Assembly (NCBI GenBank): GCA_000934665.2
Contig: JYFJ02001872.1
Span: 1 to 64,000 of the forward strand
Length of the DNA: 64,000 bases
Reading direction: 5' to 3'
Origin: Catajapyx aquilonaris
Lineage: Eukaryota
This document shows, one piece after another, positions 1 through 64,000 of the stretch (the first letter of the stretch is position 1; each line of letters begins with the position of its first letter). The notes beneath the pieces are model-generated. The model searched no databases. It had not been told where the DNA came from and saw only the letters and a program-made list of their open reading frames with translations. Both the position numbers and the translations under genes were made by a program.

Positions 1-443
1 TTTCTATCTGCCAACCTGCATAAGCCCTGTATTTGTGGTCAAAAAAATAAAGTTTAAAAACTTTCTGACCGACCCTCGTATTATTGAACTCCAGTCTTCT
101 GGTAAAGCCTGATTTCATCAACCATTATACTGTATTTGTCAGTTACGAGCAAGTAGTATCCACAATGAATTCAATTATTTCTCATAGCCTGTTATAAAAT
201 TAGCCTGACGTGTTATAAATGATAGATAATTGGATTAAGTAATCCATAGCTTACTCCACATTTCATGCAAACAAATGCTGTTAATAATACCTATTTAGAG
301 TGTACTTGCATGAACTGTTTTGTTTACACAACTATCAGGATTGTGTTTTTTTAGGACACACGCTCTCCATACATGAAGGGTCCTAATAATGCATACTTCA
401 GCTTATGTGGCACTTATTATTCTTTATGAAAACAACTTTTTAG

Positions 444-3400
444 ATGTGCCACTGGGCAACCATCCACATGCGGAACTGCCTCATGCAGTCAAACCAGATG
501 CAGAACAGGTGACTGCCGAAAATAAAGCCTCACCACAATCCAGTGAAAAGAAGGAAGAAGATTTAATTTCTGCAGTTACTGGAGCTGTGGCTACATTGAC
601 CCTAGGGAGTGGTCATGAGAGGGAATCAAGTGGTGAAGGCTGTGAGTTTGGAAGTGACAGTGATATGAAGTTACCACGTAAAACCCGAGAGAATCCAGGG
701 ACAGATGACATTAATCAGGAAGTGATTGCACCAGAGAAGCACCACCTACATGATGTCTCCAGCAGTAGCTCCCATGCTTCACATAGGGTAATTGTTGATT
801 ATTAGCTTGTAATTTTCAAGTCATCTAAGTTGCCACATAGACATCACTGAAAAAGGTTATGCCATTGTTACAGTCCTGAAATAAGATAATTGGGTGGTTC
901 TACTTTTAAATTGAAAATAGCCCTATGATTATGTTGTTTCCTCTGAATTATGTCTTGTTGTATTAGCTTGCACTTTGGAACTTGCACAAGTACTGCAGAG
1001 CAAAATTTAAATTCAACTTCGTGAATGGGGTCGTAGCCTTCATTTTGGAAACTACATCAAAAATTCGGCCATAATTTTTGGATTTTTTTGGCGTATTCCG
1101 TTTTTAGAAATTCCTTTCAGTTCCGGAGATATTGGCGTTTTTTCGGTAGGACATGGTGTCGTCACTGTGTCCTAGCGAAATGTTGACGTCACACAAAGTG
1201 AAATGAAGGCAAGAATGATGTTATAGAACATGCCCCGGCATGGTCGTAAAATGCTTCGTTGTCGTTAGCAACCGTCCTATTCCCGGTGCCTGCGGTGCCA
1301 GACCTTCGCAGAGCTTGGTTCGGAGGGCGGGCAGGTCTCCCTGGGGTGAACCCACCCCGCTGTGTGCCGGAGGGAGTGAAGAAGCGTGAGCAAGATAGCG
1401 GCCGGGGTGCATTTTACTCTAAGCCGCTCAAACCGTTTCGGGCCCGGCAGTGATGCCAGCAGCTCAGAATTATCTGCCTCCCAAATTCGGAACATAAAGG
1501 CCCCCTTACGCCACCTCGATGGCCTACAGCCGCCTTGCGAATGTTTTCCGTCGTGTTCGCGGTAAATTCAAAATCAAATTCCTCATCTCTCGCAGTCAAC
1601 CTGGCATTTCAGTGTACCCTTCGATTGGCACCACTCGGCTGCCCCGTTTTTCCCGCCAATTTTGAAGGCACTTTTAAATATGCTGTAATTTATCCAGTAA
1701 TGTCATTTTGATGCAGCAGAGTGATGGAATGTGTGTTTGCAGGCATGGGCTAGCTATTTATGAACAAAAATCCAAAATCCCCGACCAAGGCTAGGACCCC
1801 ATTATAAAAGCCTGTCCATCTCGAAGTATGCTGCCGTAAACTAATTTACTAGTGCATTTTGTAATTTTTCACGAGAGAACTGTGTTTTTGAAATTATTCT
1901 TCTGATTTTACTAGCAGGATATGGTAGGTCAGCATCCTCCCCTTCCCAGCTTCCATGCAAGAGAGAGCAGCCCGTTTCAGCCAGTTCCCCATCATCACCA
2001 GCCAACGCCCTCCCCTCAGCCCCCTCCCCTCCCGCTGCTGCCACCACAACGAAAGGACTCAGGGGTGATACAGGAAGAGATGGCCAGCAGGAATGTTCCC
2101 AGGCCCACAGCAGTTAGTCCAGTGCATGGAGCCAACCTGGAAATGACCCCAGACAACAAGGAGAGGCCAGATGTTGATGGGCAGGATGAACGAATGTGTG
2201 CTTACAAGAGGGTCAGTATTGTGACCAATTGTGACTTAGTCTAATAAAAGACCATGTTATTACAGTTACTAGTTACCAAGAAAAGGATGCGATACATTTA
2301 TCACAGAACATTCTTATTTTGCCATTATTTTTGACTGTTTGAAAGGGCTTATTTATTTATAATTTATTTTTTAGAATGAAGGTTCAGGTGAAGGCAAACA
2401 ATTGAAAACACTGGCAACTGAATGATGTGCTGATTTTGTTGCATTGCTTAAGGAGAACATTGCACAACTTTTTTAAATGAACCATAGTTACGAATAACTG
2501 TGGAGTTGGTCTTCCCATAATTAGTAGCTAGTAAAGAAATTATTGCATGAGCATAATTCAGGATTGACTTTCATGCAACTCTCCAAAATCCCCATGTTTG
2601 TAAATAATATGCTAGCATATAGTTATCTCTTCTCAAAACACATCCACATTTTACATTACTACGAGGCACGTCCAGAAAGTAAGTTCCGTTTTTAAACTAG
2701 AAAAACCACAATGCACCCCCAGAATTTTTATTTACACATCAAAAATCGACAAATATCTACTTTTTTTCAAAATAGTTTCCAGCGAAATTTGGGCATTTTT
2801 CATTGAGTTGCACAATATTTTGCATGCCTATGTCATAGGAGTCTGCCGCCAGCCATTTCCGCAATCCCTGAACGCTGGGTTGCAACTCGTCATCGTCGTC
2901 AACCTTCTGCTTTGCAAGCCATTTTTCCCTGTCCATGGACAGGTGGTAATCGCTATGTTCTATATCCCAGGTGATCAAGAAATTCCTACTCGAATTGTTG
3001 CGGCAGGGTTCCAGTAAGCAAGGCAGTACGTAGGGGGGCATTGTCGCGCAAGAAAACACTCTGAAACTCAGTATGCTGCTACGTTTGTTCAACTCAAAGG
3101 TTTATTGTGAGACATTACAGAAGTTAAGGATGGCAATTCACATGAAATGTATCAGTATATTGAGTTTCAGGGTGTTTTCTTGCGCGATAATGCCCCGCTG
3201 TGTACTGCCTTGCTTACTGGAACCCTGCCCCAACAATTCGAGTAGGAATTTCTTGATCACCTGGGATTTAGAACATAGCGATTACCACCTGTCCATGGAC
3301 AGGGAGAAGTGGCTTGCAAAGGAGAAGGTTGACGGTGATGACGAGTTGCAACCCAGCGTTCAGGGATTGCGGAAATGGCTGGCGGCAGACTCCTATGACA

Positions 3401-6400
3401 TAGGCATGCAAAATATTGTGCAACTCAATGAAAAATGCCCAAATTTCGCTGGAAACTATTTTGAAAAAAAGTAGACATTTGTCGACTTCTAATGTGTAAA
3501 TAAAAATTCTGGTGGTGCATTGTGGTTTTTCTAATTTAAAAAAACGGAACTTACTTTCTGGACGCGCCTCGTATGTCATTTTGAACTTGTCTGGACTAGC
3601 ATTTGTTCCTGCCCACGTGCACCACCTCGTGGCGGCACTTGTATAAAATGAGTGGGGGTGACCTCGCTCGCTACTACACAATTCACTCCTACTTGGCTGT
3701 AATCTCAGAGCAATAGACATGTGTAGTTGTCCCCAGTCTGGAGTTTCACTTACTGAACCCATGAGCTAGCCCACCTAGTCGGTACGGCAATTGCGGTTTC
3801 TGACAAACTCATGGCAAAGGTTTGCACACTGGAGGTAGCTTACTCACTGGGTAACTTGTTGTTTTTTCCTAACGTTTTTGATTGCATTACATCCAAATTG
3901 CAATGATTCTCTCTGTTTTGAATTTGGCCGTGCACTGATGGTAATAACAATGATTGGTGTTTGGGACTTACTTGTGAAGGCTCAGGGATGAAGCAAGATT
4001 CCTTGCGGTATTTTGTTGTAATTCAAAAGCTGTCAAATTAGCTTTTGCACTTTAGAGGTACTGTTATTTTATCATAATCTGATCTGGCAGTTATTCAGTT
4101 ACTGTTTGTGCCAACTCTGAAGTGTGTGTCTTTTTTTTGTAGAAAGGTGACTCATCACAACCGTGGGGCTATGGATCTGGATATGTCCAGCAACATCAGC
4201 CAGAGAACCTAGAAGTGGCTCCAAATACATCAAAGCCCAAGCTGATCCATGAGGACACACCTCCACGGTTGGCCACACAGCAGCCGCAGCCGCAGCCGCA
4301 GCAGCAGCAACAGCAACCCCCTCTCTTGCCTACGCCACCAGCAGCCGATCGAAATCAATTCTTAGAGACTGGCCACCTTTTAGAAGAAGTTCCTTTAGTA
4401 GCAACATCTGCAACTGCCTGCACTGCTCCTACTTCTGCCATCACAACTATTGCCACTGCCACCCAACCTAGGCAATCTCTAGAACCCCCAAGTGGGCGCC
4501 AAGAGGAACCTCCCACATTTCAAAGACTTGTTCCTGGAGAGAGTCGGACTCAAGTTTCACAAGCTTCCTCAGCACCACCTCTCTCAACTTCTACCACATT
4601 AACTGACAGTCAAGGGCAACCCCCAACCCCATTCTTAGAGCCACGGATTGTGACTGGGGAGGGTGTCCGGAGTGGTGCTGCTGCATCTGGGAATTCAGCT
4701 GCTGGTGAGGAGCGCAGTGAGACTATTGGGTCAGACAATACGGATGAGGTACCATACCCCATGCCAAAGGACAAGAGTGATCATAGCAGGTGAGCTCAAC
4801 TGCCTGTATGGGAGTGAATTATTTCTGCTATAATATCAATATAATAGAACTCTTTGGAATTAGCAGATAGGCAGCATGTCAATAATGAGTAGTTTGAATT
4901 TCCATGGTAATATGCATGTGTATTCAGAAGCATAATGGTAACCTCATAAATGATGATGCGATCAGAAAGGTAAGAATAAATTGGGAAGCCGTACTGCAAA
5001 AATAATTTATCCACCTTTACAATACAGGGTGAAGGGAAACTCACGCCAAATCGCCAGGTAGACTGATAGTACTTGCAAAACGAATATAGGGATGTGCAAT
5101 TAGTTTTGGGCTCTGTTTCATAGTTAATGCGTGCGGTGCCATCAAAGTTTCGTGACGTCACATCCGTTTCGCCAGCTGCTAAGAAGCAAAAGTCAGCTCG
5201 AAGGCTTCCGATCCCTTGCTTTGGTCCCCTAACACAGCATCCATGTGCAACAGGTGATCAAATCCCGTCAGACCCATTCACCTTGTCATTTTTACCTCGT
5301 ATTTTACCATCATGCCCTCTACACTTTAAAGGCACCGTACGCATTAACTACGCAATGGAGCCAAAAACTAATTACACATCCCTATATTAGTTTTGCGAGT
5401 ACTATCAGTCTACCATGTGATTTGGTGTGAGTTTCCCTTCACCCTGCATACTAAGCTAATGGACAAGTGTATGTTCAGGATTAATGCTCAGTGATAATAA
5501 TAAATTGTAGTTTGTTTGTCAGTTAGTTGAACAGCTCTCATAGTAAGAGAAATTATCATATGTTATAGTATGTGTTAAACTCAGTAACTGCCGTTATTCA
5601 AATCTTGGTAATTAAGTTTACTTTTGGTCATAATTTATGCAAGTAGCATGGAGTTAAGGAATTTTTAAAATGGATAATGGGAGTGCAAATAACTAGACCA
5701 GGGGTATTCAACTAGTTTCTGACAAGGTCCAGTATTTACCTTTCCTGGGCCATAGAAGGTCCGGGACCCCCCCCCCCGCCCCCNTTTCGCCCTTTATGAT
5801 GTCCTGTATACAGGGGCGTAGGCAGAAGAATTTCGGAGGGGGGCCCATTTCGTAAGCACAAGGTGAACAAGCCGTAAAGGGAGGGTTCAAGGTCACACGA
5901 GCTTAGGTGAGATGTGGGAGATTTGAATAGGTGTGTATTTGATGAAATTGGTAGCACTTTTTCCCAAAAAAAATTATGAATTTGTAATTTATCATGCTAT
6001 TTCAAACTGTCCTGTATATTGTCGCGGTCCGGACAAAATTGCGTCGCTGTCCGGATCCGGACCGCGGGCCGCCAGTTGAATATCCCTGAACTAGACTTTG
6101 ATGGTTAAGGCGACGGGATACCTCAGTTTCCTGCCACTTTTCCAGCAACTGAAAAGAAAATAGGGTATGCCGAGGAGTCTTCCACTGACACATTCTGGTC
6201 TATTTCTAAGAAAGTTTGAAGTTCTTTTATGTATGATGTTGAGGTCAATAATGAGAGGTTTTAGTGTCTTCTTGTGTAACTTTCAGGGATGAGAGCCCAT
6301 CCAGCATGGATGAGTTGGCTCCTAGGTGCCACCGTGAGGATCAGCGGAGAGGACGCCAATACTACTCTAGGGAAGGGTCCCCAAAAGAAAGGCGGAAAGG

Positions 6401-9400
6401 AGGTGGGCGCAAGGAAGAGGATGAAAGATGGGAGAGGGAAAGGCGAAGTGGGAAACGATACGAGCGAAGAGGTTCCCATTCAGAGGAGTATCGAGACAAG
6501 ACAGAGGAAGATGCAGATGATGAGGCAGTAGAAAGGCATCTAGCCAATCGCAGGGAAAGGGGATATCGAGAGGAGTGGGATATGTATAGAGGGGGTGAGG
6601 AAAGGAACAGAGGAGGGGGTGCATACAGGGAGGGGAAAAGTCCAGCTCCACGTGAGTGGCGTGATGATTATCAACATCGTGGAGGGGGCTACCCAGAAGA
6701 CCTGTACTATAGGGACAAGCAGAGGTCGCAAACCCCTAGTCGTACTGGGTCTGAATATGAGCGTCCACCTTCCCGCACCCAGTCAGCAGCAGGGTACGAG
6801 TCAGACAGAGATGAAAGATACTATCGGGACCACTATGACCCTTATAGACGTCCAGACCCCCGCAGTGGGAGGTATTCCAACATGGATGTACGAGAGCCAC
6901 CACCCAGAGAGAGACACCCAAGAGATCCAAAGGACCCAAGGGACCCAAGGGACCCAAGGGACCCAAGGGATTATCAAAATACGTATTATCCAGGTGAGTT
7001 AATCATTGATTATTGTCCAGTATTAGTTAATGATTACATGTATACTTGGATATTGAGGACATTAAGAAATATACATTATATACAGGATGTATACAAATCC
7101 ATCTGCCAAAATGACGGGTGGCAGGGGATGCGTATGGAACACGCATGACATGGTTCAAAAGGCTGGTTATGACATTGACGTTGACAATGTCTATCCTGAC
7201 AAGTATGGATGTCCTCGTACATGCCTGCATCACTGGTTGTCAGGTCAGGCTGGTTGAGTAATGGTCTGGCAGTATGAGTGGCTGGCCTAGCAAACCAGCA
7301 ATGCAGACTTGTATGGTGGTATTCACACTTGTCAGGATCGACATCTCCAAAATGGATTGTCACAGACCTTTCGGACCCATGCCGTGCTTCTTCAATTTGC
7401 ACCCCCTACCACCCGTATCATATTGGCAGATGAATTTATGTATACCCTGTACAGAGTAATTGTATATAGTAATTGTTAATTCATAGTCAGTAAGTTAAAT
7501 GCAATTTTGCATTAATTGATACTATATCTGTTGCTTGATTGCATTTTCAATTCATTTATGTTGTAAATAATTAAAAACTGTTGACACAGATACTTTTTAA
7601 ATGTAGGTAGGTTTTACTAGAATGTGATCTTCTGTAATAAAACTTGGAAGGAAAGTAAATTTTCCACATAACTTGAGGATGTAGACATCAATGGTTTCAT
7701 TGATACTGGCAAAGCACCAATAATGTAACTGTTCAATTTATGCCTTAATCTGCCAAATAAGTAAATCCTCCTAGATTCATTCCCAGAGTACATCCCTCTA
7801 CCTGAACTGATGTCACCCAGACACCTACCAGACCTGTCCAGAACTGAGGAGCATCACTCTAACCCAGTGGAATGCCCCTCTCATAGAAGTCCCTCTCCAA
7901 ACATCTGCCTTTCCAACCCACTGCTGAGAGGTGGTGTGCCTGAGCAAAACCTGGTTCGAGATTCGATGCCTCCCGTCTGTCATGTGCCATACGTTCCTTC
8001 AAGTGGGAACATACGCCCAAACCATCCTAGGCCTTTGATGAAGAATTATACTACTAAAAATTCAGATTGCTCATGTACTGAAACACCAGAACATGTCTGC
8101 AGTCCTGTTGAGCTCCATATGGGAAGTAATTCACCTCTGAGCTCTCATCACAACCCCGAGCTACAAATCTGTAATCCTGGGAGAGCCACACCTGTGAAGC
8201 CAGTTCATTACTCCACTTCCCCCTACCCCTACGGCTATGCCCATGGCTATTATCCTGTGTATTCATCACGTGATTCCTACATTGAATTCGCCTCACCATC
8301 TCCTGCTGAGACAAATATTACCATCCATTTGTCACCATGCCCAATTCCAAAGAGGGTAAATCTCACTTTGTGGGAAAATAGCAGTGAGCATTATTACTGC
8401 CCTAATTTTTTTTATTAGAGTTAGCCTATGTAATCTAAGTATTGTAGAAAAGGGAACTGACTCTGTTCTTGGGTGAGGGAGGGAAGGAGAGATATAGCAT
8501 TATTTTGTAATGTTTCTTCAGATTAATAAGATTTGCAGTTACTTCATTGTGATGTGGTTAAACAAAGCTGGACAGTTTTAATATTTAATATGCCAATTGC
8601 AATAATGTTCAGCCTACTGAGTTCATTTGAAACCAGATTGGCATAGTCTGTGAACATTACTTTCGCATAATATTCAAGTAAAAGTGTAGGGTACAAACTC
8701 CATTACATGAGTATGCTGTGAACTTTTTTCTTTCTTGATTTGCTTTGTAGGTTACAATTACTACCACCAGAGGCAATACTATAATGCATATCAGCATTAC
8801 TACAGCAACATCCAGTACCAATACTATGATGATCTATATCGCAAGAACCCCCAGGCATATGCAGAGTTGTACAAAAATTACTATGAGAACCAATCTCAGC
8901 AGCAACGGCAGCAAGCACTGTTGCCTCAGGCACAGGAATCGAACTTTACTGATGAGAGAACCAGTGTCCATTCAGGAAGAAGTTCAGTGAATGAGGAGAG
9001 ATTCCTACAGCACCCTGACTATCACCACCATCAGGGAGTAATGGGGGTTGATCTGGGCCAGGCAAGGAGGCCACCCAGTACACCGAAGGAATACGGAGAC
9101 AACTTTGACTACTCAAGGTGAGTAATATATTGTTGTTCATAAGTGAAATGTGATAGTGTTATGGTTGTTGCTGAAAGGTGACAACCATTTTGACACTTGC
9201 AAAATGTGGAATGTTCCTGCAGTGGAATGGCAGCTAGCTGTCTGCCAAGACAATTTTTATTTTATAACATTTCAAGTGATTGAATTTGTGCGTGCTTGGG
9301 TGTAGTTGTCAGCTATTTTGCCTTCTTTTGGATTTCAAAGTATCACTCCTCCATCAGTTATGCAGTAAACAGTCATTGTTCACTGTATTATGAGATTTCT

Positions 9401-12400
9401 TTGTCCTACTGGGAAACACTGCATGGCCCAGAAAGGACAATTCAGGGAAGACCCAAGCCCATCAGGCATGTTTCTAATAAAATGGCAACGCTCTGATTGA
9501 CATCTTCAAGGCCACACCCCAGATGTTACTGACTTAATAACTTAAATTATAACTTATAAATTAAAATTATGACTCTAAATTATTAATTATTACTAACTAT
9601 AACTGTGAATTATAACCTAATTATAAATTAAAACTTAAATTGGCCTAAAATTATACTGCACAGTCCCATGTCAGACAATTTAGTGCATGACAGTGTCATT
9701 TTTGGTTCGCCATGCTGAGAAAGGGATCCAATCAATATTACATTTACTTTTGATGTCCCGATACAGTATATCCTATGGAGATCAAAGTGTCCTCCATGAA
9801 TCCCAACAAGAAGAACCTCCACCTCCAGCCCGTCTGACCCCAGCCAAGTACCCAATGCCACATGCTCTGTCCAGGATGAGTGCTAGTGGCCATCTTGTGA
9901 GGGTATTGCCTAATAGTCCTTTGGATGGGCAGCCAGCTACAGTGGAGCTTCACAGCCTCCAGGCTCTCACCCAGGGATGCCCTGACTTCCAAGAGCTTAG
10001 GGACTTTCCTGGCCCTCTGGTCAAGGGGACTTCTCACAAGAGGATTATCATAGATTTTTGCAAGGCCAAGGTTCAGAAGAGTTCTCATCTGCCAGATCTA
10101 GTCGACAGAGAAGGATATGTCCTGTTATGGGAACTTCTAATTCTCATGCTCAAACAGAATGGGGTGAGTCAATACATTGTAGTTTTCTCTGTCTTTTTTT
10201 GGTTTTGCCTGACACATGTCTGGATATAATGACGCTCTAGATTTTGATGAATAGCTTGTCATGTTATAAATGTAGTGTAAGTTTGTTTACGTGTGATTTT
10301 ATTTATTTATTCACTCATTAATCATTATGCAGAATGTTGTTGGGACGGACATAGCAGAGCTGCTGCTTCGTGACCGGGAATCATTGGACAACTCAGAGAA
10401 ATCATCCATCTGCTCAGAGACTACATCCTCAGCTGATGGTGGGACTACTCCAGCAAGAGAAGTCACAACTGCAGTAGTGACCAGCTCCAACTCACATGTG
10501 AACTCAGCAAATGACTCATCAGTGGTGATCCGCTTCAGGGAACTCCTACTGTTTGGTCACAAAAAGGAGGCACTGGAGTGGGCCATGAAGACTGGGTTGT
10601 GGGGACATGCTCTTTTCCTAGCCTCTAAGATGGATCAGAGGACCTATGGAGCAGTTCTCTCTCGATTTGCCAATGGGCTTCCCATGAATGATCCTCTTCA
10701 GACTTTGTACCAGCTGATGTCTGGGAGGCAACCTGCTGCTGTAGTGGTGAGAACGCTTAATTGGTCATTGTGAGTTGTTCAGGAAAAAATTGGTTGATTA
10801 CGGATTCCACACCTGATTGGAAAGCAATGTTTCCTTGACGGCCCATCTGGGCTTCCGTAAAAATTAGTGTTTGCATATGTCTAATGAAAATAAAAAATCA
10901 TTATAATAAAGGCAAACACTTTGGCTACTTTCAGTGTTGTACTGAGGAGAAGTGGGGAGACTGGCAACCTCATCTGGCCATGATTTTATCAAATCCTTCA
11001 AATCGTCCAGAGTTAGACCACAAGTCCATTGTGCAACTGGGTGACACCCTGGGTAAGTTTGCAGCTTTGAAGTTATGCTGAACTGTACTAACTGCTGAGT
11101 TGAAACTCTTTAGCCTCCAGAGGCTGTCTCTACTCATCACATCTGTGCTACCTGGTGGCCCAGGTTGAGTTTGGCACTTACTCGAGCAAGGCGTCCAAAG
11201 TGGTACTCCTGGGCTCGTCGCATCATCTTCCGCTTGCTCAGTTTGCTTCCAATGAGGCCATCCAGTGCACGGAGGTGTATGAGTTCGCCCGGATGCTGGC
11301 TGAGCCTGAGTGGATGCTGGCAAACTTTCAATCATACAAGTTCCTGTATGCTGGTCGCCTTGCTGAGTATGGGTTTGCTTCAGAGGCACTGCAGTACTGC
11401 GAAGCAATTTCATCTGCTGTCATCCGTCGACCTGACCTGTTCAGTCCCTCATTCTTGCGGCAACTGGAGGAGCTGGGGGCATCTCTCCGGATGCTTGACC
11501 CAACCCTGTACCTGGATGCTTCCCCAGAGAGTGAGGATGGTACCTTGTCAAAGATGGATGATCCTCAGTGGCTGCTGAACCTGAGGAGAGTCATGCAGGG
11601 CCGTCAGGTGGAACCGCTGACCACCACAAGTGACGTGGTTGAGGCATCTGATGCTGTTGATGGTGCAGAGACGACAACAGCAGTAATACAGGGAGATGGT
11701 GGGGAGGTGAGGGGCTCATGATTTGTTCCATTGGGTTTGGGCCTCTGGTGGTGGGATAGCATATTCATTGGGAACATCATGCACTATGCTTGTACTTCTG
11801 TCTTGACAGAACAACAGTAACAAGGTGTATATGAAAAGCATGAGAAGGCATGAACTGCCTCACAAAATGCAAGCAAGCTACATGGCTCAGTAGACCTGTC
11901 CACTAGGCTTTGCATGGCAGTTGTTCAGTAGGTAAATATCAGGTGGGTAATGCAACTTGGCAGAGTAACTTCTGTACCGAGAGGTCAGAGAGCACAGTAC
12001 ATTCATGAAAAAGAAATGTTAATTAATAATATGGGGAGTATACCGAGGTTGGTTAGTAATCTATTAGGTGGTAGGTAGATCCAATCTAAAGCACATGTTG
12101 ATGGTCTTACATGCCTTCACTTTTGGAGCAAAGACATTACTGGTAGAAAATGTGTCGGCCTGAAGTGGTACCATGATTGGGCACTCCCAGTTATGCTTCA
12201 TGTTTAGGCTTCTTAGGTTTCATGCCTGACACACTGATATGAAGAGAAGCCTGTTATAGAGCCCTTTTTGCATGCAAGTCTTTCCAAGTTGTGGCATGTA
12301 CAATTAACAAAATGAAAGAAGAAATGCGCAGTTTCATGCATACTTGTGGAACTGAAGCTGTGGAAAGAGTAGGATTATTTCTGTATTCCTGATGTGTTTG

Positions 12401-15400
12401 AGGGAATGAAAACAACACCTCTTTCACTTATATCTTCATAATGCTGAAATGTACTATTTACATTATACAGCTTCTACAGTGCATTTCTGCATCTAATTGT
12501 TATGAAGTTTAATGCCAACCAGAGTAGCATTTAAAATTCTACTCTGGTATGTTGAATTGTGATTTTTTTAAATGATTGGTTTAGAAACAAGGTGATGCAT
12601 ATAGAACAAGTCCCATTTGTGGTCAGTTTTTTGTTTTTTTTAACTTGGCCATCAGCATTTTGGTCGTGAGAAAATAATTCTAGAATTCCTCTGAAATTGA
12701 CGCTTATTTTAGAATATCACACATGGGGTATTGCAGGCATGAGTCTAGGAGAGGAGTTTGTGTGGGTGGTTAATTGTATTCATCTAGGACTTGTGCATTG
12801 CATCATTTGTATGTGGAAAGCTGCCCAACACAAGATATTGTAGAGAATATGTAGATCTCAATATCACAATAATTCCAGTTATGAGAGATCACCACTTGTA
12901 AAAAAAATTGCAAAGACATTCACTTCTGTATGAAGATAGGTACTGCACAGTGGCACATTGTAGAAGTTGCCTTTACTATTAAGTATTGGCTGGGTACTTC
13001 GGTGAAATTGTTAATTAATATTGACTATTTGTAAGTGTTTTGATTGTTATTGTAAAGGGGGGGAAACACACAATATTATTCTTCCAACAAGAAACACTGT
13101 GACAATATCTGCGAGTATATGTCATAATTTTTTAACTCATTAACTGATGCATAACAAATAAAAGTTTCTTGCACAAGGGGTAATTTCTTGCCTGGTATTA
13201 CTAGTATCTAACCATACTCCACGTTTCTGTCGCATATAAGGGGTCGTGCAAATACCACATGACTGTCTTGGGGGGAGGGGGGATCTGCTGATATACCACA
13301 GTTGGTCACTGGGGGGGAAGGGAGGGGGAAAGGGGGGGAGGGGTCGGCAACAGTTCACGTGGTATCTGGTGAATGGACACATATGGGGTCAAAAAGTGGC
13401 CTAAAATTGTCACGTGGTATTTGCACGACCCCTAAGGAGCTTGTTTCAAAGGGCTTTTCGGGGAATTGCTTAAAAGGGTCTTGTTTCCTGCATGCAACCC
13501 TTTTTTTCTGTTCCATGATTACCTACATGAAAATGAATTCAAACCGAGTTTAGATTTTAAATGTGTTCAAGAGCAAGTAATATGAGAAAGATGATGTGAC
13601 AAGAGCCACATATGTGTGGACTCTTTCACTTTCTGATGGCAATTTGCCTGCAAATGTGCCATTTGCAAACAAGTTCTTTAGTAGCACATATGTGGGGCCA
13701 ATAGTTTGCATTGTTGGTTGTAGCCTTTTTGGGGCAATGGCCAAATATTACTTACCAAAAAATTAACTCAATGATTGCAGGCCCTGAGCACCACAGCCAC
13801 TGCAACAAATGACTACAACCAAGAATGGCAACAGTACTACCAAAATCAGCAGCAGGCAGCTGTTACCGATGGGATAGGTGCTACAGGAGCTGCACCCAGC
13901 AATGCCTACCTGACTCCAGCAATTGATGGTAAGAGCCCACATCTATTTTTATATAATTTATTGTAATGCTTTGTCTTCATTCTTACTGATACTGAGAGGT
14001 CAAATAGCATGGCTTTCTAGAAGAAGTGCCATGTTTGTTGACAGTAGAAAGTTGCTCGACAACTGAAGAGAAAATAGCACGCTGTACCTGATCAATAGGG
14101 GCTTGCAGGTGAATGTAAATTGTTGTAATTGATGTAATAGGCACTCAAGCCACTTCTGTCAACGCAACAATAGCTGCCACTTCCATTGGGGATCCACAAG
14201 CTGACTATGGTGCCTATAACCAGTCCTATGGGGTTAACCAATGGGATCAGCCAACCAATCATTATGGTGAGAACACCGAGGACACTTCTGAATCAGCAGG
14301 AGGAGGATTCAACTACTGGGATGCAGCGGTTTCTAACAGACAGGTAGGGTAGATCCTATGCTTTCGCTGTGGTAGATATTTCTCTTTCTTTTGTGGGTAC
14401 TTGTTCGGAAATACTGGACTCACATATCAGGTTCACAGCCTTTGTAATTCCCTTCTATAGATTTGCTGCTGCGTTATGTTCTGTTGTTATAATTGTTGTG
14501 TGTACATGTGTCTGTACTAGTTTTGTTTTTTTTCTCTCTCTTAATTTTGGTGTTTCAGACCACACTGAGGCCATTGAAAACCATAGGTTAGATGTTAATG
14601 AATATTCCAATGAATCTTCTATTTCAAAATTAGGTAACAATCCAAATCAAATGCAACGGCCGATCTGAATTTTGGACGTGCACGTTTCACAAAAAAGTAT
14701 TATTGGCAACACATATTTTATGTCACGTTTTTTGGAGTCATTGCCCTACTCTGATAAGGTGACATTTTCTAGTTGAATAGTCTGCACTGTATCAAGTTCA
14801 AATGGTACTCAATGGTTTCCTGGTAGTGCCAGTGTGAAGTGCTGCCTAGTTAGAGCTGTAAACTTAGAACTAAACAGTGCGACAGGTGTAGAAGGAGAAA
14901 GGCGACTGAAAAAAAGAAGGTCAGATGGCTACCATTCACCCCTGGCCAGCCATCTTTCTTTTTTTTCTTCTCTTTCTCTCTCTCTTTCACCCCACTGCCA
15001 CGACCAAAAGGACCAGCAGCTGCGCAGACGCCGGGGCTCCTCTACTCAGGGCAAGCCCCTTCTTAACACCTCTACCTCTCATCGCTCCAGACATTCCCAT
15101 CCACCACGCCCTCGTCCTCGTCACCGGCCAACCACTCCCAAAGCCTCGCCACCTCCTCAAGCACCTCCAGTCCAAGAGCATGATGCCATGTCAGATGCAT
15201 CAGAAGTTGGACGCACCGTGATGATCCGTGAGCGTCCACTGGTGTTTGGGGGCACTTTTCCAATAGACCTGCCATACATGAAGAGGGGCTTCCTGTCTCA
15301 TCGTTCATCTTCCTCCCCCCACTCATCCGACCATAGTGATGAACCTTCCTCCTCCCATCAACGCAAGACTTCTTCCTCATCTCGCCCCTTGAATTTTCCT

Positions 15401-18400
15401 AGGTCATTCCCAGTGGACATCCCTTGTTGTTCCCCACCCAGCCTGTGCTGGGATCACTCACAGCTGGCCAGAAGGGAGACTTGTGATTGGAAGATGGGAG
15501 CTGATACTTCCGTCAGATAGAGACATCAGGATTTGTTTTAGTCTTACTTGTCTTAGGTCTCTGTGCAGAGTATTTTTGAGTATAGAGTTGCGTAAGAAGT
15601 GATTGCCTGTTGCAAAAGGAGTACCATGCATTGCTTTGATTTTCCGATATCCATGCAATATAAGGTAGTGTATGGTACTCTTACCACATGAATTTGATGG
15701 TTGAATTTAGGTGCAAATCGGACATGTTGCCTAGTTTTTTCATTAAGTCTGTGTGCATGATTTATGCGTGAGATACTTTGGCACATAGTGACTTGAAAAA
15801 CTGCTAGTCAACATTGAAAGCTTGTGACACTGCACCATTGCCAAAAAGTTGAGGCCAAATGCTATTTGAGAGAATATATACCTGCAATGAAATTCTAGTT
15901 GAACTAAATTAGCTATCAAACCTCAACTATCATGAGACAGCGAGCTGGACATAGATGCTAATTTTTGTCACAGATTTTCAGAGGCTGGAAAAATTTGCTT
16001 AATGTTTGCATTTGTTGTTGCAAAATACACAAATGTTTGCTGTTTTGAAGATGGTTTTGGGGAAAAGTGCAGTGGAGATAAATACTGGAGGGCAGTTAAT
16101 TCTACATTTTGACAGGCATACGAGTAATGTTTCCTTGTACTATATCTCTTATTATGCAAATATTATTATGAGTTAGTATTATTTGATCCAGGTTATTTTA
16201 TATTTGCCATTGAATAATTTGATCATATCAGATTGATGCTTTGTAGAGGAGACCATGCAAAGTAGTAAATTAACAACTTTGAACATAAGTTATTCTGAAA
16301 GTATGTAGCATTACTTTAGTCATTGGTGGCAGCTGTGGAAATAACTGCAGAAAGAATTAAAATCATTCCCCTTATGTTATTCTCTTGAGCCGGAAAAACT
16401 GAGGCCATGAGATTTTTAACATGTGCATGTTGTGTCACTCGTAGCAAAGATCTTTAATACTTATGAACTAATCATTGTTGTGACCCTGGGAACATAAGTA
16501 CAAAGCTGCCTTTAAGATGTATACAGTCTCTTGTCAGTGAAATCATTTGCAAATTGTTATGCGAGTTTTTGCAGCTATCATGAATGTGCAGGCAAAGCTC
16601 AATGTAGATATGCAGGTGATTTCTGTAACTATCTCCTACTTTTGTTATCATATTGTGGAGATTTTGGTTATGGGAGATTGAATTGTACTTTCAGCATTGA
16701 ACTATAAGTGAATATCAGAATATTATGTTGTGCTGCACTTTGAATTAGCTGAATAAAGTTGTTGGTTGATTTTATGATGTGTTATGCCTCTTGGTTGTAA
16801 CCAGTGTCACGACACAACAGGCTGTGAACCTGCAGTCCAGTTTTTAAAACAATTTTTCTGTGGGTGTAGGTGAAAGTATGAGGTGGGATAATGAATGGAA
16901 AGTGGTGTGCACGTTCTGATTGTTAACCCCAACCCTCCAGGCCCACGAGCCCGTCCCAAAAGCATCAAGCACACCCCTTCCGAGCAGTGATCAGCCAAAG
17001 CAGCCGACATGGGAATCAGAGCCAAAAAGCAAGAGCAAGGAGAAGGGAAAGTCTGCTGGAGGCCAGATTCAGGCTGGAAAGACACCTGCTTCTGACTCGA
17101 CTGGACTCTCTCAGGCCGGCAGCACTGCGAGCAGTGGAGGGTGGCTTGGAGGGTTGTGGAACAGGTTGTCGCTGCGTCCCAAGAACCAGATGATTCTCCC
17201 AGATGATAAGGATAAATCAGTGAGTAACTTGTCTCTTAAAAACCTAGTTTCACAATGCATCTTGTGCAACTATTAAGGTGCATTTACATGTGAGTGATTT
17301 GAAGAGTGAATTCTTTGCCGAGGATGAAATTAACAATCAATTTCGCCTCAAACAATAATATTGGTTACTTGGGTTACTCACCCTTGGCGAAGATTTCGCT
17401 CGTCAAATCGCTCACATGTAAGCGCACCTTTACGGGTGCCAAAAGCCTGCTTTGGGACCTTCTCCTTGAAGGTAGGCTACAAACCATTCAATCTGTGCAT
17501 GAGATCATCACTGCTCCAAGATGTAGAATCTGCTAAATATTCCCAAATTACACAAAATATAACCTATCCCAGTCTAAAGCTATGAGTGAAGTATCTCTTG
17601 TACAAGCAACTAGATTACAAATTCACACATTATGCTAAGTGATCATACACAGTATAATTCGTTTAATATGTGAAGCCACAAAATGCACTCTATCCGGCTC
17701 TGTTATTCCTTCATAAAGTACTGAAGTCTGTGCTCTTAGATTGTATGGGATGAGGAAAAGAAGAAATGGGTAAATGTGGACCAGGACGAGGATGAGTCTT
17801 CCGGAGGAGGGCCTGCTGCTCCCCCAAGTGACATGGACCTCATGGGGAATGGTGGAGGGGGAATGGTAGGAGGAATGGGGGGAGGAGGAGTGGGAAGTGA
17901 AGTTATGGGCAATCATATAAGCTCAACACCATTAACCTCAACCCCAAGCAGAGGGCCCAGAGAAAGTGATGTTGGTGGCCCTCCTGTAGTTCAGAACATG
18001 GGAATGAACAAATACAAGCGCCCCAAGGGACTCTGTAAGTTGAATTACAGTAATTTATTTGAATTATGTGGTTATCTGTAATGTTGCATTGTTGCATGGG
18101 TGAATCAACCTCAGGTTTCACTTCATGTAAAAATTGCTGAGGTTATTCTATCACTGATGATAATGTTACCCATAAAAGTTTTGAAAATATTATCGAAAAT
18201 GAATTCAGGCTTACAAGAGATTGGAAGTACAGTACCAAAAGTTTTAGGGTAATTGAAGTTCCTGTATGAAAGCTTTGAGAAAATAATTTATTTTGCAGCA
18301 ATGAGACAAAACTATGTGGACATAATGAACCCAGGATCCAATCACACTGGTGCTAATGGACAACCCCAATTAAGTAATGGCAACAACAACAGTGTATCTG

Positions 18401-18679
18401 CTCCGCCAACAAACTACTTCATCCCTTCAACTACTCCCATCACTGATGATGGGTACAGTAATGCTCAGTTAGAAATGAAGCCGGTAAGACATGCAGGCAA
18501 ACTTGGCAGACTATAAATAGGTAAGAGTACTTTATTATTTTTTTCAGGATGCCCAGGGCAACCATGTTGATGTAAGTGGCTCAGCGCCAATGATGTTCAA
18601 CCCCTCCCAGTTTGCCAGCCAGCAACAGCAGCAAGCACCCAGTGCAAACAGGCCTGGTCTCAGGCGTTATCGTAGGTAA
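444..18679 (+). CDS. Sec16: Protein transport protein Sec16 (ER exit site COPII scaffold), 5'-partial, multi-exon
   Basis: Phase-consistent GT-AG exons at about 444-787, 1915/1918-2211, 4143-4789, 6287-6993, 8751-9117, 9767-10163, 10333-10746, 10935-11052, 11114-11706, 13781-13928, 14141-14343, 16941-17219, 17740-18034, 18299-18483 and 18548-18679 (TAA). Sec16 central conserved domain motifs: FPGPLVKG, LLWELLILMLKQNG-NVVGTDIAELLL, LWGHALFLASKMD, NDPLQTLYQLMSGRQP, WGDWQPHLAMILSN, EAIQCTEVYEFA. An Arg-rich region lies upstream. C-terminal motifs: GWLGGLW..PKNQMILPDDKDKSIVWDEEKKKWVN, NYVDIMNP, PMMFNPSQF. The start codon lies upstream of the window. Confidence 0.95.
1027..1800. mobile_element. 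Non-autonomous DNA transposon with short terminal inverted repeats, in a Sec16 intron
   Basis: GGGGTCGTAGCCTT (1027) and AAGGCTAGGACCCC (ending 1800) are reverse complements at 13/14 positions, extendable by aat/att. The interior is GC/CpG-rich, unlike the flanking intron. No clean target-site duplication (TSD) resolved. Confidence 0.7.
2662..3571. mobile_element. Mariner-derived fold-back element made of two inverted transposase 3' ends
   Basis: TA|CGAGGCACGTCCAGAAAGTAAGTTCCG ... CGGAACTTACTTTCTGGACGCGCCTCG|TA. Inverted arms of about 415 bp. Both arms encode a decayed mariner transposase C-terminus (DDELQPSVQGLRKWLAADSYDIGMQNIVQLNEKCPNFAGNYFEKK). Confidence 0.92.
4280..4317 (+). repeat. Coding (CAGCCG)n/(CAG)n repeat encoding a QP/poly-Q tract in Sec16
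   Basis: cagccgcagccgcagccgcagcagcagcaacagcaa inside exon 4143-4789. Confidence 0.8.
5025..5446. mobile_element. Tc1/mariner-type MITE
   Basis: TA|CAGGGTGAAGGGAAACTCAC ... GTGAGTTTCCCTTCACCCTG|CA. Imperfect inverted arms of about 120 bp. The right TA is mutated. Confidence 0.88.
5699..6088. mobile_element. hAT-type MITE with a perfect 8-bp TSD
   Basis: AACTAGAC (5691-5698) | CAGGGGTATTCAACT ... AGTTGAATATCCCTG | AACTAGAC (6089-6096). An 8-bp TSD with CAGGG termini is typical of hAT elements. Confidence 0.92.
6914..6972 (+). repeat. 9-bp coding tandem repeat (GACCCAAGG)n encoding (R/K)DP repeats in the Sec16 Arg-rich exon
   Basis: Four exact GACCCAAGG units preceded by degenerate units; the peptide reads HPRDPKDPRDPRDPRDPRD. 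Confidence 0.8.
7083..7449. mobile_element. Tc1/mariner-type MITE (diverged)
   Basis: TA|CAGGATGTATACAAATCCATCTGCCAAAATGACGGGTGG ... CCACCCGTATCATATTGGCAGATGAATTTATGTATACCCTG|TA. Imperfect arms of about 80 bp. Confidence 0.82.
7775..8418 (+). CDS. Candidate alternative (probably terminal) exon of Sec16, Pro/Ser/His-rich
   Basis: The acceptor cctcctag|AT at 7775 is in phase with the upstream phase-1 donor at 6993. About 213 open codons run to TAG at 8416-8418 inside an otherwise AT-rich intron. No transcript evidence. Confidence 0.45.
9535..9640. repeat. AT-rich degenerate minisatellite / low-complexity tract
   Basis: Recurring aattataac/aattaaaa-like units with very few G or C. Confidence 0.6.
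13240..13432. mobile_element. PIF/Harbinger-type MITE
   Basis: TAA|GGGGTCGTGCAAATACCAC ... GTGGTATTTGCACGACCCC|TAA. Perfect 19-bp terminal inverted repeat (TIR), 3-bp TAA TSD, G-run interior. Confidence 0.92.
15011..15520 (+). CDS. Candidate alternative terminal exon of Sec16
   Basis: A long polypyrimidine tract (about 14952-14993) precedes aaaag|GAC at 15011, phase 0, matching the donor at 14343. 169 open codons run to TAG at 15518-15520 and contain two copies of PLxFxx[TS]FP[IV]D[LI]P. Confidence 0.6.
   Translation, partial: DQQLRRRRGSSTQGKPLLNTSTSHRSRHSHPPRPRPRHRPTTPKASPPPQAPPVQEHDAMSDASEVGRTVMIRERPLVFGGTFPIDLPYMKRGFLSHRSSSSPHSSDHSDEPSSSHQRKTSSSSRPLNFPRSFPVDIPCCSPPSLCWDHSQLARRETCDWKMGADTSVR
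17276..17429. mobile_element. PIF/Harbinger-type hairpin MITE
   Basis: TTA|AGGTGCATTTACATGTGAGTGATTTGA ... TCAAATCGCTCACATGTAAGCGCACCT|TTA. Confidence 0.88.
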
Positions 18680-19063
18680 CCCCTCCTGCCTGCAAGATAG
18701 TGTGCATAATATAGCAAGATTCATCTGGTGGGGTTGGTGAGATTGTCAAAGCATAATGTTAAAAGGCTCACTCGCTCAGTCATAATGGCCTCCAGTGGGT
18801 CTTAAGTGTCTCCGAATAATGTTTTATTTTATTTTTCTCGTTTCACTCTTCTCGGTTCACTGTTACTTGGTTGTGGGACTTGTTGTTTATTAGCCATCCG
18901 GTGAAAATGAATTTAACAGGGAGAGGGTCTAAGTTATATCATGTTATTTCTGTATATTGGCATAGGATGAAAGAAATGTTAGAATCGTAAAATTTCAATT
19001 TGTGATTCGTCCCCAAGCGCATGTGTGCAGTTATGCCACTTTCCCTGGCGTGTATTTAAGATT

Positions 19064-19110
19064 AATAAAAGTATATTTAATGTATGCCCAGGTGCCAATT
19101 AGCATTTATT
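19064..19110. terminator. Facing polyadenylation signals of the convergent Sec16 (+) and APC5 (-) genes
   Basis: AATAAA on + at 19064-19069 and TTTATT (AATAAA on -) at 19105-19110, each downstream of the respective stop codon. Confidence 0.55.
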
Positions 19111-19409
19111 TCACCTAAGTACAAATGGTTATTTTTTTCATCATATCCAACTTCCCCCTCATTTCCCCCTCTGGAAAGTAAGTGCAAAAATATCTCCACA
19201 CAGATCCATACTTTCTTCATGTACAGTGTGCGCATATATAATTTTCATGCATGTAAGAATTCGGTTCAAAAAATATTAAAATCTGATAGTCGTTACAGCT
19301 TCTGAGACAATGAAATAGGTACACTGGAAGCATACATACATTTGAAAGCTTACTAGCATTTTCTACACTTAATGAGCTTCGGAAAGTGGAATGGCAACTT
19401 GTCTTCAAC

Positions 19410-22400
19410 TTAGAAGAGAGAGAGAGAATGTGAAGGTATCTTCGTAGGGTGTTGCTCATCCAGCAGCCGAAATTCCTTGGCACTTTGATTTCGCTCAGCA
19501 ACACGTCTTATCTGATTATACAGCAGGGCCTGCAGGTACAGGGAATCCTTTGCTCGTTGCACATCACCTACCTTCAAGAAGGCAGTCTTTGCCTCGTGAA
19601 GCAATTCTGTAGCCTGCTCAATTGCTTCCTGGTTATCATCGCTGTTACATGTCACAACGCACTTGGCTCTAAGCATCATGGCCCGTCCTCTCTCCCATGG
19701 CCCACACTGAGCAAAAACTGAGGTCAAGCATTTGTCAATTATTGATAAGGCAAGGTGTGCCTGACCAAGATGTAGTTGTGCATGGGCCAAGTGCATTTGG
19801 GTCAGGGCACCCACCCGGAACATGTGATACTTCTTGCAGAGAGCAGTAGCCTCACTCAGGCTCTGGAGTGTGCCAGGGTAGTTTTCAACTGAGAAGTGAA
19901 TCTCAGCTTGCACCAGAATGGCTTCGGCCCGTAGGAGTGGAATCACAGTGTGGTCATCATCAGAAGTGTCCAGCTCAGCCAGCAGTGTTCGGATGGTAGA
20001 CATTGCATATGGGGCCTGCCCTGCTGCAATCTAGATTAATCAATAAGCAAACTGAATTAGTTCAAATCTCTGCATGTTATTTGTAAGTGGATAGTCAGCT
20101 CAAGGTAAGGTAAGGAAGCTTTAAGTTGCAGTTGACAAATTCGCAGCTTCCTTCTCAATTAGGAGAATGCAGTGGGCATGCAAGAGACTGGAGACATTTT
20201 CTAACACGATGTTAAGTAAAGTCACTTTATTCCCAAATGCCATGTAGATTGGTTCTCCATTACACACAGCTTCCCCTGACAATTATTGCACAAAGCATAA
20301 GTTGTTTATGGTGCCACCAAAGAATTCACACAAATTAAAAAGCTTGACTTCTGGGTTATCACAACGTAGAGAAAAATTATAGGAGAAATTTTCGGGAAAC
20401 AATATAAATGTTTCTAATGTGTTGGTGAGAAGAAAAACAATTACAGAACAAGAAGAGGAACACGAAGCTGAAGGAGGGAAATGCACAATATTTAAAATGA
20501 CGTTAGTAATCTATCATGTTTTCTCCACCATCCTTCCTCCTGGACTGTGAGGAGTGCCTGTAATGTGTGTCACTTGAAATAGCAGTGATATGGTTTAAAT
20601 ATTTTTATGTATTTCTGGCACCTTAAATCATGCAATAATTCACACAAGTTTGTCGAAATTTACCTGCAACCTTGCTAAGAACAGCCTTCCTTCCAAAGGA
20701 CGGAAAGGCATCATGGCTTCCACTGCCCTCCTGGCATCATCCCACTTCCCATCCCACAGCTTCTCACGAAAACGCAGTGCTGCATCAGTTGCAATCCATG
20801 GTCCACTCTGTCCTTCCTCACCTGGGAAACACTGTTTTGCATGATCCAAAACTGCAGTGGCTGCTTGCAATTCTCCTTCCGAATGTAACCATTCAGCCAG
20901 TCCACACAAGGCAAGACAAACACTTTCGCCTTGGATATGCAACCCACCCATGCGCATATCTGATGTGTTCAGCAATAACAAGAGCTGGTTCTGCAATGCT
21001 GCAGTCAGACCCTTGCCATACATGCTCCAAAGCACTGAACGTAACAAGTAACCTTTCACAAGGAGATGGGGTTCATAGTGCTGTACACACAGGAAGTCAT
21101 TGCGTGACAGCTCTTTAAAGACATCACAAGGGGTATCACCATTCAAAGCACGCTCCTTTACAGCAGCTTGTACTGACGAAGCAGCAACAGACCACAACGA
21201 TAGTTCCATACTGCGCGCAAGAGCACATTCAGCAAGCTGAAGACGAGAATCATTGCGGAGGCGGTGCAGCCAGGCCAGGGTTTGTTGCAGTGCAGCATGG
21301 TCGTTGCTGTCCTGCGCCATGGCTACTGCCTCACCCAATGCAGTCAGTGCTTCTTTACGGTGCCCAAATGTGGCATGAAGAGCTGCCAAGTTCAATGCTG
21401 CATACCTATAACATATTGTGTGAAGTGAACTTAACTATTCTTGACCTATTCCAATTGATTTGTAAGTAAAGGCCCATACACACAGGCCGTCGACGGTTTT
21501 GGTCTTTGGTCGCGTTGACGCCGCGGAACAATCATGACTCGTGTAAACAAGCGCAACACATTGTTTACAGTTTGTTTACATGAATCATGATTGGTCCGCG
21601 GCGTCAATGCGACCAAAGACCAAAACCGTCGACCGCCTGTGTGTATGGGCCTTATGTCATCTAAAAAGAATTATACAACTACTACCACAAATATGGTCAT
21701 AAAACAGGTATAAAGTGCCCAGACTTGGGAAAGGTAAATCTCTGATTATGAATCCAGTGTCACAATAATGAGGGATTATTTCCCTAATTTGACCTGATAG
21801 AACTGATCCTCATTCCTCACCTCAAATCTGGGCATTTACACCGACAATAGTATAAGTAAAATGCACACCTGTAACCCTTCTTCTGGTCTTCACTTCCTCG
21901 ATTCCCATCAGCACTAGCAGAAACAGTGATGGGACTGCTTCGGTCAAAGCTATGGTGCAAACTGTGCAGTGACCCACAGAACTCCTTACTCCTCAGGCAG
22001 TTGAGGAAGCTTAAGTAGTGTGCCTCGGCCAGGTCTGGATTTGCCTCCAGAAGCTGGTGAATAGTCCTCTGCAGCTCAGGTGGAGACTGCGCAGCACACT
22101 CATGATCCTGTAGCAACTTTGCCTGCTGTGCCAGAATAAGTTCTGCCTGGCGACGAGATGTTGATCCAGGTGCGCAAGTGTCATCTACTGATACATCATG
22201 CTCACGAAGGTCAAGCATGCTGGTGAGCTTCTCATTGAGGTCCATAACTTCTTCAGTGTTGTCCAATACTGGTCGCGATTCCTCCTTCTCCCAGGGTAAC
22301 TTAACTCTGTGACAATAAGACTGGAATGCTTCAGCTGCCTGCACCACCTATGCATAAACAAAAATAACGCGAATATTGCTATCTGCAAATCATAGTTTTG

Positions 22401-22996
22401 CAATGGTATTGTGGCAAAGGCCCAATTATGAAATCACATGTATGTTACATGCAATCTCACCTGGGAAAAGCTCAGCTTGTCAAACGACAAAAGCATGGTT
22501 CGCAGGTGAAGACCCAACACAGAGCTGCGATTGATCACCGGTGAATTGTGGTGCGAGGGATCGGTCAACAGTGCCTCCAGGACCTGCATAAGGTCAAGAA
22601 TACCAGTGCCAGCCTTCTCTTCCATTTCTCTGAGGTAGCGTGCAAAACACTCCAGTGTCCCAGCAGGAAATGTGTAGCAACCGGAGGTCAGAACAGCACA
22701 CAGTTCAGGAAGGGTCAGTTCAGGCCCCTGGATTAGCCGAAGCGCAAGGAGGCAAAAGTCCTTCCGATTCTGGGTCGTAATCACCACACGGTTGCCCTTC
22801 AGGAGTGCTGGAAGGAAAGGCAATAGTTAATGTCAATCCATCAGGGATATTCAAACGGGCGCCCACCCTTGGTCTTCATGTAGCAGTAAGCGCGTATGAT
22901 GAGGAGCACCGAGAGCTTGTGCGGAGTTACATATCCGTGAACAGCCTTTCGGGGCACGGCCGAAGCCCCCTGGATACTCTCCCTCGTGCTTGCCAT
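19410..22996 (-). CDS. ANAPC5: Anaphase-promoting complex subunit 5
   Basis: Five phase-consistent exons: 22996-22867, 22807-22461, 22347-21869, 21405-20664 and 20030-19410. Motifs: N-terminal MASTRES..YVTPHKLSVLL, SVLGLHLRTMLLSFDKLSFSQV, QAELILAQQAKLL, AEAHYLSFLNCLR, RYAALNLAALHATFGH, and a TPR-like C-terminus ending ERNQSAKEFRLL. Confidence 0.95.
21470..21652. mobile_element. Harbinger-type near-perfect hairpin MITE in an APC5 intron
   Basis: TAA|AGGCCCATACACACAGG..GTCGACGGTTTTGGTCTTTGGTCGC ... GCGACCAAAGACCAAAACCGTCGAC..CCTGTGTGTATGGGCCT|TAT. Arms of about 80 bp around a short loop. Confidence 0.9.
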
Positions 22997-22999
22997 CTT

Positions 23000-23592
23000 C
23001 AGCTACTCCACAATCAGGCAGTCAAGCCGATGAAGCACATCTGGAGGGCGACATCTTTGCCGGGCGGAGGGGCGCCACCTGCGACGCAACCCGGAAAAAG
23101 CTTGCAATAATGGCCAATGTTAATCATTTTTAGGCGTTGGCCATGTTTTAAGTGCACTCTTTACTTTACAGAAACCCTGTCAGTATGAGAAAAATGCGCA
23201 ATTTTTTGCAGGGTAGCCAACAGGAAGGCTCTTTTGTACATTCCCCTCCCAGAGCCGCACTGTGGCTTGGCTGGTCGCTGGTGTCAGATTGATCCGGCGT
23301 CAAAGGGTCAAAGGGAGAGAGGGAGAAGAAGAAGCGTTGTGTGGTCTCGTCTTGCGAGGCACTCTTGCGAGGTGAGGACAAGGATTGGAGGAAGGAAGGA
23401 GCGTCGGGACAACGGGCTTCTAGTGGGCGGCTCATTGTCTCCGACTTGGGCTAGGGTGGATCGAGGCCGCCATCGTCGCTTCTGTGACGCATTATCTCCA
23501 TCCGTGGAAGGACGGTTGCGGGAGGGCGAACTAGGGACAAGCAACCGACGTGGTTCTGTTCTGTTTGCATCTAGAGGAAGGAAGCCTGAGAG
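23000..23592. promoter_or_regulatory. Putative bidirectional promoter and 5' UTRs of APC5 (-) and the zinc-finger gene (+)
   Basis: CpG-rich segment directly upstream of the APC5 ATG. A + strand donor GAGG|gtgagt at about 23593 plausibly splices to the acceptor at 27361, just before the zinc-finger ATG. Confidence 0.55.
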
Positions 23593-24668
23593 GGTGAGTA
23601 GAGAACCTGCACCAGGCTGCGTTGCTTGTATCGGAGGCAGGGGTCGAACTCCGGAAAGCTGTATATGAATTCCTTATGCAAAATGGCTGGATGACACACA
23701 TGCCCGAGCTTGTCTTATCCATGGATAGGAATTTCGGTTCTGTTGACGTGTACGTGCCATAGCGAGCTACTTCAGTAGGAGTGGTGGGAGAGGGTTTGGC
23801 AAATACAGGGTAGGAAGGGTCCTAGTTGAAAATTCAAGTAAACAACAGCAGCAAGACCAGTATTTGCACCAACAAGTAAGTCTTGCTCATAATGCATGCC
23901 ACACCAGATGTGAACTTGAAGTAGTTACATGACTTCCAACCCAAACAAACACCTGCAAATAGTGTGCATGTGTCTACAGTGTGGAAACGAAACGACTCTC
24001 TGACATCATCGTCACATAACAATATCAGTAAACAGTGTCGACAAAAATAACATTGTTTACTCCTATTGTTGCACTAGAACAAAATGATGGCGTCGTTTCG
24101 TTTTCCGCACTGTACAGTAAGGCAATGTGTTCTTCATGGAACATACTTGCATGCTATCAGGCTGGTTTTGGGAAACGTAAAGCAGGAAGTGAGCCTTTAG
24201 AAATGACGCAGTCCCACCCAGATGTAATTCCGTATGAGAAGTGGGAGTTACATATTTATCTGGCAAGTGGTTCCCATTTCCAGCAGAAAAAGTAAGCCAG
24301 ATGGCAACTGCCAACTGGCTAACATGACAGCTGGTAAAAAAGATAAGGACTAGAAAAGTCAGAAGAATAAATTGTTCAGCAATTTTAGCACCCAAGTTTT
24401 AGCGCAGGTAGACATTCTGCAAAGTACACACAGATTACACGCTTTTCAAACACCAAGTTTGTGGCCCCTCTGCCACCTTTTTGCCTGTCAAAGCAATTTT
24501 TTGTGCTGGTGTGCTGTCCCTATATTTATCTTTCTCTCAACTCTGGTGAATTTATAAAACATCCTTAACCCCTTCAGCTCCACTTGCCGACTCGATTGTC
24601 GAGTCTATTCACACTGCTCACATAAGCTGGAAAAAGCATGCTCGTGTATATAGATACTGGATTGGGGT

Positions 24669-26225
24669 GGGGGGGTCCATGTCAGTTCATCCAGACATGT
24701 CACCCACCACCTCAGATTTTCTCGAAATTTTAAATGAGTGAACTGTGTACTGAGAAACTAATATCCTGAAAATTTTAGCTTCCTAGCTCTTATAGTTCTT
24801 GAGTTATGGCTAGGCAAAATTTCGGTGAAAGAAGCCTGATTCCAAATATGCTGTCAGATTTGTGTCAGATGTGTGCAAGATCATACCTTCACACTCTAAT
24901 CAATAAAATTTTGTTAGCAAGAATCATCATGACCTTGAAACTTTCACAGCTAATGTGCAAAAAAAGGTACACTCAAATTTTAATGAAATTGCACCACAAG
25001 AACGGTCTTCAAGTCTACTTTCAGGTGTAAAAAAATTGTCTCTGTTTTGGTTTTTCACCTTGATAATAGTCCATTAACACACAGTGTAAGTAAACAAGAA
25101 TTTTGAATTGACACACTCCTTCAGATTGCTATAAAACCTTTCTAGGTAGGCCTAATTAATTTTGTAAAGACACCGCCAAAGTAAAACTTATTTCAACGTA
25201 CGAGTCACTTTGCTTTGTCTTGAAACTACACCAAGTGGCTTCAATTTCCTTGGACGACACCTGTGACAGTTGGTATTGGCTTCCAGTTGCAGTAATGTAT
25301 GGAAAACGAGAGAACAATCTGAAGTCATCGTTTGTTCCATTGTTGCTTTTTGTTGACACTGTTTACTCATATTGCTCTGTGAGGGGATTTCCATGGAAAC
25401 CTTGATGAGGTCATATGGTTCTTGCATTTTTCGTACATTATTAAGCATTCCTACCCCACATAGCACATGTTGCACGCTTTTGTTGCATGTGTTTACGATC
25501 ACCATTGGTATGTAGGGGTTGTGGAGAATAGGAGAAAAATTACTTCTATGGTGACGTATATGTGAAATTTATGCATCCACATGGCCCATCAAGATCCTAC
25601 TATTGGCCAAATCCTGATGATACATCCTGGGTTCCAGTGCAACATGTGCTATGTGGGGTAGGAATGCCTAGTACTGCAACTGGAGGACAATACCAACTGT
25701 CACAAGTGTTGTCCAATGAAATTGAAGCCGCTTGGTGTAGTTTCAAAAAAAAAAGGATAACTTTGGTGGTGTCGTCACAAAAATAATTAGGCCTACCTGG
25801 AAAATTTTATAGCAATCTGAAGGAGTATGTCAGTCGAAAATTCTTGTTAACTGATACTTTGTATTAATGTACCATCCAAAATACAGACAAATTTTTACAC
25901 CTCCTGAAAGTAGACTTGAAGACCTTGCTTGTGGTGCAATTTCATTAAATAGCTGTGAAAGTTTCAAGGTAATTATGATTCTTGCTAACAAAATTTTATT
26001 GATTAGAGTGTGAAGGTATGATCTTAGCACAAATCTGACAGCATTTTTGGAATCAGCACGTTTCTTTCACCCAAATTTTGCCTACCATAACTCAAGAACT
26101 TGAATAGCGAGGAAACTGAAATTTTCAGGTTATTAGTTTCTCAGTACACAGTTTACACATTCAAAATTTCAAGAAAATTTGAGATGGTGGGTGACATGCC
26201 TGGCTGAACTGACATGGAATGCCCC
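24669..26225. mobile_element. Large (about 1.55 kb) fold-back DNA-transposon derivative
   Basis: Left TCCATGTCAGTTCATCCAGACATGTCACCCACC pairs with right GGTGGGTGACATGCCTGGCTGAACTGACATGGAATGCCCC. Arms are about 24669-25475 and 25638-26225. The centre and right arm carry a frameshifted coding relic CVYDHHWYVGVV..GDVYVKFMHPHGPSRSYYWPNPDDTSWVPVQHVLC, resembling the C-terminus of arthropod transposon-encoded proteins. Superfamily not assigned. Confidence 0.85.
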
Positions 26226-26314
26226 TACAAAAAAAACCTCCCACATGAATAAGGTGTAGGTACTGTATGAAGAACTATACATTCAAATTGTGCAGAGGTG
26301 TCATACCCCAGTTG

Positions 26315-27100
26315 TAGTGGAAAGTCTATCGTTTATCCGCACCTAGCGACGCGGTGGGATTGGCAGGTACACATGTTGGCTATGCGTCGCAAACAACCGG
26401 TTGCCGGGAGAGCATAACAAAGGGCGTCTTCTTACCCCTGCCACGCGAACCGTTCAGACGAGTGCTAGGACCACAGTATTAATGAAGGAGGTGGGAAATA
26501 TGAAAGCCATGATGGTTTCTGCAGTCCGTTAACCCAAAGAACGATGTGCTGTCACACCAGCCGTGTTTTCTGAGCGTGTGCAGTAGTATGCCTGCAGAGT
26601 GAGTCGTGGGCATGATTGGAGGGGAGAGCCGGGTGTTGGTGGGCGGAACTTGGCGTCATGACTGTGTGAAGGTGTACTTCGCGCTTGGCAAAGCCACAAT
26701 AACGTTCGTTGGCCTGCGGCGCCACAAGACGGACAGTAAAGTTGCGGATACAGAAACCCACAATAAGCGCCCAGCTCCGCTCTCGCTCCGCAAAAACTAA
26801 AAATATCACGCATGGGCGATGTACCGTGCCTGGCAGGGCCACAACAATGTACAGTACTGTTGCGGTAACAAAAAGCCATACAGCAATACCAAGACAAAGG
26901 GCTATTCCATCCACTTAATCACCTCAAAATCCCGAATTGAATCCCCAAAAGGCCAAAAAGAAGAATAAAGCACAGTTCCATGTAACCATGCAGCAGTATC
27001 AATAGGCACCCAATTGTTTGCGACGCAACGTTGCCAACCGTCGGGAGGCCTAACACCGACCATGTTGTTAAGGTGCGGATAAACAATAGATTATCCGTTG
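26315..27100. mobile_element. TIR element with a CpG-rich interior
   Basis: TCTATCGTTTATCCGCACCT (26325-26344) is the reverse complement of AGGTGCGGATAAACAATAGA (27071-27090) at 19/20 positions, with weaker pairing on either side. TSD not resolved. Confidence 0.7.
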
Positions 27101-27378
27101 TAGTTCCTTGACTAAATGCCATATTCTCCAGCTGTTGTGATGCTGGAATTGTATTTTCTGAACTCTCTATGTATGGGAAGGTTCCTGTTTGTTTTTTGTG
27201 TGCCTTGAGTAAAGCAGATAGGATGATAGCACCAAAGGGAGTAGCACCAAAATATCTTCTGCTTACTCTCTCTGCCTGTAATATTTTTAGTATATCAAGA
27301 ACAATGCATGGGAGTTGTAATGTGCTATCTTTGCACACGTTTATGTCCTTTTCTTTGTAGCTGCTGCAGACCTGAGAT

Positions 27379-30300
27379 ATGCGTGCTTTTCGGGGACGTG
27401 GTGGGAGCAGGGGGTGGGTAGGACGAGGAGGAGGAGGGGGTAGGGGTGCTGGCAATTCTGATAACTCCTATTGGAGTGGAAGTTCGTCCTCCACCCGAGG
27501 AAAGTACTATTCTGGTTCTGGAGGATATGATAAAGAGACTTATCACAACTCGCCGTCAGAACGTTCTCACTACCACTCAGGTAATCTATTGGACTTTAAT
27601 TTTTGTCTCAAAGTGGATACATTTGAGGGGTTATTTATTTTCATTATTATTCACCAATCGTGGTCTACCTGTATCCTACCTTTAGACTACCAGTAAAATT
27701 GACTGCCTGTAAATTACTTGGTCTGATATAATTTGGTACTGTGGGAAGGCAGGGAAAGAATGGATGACTAAGATTGGAGGATTGACTAATTGGCACATTT
27801 ATGTGTTCAAGTAATTTACGGGCAACAGTTTTTAGTGGTAGTCTGGGATAACCTGTAGTGGTGCAGGGATAGTACACTGGGCAGCAGAGTGTAACATGGG
27901 ACTTATGCCCTGCCCCTGAGCAGAGACCTGCCCCTGTTAAGATTATCCTGGGGCTACCCTAGGACTGTATCTGGATAGAGACACTAGTCTACCCTATGAC
28001 AATAACCCCTCAAAGGTTGCCAATTTTGTTGAGCATGTATTTGGTTTTATTGCATTTGTATTATGATGTTCTAGGAGGTAACATGGATCGTTATTCAAGC
28101 CGAAACAGTGGGCGAGTGGAAGAGTATCACCGATCTTCTAGAGGGGTGAGAAGTTTATGTTGTTCTCTTGTCACTTGTCACATGTATAACGCCATACCCC
28201 GTTAATAAAAATTATTAGCTGGGGGATGCATTATATAGAATAGATGTGATGGCCAAAAAATGTTTGAATGAGAGAAATTGAAAACTTTCAACCAAAAACT
28301 CATCTATATGAAATGGAGGATTGGAATTTGTATGCATTGGATTAGAACAATGTTATGATAACATGGGCTCATTTTACCCTGGGCCTTTGCCCTTGCCAAA
28401 ACAGCAGAGCGAGGCAAGTTCTGGTCGGTATTCCAACAGCCGTGATGAGCATGTAACCTCGCCGGAGGTACCCCGGAAAAGGATCAGGATGGATTCAGGA
28501 GGCTACAATCAGGTATGAAAAGAGCTACACATGAACTAGAACTTTCTCCAACACTAAGGAGCATTTTTCGAGAAACAATTTTTCGGTCGACCTTCTTTTG
28601 CATGATCTTTCTTGAGTGAAACCTAGGGCAGGTTGAGGATTATGGATATCTTGAGCTTCCCCAACACGACTATGTCATGATGGAGAATCATGCAATGAGA
28701 CAACTCCTTCAAGCAACTTGACAATTTCATTTAACTCCCCCTTCCTTCCCTCAACTTACAATATACCAGGGGTCGAGTAGCCACAGGAGTCGCGGCGCTG
28801 ACACATCCGGCAGTGGATACGCCTCTGGTGGAAGTGGTGCTGGTGCAGAGTATGGTCGCTACTACCACACTGGCAGCAACACACGTGGCAAAGCGTATTA
28901 TGAAGAACGCAAGTCATACAGCGGTGAAAGTAGTCGTGGTGGCTACAGAGATGGAGGCATGGATCGTGGAGGGGTTCACCGCACAGCACGACCATACAAG
29001 CGTCGTGGTGGGGTGGACCTTCCTTCTGAGAAGCGCATGTTGGATGTGTCTCGCAATACATTACCCCCACCCCCGCCTCCCCCAGCAATCAGTCGCAGGG
29101 GGATGAGGCGTGGCAGAGGGGCAACCCGTGGTTCAGGGTATACCCCTCGGGGGTCTCCAAGAGGCATGGACATGTCCCGATCCCACCATCATCTGCCACC
29201 GTCTTCACCGCTAACAGCATCAGAGAGGCACCATCGACACCATTCACACCATCGACGGAATGATGATGAGATTGAGACTGGGACTGGGCCTTCCCCACAG
29301 CAGGCTTCCCTGCCCCCACTGCATGTGTCACAGCGTCATGCAGACCTGAAGCGAAGGGCCATGGGCGTAAGCTTGGCAGCCCGCAAGCGCAGCCAGGAAG
29401 AGTGGACCCAAGAGTACTGGAGGAGAGTGCGGGTGGACAAGGCCGAGAGGTACTTACATAAGAACAAATTAAGCCGCCAATTGGCACCTTGTTAAAAGAA
29501 GTCATCCATTTTGTGTATAGATACAACCCCCTTGGCTCTGAATGGAATTCAAACTGGGGTGTAAGAAATACCTTCATGGCGGTTTACTTAAGGTGATGTC
29601 AGCAATGGCTCTGGATGGAGTTAAACCTGGGGGAAAAAAATGCATACATCCGGTCACGCTAATTGCTGTAGTGGTTTTGTTGCAATGACATGAACAAATC
29701 CTTTTAGAGAATAAAACACGAACCATGCAGTTCTGGATGGAGTTATCGCTGGGTTACTCGGAAGCGGTTGTGTTAAAGAGCAAATTGGTGTAGCTAGAGA
29801 GTAAAGAGACCACCGAGCTCAAGATGGAGTAAGATTGGGGTACCTAGAAAATGGCTCCAGAATTGGAGTGACCGGATTGAAGTGGGAAAAATTTTTGGTT
29901 GACAGCCCAGATTTTGGTGTGTGGCAAATGCAGATATACTGCCTGGGAGTTGCAGTGTGCCAGCAGATGTGGCAGATATTTTAAAGGATGATTCAGATGG
30001 AGTCTTCTCTTGATGTTTTCTGGTCACCTAGTGATTGTAGAGATGGATTATACTAAATTCTGAGCAGAAGAAAGAATGGAGATAAAATAGTTTCTCTGCA
30101 TATATTGCTATCGCAGAAATATAACGTGAATAATGGAACCTGTAGGTTTTTCCTGCTGGAATGCCACCAAGTGCATGCATTTGTAATAGAATTTTTGAGA
30201 GTTTTGAGCTGACTTTCAGACAAATGCAACAGGTAGCTGCTTGTAACAACTATATGAGAAATGAGATCCATTTTGCGTTAGAATCAGTTTGGGTCAGATG

Positions 30301-33300
30301 GCTGGGTCATGAGACTGCCCCCAGAAATATCTTCAAATCAGAGAATGAACGATGGGCTCTTTTTTGGAGCTCTTGCCACTTGCAATCATAAAATTAGTAG
30401 CACAAGATACCCCAAGAGGTTCTTGTTACTGTTACAGAAAAGAAGACCTGCAAGAATAGTTGGGGAAGCAAGCATTTTATTTCCTGGCTTTAGGTGGTGT
30501 GTAAGGACTTGTAGCTTATCTTCCATACACAAATTAACCTTGCATATCTCCTAATAAATGTGTTTTTTATTAGGGCAAAGCGAAAGCGAAAGGCAGCTCG
30601 GGACATAGAAGATAATGAGGATGTAGGTGGTGATCATGAAGGAGAGGGAGAGCTGCAGATTGTTGAGGATGTTGATCCTAAAGCTGAGGCTGATGAGGAC
30701 GAGGATGAAGATGGACCTCAGAGAATTATTAAGCTGGGAGAAGATTATGAGGAGGATGATGAAAAAGGAGAAGGAGAAGGGAAGAATGTTCATCATGAGG
30801 AACCAGATGATGATGATGATGATGGTGCTAAGGTAGGTTCCTTTATCTCCGATATTCCAAGTGTTTGTCCCAAAGACCCTCTCCTGTATTCCTATCAGTT
30901 TGTGGAAATCCCTTCAGTCAAGCACATAATTTCCAGGATTTGCATACTGGGTGACTCTGCCACAGTGAAGGTTCTAGATTGAACCATTTACTCCCCCCAA
31001 CAAATGAAGGACATGCAGGTGCATTGTATGATGGCTGCCAACTTTGTTTCATTACCAGGGGTAACTAATCTGTTAATTGCTCCCCCTCGCTGCCATCTCA
31101 AGGAGAAACACCCTAACTTCAAAACTAGTAAGGGTGAAAGTCATGTACATGCCCTGCACTAATCCCCCTTGGCCCAGGAGGGATTAGTGCAGGGCAGGCA
31201 CGCGACTTTCACCCTTACTAGATTTGAAGTTAGGGTGTTCTCCTTGGGACGGCAGCTCTCAGCTCATTCATTGGGGCCGAGTGACACTCTGTAAACATTG
31301 GGTGAGCTGGTTTTACAATTGTGCCGTAACAAACGCTGTGGCCGGATTGGTTCTCAGTATATTTATGAAGTTGTGTTGGTCTTATTTTGTGTACTCTTGA
31401 CTCTGCCCATTATTTTGCATCTTGTGACAAAGTAGATGCCAGATGCATGTATCTGGTTTTTGCTGGCCACCCCTTCATTGGATCTAGGGCATGAAGAATT
31501 GTTATTATATATTGTACAGTGCTGGACATATTAGCCGTCGCTGAATGGTTTTTTTCAAACGGCTGCGGCGGCCGGAAAAAAACATTCAGCGATGGCTAAT
31601 ATGTCCAGCACTGTACTATGACATCCTGGCTCCCAGTGTTTCATGAGCACAATTTTTGTTGTTACTCCAATAACCTTTATCTACTCCAATCAATTTTTAT
31701 TTAAATTGGTACCGCCCTGCAAGTCTGATTAAGAAGTGAGCAAAAAGAAAACATCCCTGTGCTACTCTCTGAGATAATGTGGGAATAGGTGTAGCATTGC
31801 CTCACCCTGCTTTTATGTTGTTATTTTAGGGTGGGACAGATGAAATTCATGGAAAGTCAGGTGATATTGCTATGGAGGATGCTTTTGAGGATGATGAGAA
31901 GAAGGAGGATGGGGATGAAAGGGAGGATGAGGACGAGGAAGCAGAGCACTTTTCCAAGGAGAAACTAAAGCGAACTCTCGCAAAGGGATCTCGTTCTATG
32001 AAGGTAAATTTTCAGTTGGGAAGTACTTTCCCCCTCCATGCAGCAGCAGGTAAATGATAGGAACTATCATGGCCGACCCTCATGGCCTTACAGGTGACAA
32101 TACAGCATGGGGACAATGGGAGGGCAGTCAATGAGGGCAGGCGAAGCAGCATGGAGAAGGCTGTGCCTGCCCCTCGTAAGTTCATCCGCTTGGACTGCCC
32201 GCATTGTCACCGCCACTGCACCACTTTCAGAGTGAGTAGCAATGTTTAAGTGCAGGCATGATGCATTGCTAATGTTACCCTTTTTGAAAGCTTGGCCTTT
32301 CTCTTCGTACTTCTTCACTCTCAATTTGGCTGCTGCTAGTAGTAGAGTCGGGAGCAGTCTAACATGACAGAGCATGAATCCCCTCTTGCCCCAAGCATAC
32401 TTCCCCAACACTATTTCACCAGTTTAGAATGTCAAAGAGAGGAACTTGCCAAATTGGTGTTAGCAATCTTATCATTAACTGAATAATAGCGTAGTCAAAC
32501 TATACAGGGTGGTCGGTAAATGGCTCACAAGCTTCAGGTAGCAAGATTCCTTGTGAAAAACCAGTATATGGAAGTGAAGGTCATATTGTTCTACGAGGCC
32601 TGGTTAGGGCTCACGAGGCCTCCAAAGTTTGGGCCAAATCATGACGTCACATCCGCCCGCGAAATTCAAACACTCCCGTATCGCCACTGTACGCGGTGTG
32701 TTGCTGGGCGTTGCCATGTTGACATCCCCCACATGTTGACCAAACAATGGAACCGTATAAAGTCGCAGGGACGTTGCCATACCGTCGCATAAACTCGTGG
32801 GGACGACAGTATGGCAACGCCTAGCAACACACCGCGTACGGTGGCGATACGGTAATGTTTGAATTTTACTGGCGGATGTGACATCATGATTTGGCCCAAA
32901 CTTCGGAGGGCTCGTGAGCCCTAACCAGGCCTCGTAGAGCAATATGACCTTCACTTCCATATACTGGTTTTTCACAAGAAATCTCGCTACCTGAAGCTTG
33001 TGCGCCATTTACCGACCACCCTGTATAAAATGGCAGTGCCTGGGAAACACAGAAGCTACTTTGAATGAAGAAGAGAGGATCAAAATAAAATATCAAATTA
33101 GGCACTTTCCTACATCTCTGAGCTTTTCAGAAGTAACTCACTGGTACGTCCTATATCGCTCAAAAACATAGAGACGATTTTGCATTTGATTCAAGTGCAG
33201 GCTGCACTTGAGTCAAATGCAAAATCGTCTCGTATGTTTTTGGGCGATATAGTACCTCTCCTTGTTTTTACTGCCATTGCTTGAAACAGAAGAAATCATT

Positions 33301-36300
33301 GCAATATGGGTAGCATTTTTCATCATCATTGTGAGCTTGGGCCAGTTGTATTTTTTTATCTGACACACCTCCCTTGAGAGGTTTAAACTGCCCAATAATA
33401 GGCCTGTCTCAGCTGTGCAAGTGAGCAAATGATGTAAGAGGAGCATGCATGCATGTGACTTTTCCATTCCTTCCTCTGTCCCTGCTAAGGAGATGTGTAT
33501 ATATTTTCATCTGGCAGCCCATAGGGTATTTGGGAGGGGAGGGGGGGGGGGGGNGGGGGGGGGGGTGAAATGGAAGGATTAAAACAACGTAAAAGGAAGT
33601 ATCCAGATTTTGGGCTCCTGAGGTTTGTCTTATTGGGGGTTTTACTGGATTTTTACAGGCACTTCCTGGAGACGTGTACACCCAATATGTAAGGAATTGA
33701 AACATTTTCTTTGTCTCTTCACAGGACTATGCAATACATCTTTACAATCAGCGTCATCAGAGTGCCATGCATAAGGTTGCATTAAATCTGAAATCAGTGC
33801 TGGGCCGCATGCGGAGCAAACAGAGACACCAGCAGCGAGAGCTTGAGGAGATGGAGGAAGCCCAGGGAACACTGGGTGCCCGCTCTAACTTCTGTTACTG
33901 TTGCAAGCTGAATTTCAGGCAGACCAGGGAGGAACATGAAGCATCAGAAATGCACCAGGTAACAGCAAATCATTTAATTTAGGGCAAGCCATATGTCTAA
34001 TGTTGCTTGCTTTATTTTTAAATACAGAAAATCCGAAAATTTATGCTACCAGTTTGCCATGTGTGCCAGCTGGCCTTCAAGTCACCAATGATTTATGAAC
34101 GGCACTTGTGCTCATTGGAACACTTAAAGGTAATTGTATACATTCTTTCATTAATTGTTAGGTTTTTCTTCTTCCTTTGATGTGCTGTGATACATAGTCA
34201 TAAGGACTGGAACAATGATGCATACTTCCTGTGGTGTATTTTTTTTTCTTTTTCTTATTGCAATGGTTTTTTTGTGTAGCGCAAGAAGCAATACGTACCA
34301 GTCAAGGGCAAGAAGAAAGCTCTTCGGGAGCCTCCAGAAGTTGATCAAGATGTGTCAGAAGGTGAGGAAGAGGAGGAACTGGATTTAGACAACTTCATCA
34401 CCATGGATGCAGTTGGAGACGTAGATGGTGAGTGGAATTATAGTGGGTATGGAGGACTTTATGATAGCTTCTGTTTCTTTCACTCAAAGAAGGGGACATT
34501 GCTGAGGATGGGGAAGGGGAATCCCACGATGATGAGGAAAGGGAAGAAGGGAAGCGGGTTGTAGAGAAGCAGAAGAAGGTGGTGCGTAAGGCTGCAACAC
34601 GAACCAAGGACAGGCCTGTAGGTTAGTATCAGATTGATTCATTTCTTCATTTCCTCGTAGCCTTATCCCATTATATGAGGTAGCCAGATAATGGATAACT
34701 GACATTGATGAAGGAGGTCTCCAAAGATGTGTGCATGTGTATAAATTGGATGTGGAATTTTTTACTGGGAGACTGAAAAGGCTAAACTTAGTTTTTTCCT
34801 ATTGAAGAATGTGGTAGTTTATATACTCCATTTTTTATAAGGTACAAATGACAGTCCTTTTGGTACTTGTTTTTGTAACATATTAATGACAACAGTAGTG
34901 ATGTCACTTGGAGCTTAAAAGCATCAGAGTAAACCTATTCAGTTACCTACTTTGACTAATGAAGCTGCTCAGGGTGATGCAATTTTGTGTCTTGTGATGT
35001 GTAATAAAGGGTCACATATTAGTTCTATCGACATTTAAAACATGCTTAAATTTTTTTTCAGGGGAGAACTTTGTGAAGAAGGTGCGTGTGTACTATTGTG
35101 AGCTGTGCCACAAGTACCTGGCCCAGAGCACTCCTCCAGAGAGGACTCTGCATGCTCACCTCTGCTCCCGACCTCATCAGCAGCATTTCCGAGCACATCA
35201 GGTAACGGGTCCTGTTTCTTGGCTGGCTTTTACTGTTATATCCACAAAGTAACAATTGCATCATTTAAGGCTGAACAGAAGAGGCTAGAGAAAGAGAAGG
35301 CCAAGAAAGAGAGAATAGCTGCTCTGAAGGCTAAGAAGTTGTCAAAGAAGGGCACAAAGACCAGTGAAGAAAAGGAAGGGCAGGAGTTCAGGAAGGTATA
35401 AATTAATGCAGTTATTCTGGTTTAGTTCATAACTAAACAGGCACAGTTCTAGGGCATCATAAGGCTCTTTCACATGAGCGACCTTTGGGCAGGAATGTTC
35501 AGAATCTAAATGATTAATGATGCCTAGTTCATAGGACCAGGGGTAGAATGTCATGGAAGATTTTCAATTTATTGGGCACTGCACATATTGACCATTGGCT
35601 AGTATTTGTCCTAGCAAGTCATGGAGAACTAATAACAACAATAGACATTAACATGCCAATTTATTTTTTTAAATGGGCGAGTTCTCAATAACACAGCAAA
35701 CAAATAATTACGACAAAGCAAATGATGGGATGAATGGTTGGAGGTAAATCCATAACAAGTGATTGATCCTTGCTATTCACATTATATGAGTGACTTGGAT
35801 TTCTATTGGTCATGCAGTCAGCCCTCTGTGCCAACTAAAATTGATTGGACAAAAAAGGGTGCAGATAATGTGTTGTTGTCTTTTAATGTATACTGTTTGG
35901 CTCTACGTAAGTGGGGGAACACCATAATTGAATGCATATGTGTAGTGGCCAGGCAAGTCAATAATAAAGTGCAATTAACTTACTTCACATAATTGGATTT
36001 TTCGTAGGTTCAAGTTATATGATTGTTTATATAGTTTATATGGTCATGGATAAGGTACAAAGTGCAATACTTTTAGTCCTGCAGTGATTTTCATACTGGT
36101 TAATGTGTCATTGATGATCCCCAATTTCTTCTAATTAGAGTAAGTCTCCTGACACAACTGCCACACCGGTGTCTGTGTCTGGAAAAGAAGATCTTAAGGC
36201 TCAGGGGAAGGATGATGCTGAGGAGGAATTGGGTGCCCAGGTAGATGCTGGTGACACTGAAATGCTGACTGACGACAAGTTGTGGGATGACATGGACAGG

Positions 36301-37107
36301 GATCTGGGAGAGCTGCTTAAGGAAGCGGCAGAGGGTGACACCGATGTGATTACCGAGCCCACCAGCGCAGAAGCAGCAGCAGCAGCAGCAGCAGACACAG
36401 AAGAAGCAACAGATTTAACTAATACAACAGCTGCTTCAGAGCCAGAGGGCAGCACAGGCACAGGTAAAAGCTGCCTGCATTCTCATCAGTGATGATGGTG
36501 AGGGAGGCAGGCATTAGTTGAGTGTACTGCAGGGTACAGCCATGGTCACTTTTTTTTGCGAAGTTTTGTGTAGCTCTTGGCAAGTTGAATGGGACTTGAT
36601 TAATTAGTGTGCCATCATGCATATTCAGTGTTGAGGTGTTAAGTCTGCCCAGCCTTGCAGGGGAAACAGTCATATTATTGTAAACTTGAGTAGATACTGT
36701 TGTAAATTTTCCTGTAAACTTGATAGATATTGGTCTGTTTTGCCCTGCCAAGTATGGATCACCACAGTTTTGCATCTGGAGCTGTCACTAATGAATGCTA
36801 CATCATTATTATGTTCTTAAAAGCGGAAGTTGATGGGGTGAAGGATACTTCGGTGAGCAAGGAAGAGGATGAGGAGGAAGAGGAAGAAGAGGAGGACTCT
36901 CATACAGAAGGCGAGAGGTGGGACAGGTTCAAGAACAGCGAGAAGGGGAGTCAGAGGGATGGAGGGCTCATTGCGGAGGACGCGGAGATGGCAGAGCCGG
37001 CAGAGGTGGAGGAGGATGTGGAGGAAGAGGATGATAATGAAAAGGCAACAAAGCTGGATGGAGTGGATGGAGAAGGGCCACCCCCAGCTGAGGTCCAGGC
37101 TTCCTAG
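27379..37107 (+). CDS. Matrin/U1-type C2H2 zinc-finger nuclear protein with RGG/RS-rich N-terminus and acidic tracts (Pep/CIZ1/ZNF638-like)
   Basis: Phase-consistent exons at about 27379-27580, 28075-28145, 28405-28512, 28770-29449, 30574-30832, 31830-32003, 32094-32231, 33725-33958, 34028-34129, 34280-34427, 34490-34621, 35062-35201, 35270-35395, 36139-36463 and 36824-37107. Zinc fingers: CPHC..HLYNQRH, CYCC..HEASEMH, CHVC..HLCSLEH, VGENFVKKVRVYYCELC..HLCSRPH. Also the motif LDNFITMDAVGD. AATAAA at about 37209. Confidence 0.85.
31090..31255. mobile_element. Palindromic MITE, CTGCC..GGCAG family (copy 1, most diverged)
   Basis: Whole-length hairpin sharing the core ACTAGTAAGGG.GAAAGTC...CCTGCACTAATCCC with the copies at 39290 and 61073. 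Flanks are ctcg / ctct. Confidence 0.88.
31517..31613. mobile_element. Small Tc1/mariner-type hairpin MITE
   Basis: TA|CAGTGCTGGACATATTAGCCGTCGCTGAATG ... CATTCAGCGATGGCTAATATGTCCAGCACTG|TA. Confidence 0.9.
32505..33023. mobile_element. Tc1/mariner-type MITE with arms of about 215 bp
   Basis: TA|CAGGGTGGTCGGTAAATGG ... CCATTTACCGACCACCCTG|TA. The highly similar arms explain the mirror ORFs at 32520 (+) and 33008 (-). Confidence 0.93.
33151..33252. repeat. Near-perfect palindrome of about 100 bp (probable MITE)
   Basis: CTATATCGCTCAAAAACATA.GAGACGATTTTGCATTTGATTCAAGTGCAG-G-CTGCACTTGAGTCAAATGCAAAATCGTCTC..TATGTTTTTGGGCGATATAG, with essentially no loop. Confidence 0.85.
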
Positions 37108-37783
37108 AAGACTGAAGGGTTAGAAGGGAGTTCCAGTGTCATGTCACGCATTATCTTCATATGTATGTGAGGGTGTTTTGGCATGGATGGGATGTAGGGG
37201 TAGATTTTAATAAATGTGTCGTTTTCAGTGATCATGTGATGTGTTTTCTTTACTTATCTCCAAATAAGGTGTGTGTTATAAATAATTTCAGTATGGAGAA
37301 AAATTAAAGACATTCGGCAGTATGGATAACATTTATGAAATTACCATATTTTGAAAGATTCTCATGGGAAATATGGTGTTATTAACCCCTTTGCTACCAG
37401 CTAGGCTGAAAATGCCTAGATTTGAGCTTACGCCTACTCTGAAGAGAGACACAAGATATTTTACAAATAACAGCTATTCATGGAAAACACTATGAAAGTG
37501 TTGCGAACAATTTTACTTCTATAGAAGCTCCTAAATTAATTTCCAAAAAGACTGCCTTAAAAACTCGACATTCGTGTACTGCCGACCAACGGTTAGGCTG
37601 ATTTAATTATGAAATACGCTAATACTCGCATATGCGGAACAACAACCTTGAGAACCGGGACACGAATTTGGTGAAATCGTCGTACTTTGCGAGAAATAAA
37701 TTCTTATTTGCGGCATTTTGACCCTTCCAAAAACTCCCAAATTGATTTACTTCTCGCGAAGTGTCACAAATCCGCAAATAAGT

Positions 37784-38116
37784 ATTAATTTATTTCTCAC
37801 AAAGTACGACGATTTCAGCAAATTCGTCTGCCCTCTTTTTACATGAGAATTTCCTCTCTCTGATCTGGATTGATTGTGAGACCTTGGAGGTGGAATTAAT
37901 TTATTTCTCGCAAAGTACGACGATTTCAGCGAATTCGTCTGTCCTCTTTTTACATGAGAATTTCCTCTCTCTGATCTGGATTGAATGTGAGACCTTGGAG
38001 GTGGAATTAATTTATTTCTCGCAAAGTACGACGATTTCAGCAAATTCGTCTGTCCTCTTTTTACATGAGATTTTCCTCTCTCTGATCTGGATTGAATGTG
38101 AGACCTTGGAGGTGGA
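37784..38116. repeat. Three tandem copies of a 111-bp unit
   Basis: Units start at 37784, 37895 and 38006 (ATTAATTTATTTCTCGCAAAGTACGACGATTTCAGC...GACCTTGGAGGTGGA) and differ by only a few substitutions. An inverted partial copy lies at about 37662-37721. Confidence 0.93.
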
Positions 38117-38394
38117 AGACTCGATAGCACAGTTTACTGCACATAGCCATGTGATAGTTTACAGGTCGTTCTCACAGTACTCACACCCACCCCCTGGAAA
38201 ATAATAACTGAATAGGCGAGTCATGGCTGTACACACAATATTTCCCTGTGTAGAGTAACCCTCCAGGGTGGAGTCAAACAATGCGGTGAAAGGTGACACT
38301 GTGACATATCCGGTCCGAGTGTGACCTTGACTCCGGTATCACCCCCAACAGTACCGTATTGAAGCGAGAGACACACACGCCCTGCATTGCCTGC

Positions 38395-38454
38395 CTCCGA
38401 TTGGCTCGGAGTCACAGGAATGTAAACAGCGTGACGTATCCCCGCTCCGATTGG
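38395..38454 (+). promoter_or_regulatory. Putative SAPCD2 promoter: two reverse CCAAT boxes and a CRE-like site
   Basis: CTCCGATTGG at 38395 and 38445 (50 bp apart), with GTGACGTA between them. A CpG-rich probable 5' UTR exon follows, with a donor at about 38689. Confidence 0.45.
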
Positions 38455-39289
38455 TTGGAGGATCAAACAGCGGTCCACCACAAGCAGCAGCAGGTGGGTG
38501 CAGCCAGCAGCAGCAAAGAAAGAGCATCTGGACTGGTCTCTTCATCTTCATCTTCAGCTCAGAGGGTGCTTCCAGGACACTGGAGGTGCGGCGGGACCAG
38601 GTGCGCTAGTGCTGCTTGGTGGTGGTGGTGCATGCGCGCGGAAAGGGGGACAAAGCACTGGATAAGTTGACTGGAGGGATTGATGAAGGGTAACGGCCTT
38701 GGATGAGTGGAGAGGAGGGAGGGGAGCGGGATTTACAAACGTTTTTATCCGGAGGGGTGTTCACCTTGGGGGGGACAAAAAAGAGGCTCAAACCGTGGCC
38801 AGATTAGTGCCGGACGAAATGGTTGAGCACTTTTAATAGCATCATTCCTTACTCATCTGACCAAAATTTTACATTGGCCAACATGCAGTGTAGGCACAAC
38901 CTACTTCGAAACATATTAAATATTCAGGCATAACAGATATGCAGATGAGGACCAAACCCATGTATGGTGATCAAGGATGCAAGAAGAAAAAATGTGACAT
39001 TCCTCAAGCTGCCTCAAACTTATACCGTGTAACAAGCCCATACTTGTGGGAATTAATAGAGGAATGACCTGAACTGTTGCAAATAAATTACAAATAATGT
39101 AATAATTATAATGAGAGATAGTCACAAGTTTCCATTACGGCGTTACTGCCAGGGAATCCACTCTGAAAATTTGGCTCAAGACACCCCACCAGCAATCATC
39201 TTTTTGCATTACTTAAGTCAATATTGGGCCGTTCTTTATACTTTACTGTGCAGTTTTTTGTTTTTTAAAAATCTGAAAAACGCACTATA

Positions 39290-39409
39290 CTGTCGTCATG
39301 CATGCCCTGCACTAATCCCCTCTTAGTCAGGGGGGATTAGTGCAGGGCGTGCATACGACTTTCGCCCTTACTAGTTTTTGAGTTACGGTCTTCTTACATC
39401 TGACGGCAG
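39290..39409. mobile_element. CTGCC..GGCAG family MITE (copy 2, left arm internally deleted)
   Basis: TATA|CTGTCGTCA ... TGACGGCAG|TATA. The right arm is nearly identical to that of the copy at 61073. Confidence 0.88.
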
Positions 39410-39549
39410 TATAGGTCACGTAGAAACAAACCTTCACGTATTATTCTGGAAATGCTGGAATATACTAGTTGTTTTTCATATTGCTTTAAGCCGCTGGAAG
39501 TGGGAACTGGAAACTTACAGTATTACCCTTTTCTCAGCTGAGGTCAAAC

Positions 39550-41924
39550 ATGCAGTCAGGAACAGATGGCCTTCCCAAGCAATTTGTGTCAGCTATGCGG
39601 ACACTGTTTGAAGTGATGGATGAACGGGGGAGTGGCTATGTCCGTCTGTCTGACCTGGAGCAGTTATGGCGAGAGGAACGGACACAGGGGGTGCCCAAAG
39701 GAGTCATTGCCAGCCTGAGGAAGGTTGCCCCACCTAGCGGGATGCTTACCTTTGATAGGTTTTGTGCAGGGCTGCAGATGTGCCTTCTTCATTGTCAAGG
39801 AGAGGTAGCAAAATCAGGGCAGAAGGACGGGCCAAGCAGACCAGGCCCACAGGTGAGGGATGAAACCCGCCCACCATCAGCACCTCTTTTGGATGTTGAG
39901 GAAGAGCGGCCTGTCACCAGTGCAGCACCACCATTGATTCCAAGAGGGAATCAACAAAGAGCAGTGAGTTTACCACAGCTATCAGGCGATGCTAAAACTG
40001 ACAGGCGCAGTGGGATTGGTGGACAGGGAGTGTTGCCTCCATCAGCAGATCTTCGAAACTACCGCAGTGAAGTCAAACTCTCAAAGTGAGTAGGCTGTCT
40101 CTGGCATAGTCAGTTTTATGCAAAACACCTTCATACTTGTGTCTGAATTGTAATCATGGCAAGCAGAGTTTTGCTTGGATTTTTGAGGAAGAAAAGTCAG
40201 TGTGTTGAGAAAATGCTGTGTAACATGTTTAAAATGATGTTTTTATATAAGTAATTTAATACAAATAATTAATCTGAGTTATGTCATGGTGCTTACGAGT
40301 CCGATGAGTGGCTTAGCAAGGAACTGAATATTTATTACCTTCACAGTGGTCACCGGGTCAAATCCATGGCTGTGTGTGGTCCTTTTGGCATGCCTGGACC
40401 TCCCAAACCACCCAGAGCTAGCAACCACCGCAATTTGAATCCTCAACCTTCTGAGCCATCACTAGGTCGTGCTGAGATACGATCAGCACTTCAGAACTGG
40501 CAACGAGGACTTATGCAGAATGAAGGTGGAGATTCCAAAGGACGTGACATGCGTCCCCCTGCACACCCTCCGCCTCCTCCTCCTCCTCCAATTTATCCTC
40601 CACCACCCACTCAAGGCCGTGGGTATGCAGATGGAAAGCCAGAAGCACCAGGACTCGATGCACAACAACAGCAACAACAACAAACAAAGCAGCAGCAACA
40701 ACAGCAACAACAAAAAAGATCTGCCGGAAGGAGAAGGGAACCTAGAAGACATACTGTTCAGAATGGGATCGACTACAGCATGCTGAAGCGACTCAAGCAG
40801 CTGGAGCAAGAGAAAGACATATTGTTGCAGGGGCTTCAGGCTGTAGAAAGGGCCAGAGATTGGTATTTACAGCAGATTTCTACAACTCAGGACAAGATGA
40901 AGTACTTGGGAAAGGATGGTGGGCTTGCGGTATGAATTTTGTATTTCTCTTAGTGTACTGCATTAGATTTACTTTGTTGTCTCATATGCCCAGTTTGCAA
41001 TATTGCATCTAGTGATAATAATGCTTCTGGAATGATCTAAATACAGTTGACTCCGGATGTAAGAGACTTCAAGGGACTGCTGAAATAAGTTTCTTATAAT
41101 AATCAAGCTCATGCATCTGGAGTCAACTGTAGTGAAATCAATGCTTTTTGACATTTAAGTGGACTACCCTGCAATAGTAAATTGTTGTGATAATAGTACA
41201 TGCTCAGTTCCACAGGAATTTGAGACCATGTGATGCTGTCAGGTTTCATATGGGACCAATTGACACAATTTAATGCATAATGTGCAAGATGCACATAAGC
41301 ATGATAAACTGCAATGGAAGGTCTACCTCATTTTCTAAATATTTAGTGGAAATTTTTGCAAAAACCAGATGAAATCAAAATACTGTGCCATGACCAGCAG
41401 GAGTCGTCACTGGAGGCAGCACAGGAGCGCCTCAACTTCCAAATGGCCCGGATCCTGGAAGTGAACCAGCTGCTTCAGGGATTGGCCTGCAACTCATCTC
41501 GTCGCTTTCCATTGCACATGAACCTGGCTGTTCCTGCCTGGGGGCGGCCATTGGATCCCCCTCCATACCCCTGGGGTGGAAACTCAAGAGGAGGTGGGGC
41601 AGGAGTCAGTAATGACTCCAGATCTGTAGAGAGACTTAAGGATCAAAACCGCCTTCTCACAGAGGTATTCAAGTACCAGAGTTGTTATTGTTTACCCCCA
41701 GTCTTGGACATTAACTCAACTCTTACACATTTCAGGAGGTGGGTAGGCAAAGTGAACGAGTAACAGACCTGCAGAGGGAAAAAGCTGCCTTGATTCGTGA
41801 ACTGTTTCAGGCTCGATCCAAAAATCTACGGGGATCAGTTGGTCAGACTGGAGGGAGTGGAGGGGGTGGTGGAGGTGGAGGCGGAGGATGGCCTGAGAGT
41901 GGGAATGAGACTGTCTTTATGTGA
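39550..41924 (+). CDS. SAPCD2: Suppressor APC domain-containing protein 2 homolog
   Basis: Exons 39550-40085, 40347-40929, 41398/41401-41664 and 41736-41924. Motifs: TDGLPKQFVSAMRTLFEVMD..LRKVAPPSGMLTFDRFCAGL, RREPRRHTVQNGIDYSMLKRLKQLEQEKDILLQGL..ARDWY, LKDQNRLLTEEV..EKAALIRELFQAR. Confidence 0.93.
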
Positions 41925-42591
41925 GAAAGTCGTTCCCTCATATGCCAAGAAATTATACCATTCATGTCAAAAGTAAGTTCAGAGCCCTGCAGTGGAAATC
42001 ACACGGACACTTTCCTCTCTCTCCTGAGTACCAGCTGCAGTCACTTAAAGGTGGAGAGGGGACAGTGTCCTCAAGGTATCTGCTGATGAGGATCTGAGCT
42101 TCCTTTCATGAAGCTTAGTATAAATGAAGACCTTGGGGAGGAAGAACAATCAAAGTCCACCTCATGTGAAAGCGAGATATTGCAATTTCAAATTTCGAAG
42201 GCCTCTATTGTATATTCCACTTTCAGGGCCTTCCATAGTGGACTATGATGATTGTTCCACAACCAAACCATCATACTCTATGCTAGTGAAACTATCTTCT
42301 GAGATATGTAGCTAATTTTTTAGAAAAAGTGGACCTTGTTCGTTCTTCCCTCGAGGTCTTCAAATAGCCAGAGGAAGCTATGTTTTCCCCTGTTATATTT
42401 TGTGGTGCCAAGTTAAGTAATATTTCTAGTGACCTGAAAGAAAACAAGTGCAATACAGATTTGTGCTACTCCAGTGCCAATTGAACAGGTCACATTTTCC
42501 CAAATAACTTGTAAGTACAATTAACATATTCCTTCAAAGATGCATCTATGTTAACCATTCATGTGATTCAAATGTTACTGCTGATAGAATG

Positions 42592-42917
42592 CAAGCAGTT
42601 CCTGGTTTACGAATGACCTGACTTACAGCGAACCGTACTTACGAACGGGCTCCCAAGGCTCCCCAGAAGGAAAGTTTATAATTTTCCCTCCCCTTTCAAT
42701 CACTTGTGTGTACGTTGACCAATACCAAGTTTAACATAAATAATTGGGAACTACGTTCTTCCACGCACGTAAACAAACACACGACATAAGCGGTTTGTTG
42801 GAGCAGCATATTTACACTCCATTTATGCTTTGTTCCTCAGAAATCTGAGTTGCATTCAAATGTGACTTATGAACATTTTTATAAATGGAACCCTATTCAT
42901 AGACCAGGGACTTCCTG
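42592..42917. mobile_element. Old pogo/Tigger-like MITE
   Basis: CAAGCAGTTCCTGGTTTACGAA ... TTCATAGACCAGGGACTTCCTG|TA. Degenerate TIR of about 22 bp, with sub-terminal ACTTACGAA-like repeats. Confidence 0.6.
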
Positions 42918-45552
42918 TACTGCTCTTCAGTTGTTCACATTAGATGCACTATTTCTGCAATGACGTATTTCTAAAAATGTAAATTCAGTACAATTCCTGC
43001 ACAGCATGAATACATGAATGCTGAATTGTAAAGGATACATTGGGTAGCTATTAGGATGATGTAATAGAAGAATAATCTCACAGAATGGTCACAGAAGCAA
43101 GGGAATTCCCTAAGCTGTAATGCATTTACCCTGAGATTACTTGTAAGGACTTAGCAACATTCACTCACTCTTCTGACAAAATGGCATGACAGCAGATAAG
43201 TATCAGAAGCTTTGTAGTAAGTGGCAATTACCTTGCACCTGCATTTATATTCGGTAATATTTATAAGAAAAAGTACCATTATGAAGGTTTTATAAATATT
43301 TTGCTTGACACTGCCTTCTTATTTGCCCCAAATGATCCTTTCGTTTCGTTCACAGCAAAATGCATATTATTCTAATGCGGTAATTGCTCTTGAATGGTTC
43401 GCTGGAAATTATCTCAAACCTCAATATCCCATAATTCAATCCCAGATTGATTCCAGTTTCTGGAAGGGTTATTCAAAATAAGACTCCAAAATGAAGCTTG
43501 TGCTGCTAAGACTTGGTTGCATCATCTCAAAGTTAAGGTAGGATCAGGTGATATGTATGAATATTTTGGATATTCATATATGATTATGTAATAAGTACAG
43601 AACGGATTTTTAGGTTCTAAAAAAACCTTCAAATAGGTACCTCTCTCTTACACATGTTTGTGGTACTTTTTCCATATTATTAATATAGTATTTTTAAGTC
43701 ATTTGCAAGCGGGAGTAATTGACACCGTCGTGAAATTTTAAGTGATGTCATAACAAGCACCCAAAAATGCACAAAAAATTGGTGCTCCTGACCAATGAAG
43801 CCGATTTTTATGTTTAGCTATAACCTTTCGGCAAATAATAATTTTGTCAAAATTTGACTGATTTGAGAACTACTAGAAGTTGGGAGAACCCTAATTTTCA
43901 GTGTTTATTGTGCCTAGAGGGAATGGTCAACCACAAACTCAACCCTATTTTGTGCAGGGAGGGTGGGATCCAGTGTCTCCTCTTTCGGCCAGAGTTGGAA
44001 CTCGAAGAAGTCTGGATTCTTTATATCCCCACCTTAACATTCAGGGAGGTGGATGCCATAATCGGCAGTGGTCAGGGTCCTAAAATATTGGTTGAAGCCA
44101 GAATAAGTGTGAGTTAGTTCAGTTTTATTATTTTTGGTTTTGGCACCAAGTACATCATTGCCAGTCATCATAAAACAAGCACTATTATATTAACATGGCA
44201 CTCATTTGACAGGCCACATTTCTTCTGCCAAATTCAAGTCCAATAAACACGATTATTAAGGGTGCCATCTAGGGATCTCCATCAGTACATTAGTGACATC
44301 AAATATGGTGGGAAATAAAGGAGGGAATTAACTTATCATTTTGTACCATCTTGGGGGGCAAAAAAAGCCCTTCTTTTAGCTGCTGTATAACATTCCATGG
44401 ATGGTGGATCCATACCAAACAGTGATGTCACATGCGGCAACAGCAAATTGTAGCTTCTCCAAAGACCTGCTTGCTTTATGGCACTAGAGCCATTGTAAAG
44501 TTGTAGCTGGGTCACAGCGAGGGCCCTAAGACATGGTGGCCCAGGGTTTATCATGCAGCTCTGCCTGGGACGTGCCTGGCAGCAAGCACGCAGGGACAAA
44601 GTAACACGACTCTCGTCTTTGGAATTGCTTCCAGGTCTGATTACACACTGTGCCAGCACCTTTTCCCCAAATGCTAACCTACAGTCCGTTAAATGAAAGA
44701 AAGAAGTGACCGTCACATTCAGCCCGCCTCCACACGACTTTTCCCTCCTATCACGTCCCCAAATTCCCCTGCTGCGCATGCTCAGAAAACACAACTGACC
44801 ATGTACTCCCTACAAGTTAAAGTGGAGCCACTCCCCCTCTGATGAATGTGTTCAGGTTGGCATCCTTTACATAAAAGGCATGACACTGTCCCCTTTAACA
44901 TCATATTCATGTAGAATTGATTTTCTCTTTGTCTGTCTAGAGTGAGTCATAATCTCTGTTCAGTTAGGTGCATGTAGTACCCCTCGCATGACCACGTGAG
45001 TGGCAGTAGTGCGCCGAGAGAAAGTACCATCTATGTGAGGGATATGGTACAGTGCAGTACTACATGGGCAGTTGGGGGCTCGGGCAGTTATGCCTAGTTT
45101 TGGCAACAGGTTCACTAGTAAATGATGTTCTCAAGGTGGTCCCCTAAACTGTCGGTTAATGTGATTCAACCATTGTGTGTGTCATAGTTATTGCCATAAG
45201 ATTACTAGAAATTTTACTCTCACTGGTACATTTTGTATACACAATAAATCAACCTGACACTGATGGTGCATAACATGCTAAGTCATGTGATGTGCTGCAT
45301 AATTATGCTTTACCTATACGTGAAGGTGGAATGTGACAATATAACTAACTTACATTACTGTTAGTTATAAATCATGAAGCTTGTCAATTTTTAAGCAGTA
45401 ATGCATGTAAAACAACAATTTTAATATTTAATGGACAAATTCCATTCAAATTATTATCTATGGTCAATAAGGGCCCTGCATTTATGTAATATCACAAGTG
45501 AGTACAGACTAGAATATAAATTGCATCAATACCAGCTGTATAAAATATGGCA

Positions 45553-46631
45553 TCAGTACTCCTTCCTGTCACCCCAGTTGATTCCATCATAAGGCAGTGG
45601 GGATGGCACCAATGGATTGAGCCATGCCAAATACCACCTGGAACCCATGGCCTCTTCCAGATTGGCTTCCCAACCTGCATCATAAACTCTCAATTTATCG
45701 ACATTCTCTCTGGAGGTTTGACCTCGCAGGGTCAGTCGCAGATGGTGGTACAGAAATGCTCCTGAGAGCAAAACTCCAACAACGTTGACTGCATAGAGTA
45801 AGAGGTACAGTTGGCTTGGGGATGAGTCAACACCCAGGACCAGAACAATCATGGGCAGCACTATCTTAAGTAGCCCAAGGACTGAAGACATATCAATGTG
45901 TTCCCAAACAAAGGTGTGGTTCAGAATTGTGCTGTAGGCGGTGGCCAAGCAGAGATGGAGGAGGAAGGAAAGAAAGTAGCGCTGAGTGTTGTGACCGATA
46001 CAGCATCCGGTGAACATGCAGTGGTGGTCCCGCTTCAGGATGCAGATGTGGCAGGTGTGACAGTGTCGCGTGCGGGGTGGAGCAGCTGATTCACACACTG
46101 CACAGAAGTGCCATCCAGGTGGGAGATAGCCTGTAAAAATAAAAGTACATACAGAAGGCAGAAGTCCGGCAGAAGTCCATGCACTAAGGACAGTGAAACC
46201 AGTTTGTAGCTGAGTTTCTTCATTTCACAAAAATTGCTTAACTGAACAAGTTTCTGTTAGCTTAACTGTCGATAAAAACACACTGGTTGAGCCAAAATGG
46301 CAATATCAGAGTTGTTGGTTTTGAAATAGTATTAGCTTGGTATTAGTTATTAGATAAGCAAGACCATACTTGGCATCATGAGTCCACGTGTGCTGGTGTC
46401 AATGACGACGCATGCAGCAAAGTTGGAAACGAGGTTGATGAGCATGAACGTTCCAACAACCAGGTTGACATAATACCACACGGTCTCTCCTGGAAACTGG
46501 TGAGGAATGACAACAAAGATCTCAAACCAGTAGATGATGGGGATCATCATGGCAAGAAACAGGAGGGAGGCCCAGTCAGCCAGCACTCTTGGGCGCCACC
46601 GTGTACGGTACCGCACATCTGCTTCCGACAT
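45553..46631 (-). CDS. DHHC palmitoyltransferase, ZDHHC24-like (about 279 aa)
   Basis: Exons 46631-46370 and 46130-45553 (phase 1). Two transmembrane (TM) segments precede GWHFCAVCESAAPPRTRHCHTCHICILKRDHHCMFTGCCIGHNTQRYF, followed by further TM segments and YDAGWEANLEEAMGSRWYLAWLNPLVPSPLPYDGINW. The C-terminus resembles the ZDHHC24 group. Confidence 0.93.
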
Positions 46632-46779
46632 TGCCCCTAAGCCTGTCTCTGCCCCGTGGAATGTGACTAGAGTAGCAGTGGATCTACTCGGCCAAGGAGT
46701 GGCACACCATCTGAAACATTGCACGGAACCAGTTAGGTAAGACACGTCAGTGTTGAAATTGTACGAATTGCACCTTACT

Positions 46780-47580
46780 GGTCCAATCGAATGGCTGGGC
46801 CGTCCGCCCCAGGGTCAGCCCCGCACCACTGACCGCACCGGTCTTGGCACCGGTCCGCACACCGTCAGCTTGTGTGTGACAGAACCAGCCGGTTACAGCA
46901 TAGCGACTACTTGCAACTGACAGCAGGTAGACTTATCGATGCGGGCTATCCGTAATGCAGCCACAATCTGTGACCAAACTGCGACGAGATCTGGACCGAA
47001 CACTGCCCCGGTACCGAACCAAGCAGTACTACAACGGACAGTGAGCCAAATATCGTGAATGTGAACCGGTTGCGGATAGCCGCTACCCAGTAACGGCTAC
47101 CCAGTCAGTAGTCATATGTTGCTAATGCCGACTTGCGAAAATTCGGACGCGCCCTCAAAGGCTGCCGATTCTCGCAAAAAAACAAGGCAGATTTTTTTTC
47201 CCCCTCCGCTGTCCTCCCCCCGCCCCCGCCCATTCCATCCCTTACAGTGCTTTCTGCTTTCTGCCTGGGGGTGGGATGGTTGAGTGAAAGGTGGGCCGTA
47301 ACCAGGGCAGGCAGCCAACCGAAGGAGATTGCTGCTGCAACAACACACTGCCTCCATTCATCATCCCGCTGGATCATCCCCATCTCCCGGGACATACATC
47401 CGCGCAGGATCTCGTGATCTCCGTCCGTCCGACGAGGTGAAGGAGATGCTGTGGTCAACGGAGGAGGAGCAGGATAGGCAGCTGGGACAGTCCCAGGAGG
47501 ACAGCCACACGGGGACGCCTGGGAAATGAGTCTGCTGGTGTCTGCACCGGTGGTGGTCACATCTATAGCCAGGTCCTCGG
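46780..47580. promoter_or_regulatory. Putative bidirectional promoter and 5' UTRs of the ZDHHC (-) and DENND1 (+) genes
   Basis: The two start codons are about 950 bp apart, head to head. The region is CpG-rich, with a GC-box-like CCCCGCCCC and a DRE-like TATCGATG at about 46934. Confidence 0.6.
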
Positions 47581-47581
47581 C

Positions 47582-50500
47582 ATGGGCTCCAGGATTCGGT
47601 AGGAAAATATGCTTGCAGGTTGCAGACGCAGCCAGTTGGATGGGAATTAGCATCTTATGAATATACTGAGGAAGCATATAATATAGGGAAGGGAGGGCTG
47701 GTTATAATGGAATGTGTGTTCCACACAGCTGTGGTGCTCAGTTTTATTGCTGCTCTCATTCTGCTGCAATATGGCATGTTCACTGTGCTGCCAATTATGT
47801 ATTTATTTAAATTATTCCATATCTAATTGTATGTGCCAGGATTTGCAGAGATGACATTGTAATTGAACTACTTTTCAGTACTGGTAGATTTCTTGAATAG
47901 TGCCAGCGTCACATATGGCAGGTGTTTTTTCAGAGGAAACTCTAATCATAATAAGTTGGATACTCATGTAGTACATGTGAAATTCAATGCAATACAGATC
48001 TAACAATTCCATAATATAATTACGTGCGCATTACATAATTACAGACGAAATTTCTTTGCTAATTAGACTGGATTTTTCAAGTGCTATGAATTAATTATCA
48101 GCATGATATCCGAGTTTGACACTGGAGCCTTGCTGTGGGGTCTTTTCGGACCCCAAAGGAATTTAAATGCATTAAAATTACAATTACAATGAACTGTTTG
48201 CCCATTTTTAAAGTATATAACTGGAAGTGCATGTTTATTTTGAATTAGCGATCAATTTAGGCATTGTTCAAAGAATGATTGTATATAGTCAATACCTTTA
48301 AAAGTATCATATAAAAATTAATAAAAATTAAAGTAGCCTATGGCGTGGGAACATAAAAGACCCCACGGCACGGTTAACGTAACTTTCAGGCACGGCACGG
48401 TTCCAGGGTAAAACTAGTTGCAGGTCTTTTTTAATGCAGTACTTCACTTGAAGTAAAGTATGCAAACAAGAGAAAATAATATACCATATAAGTGGTAATT
48501 CTTCTCCCAATATATTTCAGGCCTCGTGAGCAGGTGCGGAACTTGTTTGAGTGCTTTTGTGAGGTGGAGGCAGCAAAGTCATCCACAGAGATGCCTCGAA
48601 TTGTTAAAAAGTTCCCAGAAAGCTACAAACAACATGAAGTGCTCAAATCTGTCCCACAATTTTCTTTCCCATGCGAGTTCCCTAAGCCAAAGTGAGCTTT
48701 CATCTACTTAATACTGACATCTTCAATACTTTCAGTGTGTAACAAATTATTTCTTTTACTGTAGTGATGTGGTACAACATTTTTCATTTGTCCTCACTAA
48801 CATTGACTCAAAGTGGACATTTGGCTTCTGCCGCTTGGCCCCAGGGCCAGCAACAGCTCTGGTCATCCTCAGTTTCCTACCATGGCATGAAGTTTTTTAC
48901 AAGTGAGTCATCATAAGAATGCAGGGTTTCTGAAAAAATAGACTATGTTTGATGGAATGGGTGTGCATTTTTTGCAGGCTGCTGAACCAATTGGCAGAGC
49001 TTACTCAACCCAGGTCAGTGAGTCACCCAGATGTCAATCCAGTGTGGACCTTCCTGGAAGCCCTCAACCGTGTGTCTGTTCCTGAACCAGGGGGTACACT
49101 TCAGGTTCCATTTGAAAAAGAAGTTAAGGTGTGTTATTGTGTTTACTTGTAATTAAGAATTTTCACAAGCAATAAAAGTAAATTGTGCAGAACATTACAG
49201 TAACTTTTAACACTGTGTGCTCTGTGAAGGTAAATGTTGTAAGTCATGAGGTACATTATTAAATACTTTTGTTTAAAGACAACATCCAGAGCATTGATTG
49301 AGCAGTGTCCCAAAGTCAACAAGATCTCTTACGTGCTTGTTGTGGACAGAAATTCCCATTGCCACACTGTTGTGCAATCTTTTCCAAAATGGGATTCAAT
49401 GTTTTATGTTAAAAGTAATTCCAGTGTAAAAATTGCTTTAAATGGTTGTGTGCTTTCTTTGCAGATCTTTACATGTAACTGTCCAGATGAGTTTTCTTTA
49501 CCAAGTATACCAGAAAGTGTGAGTATATGATCCTATGTCGTTAATTTGGTCAAAAATTTTAATGTGGACTAAATAGGGGATTTTAAACATTTTATGCATT
49601 TTGACACAACTCCCAGGACATGTCATGTCACAAAACTCATTAGCTTTTTAAGAAGGGTGGAAAGGTTAAACGATGCTCCATGTCAGACAAACGTATTTTT
49701 CCAAGTAATCTCTGGAGAAAAACAATTTGAGCGACTATCATAGAGAAAGTTATTGATGGGCAGTCTGTAACTTCTACTTAAATAATATTTCTTTTCAGCG
49801 CAACTTGACCGAATACGTGAATGCCATTGAGGTGTCCAACATGCTGGCAATCTTTGCATCCCTCTTGTTTGAGCGTCGAATACTCGTGGTGTCAAGCCGC
49901 TTATCTCGCTTGAGCGCTTGTGTACAGGCTGCCAATGCTCTCCTGTACCCCATGCATTGGCAACACATCTTTATCCCAGTGCTTCCTGCAGCCCTGCAGG
50001 ATTATCTTCTTGCTCCAATGCCTTACTTGATTGGGGTACCATTACCAATCTGGAAGAGGGTTAGAAAGTCAGAGCTGGGTGATGTTGTCGTTGTTGATGC
50101 TGACAGGAATCGGGTAGACACCCCCTTCCAGGACGTTGAGAGTTTGCCTCCAGAAGTGGTTTGTAGTATATGTGCAAATGTTTCATGGATATCTAGTTTT
50201 GGTTGTGACTAGCTGACAGTTAGTTAAAAATATAACAATTACTTTACTTCCCATCGTGGCTTTTCCCTAAAGAAGGGTGCCGCAATAACAGGAAAGAGCA
50301 TAAACGCTTGCTTCCTCTATACCTCATACTGTCATACATAAAATCTAGAACACTCCTTAGGAGTGCCCAGAAAACAATAACAATGACAAGTATATCAGTA
50401 TGATATTGGAGAGGGGGCTAGAAAGAGGAAATGTGGGATGGAGGATCAGGAAGCAGGAGTGGGAGGGAGGGTAATAATTGATGAGAAGGATTCTGATGAA

Positions 50501-53500
50501 GTGTGTTATAAGGATGATGTAGAGTAGCAGTCGTCACCTTTTTTGTTATTGCTGAACCCTTCCTTTAATGATGGTGAAGCAGTGGCAAGAGCCACTTATA
50601 TAATGAGGCAGCTGTGTAGGGTATGTTTCGTTCACTTTCAAAATTCTCCTACCACCCAGACAGATATCCTGATCAACCTTGAGATGCCTGCCATTAGTTG
50701 TTATTAGCCTGCTTCTGAGAAATGATCTGAATCCATTTAAAAGGGCTTTATTTCTTGAAAGGTGGCATCATTTCGAAGACGTCTTCGCAGTCCTGACAGT
50801 CTCCTGAGGGATGGTGTGGCTCGAGCTTTTTTGAGAGCCCTGGTACAGCTTATAGGCGGGTACAGAGATGCGCTACGCTTCCATCAAGGAGCCAAGATCA
50901 CCTTTGACCAAGAGCTGTTTGTATTATCCAGGCCATCGAATCTCCAACCTTTTCTACGATCCATGTTACACCTCCAGATATTCCAGCAGGTAGGGTAGTC
51001 ATTCTTAGATGCACCACTTTCAGTACTAACATTTTATTCTTACAGTTTGTAGAGGAGCGACTGGATATTCTGAACTCAGGACAGGGCTTCTCTGATGAAT
51101 TTGAACTTGAGGCATACCGATACTCAGAGAAGGAAAGCTCAAAGTTAAAGCAGCAATATCGGGAATGGCTTAGTACAGTGAGGAAAGAAGGTGGAGCTTT
51201 TCTCAAAAATGTTAAAAACAAGGTAAGGGGTGATGACTTGATTGGTCTTGGCAGTTGGCATGGGTAGTGCACGTTTTTGCTAGGATGGGTTGTTGATATG
51301 TTTGCTTTTTTTGTTCTTGTTTGTTTTCTACTTTTTTTTCCCAGGCCAATCCTGCAGTCAAGTCAGCTGTTAAGACTGTAAGTGTGGCTTTTTGTTTGGG
51401 GACCTATATTGTTTAGACTACTGGAAAGTCACTTGTTTTGGACGTATTATGAATTATGATGTGCTACTGTAATTTTAGTATATTTTACAATGCATGGATT
51501 CAGTGAGCAAGATTTATTTTATGAGATTTTGTTGAGAGATTTTTACCTCCTGCTGCTGACTGACATTTTCATATTGCATTGAGAATACTCAGGCTTGTCA
51601 TTTATTAAATACAAGGGCTAATTGAAAAGTAATTTACAACTTTTTAAATTCCAACGCTTCATTACAGAAACTGATGCTGGCATGTACATATAAAAGGGCA
51701 AGGGTGGAATATTCGTCCCACTGCTAGTTACTTCTAACTTAGCATTACCATTGCAACACTGGTACACTGCTAAGTTAGCAGTAACTAGCAGTGGGACAAA
51801 AATACCACCCCAAGTCTTTCTCTAATTTAAGACATAGTCACCATCCACTTTGATGCACTTGTCTTACCGTACATTAGTTTTTCCATGCCCCTGCAGAAAA
51901 AGCGTCAGGTTGGCTGGGCAGGCAGCCTCTTTCACTTCCTTGATGTTGCTGAGGTCTTGAGAGGCCAGTACTTCTTTCTTGGCCCAAGATATGCGAGACC
52001 ATGGTTAAGACCATCATTTCGTACTAATGAAGAGGCACCTGGCCGATCAGCACTTCAGCAACATGGAGCAAGTGAAAGAAGCCATACGCCACTGGTTTCT
52101 CATCCAGCCTGACCCTTTTTTCTGCAGGGGCATGGTAAAACTAGTGTCCCAAATGCACCAAAGTGGATGGTGACTTTTTCTAAAAGTAGAGAAAGACTTG
52201 CCATTTCATATGTATATGTCAATTTCAGTTTCTGTAATGAAACTTTGGAATTTAAAAAGTTGTCAATTACTTTTCGATTAGCCCTTGTATTTTTGCCACT
52301 GTTCAGTTCATTCCTCAGGTGGTCTTGTTTGCTTTGTTGCTATTTCAGTAAATAAGGACGCATCGAGGTTGTTCCTAGATGCCAGCTGAGTATGTACTAT
52401 TGGCATGGAAATGGTTCGCACACTTGTCTGGACCATTTCTGTGTTGATAGTTGTGATTTTGTGAACAATATAGTACAGAGCTGGACATTTGTTTAGTGTA
52501 CATGAGATGATGTTGCACAGTAGTGCCAGCTTATTATAAACTGTCAACTGGACACAATATCCTAACTAGCGCTGCCAAGAGCTAATAACTCTTGGCGCTG
52601 CATGTTGCAGTTGATGCTTTAGCATTTAATAGGAGCAGCTAATTACACAAAATTGTAATTAGTTGACTTGATTGTATTTGTAACAATCCTGTCATACATA
52701 TGAACCATGAAACTGATCATACTCTCAAAGTGGGAGTTGTTATTTTTATTATAACCCATTTGGGGTTGTCACCAATATTGAGAAATGATGCCAAGGTGGG
52801 AGTTCATTTTTTATAATTTTCACTTGTTCAGATGAATTTTCAACTTATTACTGAATTTTGATCATGTCTTTTCCATGTTCATCGCACATGTAGGTAAAGG
52901 AGCGAGGCAAGTCAGCCTATAAGGACATCAAGTCAAGGTTCAAGGATCTGCACAGCCGAGATGAGTTTGATGCAGTCCCTTCCCATGACCCTATGCCCTT
53001 CGCCATGTCTAGTTCCAAACCCCACTCAGCTCCCTCCTCTCCCACTGTCAAGCAGAGGCCCCTCACAATAGCTACAACCTCTTATAGGAGGGAAGGGCCA
53101 CCTTTCAGGCCACCCAGACCTACTCACAGGTTAGAGAAAGTTCTTCTCACAATTCTTTTACCATTTCGTGAGTAAATATTGTGATTTACAACCAGTTAAG
53201 TGATCCACTATCAGGCGGATTTAGCACTTGTGGTAGTCTTAGATGTAGTACTTTGCAACTCATCCTTCAGCCAGTATTATATACAAGTGCTTGTTCTAGT
53301 TTAATTTTTCTGTGTTGCCATGTCGCATAGGTCAGATATGTTGTCCTGGAAAAACTGCTGCAAAATCAGTATCATTTTTTTCAGGTATTCAATTTTGTGC
53401 TTCCATTGAAACAACTTGCTAATACTGTTGTGTTATTATTTGTCTTGTGGCAGTCCTGGACATTACAATCCATTAGATGCTACCTCTCCTGGAACCCCTG

Positions 53501-56058
53501 GCAGTCCCGAGGGAGCATCCAGTGCGAGTGGTTCTGGATCTGAACTGCACCCTCCTTGCCTGAACCTCGACCTCATGAATGATATGCAGGACTTTCTCTT
53601 CAGGACAGTCCCCTCGTCTTCCTCCTCTGCTTCCTCACTGGGACCTCCTGTTGATCGATCCGTAAGTATTCGTTGCCTTGCTCATCAACCTCTCACATTT
53701 CCCCTTTTAATTATGTGTTTCTCTATCTTCATACAACTACACTGTTTGTCTTTGTTTATCAACCTATCAAAAGCACTTGTGTGTATTATTTATATGCACT
53801 GGGAACTAAGACTGGAAAGCTGCTTGATTGTCTAAAATGTAGAAATTCTTTCTGTACAGAGTTATAGGATGTAATAATTGTAATGTTAATAAAATTTTGT
53901 CTAATACATCTTCTATGGTCAAGTCGTCAGCTTTCTACTTTTATGGATGTTTGTATGTAATTTTTATTGAGCATTGGTCTCATGTTGTAGGCATGAGGTC
54001 TCTACACATATTATTTTGTGATGAGCTTTTTAGCATAAATAGGAAGCTGTTTTAGGGCACCTTCTGATGCAGTCCCTGAAAGACATTCAAACATGATTTA
54101 TTATTATGCCAATTGGCTATTATCATCATGTGATAAGGTAGTATGGTTGTTGAGGTAAAAACCAACTGCTCTCCAGTCTGAGGTTTCACAGACCACATAC
54201 GTCTTGCACTTTTTTCTTCTGTCCATTTCTTACTGCCTACATTGTTGTGCGGATGGTTGAGGGTGCTGGGGGGAAACCCCACCTCTTGCAGCTGAAACCC
54301 ACCCGAAGCTTCGACAGCTCCACCAGTAAGGATGCTTTTGGCCAGCGTCCCTTCCTTGCTGTGTCTACAGACACTCCTCTCTCATCCGAAGCCCTACTAC
54401 TGGCCCCTGCCCCTGAACCTACTGCCATTTCTTCTCCGTCTTCCCTCTCGCCAATCCCACCACCTTCTCCTCCTCCAAGACCCACCAGAAGACGGCAGGT
54501 GGGCAGCACTCATGATGGAATTTCTTCCAAGGTAAGGGCTTTTCTGTCTGGGCGCCTTAATTGTGATTTTGCCCTTTATTTTGAGCTTTTAGTGTTCCAC
54601 CGTGTAATACTTTCTCTCCTATTTTTTGTTCAGGAAAGGACTGGTACGTCACACGTAAATATTGTGGTGTCCCTGTCGAGTTGACTCGCGTGTGGCTTGC
54701 ATGACTTGTGTGTAGACGTGCTTGAACTTACCTCATGTACATTTTAAATTCCGATAGATTAGAGGAGTATTTCATAGCCAGCTTATGAAAAGAGAATGTA
54801 AGTTACATAACAGTTAGGCTGGGTTGCAGCGTGGGGATTTTTCTAGAAACCTGGTGTTACCATTGCAATTAATTGTTGCTTAACAAATCATAACAATAGT
54901 AATCATGGGGTTTCGAGTGAAACTCTCGATGGTGCAGCCCAGCCTTAGAGTTAGTGGAGTGTTGAAAATTGTGATTCAATAAAGCAGTTGATAATGACTT
55001 CACCTATTTATATGTAGGTGAGCTCTTATTATGTGTAATACTGAACAAAAGTCACTAAAAACTGCAGATCTAATGTAAGAATTAAAGCTTAAAATTTTTT
55101 ACAGAAGTATCAAGTCAAATGTTGTAAAGTTGTGTGCAAGGTAATAAGTGGTACAAGCTTTGAGCCACTGATGTATTCTGCATGTTTTCAAGACTCCAGC
55201 TCACTGGAAAAGGACTAAGAAGCTTATTGCAACTAAAATTGGTTTTGAGCAGGACAACTTGTGTAGATCAGTTTGCATATTGCAAGTAAGAATAAATTAA
55301 GGAGTTCTGCTGTACCTGACCCAGAGGCATTTACTTGGCTACTGTGCAAAGCGACAAGACCCTGAAATCAAACAAAACAAGAAAAATAGTAGCTCAGAAC
55401 AAGGCTTTATGTATTTTTAAAATTGGTATACTGCACAGTACCAGTAAAATTCATGGAATGTAAAGGACGGTTATTGACAGTGCCAACCTGCACGTGTTTC
55501 ATGAGTTGTGGTACATGTACCCCAGCCTACAGGTAGCTCCTTCCATGCTAGGCCAGTACTATATCTGGTTCTAGTACTGGGGCCTTCATTGGATTGAAAC
55601 TGCCCAGTGTTAATTTACCTGTTAAATGTGTAGTGTAGTAATGCTTATGTGTGCAAACATGCCTGCAGGAGCACACAGTGACCACAGGCGACCTGATTCG
55701 CCTGGATTCAAGCTCAGCAGAGGAGGAATTCGACCCACTCCATCCAAGCAGGCGGCGCCCTTCGGAACCATCAAGCAGCTTGAGGGTCAACCCAGCATAC
55801 GACCTGCACCTGGTTCCACCCAGGGCCCACTCCACTCAGCCTTACTCCAAGGGCGATGCAGACCTGCTGAGGGAGTACGGGCTGGACTTCAGCCAACTCC
55901 ACCTATCCGGACCAAGCGGAAGTCACGTGGAGGCAACAACCAATGGGGCAGGAGTCAAGGTGCGTCAGCCAGCACAACTGGACCCATTTGCACAGTTGGT
56001 CGACTTGACCGAAGCAAGGAAGGGTTTGCACAAAACCAACTGGACAACATTTGATTGA
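47582..56058 (+). CDS. DENND1A: DENN domain-containing protein 1 (connecdenn, Rab35 GEF)
   Basis: Exons at about 47582-47598 (MGSRIR), 48521-48691, 48765-48902, 48978-49128, 49465-49518, 49799-50158, 50762-50989, 51046-51222, 51345-51377, 52894-53129, 53454-53660, 54292-54531 and 55669-56058. Motifs: QHFSFVLTNIDSKWTFGFCR, LPSIPESRNLTEY, LLYPMHWQHIFIPVLP..DYLLAPMPYLIGV, ANPAVKSAVK. The tail carries DLIRL, DPF and a terminal WTTFD, consistent with clathrin/AP-2 binding. Confidence 0.95.
48120..48408. mobile_element. Degenerate piggyBac-like MITE
   Basis: ttga|CACTGGAGCCTTGCTGTGGGGTCTTT versus AAAGACCCCACGGCACGGTT..CACGGCACGGTTCCAGGG|taaa. Bipartite inverted repeats with TTAA-like flanks. Confidence 0.55.
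50266..50568. mobile_element. Degenerate inverted-repeat element
   Basis: TAAAGAAGGGTGCCGCAATAACA versus TGTTATTGCTGAACCCTTCCTTTAA. Confidence 0.45.
51612..52287. mobile_element. Second mariner-derived fold-back element (two inverted 3' ends)
   Basis: TA|CAAGGGCTAATTGAAAAGTAAT ... ATTACTTTTCGATTAGCCCTTG|TA. The interior encodes a mariner C-terminal relic MKRHLADQHFSNMEQVKEAIRHWFLIQPDPFFCRGMVKLV, with an inverted counterpart in the left arm. Confidence 0.88.
51702..51810. mobile_element. Hairpin MITE nested in the mariner fold-back, with a 3-bp TSD
   Basis: CAA|GGGTGGAAT..GTCCCACTGCTAGTTAC ... GTAACTAGCAGTGGGAC..ATACCACCC|CAA. The opposite arm shows the empty site (tagagaaagacttgcc). Confidence 0.88.
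54817..54944. mobile_element. PIF/Harbinger-type MITE
   Basis: TTA|GGCTGGGTTGCA ... TGCAGCCCAGCC|TTA, with further imperfect internal pairing. Confidence 0.75.
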
Positions 56059-57761
56059 AGTTCCAGTGAAATCAAGTGCTTAGGGGAAATTGTTTTTGTT
56101 GTTTTGTTGTTTATGGGTGTGGGTGGTGGTACGATGAGATCGGGGGTGGGAAGGGGGGGGGTCGGGTGTATTGTTGTGATGAAGTTATTAAGCCAAAGGT
56201 ACTCCATATTTGGTTGTCATGTATGCTATTTACAAGCACCGGCTGTAATATTTCCATTAATGGTTTATCATGAGCTGTTACTGCAGGCCTCTATTTTCCA
56301 TTCTTGTGGTCACCTGAAGATCGGAACAAGCGAGCTTGTTATTGACGAAATTAAGAATTGAGTCAAAAAAAGGTCAACAACCATTAGAAGTCCAATGTGC
56401 GAATGTGAAGGAATTTATCGTAAATTTATTGAAGAAAAAGTATTTTTGTAAGAATGTACCATTTAAAAAAAAGATTTTCCTCAGAACTACTGTATAACAC
56501 ACAATGTACTCAAAGCTTGTCATATGTAAGTACAGGCTTGATTTAGTTGCCAATGCGATATGGTTATGCCTACAGCATGCCATGCAATTTAATTTTTTTT
56601 GCATTCTGTGACAAAAGTGTGAAGCACAATATGTGGTCACATATACATAAGTATAAGAAGTTTATGTCTCAAAGTTTATCCAACTATACTTTCAAGATTT
56701 CCTAGGCTGGACCAGCTTGGAAAGAATTTGAAGGCTTGTTATGATTATTTCAGAGTATTACGTAACTGATATGTTATAAATATTATATTGTTTTATCACT
56801 GAGTGATAATAGACTTGAATCAAATATTCAAGGTTCTAGGGGTTAATGAATTTTTAATGGACCACTGCAAATTACATTTGTGTTGAAAACTAACTTGCTT
56901 CATAGATATACCGGTGACAAAGTGCAACGCACAGCAAACTGACATGGTTTGATTAGTTGTGGTAAAGAAGCATTTACTTCCGGCACCTTGAGAGTAATTT
57001 GCAGTGGTATGTGAAGGGGTTGCACTGCAGTGTACAAGTCAGCATAATTTGGACACCAATTTTCAAAGTAGGTAAGGTATGCAGTGATTTGAGGTGATTA
57101 TGGATAATTGCAAAATACTACCTCAAGACAACTATACTTACGTTACCAGAATTGACAACAGTAGTGTGGCTACATTTCATATGGATTCTTTAGAGAAAGG
57201 TCTATGATTTATGAAAGTTGGGAATGTTGCAGGATACTCGCTGAAGCATTCACGCAAATTTATTTTTATTGGTGAAAATATTGAGGGGGCCTTCACATTC
57301 CTTTTGTGTGGTAATTTCTAAAAGTGATGAAGAGTTGAACTCTTAAATTATTCCAAATCTATTTCATGAGTGGTGCTGGACACAAAATTCATTATATTGC
57401 TCATATACCATGCATGAGTTTGAAAGAAAGGTACACATGTCTCCTTCCATGTTATGAAACCTGTGACTGTGGTAACTTGTTACTTCCTCATAAAAAGATG
57501 ATGTGGTGCTGCAATGTCATGGTGATACCATAGAGCTGCTTTTGTATACATATCCCTGTGAACTCCCTGAGTTGTCTTTCCTGGAGTGACCACAAGTTTT
57601 CATTTTCCAAACCCTCTTTATTTCATGACATAGCTCTTATTCCGTCATGTAAAAACCCTCTTTCTACCAAAACTGCCCTTCAGAATTCCATTCATCTTCC
57701 CTTCCTGAGCAAGTTAATGAAAACAGATTGCTATAAAACAGTGTATTATTTTTCCATAGTC

Positions 57762-60700
57762 TTAGAAGGCCTTCAGTGCTTCCATTGCTCTAGATATCCT
57801 GGCCAATTCTCCATCCAATTGTGTTGCCTTCTCTGAATTTGCTTTGCGAACTTCCTCAGGCACCTTCGTCTCATAGTCTGCCACCTGCATTGCTTGTAAA
57901 AGCCGTCCCAGTTGTGAATCTAGCTGTTCCTTCTTGCGCTCCAGCTTCTGCTGTTCCTTCGCTGCATCAACCAATCCCTGGAAATTTTCCATTGTTTACT
58001 AGAACTAACTTAAGAGGACACAATTTACTAACCTGCAGTAATAGATGAACTTCACACTTATCTGATACAGTGACAACAGCACACCCTCCTGGAGGGTTGG
58101 CAGTGACTTCAACCTTTCCGCATGATGCAAGTGTTGCTATTGTCCCAGCATATTCATTGACAATTGATGTTGTCAACTTGTCAGAGCAGCACAGAAACAC
58201 TGTGAAGGTGGGATAAAACAAAGTGCAACAGTTCTAATGCAATGCTACTTCCCACAGGATTGCATATAATATTCATAATCCTCCTAATTGGCATTGATAC
58301 AACTGGAGTTAATTGTTCCATACATTAGGTTACTAGCTTCATTGTGTACTTACGATCAGTTTTCACTTTGTTTGGCAGCACATAATCAGATTTGGTGGAC
58401 CGAACAGTGTGAACAATCTTCTGAACAAACTCGACCTCTTGTTCAATGTTCGCATCACTCCAGTGATACTGTTGGAAAAGTAAAGACTTAAAATTGACCC
58501 CTCTAACAAGGCATATGTGCCTACCTGGGTCTCCTCTGGATACTCTGCAACACCTATGCTGTTGGCTGCTTTATCACGTGGTAGCCGTTGATACAGCTCC
58601 TCACTCAGGAAGGGCATAAATGGGGATATGAGCCTAAGACCCACGTCAAGGCAGATCCAAAGCACGTTGGACTCGAGAGTTGTATCGGCCCCTGATTGGA
58701 AGTGAGGCTTAAGGTACTCCAGGTACACATCACACAGCTCATACAACCAGAAGTTGTAACAGGCAGTGGTTGCTGCATTCAGATCATAGGCTGAAAACCC
58801 TTCATTGCAGGTGCGCACAGCCTCACTCAGCCTGCTCAATATCCACCGGTCCATTTTGGTCAGCTTGGAATTTAGGCCAGAATTGGACAGGTTTGCTTCC
58901 ATATTCCGCTTCCAGCGAGCTAGGTGTGGCAGATGATCCACTGGTAAGTTTCCAATGGACAAGAAGGTGTCCGAGTCCAGTTTGGATGCTGTCCATCCCT
59001 GCAGGTAGCTCTGTTCTGCCAACTTATCATTCAGGTTCTTGAGCTCACTTTCAGTTACATGGCCGCTGGTTTCCTGTGATGCTGTTATGTGTTTAGAGTT
59101 GGGGCAGAAAGAAGGAGGCAGTACTGAGAGAGCAAAGCGAGTTGCATTCCAGAGCTTGTTGCAGAAGAAACGGTAACCTTGTACACGCAAGACGTCCAAG
59201 TTGATGTCACGTCCTGTTAGAGGTAAGATGGAAAGTGACCTTCAGAAATGCATTTTGTAAATAAAACTTTACATAAGGATCCACATCCTAGCATAAAATA
59301 TGACACCTACCTTGCGAGGTAATAATAATAATAATTAATAATTGATACCCCATTATCAGCCCATTGGGCTTTATTAGGGGGGGATTTCTCCCAATTTTTT
59401 GTCGGGAACTCTTTCCATTTTTACTATACTTTTTCATCGGAATTGAGGCAAGGATAGGTAAGGAAGGAAGCGGCTGTGGCCTATAGCTACCTTGCGAGGT
59501 GTATGCACAGAGGGCAAATCGAAGTGCATCACTGCCACATTCTGGGATACCATTAGGGTAGTCCTGCTTCTGACCTTCCATTGCCCTTTTCACTTCAGTA
59601 GGATCCAGGTTTCCACCTTGCAGCTGGGCATGTAATCCCTGCCAGACATGACAATGTTAGCATGAGAATCTAATTTTGAACACCTGTGGTCACACTCACT
59701 TCTAAGGAAATTCCTGTGATGACATCCAGAGGATCAATGATGTTTCCCAGTGATTTACTCATCTTTCGCCCATGGGCATCTCGTACCATAGCATGGAGAT
59801 ATACCTCTCTGGAATTGCAGCCAAGTTACCAAGGAAGTCATGTTGAAATCAATACGAGTGGGTAAATGCTCACTTGAAAGGCAGTTGTCCCATAAGTTTC
59901 TGTCCAAAGAAGACCATTCTTGCAACCCAAAAGAAAATTATATCATGCCCTGTCTCAAGAAGAGTCCCAGGGTAGAAAGCTTTCAGGTCTTCCGTCTAAA
60001 TGGCAAATATTATTCAGATTTAATAGGCTGTCATGATAGTAATTCATAAAACAAATGGTAGATACCTGCTCAGGCCATCCCAAAGTTGAAAAGGGGAAGA
60101 GACCTGAGGAAAACCAAGTATCCAGTACATCACCATCCTGCTTGAGACTGATCTTGTCTGGAGACACTCCAAATTTAGCTGCAGCCTCTGTCTTGGCTTC
60201 CTCTTCTGTGTGCCCACTAACCCAGTACTTGTTGTCAAGTTCCTGTGAGAGATCCAGCATTTAATATTACATCATGCTTGCCAGCAGCAGTACTTACATT
60301 TCCTGCAGGAACTGAAGGGTCATTCACAGTGACAAAGTAAGCAGGGATGCGATGGCCCCACCACAGCTGACGTGAGATACACCAGTCCCTACGAATAAAA
60401 GTAGAGAAAGATTGGAGGAAGAATGCACCTCTATACTGTATTGACATAAGATCTCCATTGACATTTTTTGCTGAATATTTTGACACTCCTTACCTATACC
60501 GTGCATAAGAATTATTCTGCTTCTGCGCTTGTAGAACTCATGGGTAAAAGCAATGAAAAACCGAACGCACCTGATGTTCTCCATCCAGTGAAACCAGGTC
60601 TTTTTGTGAGTGTCAGGAATAATTCGAAGTTCTCCTGATTGGACTGCTTGGATGGCATTGGCAGCCAAATCATCACAGCGAACATACCTGCAAGTATATG

Positions 60701-63356
60701 GTAACTGAATGTGATACTGAAACTGAGAGGAATGTTACTCATATTGAGGTCAAATCTCTCCTATCTCATAAAGTCACTGTCACAACCTTTACTTAATATT
60801 GAGTTGTAATTTACTCAAGCTCTGAACTTGTCATACTGGGTGGAAGTGTGAAAATCTGAAATTTCTCAACAGCTGTTTGCTATTTGCTTGGTCAATGTCA
60901 ATACCACTGGGATGAATGGAGCCTACGTAAAGACTTATTAAATAATGAGCCACATATTGTGGACTCAATTTCATACAGCCACAGGTGGAAAAGAAAGTGA
61001 CCAGTGACAACTGCATAAAATATCTGAGAGCTTTGTATATCACAGATTCCGCAGTGTGACTGGGCCTCATCTCTGCCGTCAGTTGTAAGAAGACCGTAAC
61101 TCAAAAACTAGTAAGGGCGAAAGTCGCATGCATGCCGTGCACTTATCCACCCTGGCTCAGAGGGGATTAGTGCAGGGCGTGCATGCGACTTTCGCCCGTA
61201 GTGGTTTTCGAGTTACGGTCTTCTTACATCTGACGGCAGATCTGAGGCACAAGAATTTGATCAAAATGGAATACTCACCACTGAGGCTTGATAAGGGGCT
61301 CAACAATATCTTTGGAGCGGCTGCATACGGGAACCACCATTGGATTGTCCTTGGTATCTCGATATAAATTTAAGTCCTTAAGGGCCTTCAAGACAGCCTT
61401 GCGAGCATCAAACCTCTTCATACCCTGTTTAAACAAAATACTGAATGAAGATTCTATGCAATCAGGGAATTAAAATAAATTCAGTTTAAAGCTACTAGCT
61501 AATTTTTTGCAGCCTTATGAATAGTATCACTGAAATTAAATAATATTAATCACTCCTCAATAACCTAATGCCATAAAGCAATAAAAGTGTACTATCGGAA
61601 ATGATACTCACTTTGAACTGCTCACATTCACCAATGATGTTACCCTCATCATCTAGGATGGTGATGAAGGGCAAATTGTTCCTCATTCCCACCTCATAGT
61701 CATTATGGTCATGAGCAGGAGTTATCTTGACTGCACCAGTGCCAAATTCTTTGTCAACAAACTCATCACAAATTATGGGCAGACGTCTGGAGCAGAATGG
61801 ATGCTTCACAAATTTTCCATGCAGGTGCTTGTAACGGGGATCATCTGGATGTACAGCTACAGCAGTATCGCCGAGCATGGTTTCTATTCGAGTAGTGGCC
61901 ACTACAACTTCACCTTCTTCTCCATCTACCTGGTATGCAAAGGACACCAGGACCCCAAATTCAACCTTTGTTGCATAGCCTGGCACAGACAGTAGAGTAC
62001 GTCCAGGGAGCTCCTGCTTGTCCACCTCAATGTCAGAGATGGCAGACTTGAGGGTGCAAGACCAGTTGACCAATCTGGCACTCCTGTAAATGTCACCTGA
62101 GTGATGCAAGCGCACAAATGCCTCCCTAACAGCACGGGATGGTGCAGGATCCATGGTAAAGCAGACACGGTCCCAGTCCAGAGAGGAACCCAAAATGCGC
62201 AGTTGGTGATAGATGTGATCTCCCTTACTAGAAAAGAAAAATTTCTTTGTAGCCCATTGGTGCAAAAACTGTGGGGCTTTGGAATGACCCATGGGAATAA
62301 TACCAACAAAACTGGACAGGCATTGAGCTGCGAGACTTAAATTTCCATCTTGGTATGACTGCTCCTCAAATGTGAGAACCTGAGAAATCTAAACCTTTCA
62401 TTGTGTGGTGTTTGTCCTTATCTACAATTCGAATTTTAGCATGACTGCAGCAAAATCTTTGGTATTTATTGCGTGAGGCAAGATGATGCTCATGTTGCAG
62501 TGATATTTCTCCAAGCTTGGCATACTTTTAACTTACTCTTTTTTCCAATCCCAGACTTTCTGCACAAATTTCTCTCTTCCTAGGTCGTGTCGTGTGAGTT
62601 TTTCCTCTTTCCACAAACGTTTCTCCACCACTACCTGGGTAGCAATTCCAGCATGATCACAACCAGGAACCCATAGCGTGGTCCTTCCTTTCATTCGGTG
62701 CCATCTCGTCAGAGCATCCTCAATGGAATTAGTGAGCGCATGGCCCAGATGGAGACTACCAGTCACATTGGGAGGAGGGATAACCATCACAAACTTGCCC
62801 TTTGGGTTCTCCTCACCAATTTTCTTGCCCTGAAGATCATGGAAAAAAAACACATTGGGCTGATTCGGAGTTGATTTAATTGTGATCATGCATTGTATAA
62901 CTTGGTACTGCTAATTTAAGGAATAGATTATCGTACATGAACTTGTGTGAAAGCCTGCATACCCCATACTCTGGCTTGAAGAATCCTTCCTTCTCCCACC
63001 AGGCGTACCAGGCAGCCTCCACAAACTTGGGGCTGTAAGCATCAGGCATGGCCCCCGAGACGTCCTTCTTCTCTCCTGGGCGAGTGTTGCCCTGGTACAC
63101 AGCAGCCTCCTCCTTCTTCTTGGGCTCCCTCTTCGGCTTACTCTGAAAACCACATGCTCATCATCAGTATGCCGGATAACGGCAAGGAGTAACACCCACC
63201 CACCTCCACAGATTTATTATCCTTTACAGGCTGGGCCACCTTCTGCTCCTGCTTCTGCTTGAATTTTTCCATCTTGGCCATCTTCTTGGCCTCCTTCTCC
63301 AACTGCTTGGCCGTCTTGGGAGGCTGCTGCCCCTCAGCTTCGCCAACACCGTTCAT
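57762..63356 (-). CDS. VARS1: Valine--tRNA ligase (cytosolic type)
   Basis: Exons at about 63356-63204, 63142-62963, 62829-62537, 62227-61612, 61424-61279, 60687-60571, 60388-60298, 60242-60066, 59995-59874, 59808-59700, 59638-59491, 59213-58525, 58468-58354, 58199-58033 and 57977-57762. Motifs: [15 protein letters not shown] (HIGH), [34 protein letters not shown] (KMSKS), the anticodon-binding helices and a C-terminal coiled coil. The start assignment ([21 protein letters not shown]) is inferred. Confidence 0.97.
59321..59486 (-). mobile_element. 5'-truncated SINE-like retroposon with an (ATT)n tail and a 14-bp TSD
   Basis: Direct repeat CTACCTTGCGAGGT at 59307-59320 and 59487-59500. On - the insert starts CTATAGGCCACAGCCGCTTCCTTCC, a motif I recall from insect tRNA-derived SINEs, and ends in ATTATTAATTATTATTATTATT. 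Confidence 0.85.
61073..61239. mobile_element. CTGCC..GGCAG family palindromic MITE (copy 3, full length)
   Basis: ATCT|CTGCCGTCAGTTGTAAGAAGACCGTAACTC ... GAGTTACGGTCTTCTTACATCTGACGGCAG|ATCT. 4-bp TSD. Confidence 0.92.
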
Positions 63357-63499
63357 GGCTCCTTGCAGCCTGACACAACCTGTACCTCTCGAGGTGAGGA
63401 TGGTGCCCAGCAGAGCGCGGAGGCGGTGGCGGGATGTACGGCAGATAGGCAGGGGGACGTGGCTGAGGCAATTCCACCGTGCACTTTCACCATGTGGAA

Positions 63500-63790
63500 G
63501 AGAGGACAACACCGGCTCGCACGGACGCACTAGTGGCGCCACCTGACAGTTTACGCACAGTCCGCCATGTTTGACGTCACTGCACTCTTTCATCTCTGAT
63601 TGGTCCGGAGCTCAGACATGGCCGTCGGGTTTCTTCTGTTTTTGTTTTTCCCCGCGAAGTACGGCTGGCCGTAGCCTCCGTTGTGCCATGACAACGAGGG
63701 ACTGACCAGGCTGCCTGACTTCGCTGGAGATGTTCATCATCGTCGGGCACACTTACATCCGCTAGTGGAGTCCACGAGATTGCAACCAAG
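63500..63790. promoter_or_regulatory. Putative ValRS promoter, possibly bidirectional
   Basis: CCGCCATGTT (YY1-like), a palindromic CRE TGACGTCA at 63572-63579 and GATTGG (CCAAT on -) at about 63598. A + strand donor AAG|gtgcgt at about 63791 suggests a non-coding first exon of a neighbouring gene. Confidence 0.5.
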
Positions 63791-64000
63791 GTGCGTGAGG
63801 CCAAGCCTGCTGAAACACATCAAGACCTGGCAGCATGATGCACAGGTTGGCCACTTACGTACAGTGCATGCTAGCACATCAAATGTGCATGTATCTTCAG
63901 AATAATCGAGACACTGTTTCATTGTGATGTCTTCTATTACTAAGCTGAATACTTTGCCTGTTCACATTGCAAGTGGCAAGTTATTTTACACTATAATTTC

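Follow-up and report, generated by a model that had tools for sequence, protein, structure and literature searches.

The ValRS gene and its duplicated splice donor

The window analyzed here is the whole stretch of 64,000 nt from the Catajapyx aquilonaris assembly (contig JYFJ02001872.1, positions 1 to 64,000). Near its end lies a multi-exon gene on the minus strand, running from approximately 63365 to 57768, whose translated exons make up a class I valyl-tRNA synthetase (ValRS) with the domains PF00133, PF13603 and PF08264 and a KMSKS motif at 59765-59751 (-). About 15 of its exons are covered by tblastn of two arthropod ValRS proteins, P0031 and P0033. A protein search with exon 12 returned 4,218 proteins with E <= 1e-10, the named ones being almost all ValRS, and the best matches with full coverage of the exon (among 120 listed of the 4,218) were arthropod ValRS proteins with 41-51% identity. 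Going by these matches, the host is arthropod-like and the database lacks its own proteins. A search of solved structures with exon 11 and the adjoining insert as the query gave nothing at E <= 0.001. Judged by its sequence, the gene that carries the insert is the cytosolic ValRS, orthologous to animal ValRS. The features at the junction in question are the following:

59491..59638, minus strand: ValRS exon 11, ending in ...CAYTSQ(G) (spliced contig with 0 differences; tblastn)
58525..59213, minus strand: ValRS exon 12, starting (G)..., with the anticodon-binding domain (PF08264, E = 1.3e-27; spliced contig and domain search)
59214..59490, minus strand: present intron, 277 nt (spliced joint; CT..AC on the plus strand, GT..AG on the minus strand)
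59214..59310, minus strand: what would be the ancestral intron, 97 nt
59487..59500, minus strand: copy of the target-site duplication (TSD) that lies upstream in the sense of the gene, with the donor AAG/GTAGCT that is seen used (repeat search and spliced contig; the slash marks the splice site)
59307..59320, minus strand: downstream TSD copy with the original donor, now intronic; AAG ends at 59311 and GTAGGT starts at 59310 (repeat search)

The end of exon 11 falls between 59491 and 59490, as placed by both the spliced contig and the orthologue alignment. Within 59100-59700 there is a sole family of direct repeats, CTACCTTGCGAGGT, whose two copies (59307-59320 and 59487-59500) are 14 nt each, 100% identical and spaced 180 nt start to start, enclosing an insert of 166 nt. 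On the coding (minus) strand the repeat reads ACCTCGCAAG followed by GTAG, that is, the last 10 bases of the exon and the first 4 bases of the intron. A perfect 14-nt TSD across the exon/intron junction had been proposed in the initial annotation, and the repeat search and the spliced contig find it exactly there. The same annotation had pointed to two donors exactly 180 nt apart and in frame with each other, which is borne out by the donor sequences and the translation. These are the proximal donor, cgcaag/GTAGCT (59490), and the distal donor, cgcaag/GTAGGT (59310), which agree over positions -10 to +4, their first difference being at +5.

Could the repeat have arisen in some other way? A perfect 14-nt match at one fixed offset has a chance of about 4^-14, and the repeat brackets exactly the stretch in which the depth of the DNA contigs jumps by 30- to 4,000-fold. 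Because of this low chance and the coincidence with the boundary of a high-copy repeat, a chance repeat was ruled out, and the 14-nt repeat is a TSD. Tandem duplication was ruled out as well, since the insert is unlike its flanks.

The insert as a high-copy repeat and its class

Five sequencing runs were available in all, one DNA sample having provided four of them. Logan contigs of three of these DNA runs (X1, X3 and X4), which are a possible source of the assembly itself, were placed on 58300-60400, together with those of X5, a run from another sample and another study, whose kind is unstated and which was read as RNA-like from its spliced contig alone. The features of the insert are:

59321..59486, minus strand: insert, 166 nt, a 5'-truncated sense copy of a high-copy retroposon, probably of SINE type (contig depth and loose ends)
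59449..59484, minus strand: most repeated block, a candidate conserved SINE body domain (in the top depth bin, 59436-59506)
59321..59342, minus strand: simple-repeat 3' tail, ATTATTA(ATT)5, adjoining the downstream TSD copy (read directly)

In the DNA runs the depth of the flanks is 23-36. Summed depth rises from 661-901 at 59294-59364 to 14,000-20,000 at 59365-59435 and to 94,000-158,000 at 59436-59506, the last being approximately 4,000 times that of the flank, although summed depth is not equal to copy number. From 269 to 345 contigs per DNA run fall on the insert. Long unique contigs enter it from both flanks and stop inside (58300-59393 or 59374 from one side, 59456-60400 from the other), and its middle is tiled by short contigs, which match exactly in X1 and X3 and have 1-3 differences in the listed pieces of X4. 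An assembly artefact was ruled out, since contigs of the three DNA runs cross both flank/insert junctions. The insert is a genuine high-copy repeat, and the earlier expectation that it would be neither single-copy nor artefactual holds, given the depth jump and the junction-crossing contigs. As in SINEs, the copies are interspersed, with high contig depth and no tandem arrangement. The 64-kb window itself holds no second copy by blastn at word size 7, which returned only the insert itself and 18 matches of 11-34 nt with E >= 0.028. No LINE with a similar 3' end was found in the window either.

Single contigs at 41-65 times the flank depth match the insert over 51-57 nt with 0-1 differences, and for this reason the copy can be placed in a young subfamily. 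In each DNA run, dozens of contigs follow the insert as far as 59483-59485 and go on from there in semi-conserved sequence that is absent here. Other copies are thus longer on the 5' side, and the copy at ValRS is 5'-truncated. At the opposite end, a SINE would be expected to have a TSD and a simple-repeat tail, and the insert has both, in the form of the perfect 14-nt repeat and ATTATTA(ATT)5 (59315-59347 was flagged as a skipped repeat in contig placement). The tail, the 14-nt TSD and the 5' truncation together would be the signature of target-primed reverse transcription, with the sense of the element on the gene strand. A DNA transposon was ruled out by the lack of terminal inverted repeats and by the 14-nt TSD; TSDs of this length are long for DNA transposons.

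What kind of retroposon is this? The insert is quite likely of SINE type. The rival view is that it comes from an autonomous LINE, as a 3' end truncated at its 5' side, or is a piece of some other class of repeat. Truncation at the 5' end is typical of LINEs, AT-rich trinucleotide tails are known in RTE-type LINEs, and neither a pol III head nor an A or B box is seen in the 166-nt truncated copy by direct reading or by Rfam. Depth, on the other hand, is greatest at the 5' side of the element and least at the 3' tail, which is the reverse of the pattern of a 5'-truncating LINE family and fits modular SINEs with a shared body domain. For many contigs the shared part is limited to 59449/52-59484, beyond which at least three different continuations are found. 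Such a block, common to families that differ in their 3' parts, also speaks against a LINE and is the arrangement found in the superfamilies of SINEs with conserved body domains, of which the relevant passages of PMC5804259 name CORE, V, Nin, Deu, Inv, Pln, Meta and others. As these passages describe them, conserved-domain SINEs are modular, with a head, a body block common to families that differ in their tails, and a tail that is LINE-like or made of a simple repeat. In its depth profile, its loose ends and its relatives in metagenomes, the ValRS insert fits this pattern, but the ValRS copy, unlike the SINEs described there, has no head, and the likeness is one of architecture. (In a text search, a 14-letter core piece had no match in SINE literature or in the supplement of PMC5804259.)

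The metagenome relatives were found through the block. Its 25-mer had 0 exact matches in the metagenome collection, and the 20-nt prefix of this 25-mer had 18. Six of these (L001, L004, L009, L012, L015 and L017) were set aside as prokaryote-like and unrelated, judged by their flanks, and the other 12 are eukaryote-like, with a common architecture and flanks similar to one another. Four of the 12 look like duplicates, and the 8 distinct elements were aligned. All 12 share GnTTCnAATCTnnG approximately 100 nt upstream of the 20-mer and in the same orientation, a motif that we take to resemble the pol III B box, and the elements end approximately 110-120 nt downstream of the block. Both properties argue against the LINE. 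Similarity between the insert and these elements extends over only 27-35 nt, 20 nt of which are the search pattern itself. A profile of the 8 elements, run on the window with nhmmer, found only 59484-59458, which it does by construction, and two matches at E > 1. In the 8 metagenome loci no tRNA head was recognized by Rfam, whose sole tRNA match there (in L005) was on the opposite strand; on 58500-60500 at E <= 10 it gave five chance-level matches and none that was tRNA-like.

Of the earlier SINE call, the multi-copy retroposon with a real TSD stands, and the class is the less certain part: a SINE is likely but unproven for a copy that is 5'-truncated and lacks a pol III head. A LINE end, or a fragment of another class (which the absence of terminal inverted repeats and the 14-nt TSD also disfavor), is an unlikely source of the insert.

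Splicing at the intron and the choice between donors

Which of the two donors is used? X5 provides a contig of 3,329 nt that has 0 differences to the window over 1,325 exon bases and skips five GT-AG introns of 56-277 nt within 58300-60400, including 59214-59490. Its joint, 59491 to 59213, is that of the exon-adjacent (proximal) donor; an empty allele, in this sample other than that of the DNA, would give the identical mRNA junction. The joint 59311 to 59213, corresponding to the distal donor, occurs in none of the contigs, which drop rare variants, and a minor distal isoform could escape in this way. X5 has no cover of 59223-59293 and no depth in 59507-59577 beyond the mRNA contig, both being absences in contig data.

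Orthologues are contiguous across the same junction, at residues 726 (P0031) and 713 (P0033) by tblastn, and an alignment of five ValRS proteins is gapless there, reading CAYT(T/S)QGRDINLD or CSYIMQGRDINLD. Because the orthologues have no insertion at this point, the proximal junction is the one that yields the normal protein, as the initial annotation had supposed. It had also placed the potential addition of 60 residues just after KMSKS. The addition would indeed lie downstream of this motif, but the junction is approximately 67 residues beyond it and not directly after.

The donors of the gene offer a standard of comparison. The set consists of six RNA-supported introns and eight predicted by orthologue-guided search, two predicted introns that disagreed with the RNA having been replaced by the RNA-supported sites. 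G is found at +5 in 11 of these 14 donors (11 of 13 when the proximal one is left aside), the exceptions having C at the proximal donor, C at the RNA-supported 60065 (GTATCT) and A at the predicted 63209 (GTGGAG). The distal donor has the +5 G of most other donors, in agreement with the earlier view that it is the original one and nearer to consensus. By the rules of splice-site choice, it should compete well, having the +5 G, being nearer to the acceptor and restoring a 97-nt intron. A donor with C at +5 is also used elsewhere in the same transcript, namely, at 60065. Predicted introns in the gene are up to 540 nt long, and the length of 277 nt is therefore no obstacle. It is likely that carriers of the insert use the proximal donor.

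Two competent donors, one acceptor and an in-frame extension nevertheless make up the arrangement of an alternative 5' splice site, and carriers might turn to the distal donor for an appreciable fraction of their transcripts, or do so in a certain tissue or under certain conditions. This would give a ValRS enlarged by 60 residues, placed between CAYTSQ and GRDINLD. As claimed from the outset, the insert has no stop in the coding frame: the 180 nt between the donors are open for 60 codons, as are only 26 of 5,000 dinucleotide shuffles, a p-value that is biased because the open frame was noticed after the fact and the site was chosen partly for it. Stops number 6 and 4 in the two remaining sense frames. 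Besides the open frame, the +5 G of the distal donor and its closeness to the acceptor favor exonisation; an in-frame product would escape nonsense-mediated decay, and the RNA evidence consists of one contig from another sample. Against it, the canonical joint is the only one seen at this intron, and the motif that the additional residues would interrupt runs on unbroken in all orthologues examined. The peptide would also end in a hydrophobic run, LLIIIII, with which a working enzyme is unlikely. Exonisation of this kind, and with it the extended ValRS, is thus distinctly unlikely.

A further point against exonisation comes from the predicted folding of the pre-mRNA, in which part of the insert pairs with the distal donor:

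59448..59460, minus strand: block of pyrimidines (UACCUAUCCUUGC as RNA) that is complementary to the distal donor (duplex and fold prediction)

The predicted duplex between 59460-59448 and the distal donor (59316-59304) has 12 bp and one bulge, at -17.2 kcal/mol, a value reached by 9 of 2,000 insert shuffles, by 62 of 5,976 random 15-mers of the window and by 4 of 250 AG/GT sites. Against the same block, the proximal donor reaches -11.3, and the values for the 13 other donors of the gene range from -5.4 to -12.8. When folded in a context of 381 nt, the distal donor is predicted to pair with the block at a probability of 0.83-0.97, and the proximal donor to form a shorter local hairpin (partner probabilities of 0.72-0.90). 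Over its full length, the intron region shows no unusual stability (z = -0.73), and 26 of 100 shuffles fold equally well. The block is matched without differences by contigs of high depth, and it therefore belongs to the common sequence of the family and is no private change. The element might silence the displaced donor, the 12-bp duplex leaving the weaker, exon-adjacent copy to U1; in the manner of survivorship, only an insertion that masked the displaced donor would then have been tolerated in an essential gene. We give this reading only a slim chance. The complementarity was noticed after the fact; both it and the open frame fall within the bottom 0.5-1.6% of the respective controls, and the predicted complementarity could be chance at the 1% level.

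When did the insertion occur? A recent event would fit with the TSD being perfect and with the insert agreeing exactly with the most common variants of the repeat. A recent insertion might also be polymorphic and missing from the animal that provided the RNA, in which case the RNA contig would not cover splicing in carriers. The near-identical subfamily and the perfect TSD are compatible with this, and RNA and DNA come from separate samples and studies. On the other side, the 0 differences between the RNA contig and the exons, over 1.3 kb, suggest that the RNA donor was of the same strain, or of a genotype very close to the one sequenced. In addition, and more weakly, no empty-site joint or branch occurs in the contigs of X1, X3 and X4, which are from one DNA sample and show presence and not absence. 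An RNA donor without the insert is thus possible but rather doubtful, and the RNA would come from an insert-bearing allele. The sequenced animal, in any case, apparently lives with an insert-bearing allele of an essential gene.

The explanation that we consider probable is a young, 5'-truncated insertion of SINE type, four bases into the intron, with the exon-adjacent donor used and the protein unchanged. A copy of a high-copy, SINE-type non-LTR retroposon would have inserted in the sense orientation by target-primed reverse transcription, at a point four bases downstream of the donor site in the cytosolic ValRS gene. The staggered cut of the target would have led to a 14-nt duplication, copying 10 exon and 4 intron bases. 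In this way the new donor, AAG/GTAGCT, would have taken its +5 and +6 bases from the element, and the original donor, AAG/GTAGGT, would have come to lie 180 nt deeper in the intron. The spliceosome would then take the exon-adjacent copy and remove the element and the old donor together, so that the intron would have grown from 97 to 277 nt while the protein stayed the same.

Parallels in known systems and what the insertion may mean

The closest parallel is canine merle, in which, as the relevant passages of PMC7349775 describe it, a SINE lies where intron 10 of PMEL meets exon 11. There the 15-bp TSD contains the original acceptor, and use of the original or of a cryptic site leads to normal or aberrant protein, respectively (PMC7349775). 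So far as these passages go, the two cases are alike in that a SINE or SINE-type insert sits on a splice junction, the TSD carries the original splice site, the normal protein depends on the choice of site, and the alternative would exonise SINE sequence. They differ in that merle involves an acceptor and an antisense SINE, whereas ValRS involves a donor and an element in the sense orientation. In merle, moreover, the length of a poly(T) tunes the choice, splicing uses a cryptic site within the SINE and there is a visible phenotype, whereas at ValRS the rival site is the original donor in its duplicated form, and the sole junction seen is the normal one (compared with merle as described in the same part of PMC7349775).

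Exonisation of intronic SINEs is itself well known, Alu exons being an example. Classical Alu exons come from antisense copies that gained splice sites by mutation and form cassette exons. The ValRS insert resembles them in that intronic SINE sequence could enter the mRNA through an alternative splice site. Unlike Alu exons, it would have a ready-made site in the duplicated donor of the gene itself, and the result would be an extension of the exon. By analogy, the principle seen in merle would here act on a donor; SINE exonisation in general is already known. As the evidence stands, the locus looks like a tidy but ordinary intronic SINE insertion.

What, then, does it mean? If masking of the old donor were true, relaxed pairing (through temperature, helicases or a variant of the block) would give an in-frame ValRS with 60 additional residues, and the locus would be a structure-gated alternative donor, made by a retroposon in one step. 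More generally, if carriers made the +60 isoform, or if the element masks the old donor, this would be a natural case of a splice site being created or neutralised by a retroposon in a single step. The element family looks recently active and may serve as a population marker in Catajapyx aquilonaris. The locus illustrates how an insertion can, through its TSD, duplicate a splice signal and leave an essential gene at once with two competing donors, and that such a doubled-donor allele is able to persist where splicing takes the exon-adjacent copy.

The two donors and the sequence between them

The interval separating the two ValRS splice donors, the exon-adjacent proximal one and the original one displaced by the SINE-type insertion, is considered together with these features:

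59311-59490, minus strand: interval between the donors
59448-59460, minus strand: pyrimidine block of the insert
59304-59316, minus strand: displaced original donor
59996-60065, minus strand: another ValRS intron, of 70 nt, RNA-supported

The interval reads through 60 codons without a stop in the coding frame. Among 5,000 dinucleotide shuffles only 26 are equally open, and the remaining two sense frames of the interval hold 6 and 4 stops. The pyrimidine block is complementary to the original donor, with a pairing energy of -17.2 kcal/mol that falls in the lowest 0.5-1.6% whether the controls are shuffled inserts, random 15-mers of the window or AG|GT sites; both the open frame and this complementarity were noticed after the fact. 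The stretch just upstream of the block bears a likeness to the 5' end of U1 snRNA. The 70-nt intron has a non-consensus donor (cag|GTATCT) with C at +5, a feature that it has in common with the proximal donor. Elsewhere in the window there are two single N bases, at 5784 and 33554.

SINE-like elements in metagenome contigs

The 20-mer GGCCACAGCCGCTTCCTTCC, taken from the most repeated block of the insert, is common to 12 eukaryote-like metagenome contigs (L002, L003, L005-L008, L010, L011, L013, L014, L016 and L018), where it lies within SINE-like elements that have a common body and, upstream, a B-box-like motif. These contigs look like host DNA bearing a candidate conserved SINE domain. On L005, a tRNA gene is called at 90-171 on the minus strand (34.5 bits, E = 0.00019). 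It is separated from the SINE-like core by about 230 nt, lies on the opposite strand and is not the head of the element.

A possible additional module in the ValRS body

The following features lie farther along the minus strand:

58882-59076, minus strand: insert of about 65 residues, inside the exon at 58525-59213
45556-46224, minus strand: neighbouring gene fragment, matching the DHHC palmitoyltransferase domain of Pfam (PF01529) at E = 2e-29

The ValRS insert separates the NKLWNAT helix from the anticodon-binding domain, and it is expressed here, as the spliced contig runs contiguously through it. Among the matches listed and in the alignment, many arthropod ValRS proteins labelled "isoform X1" carry the insert, and neither "isoform X2" nor an annelid has it. 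It gives a sub-threshold Pfam match to Arc1p_N_like (E = 0.0083), and one insert-bearing protein among the matches listed is named "Probable elongation factor 1-beta". The insert looks like an EF-1beta/GST-C-like module that has been relocated into the body of arthropod ValRS.
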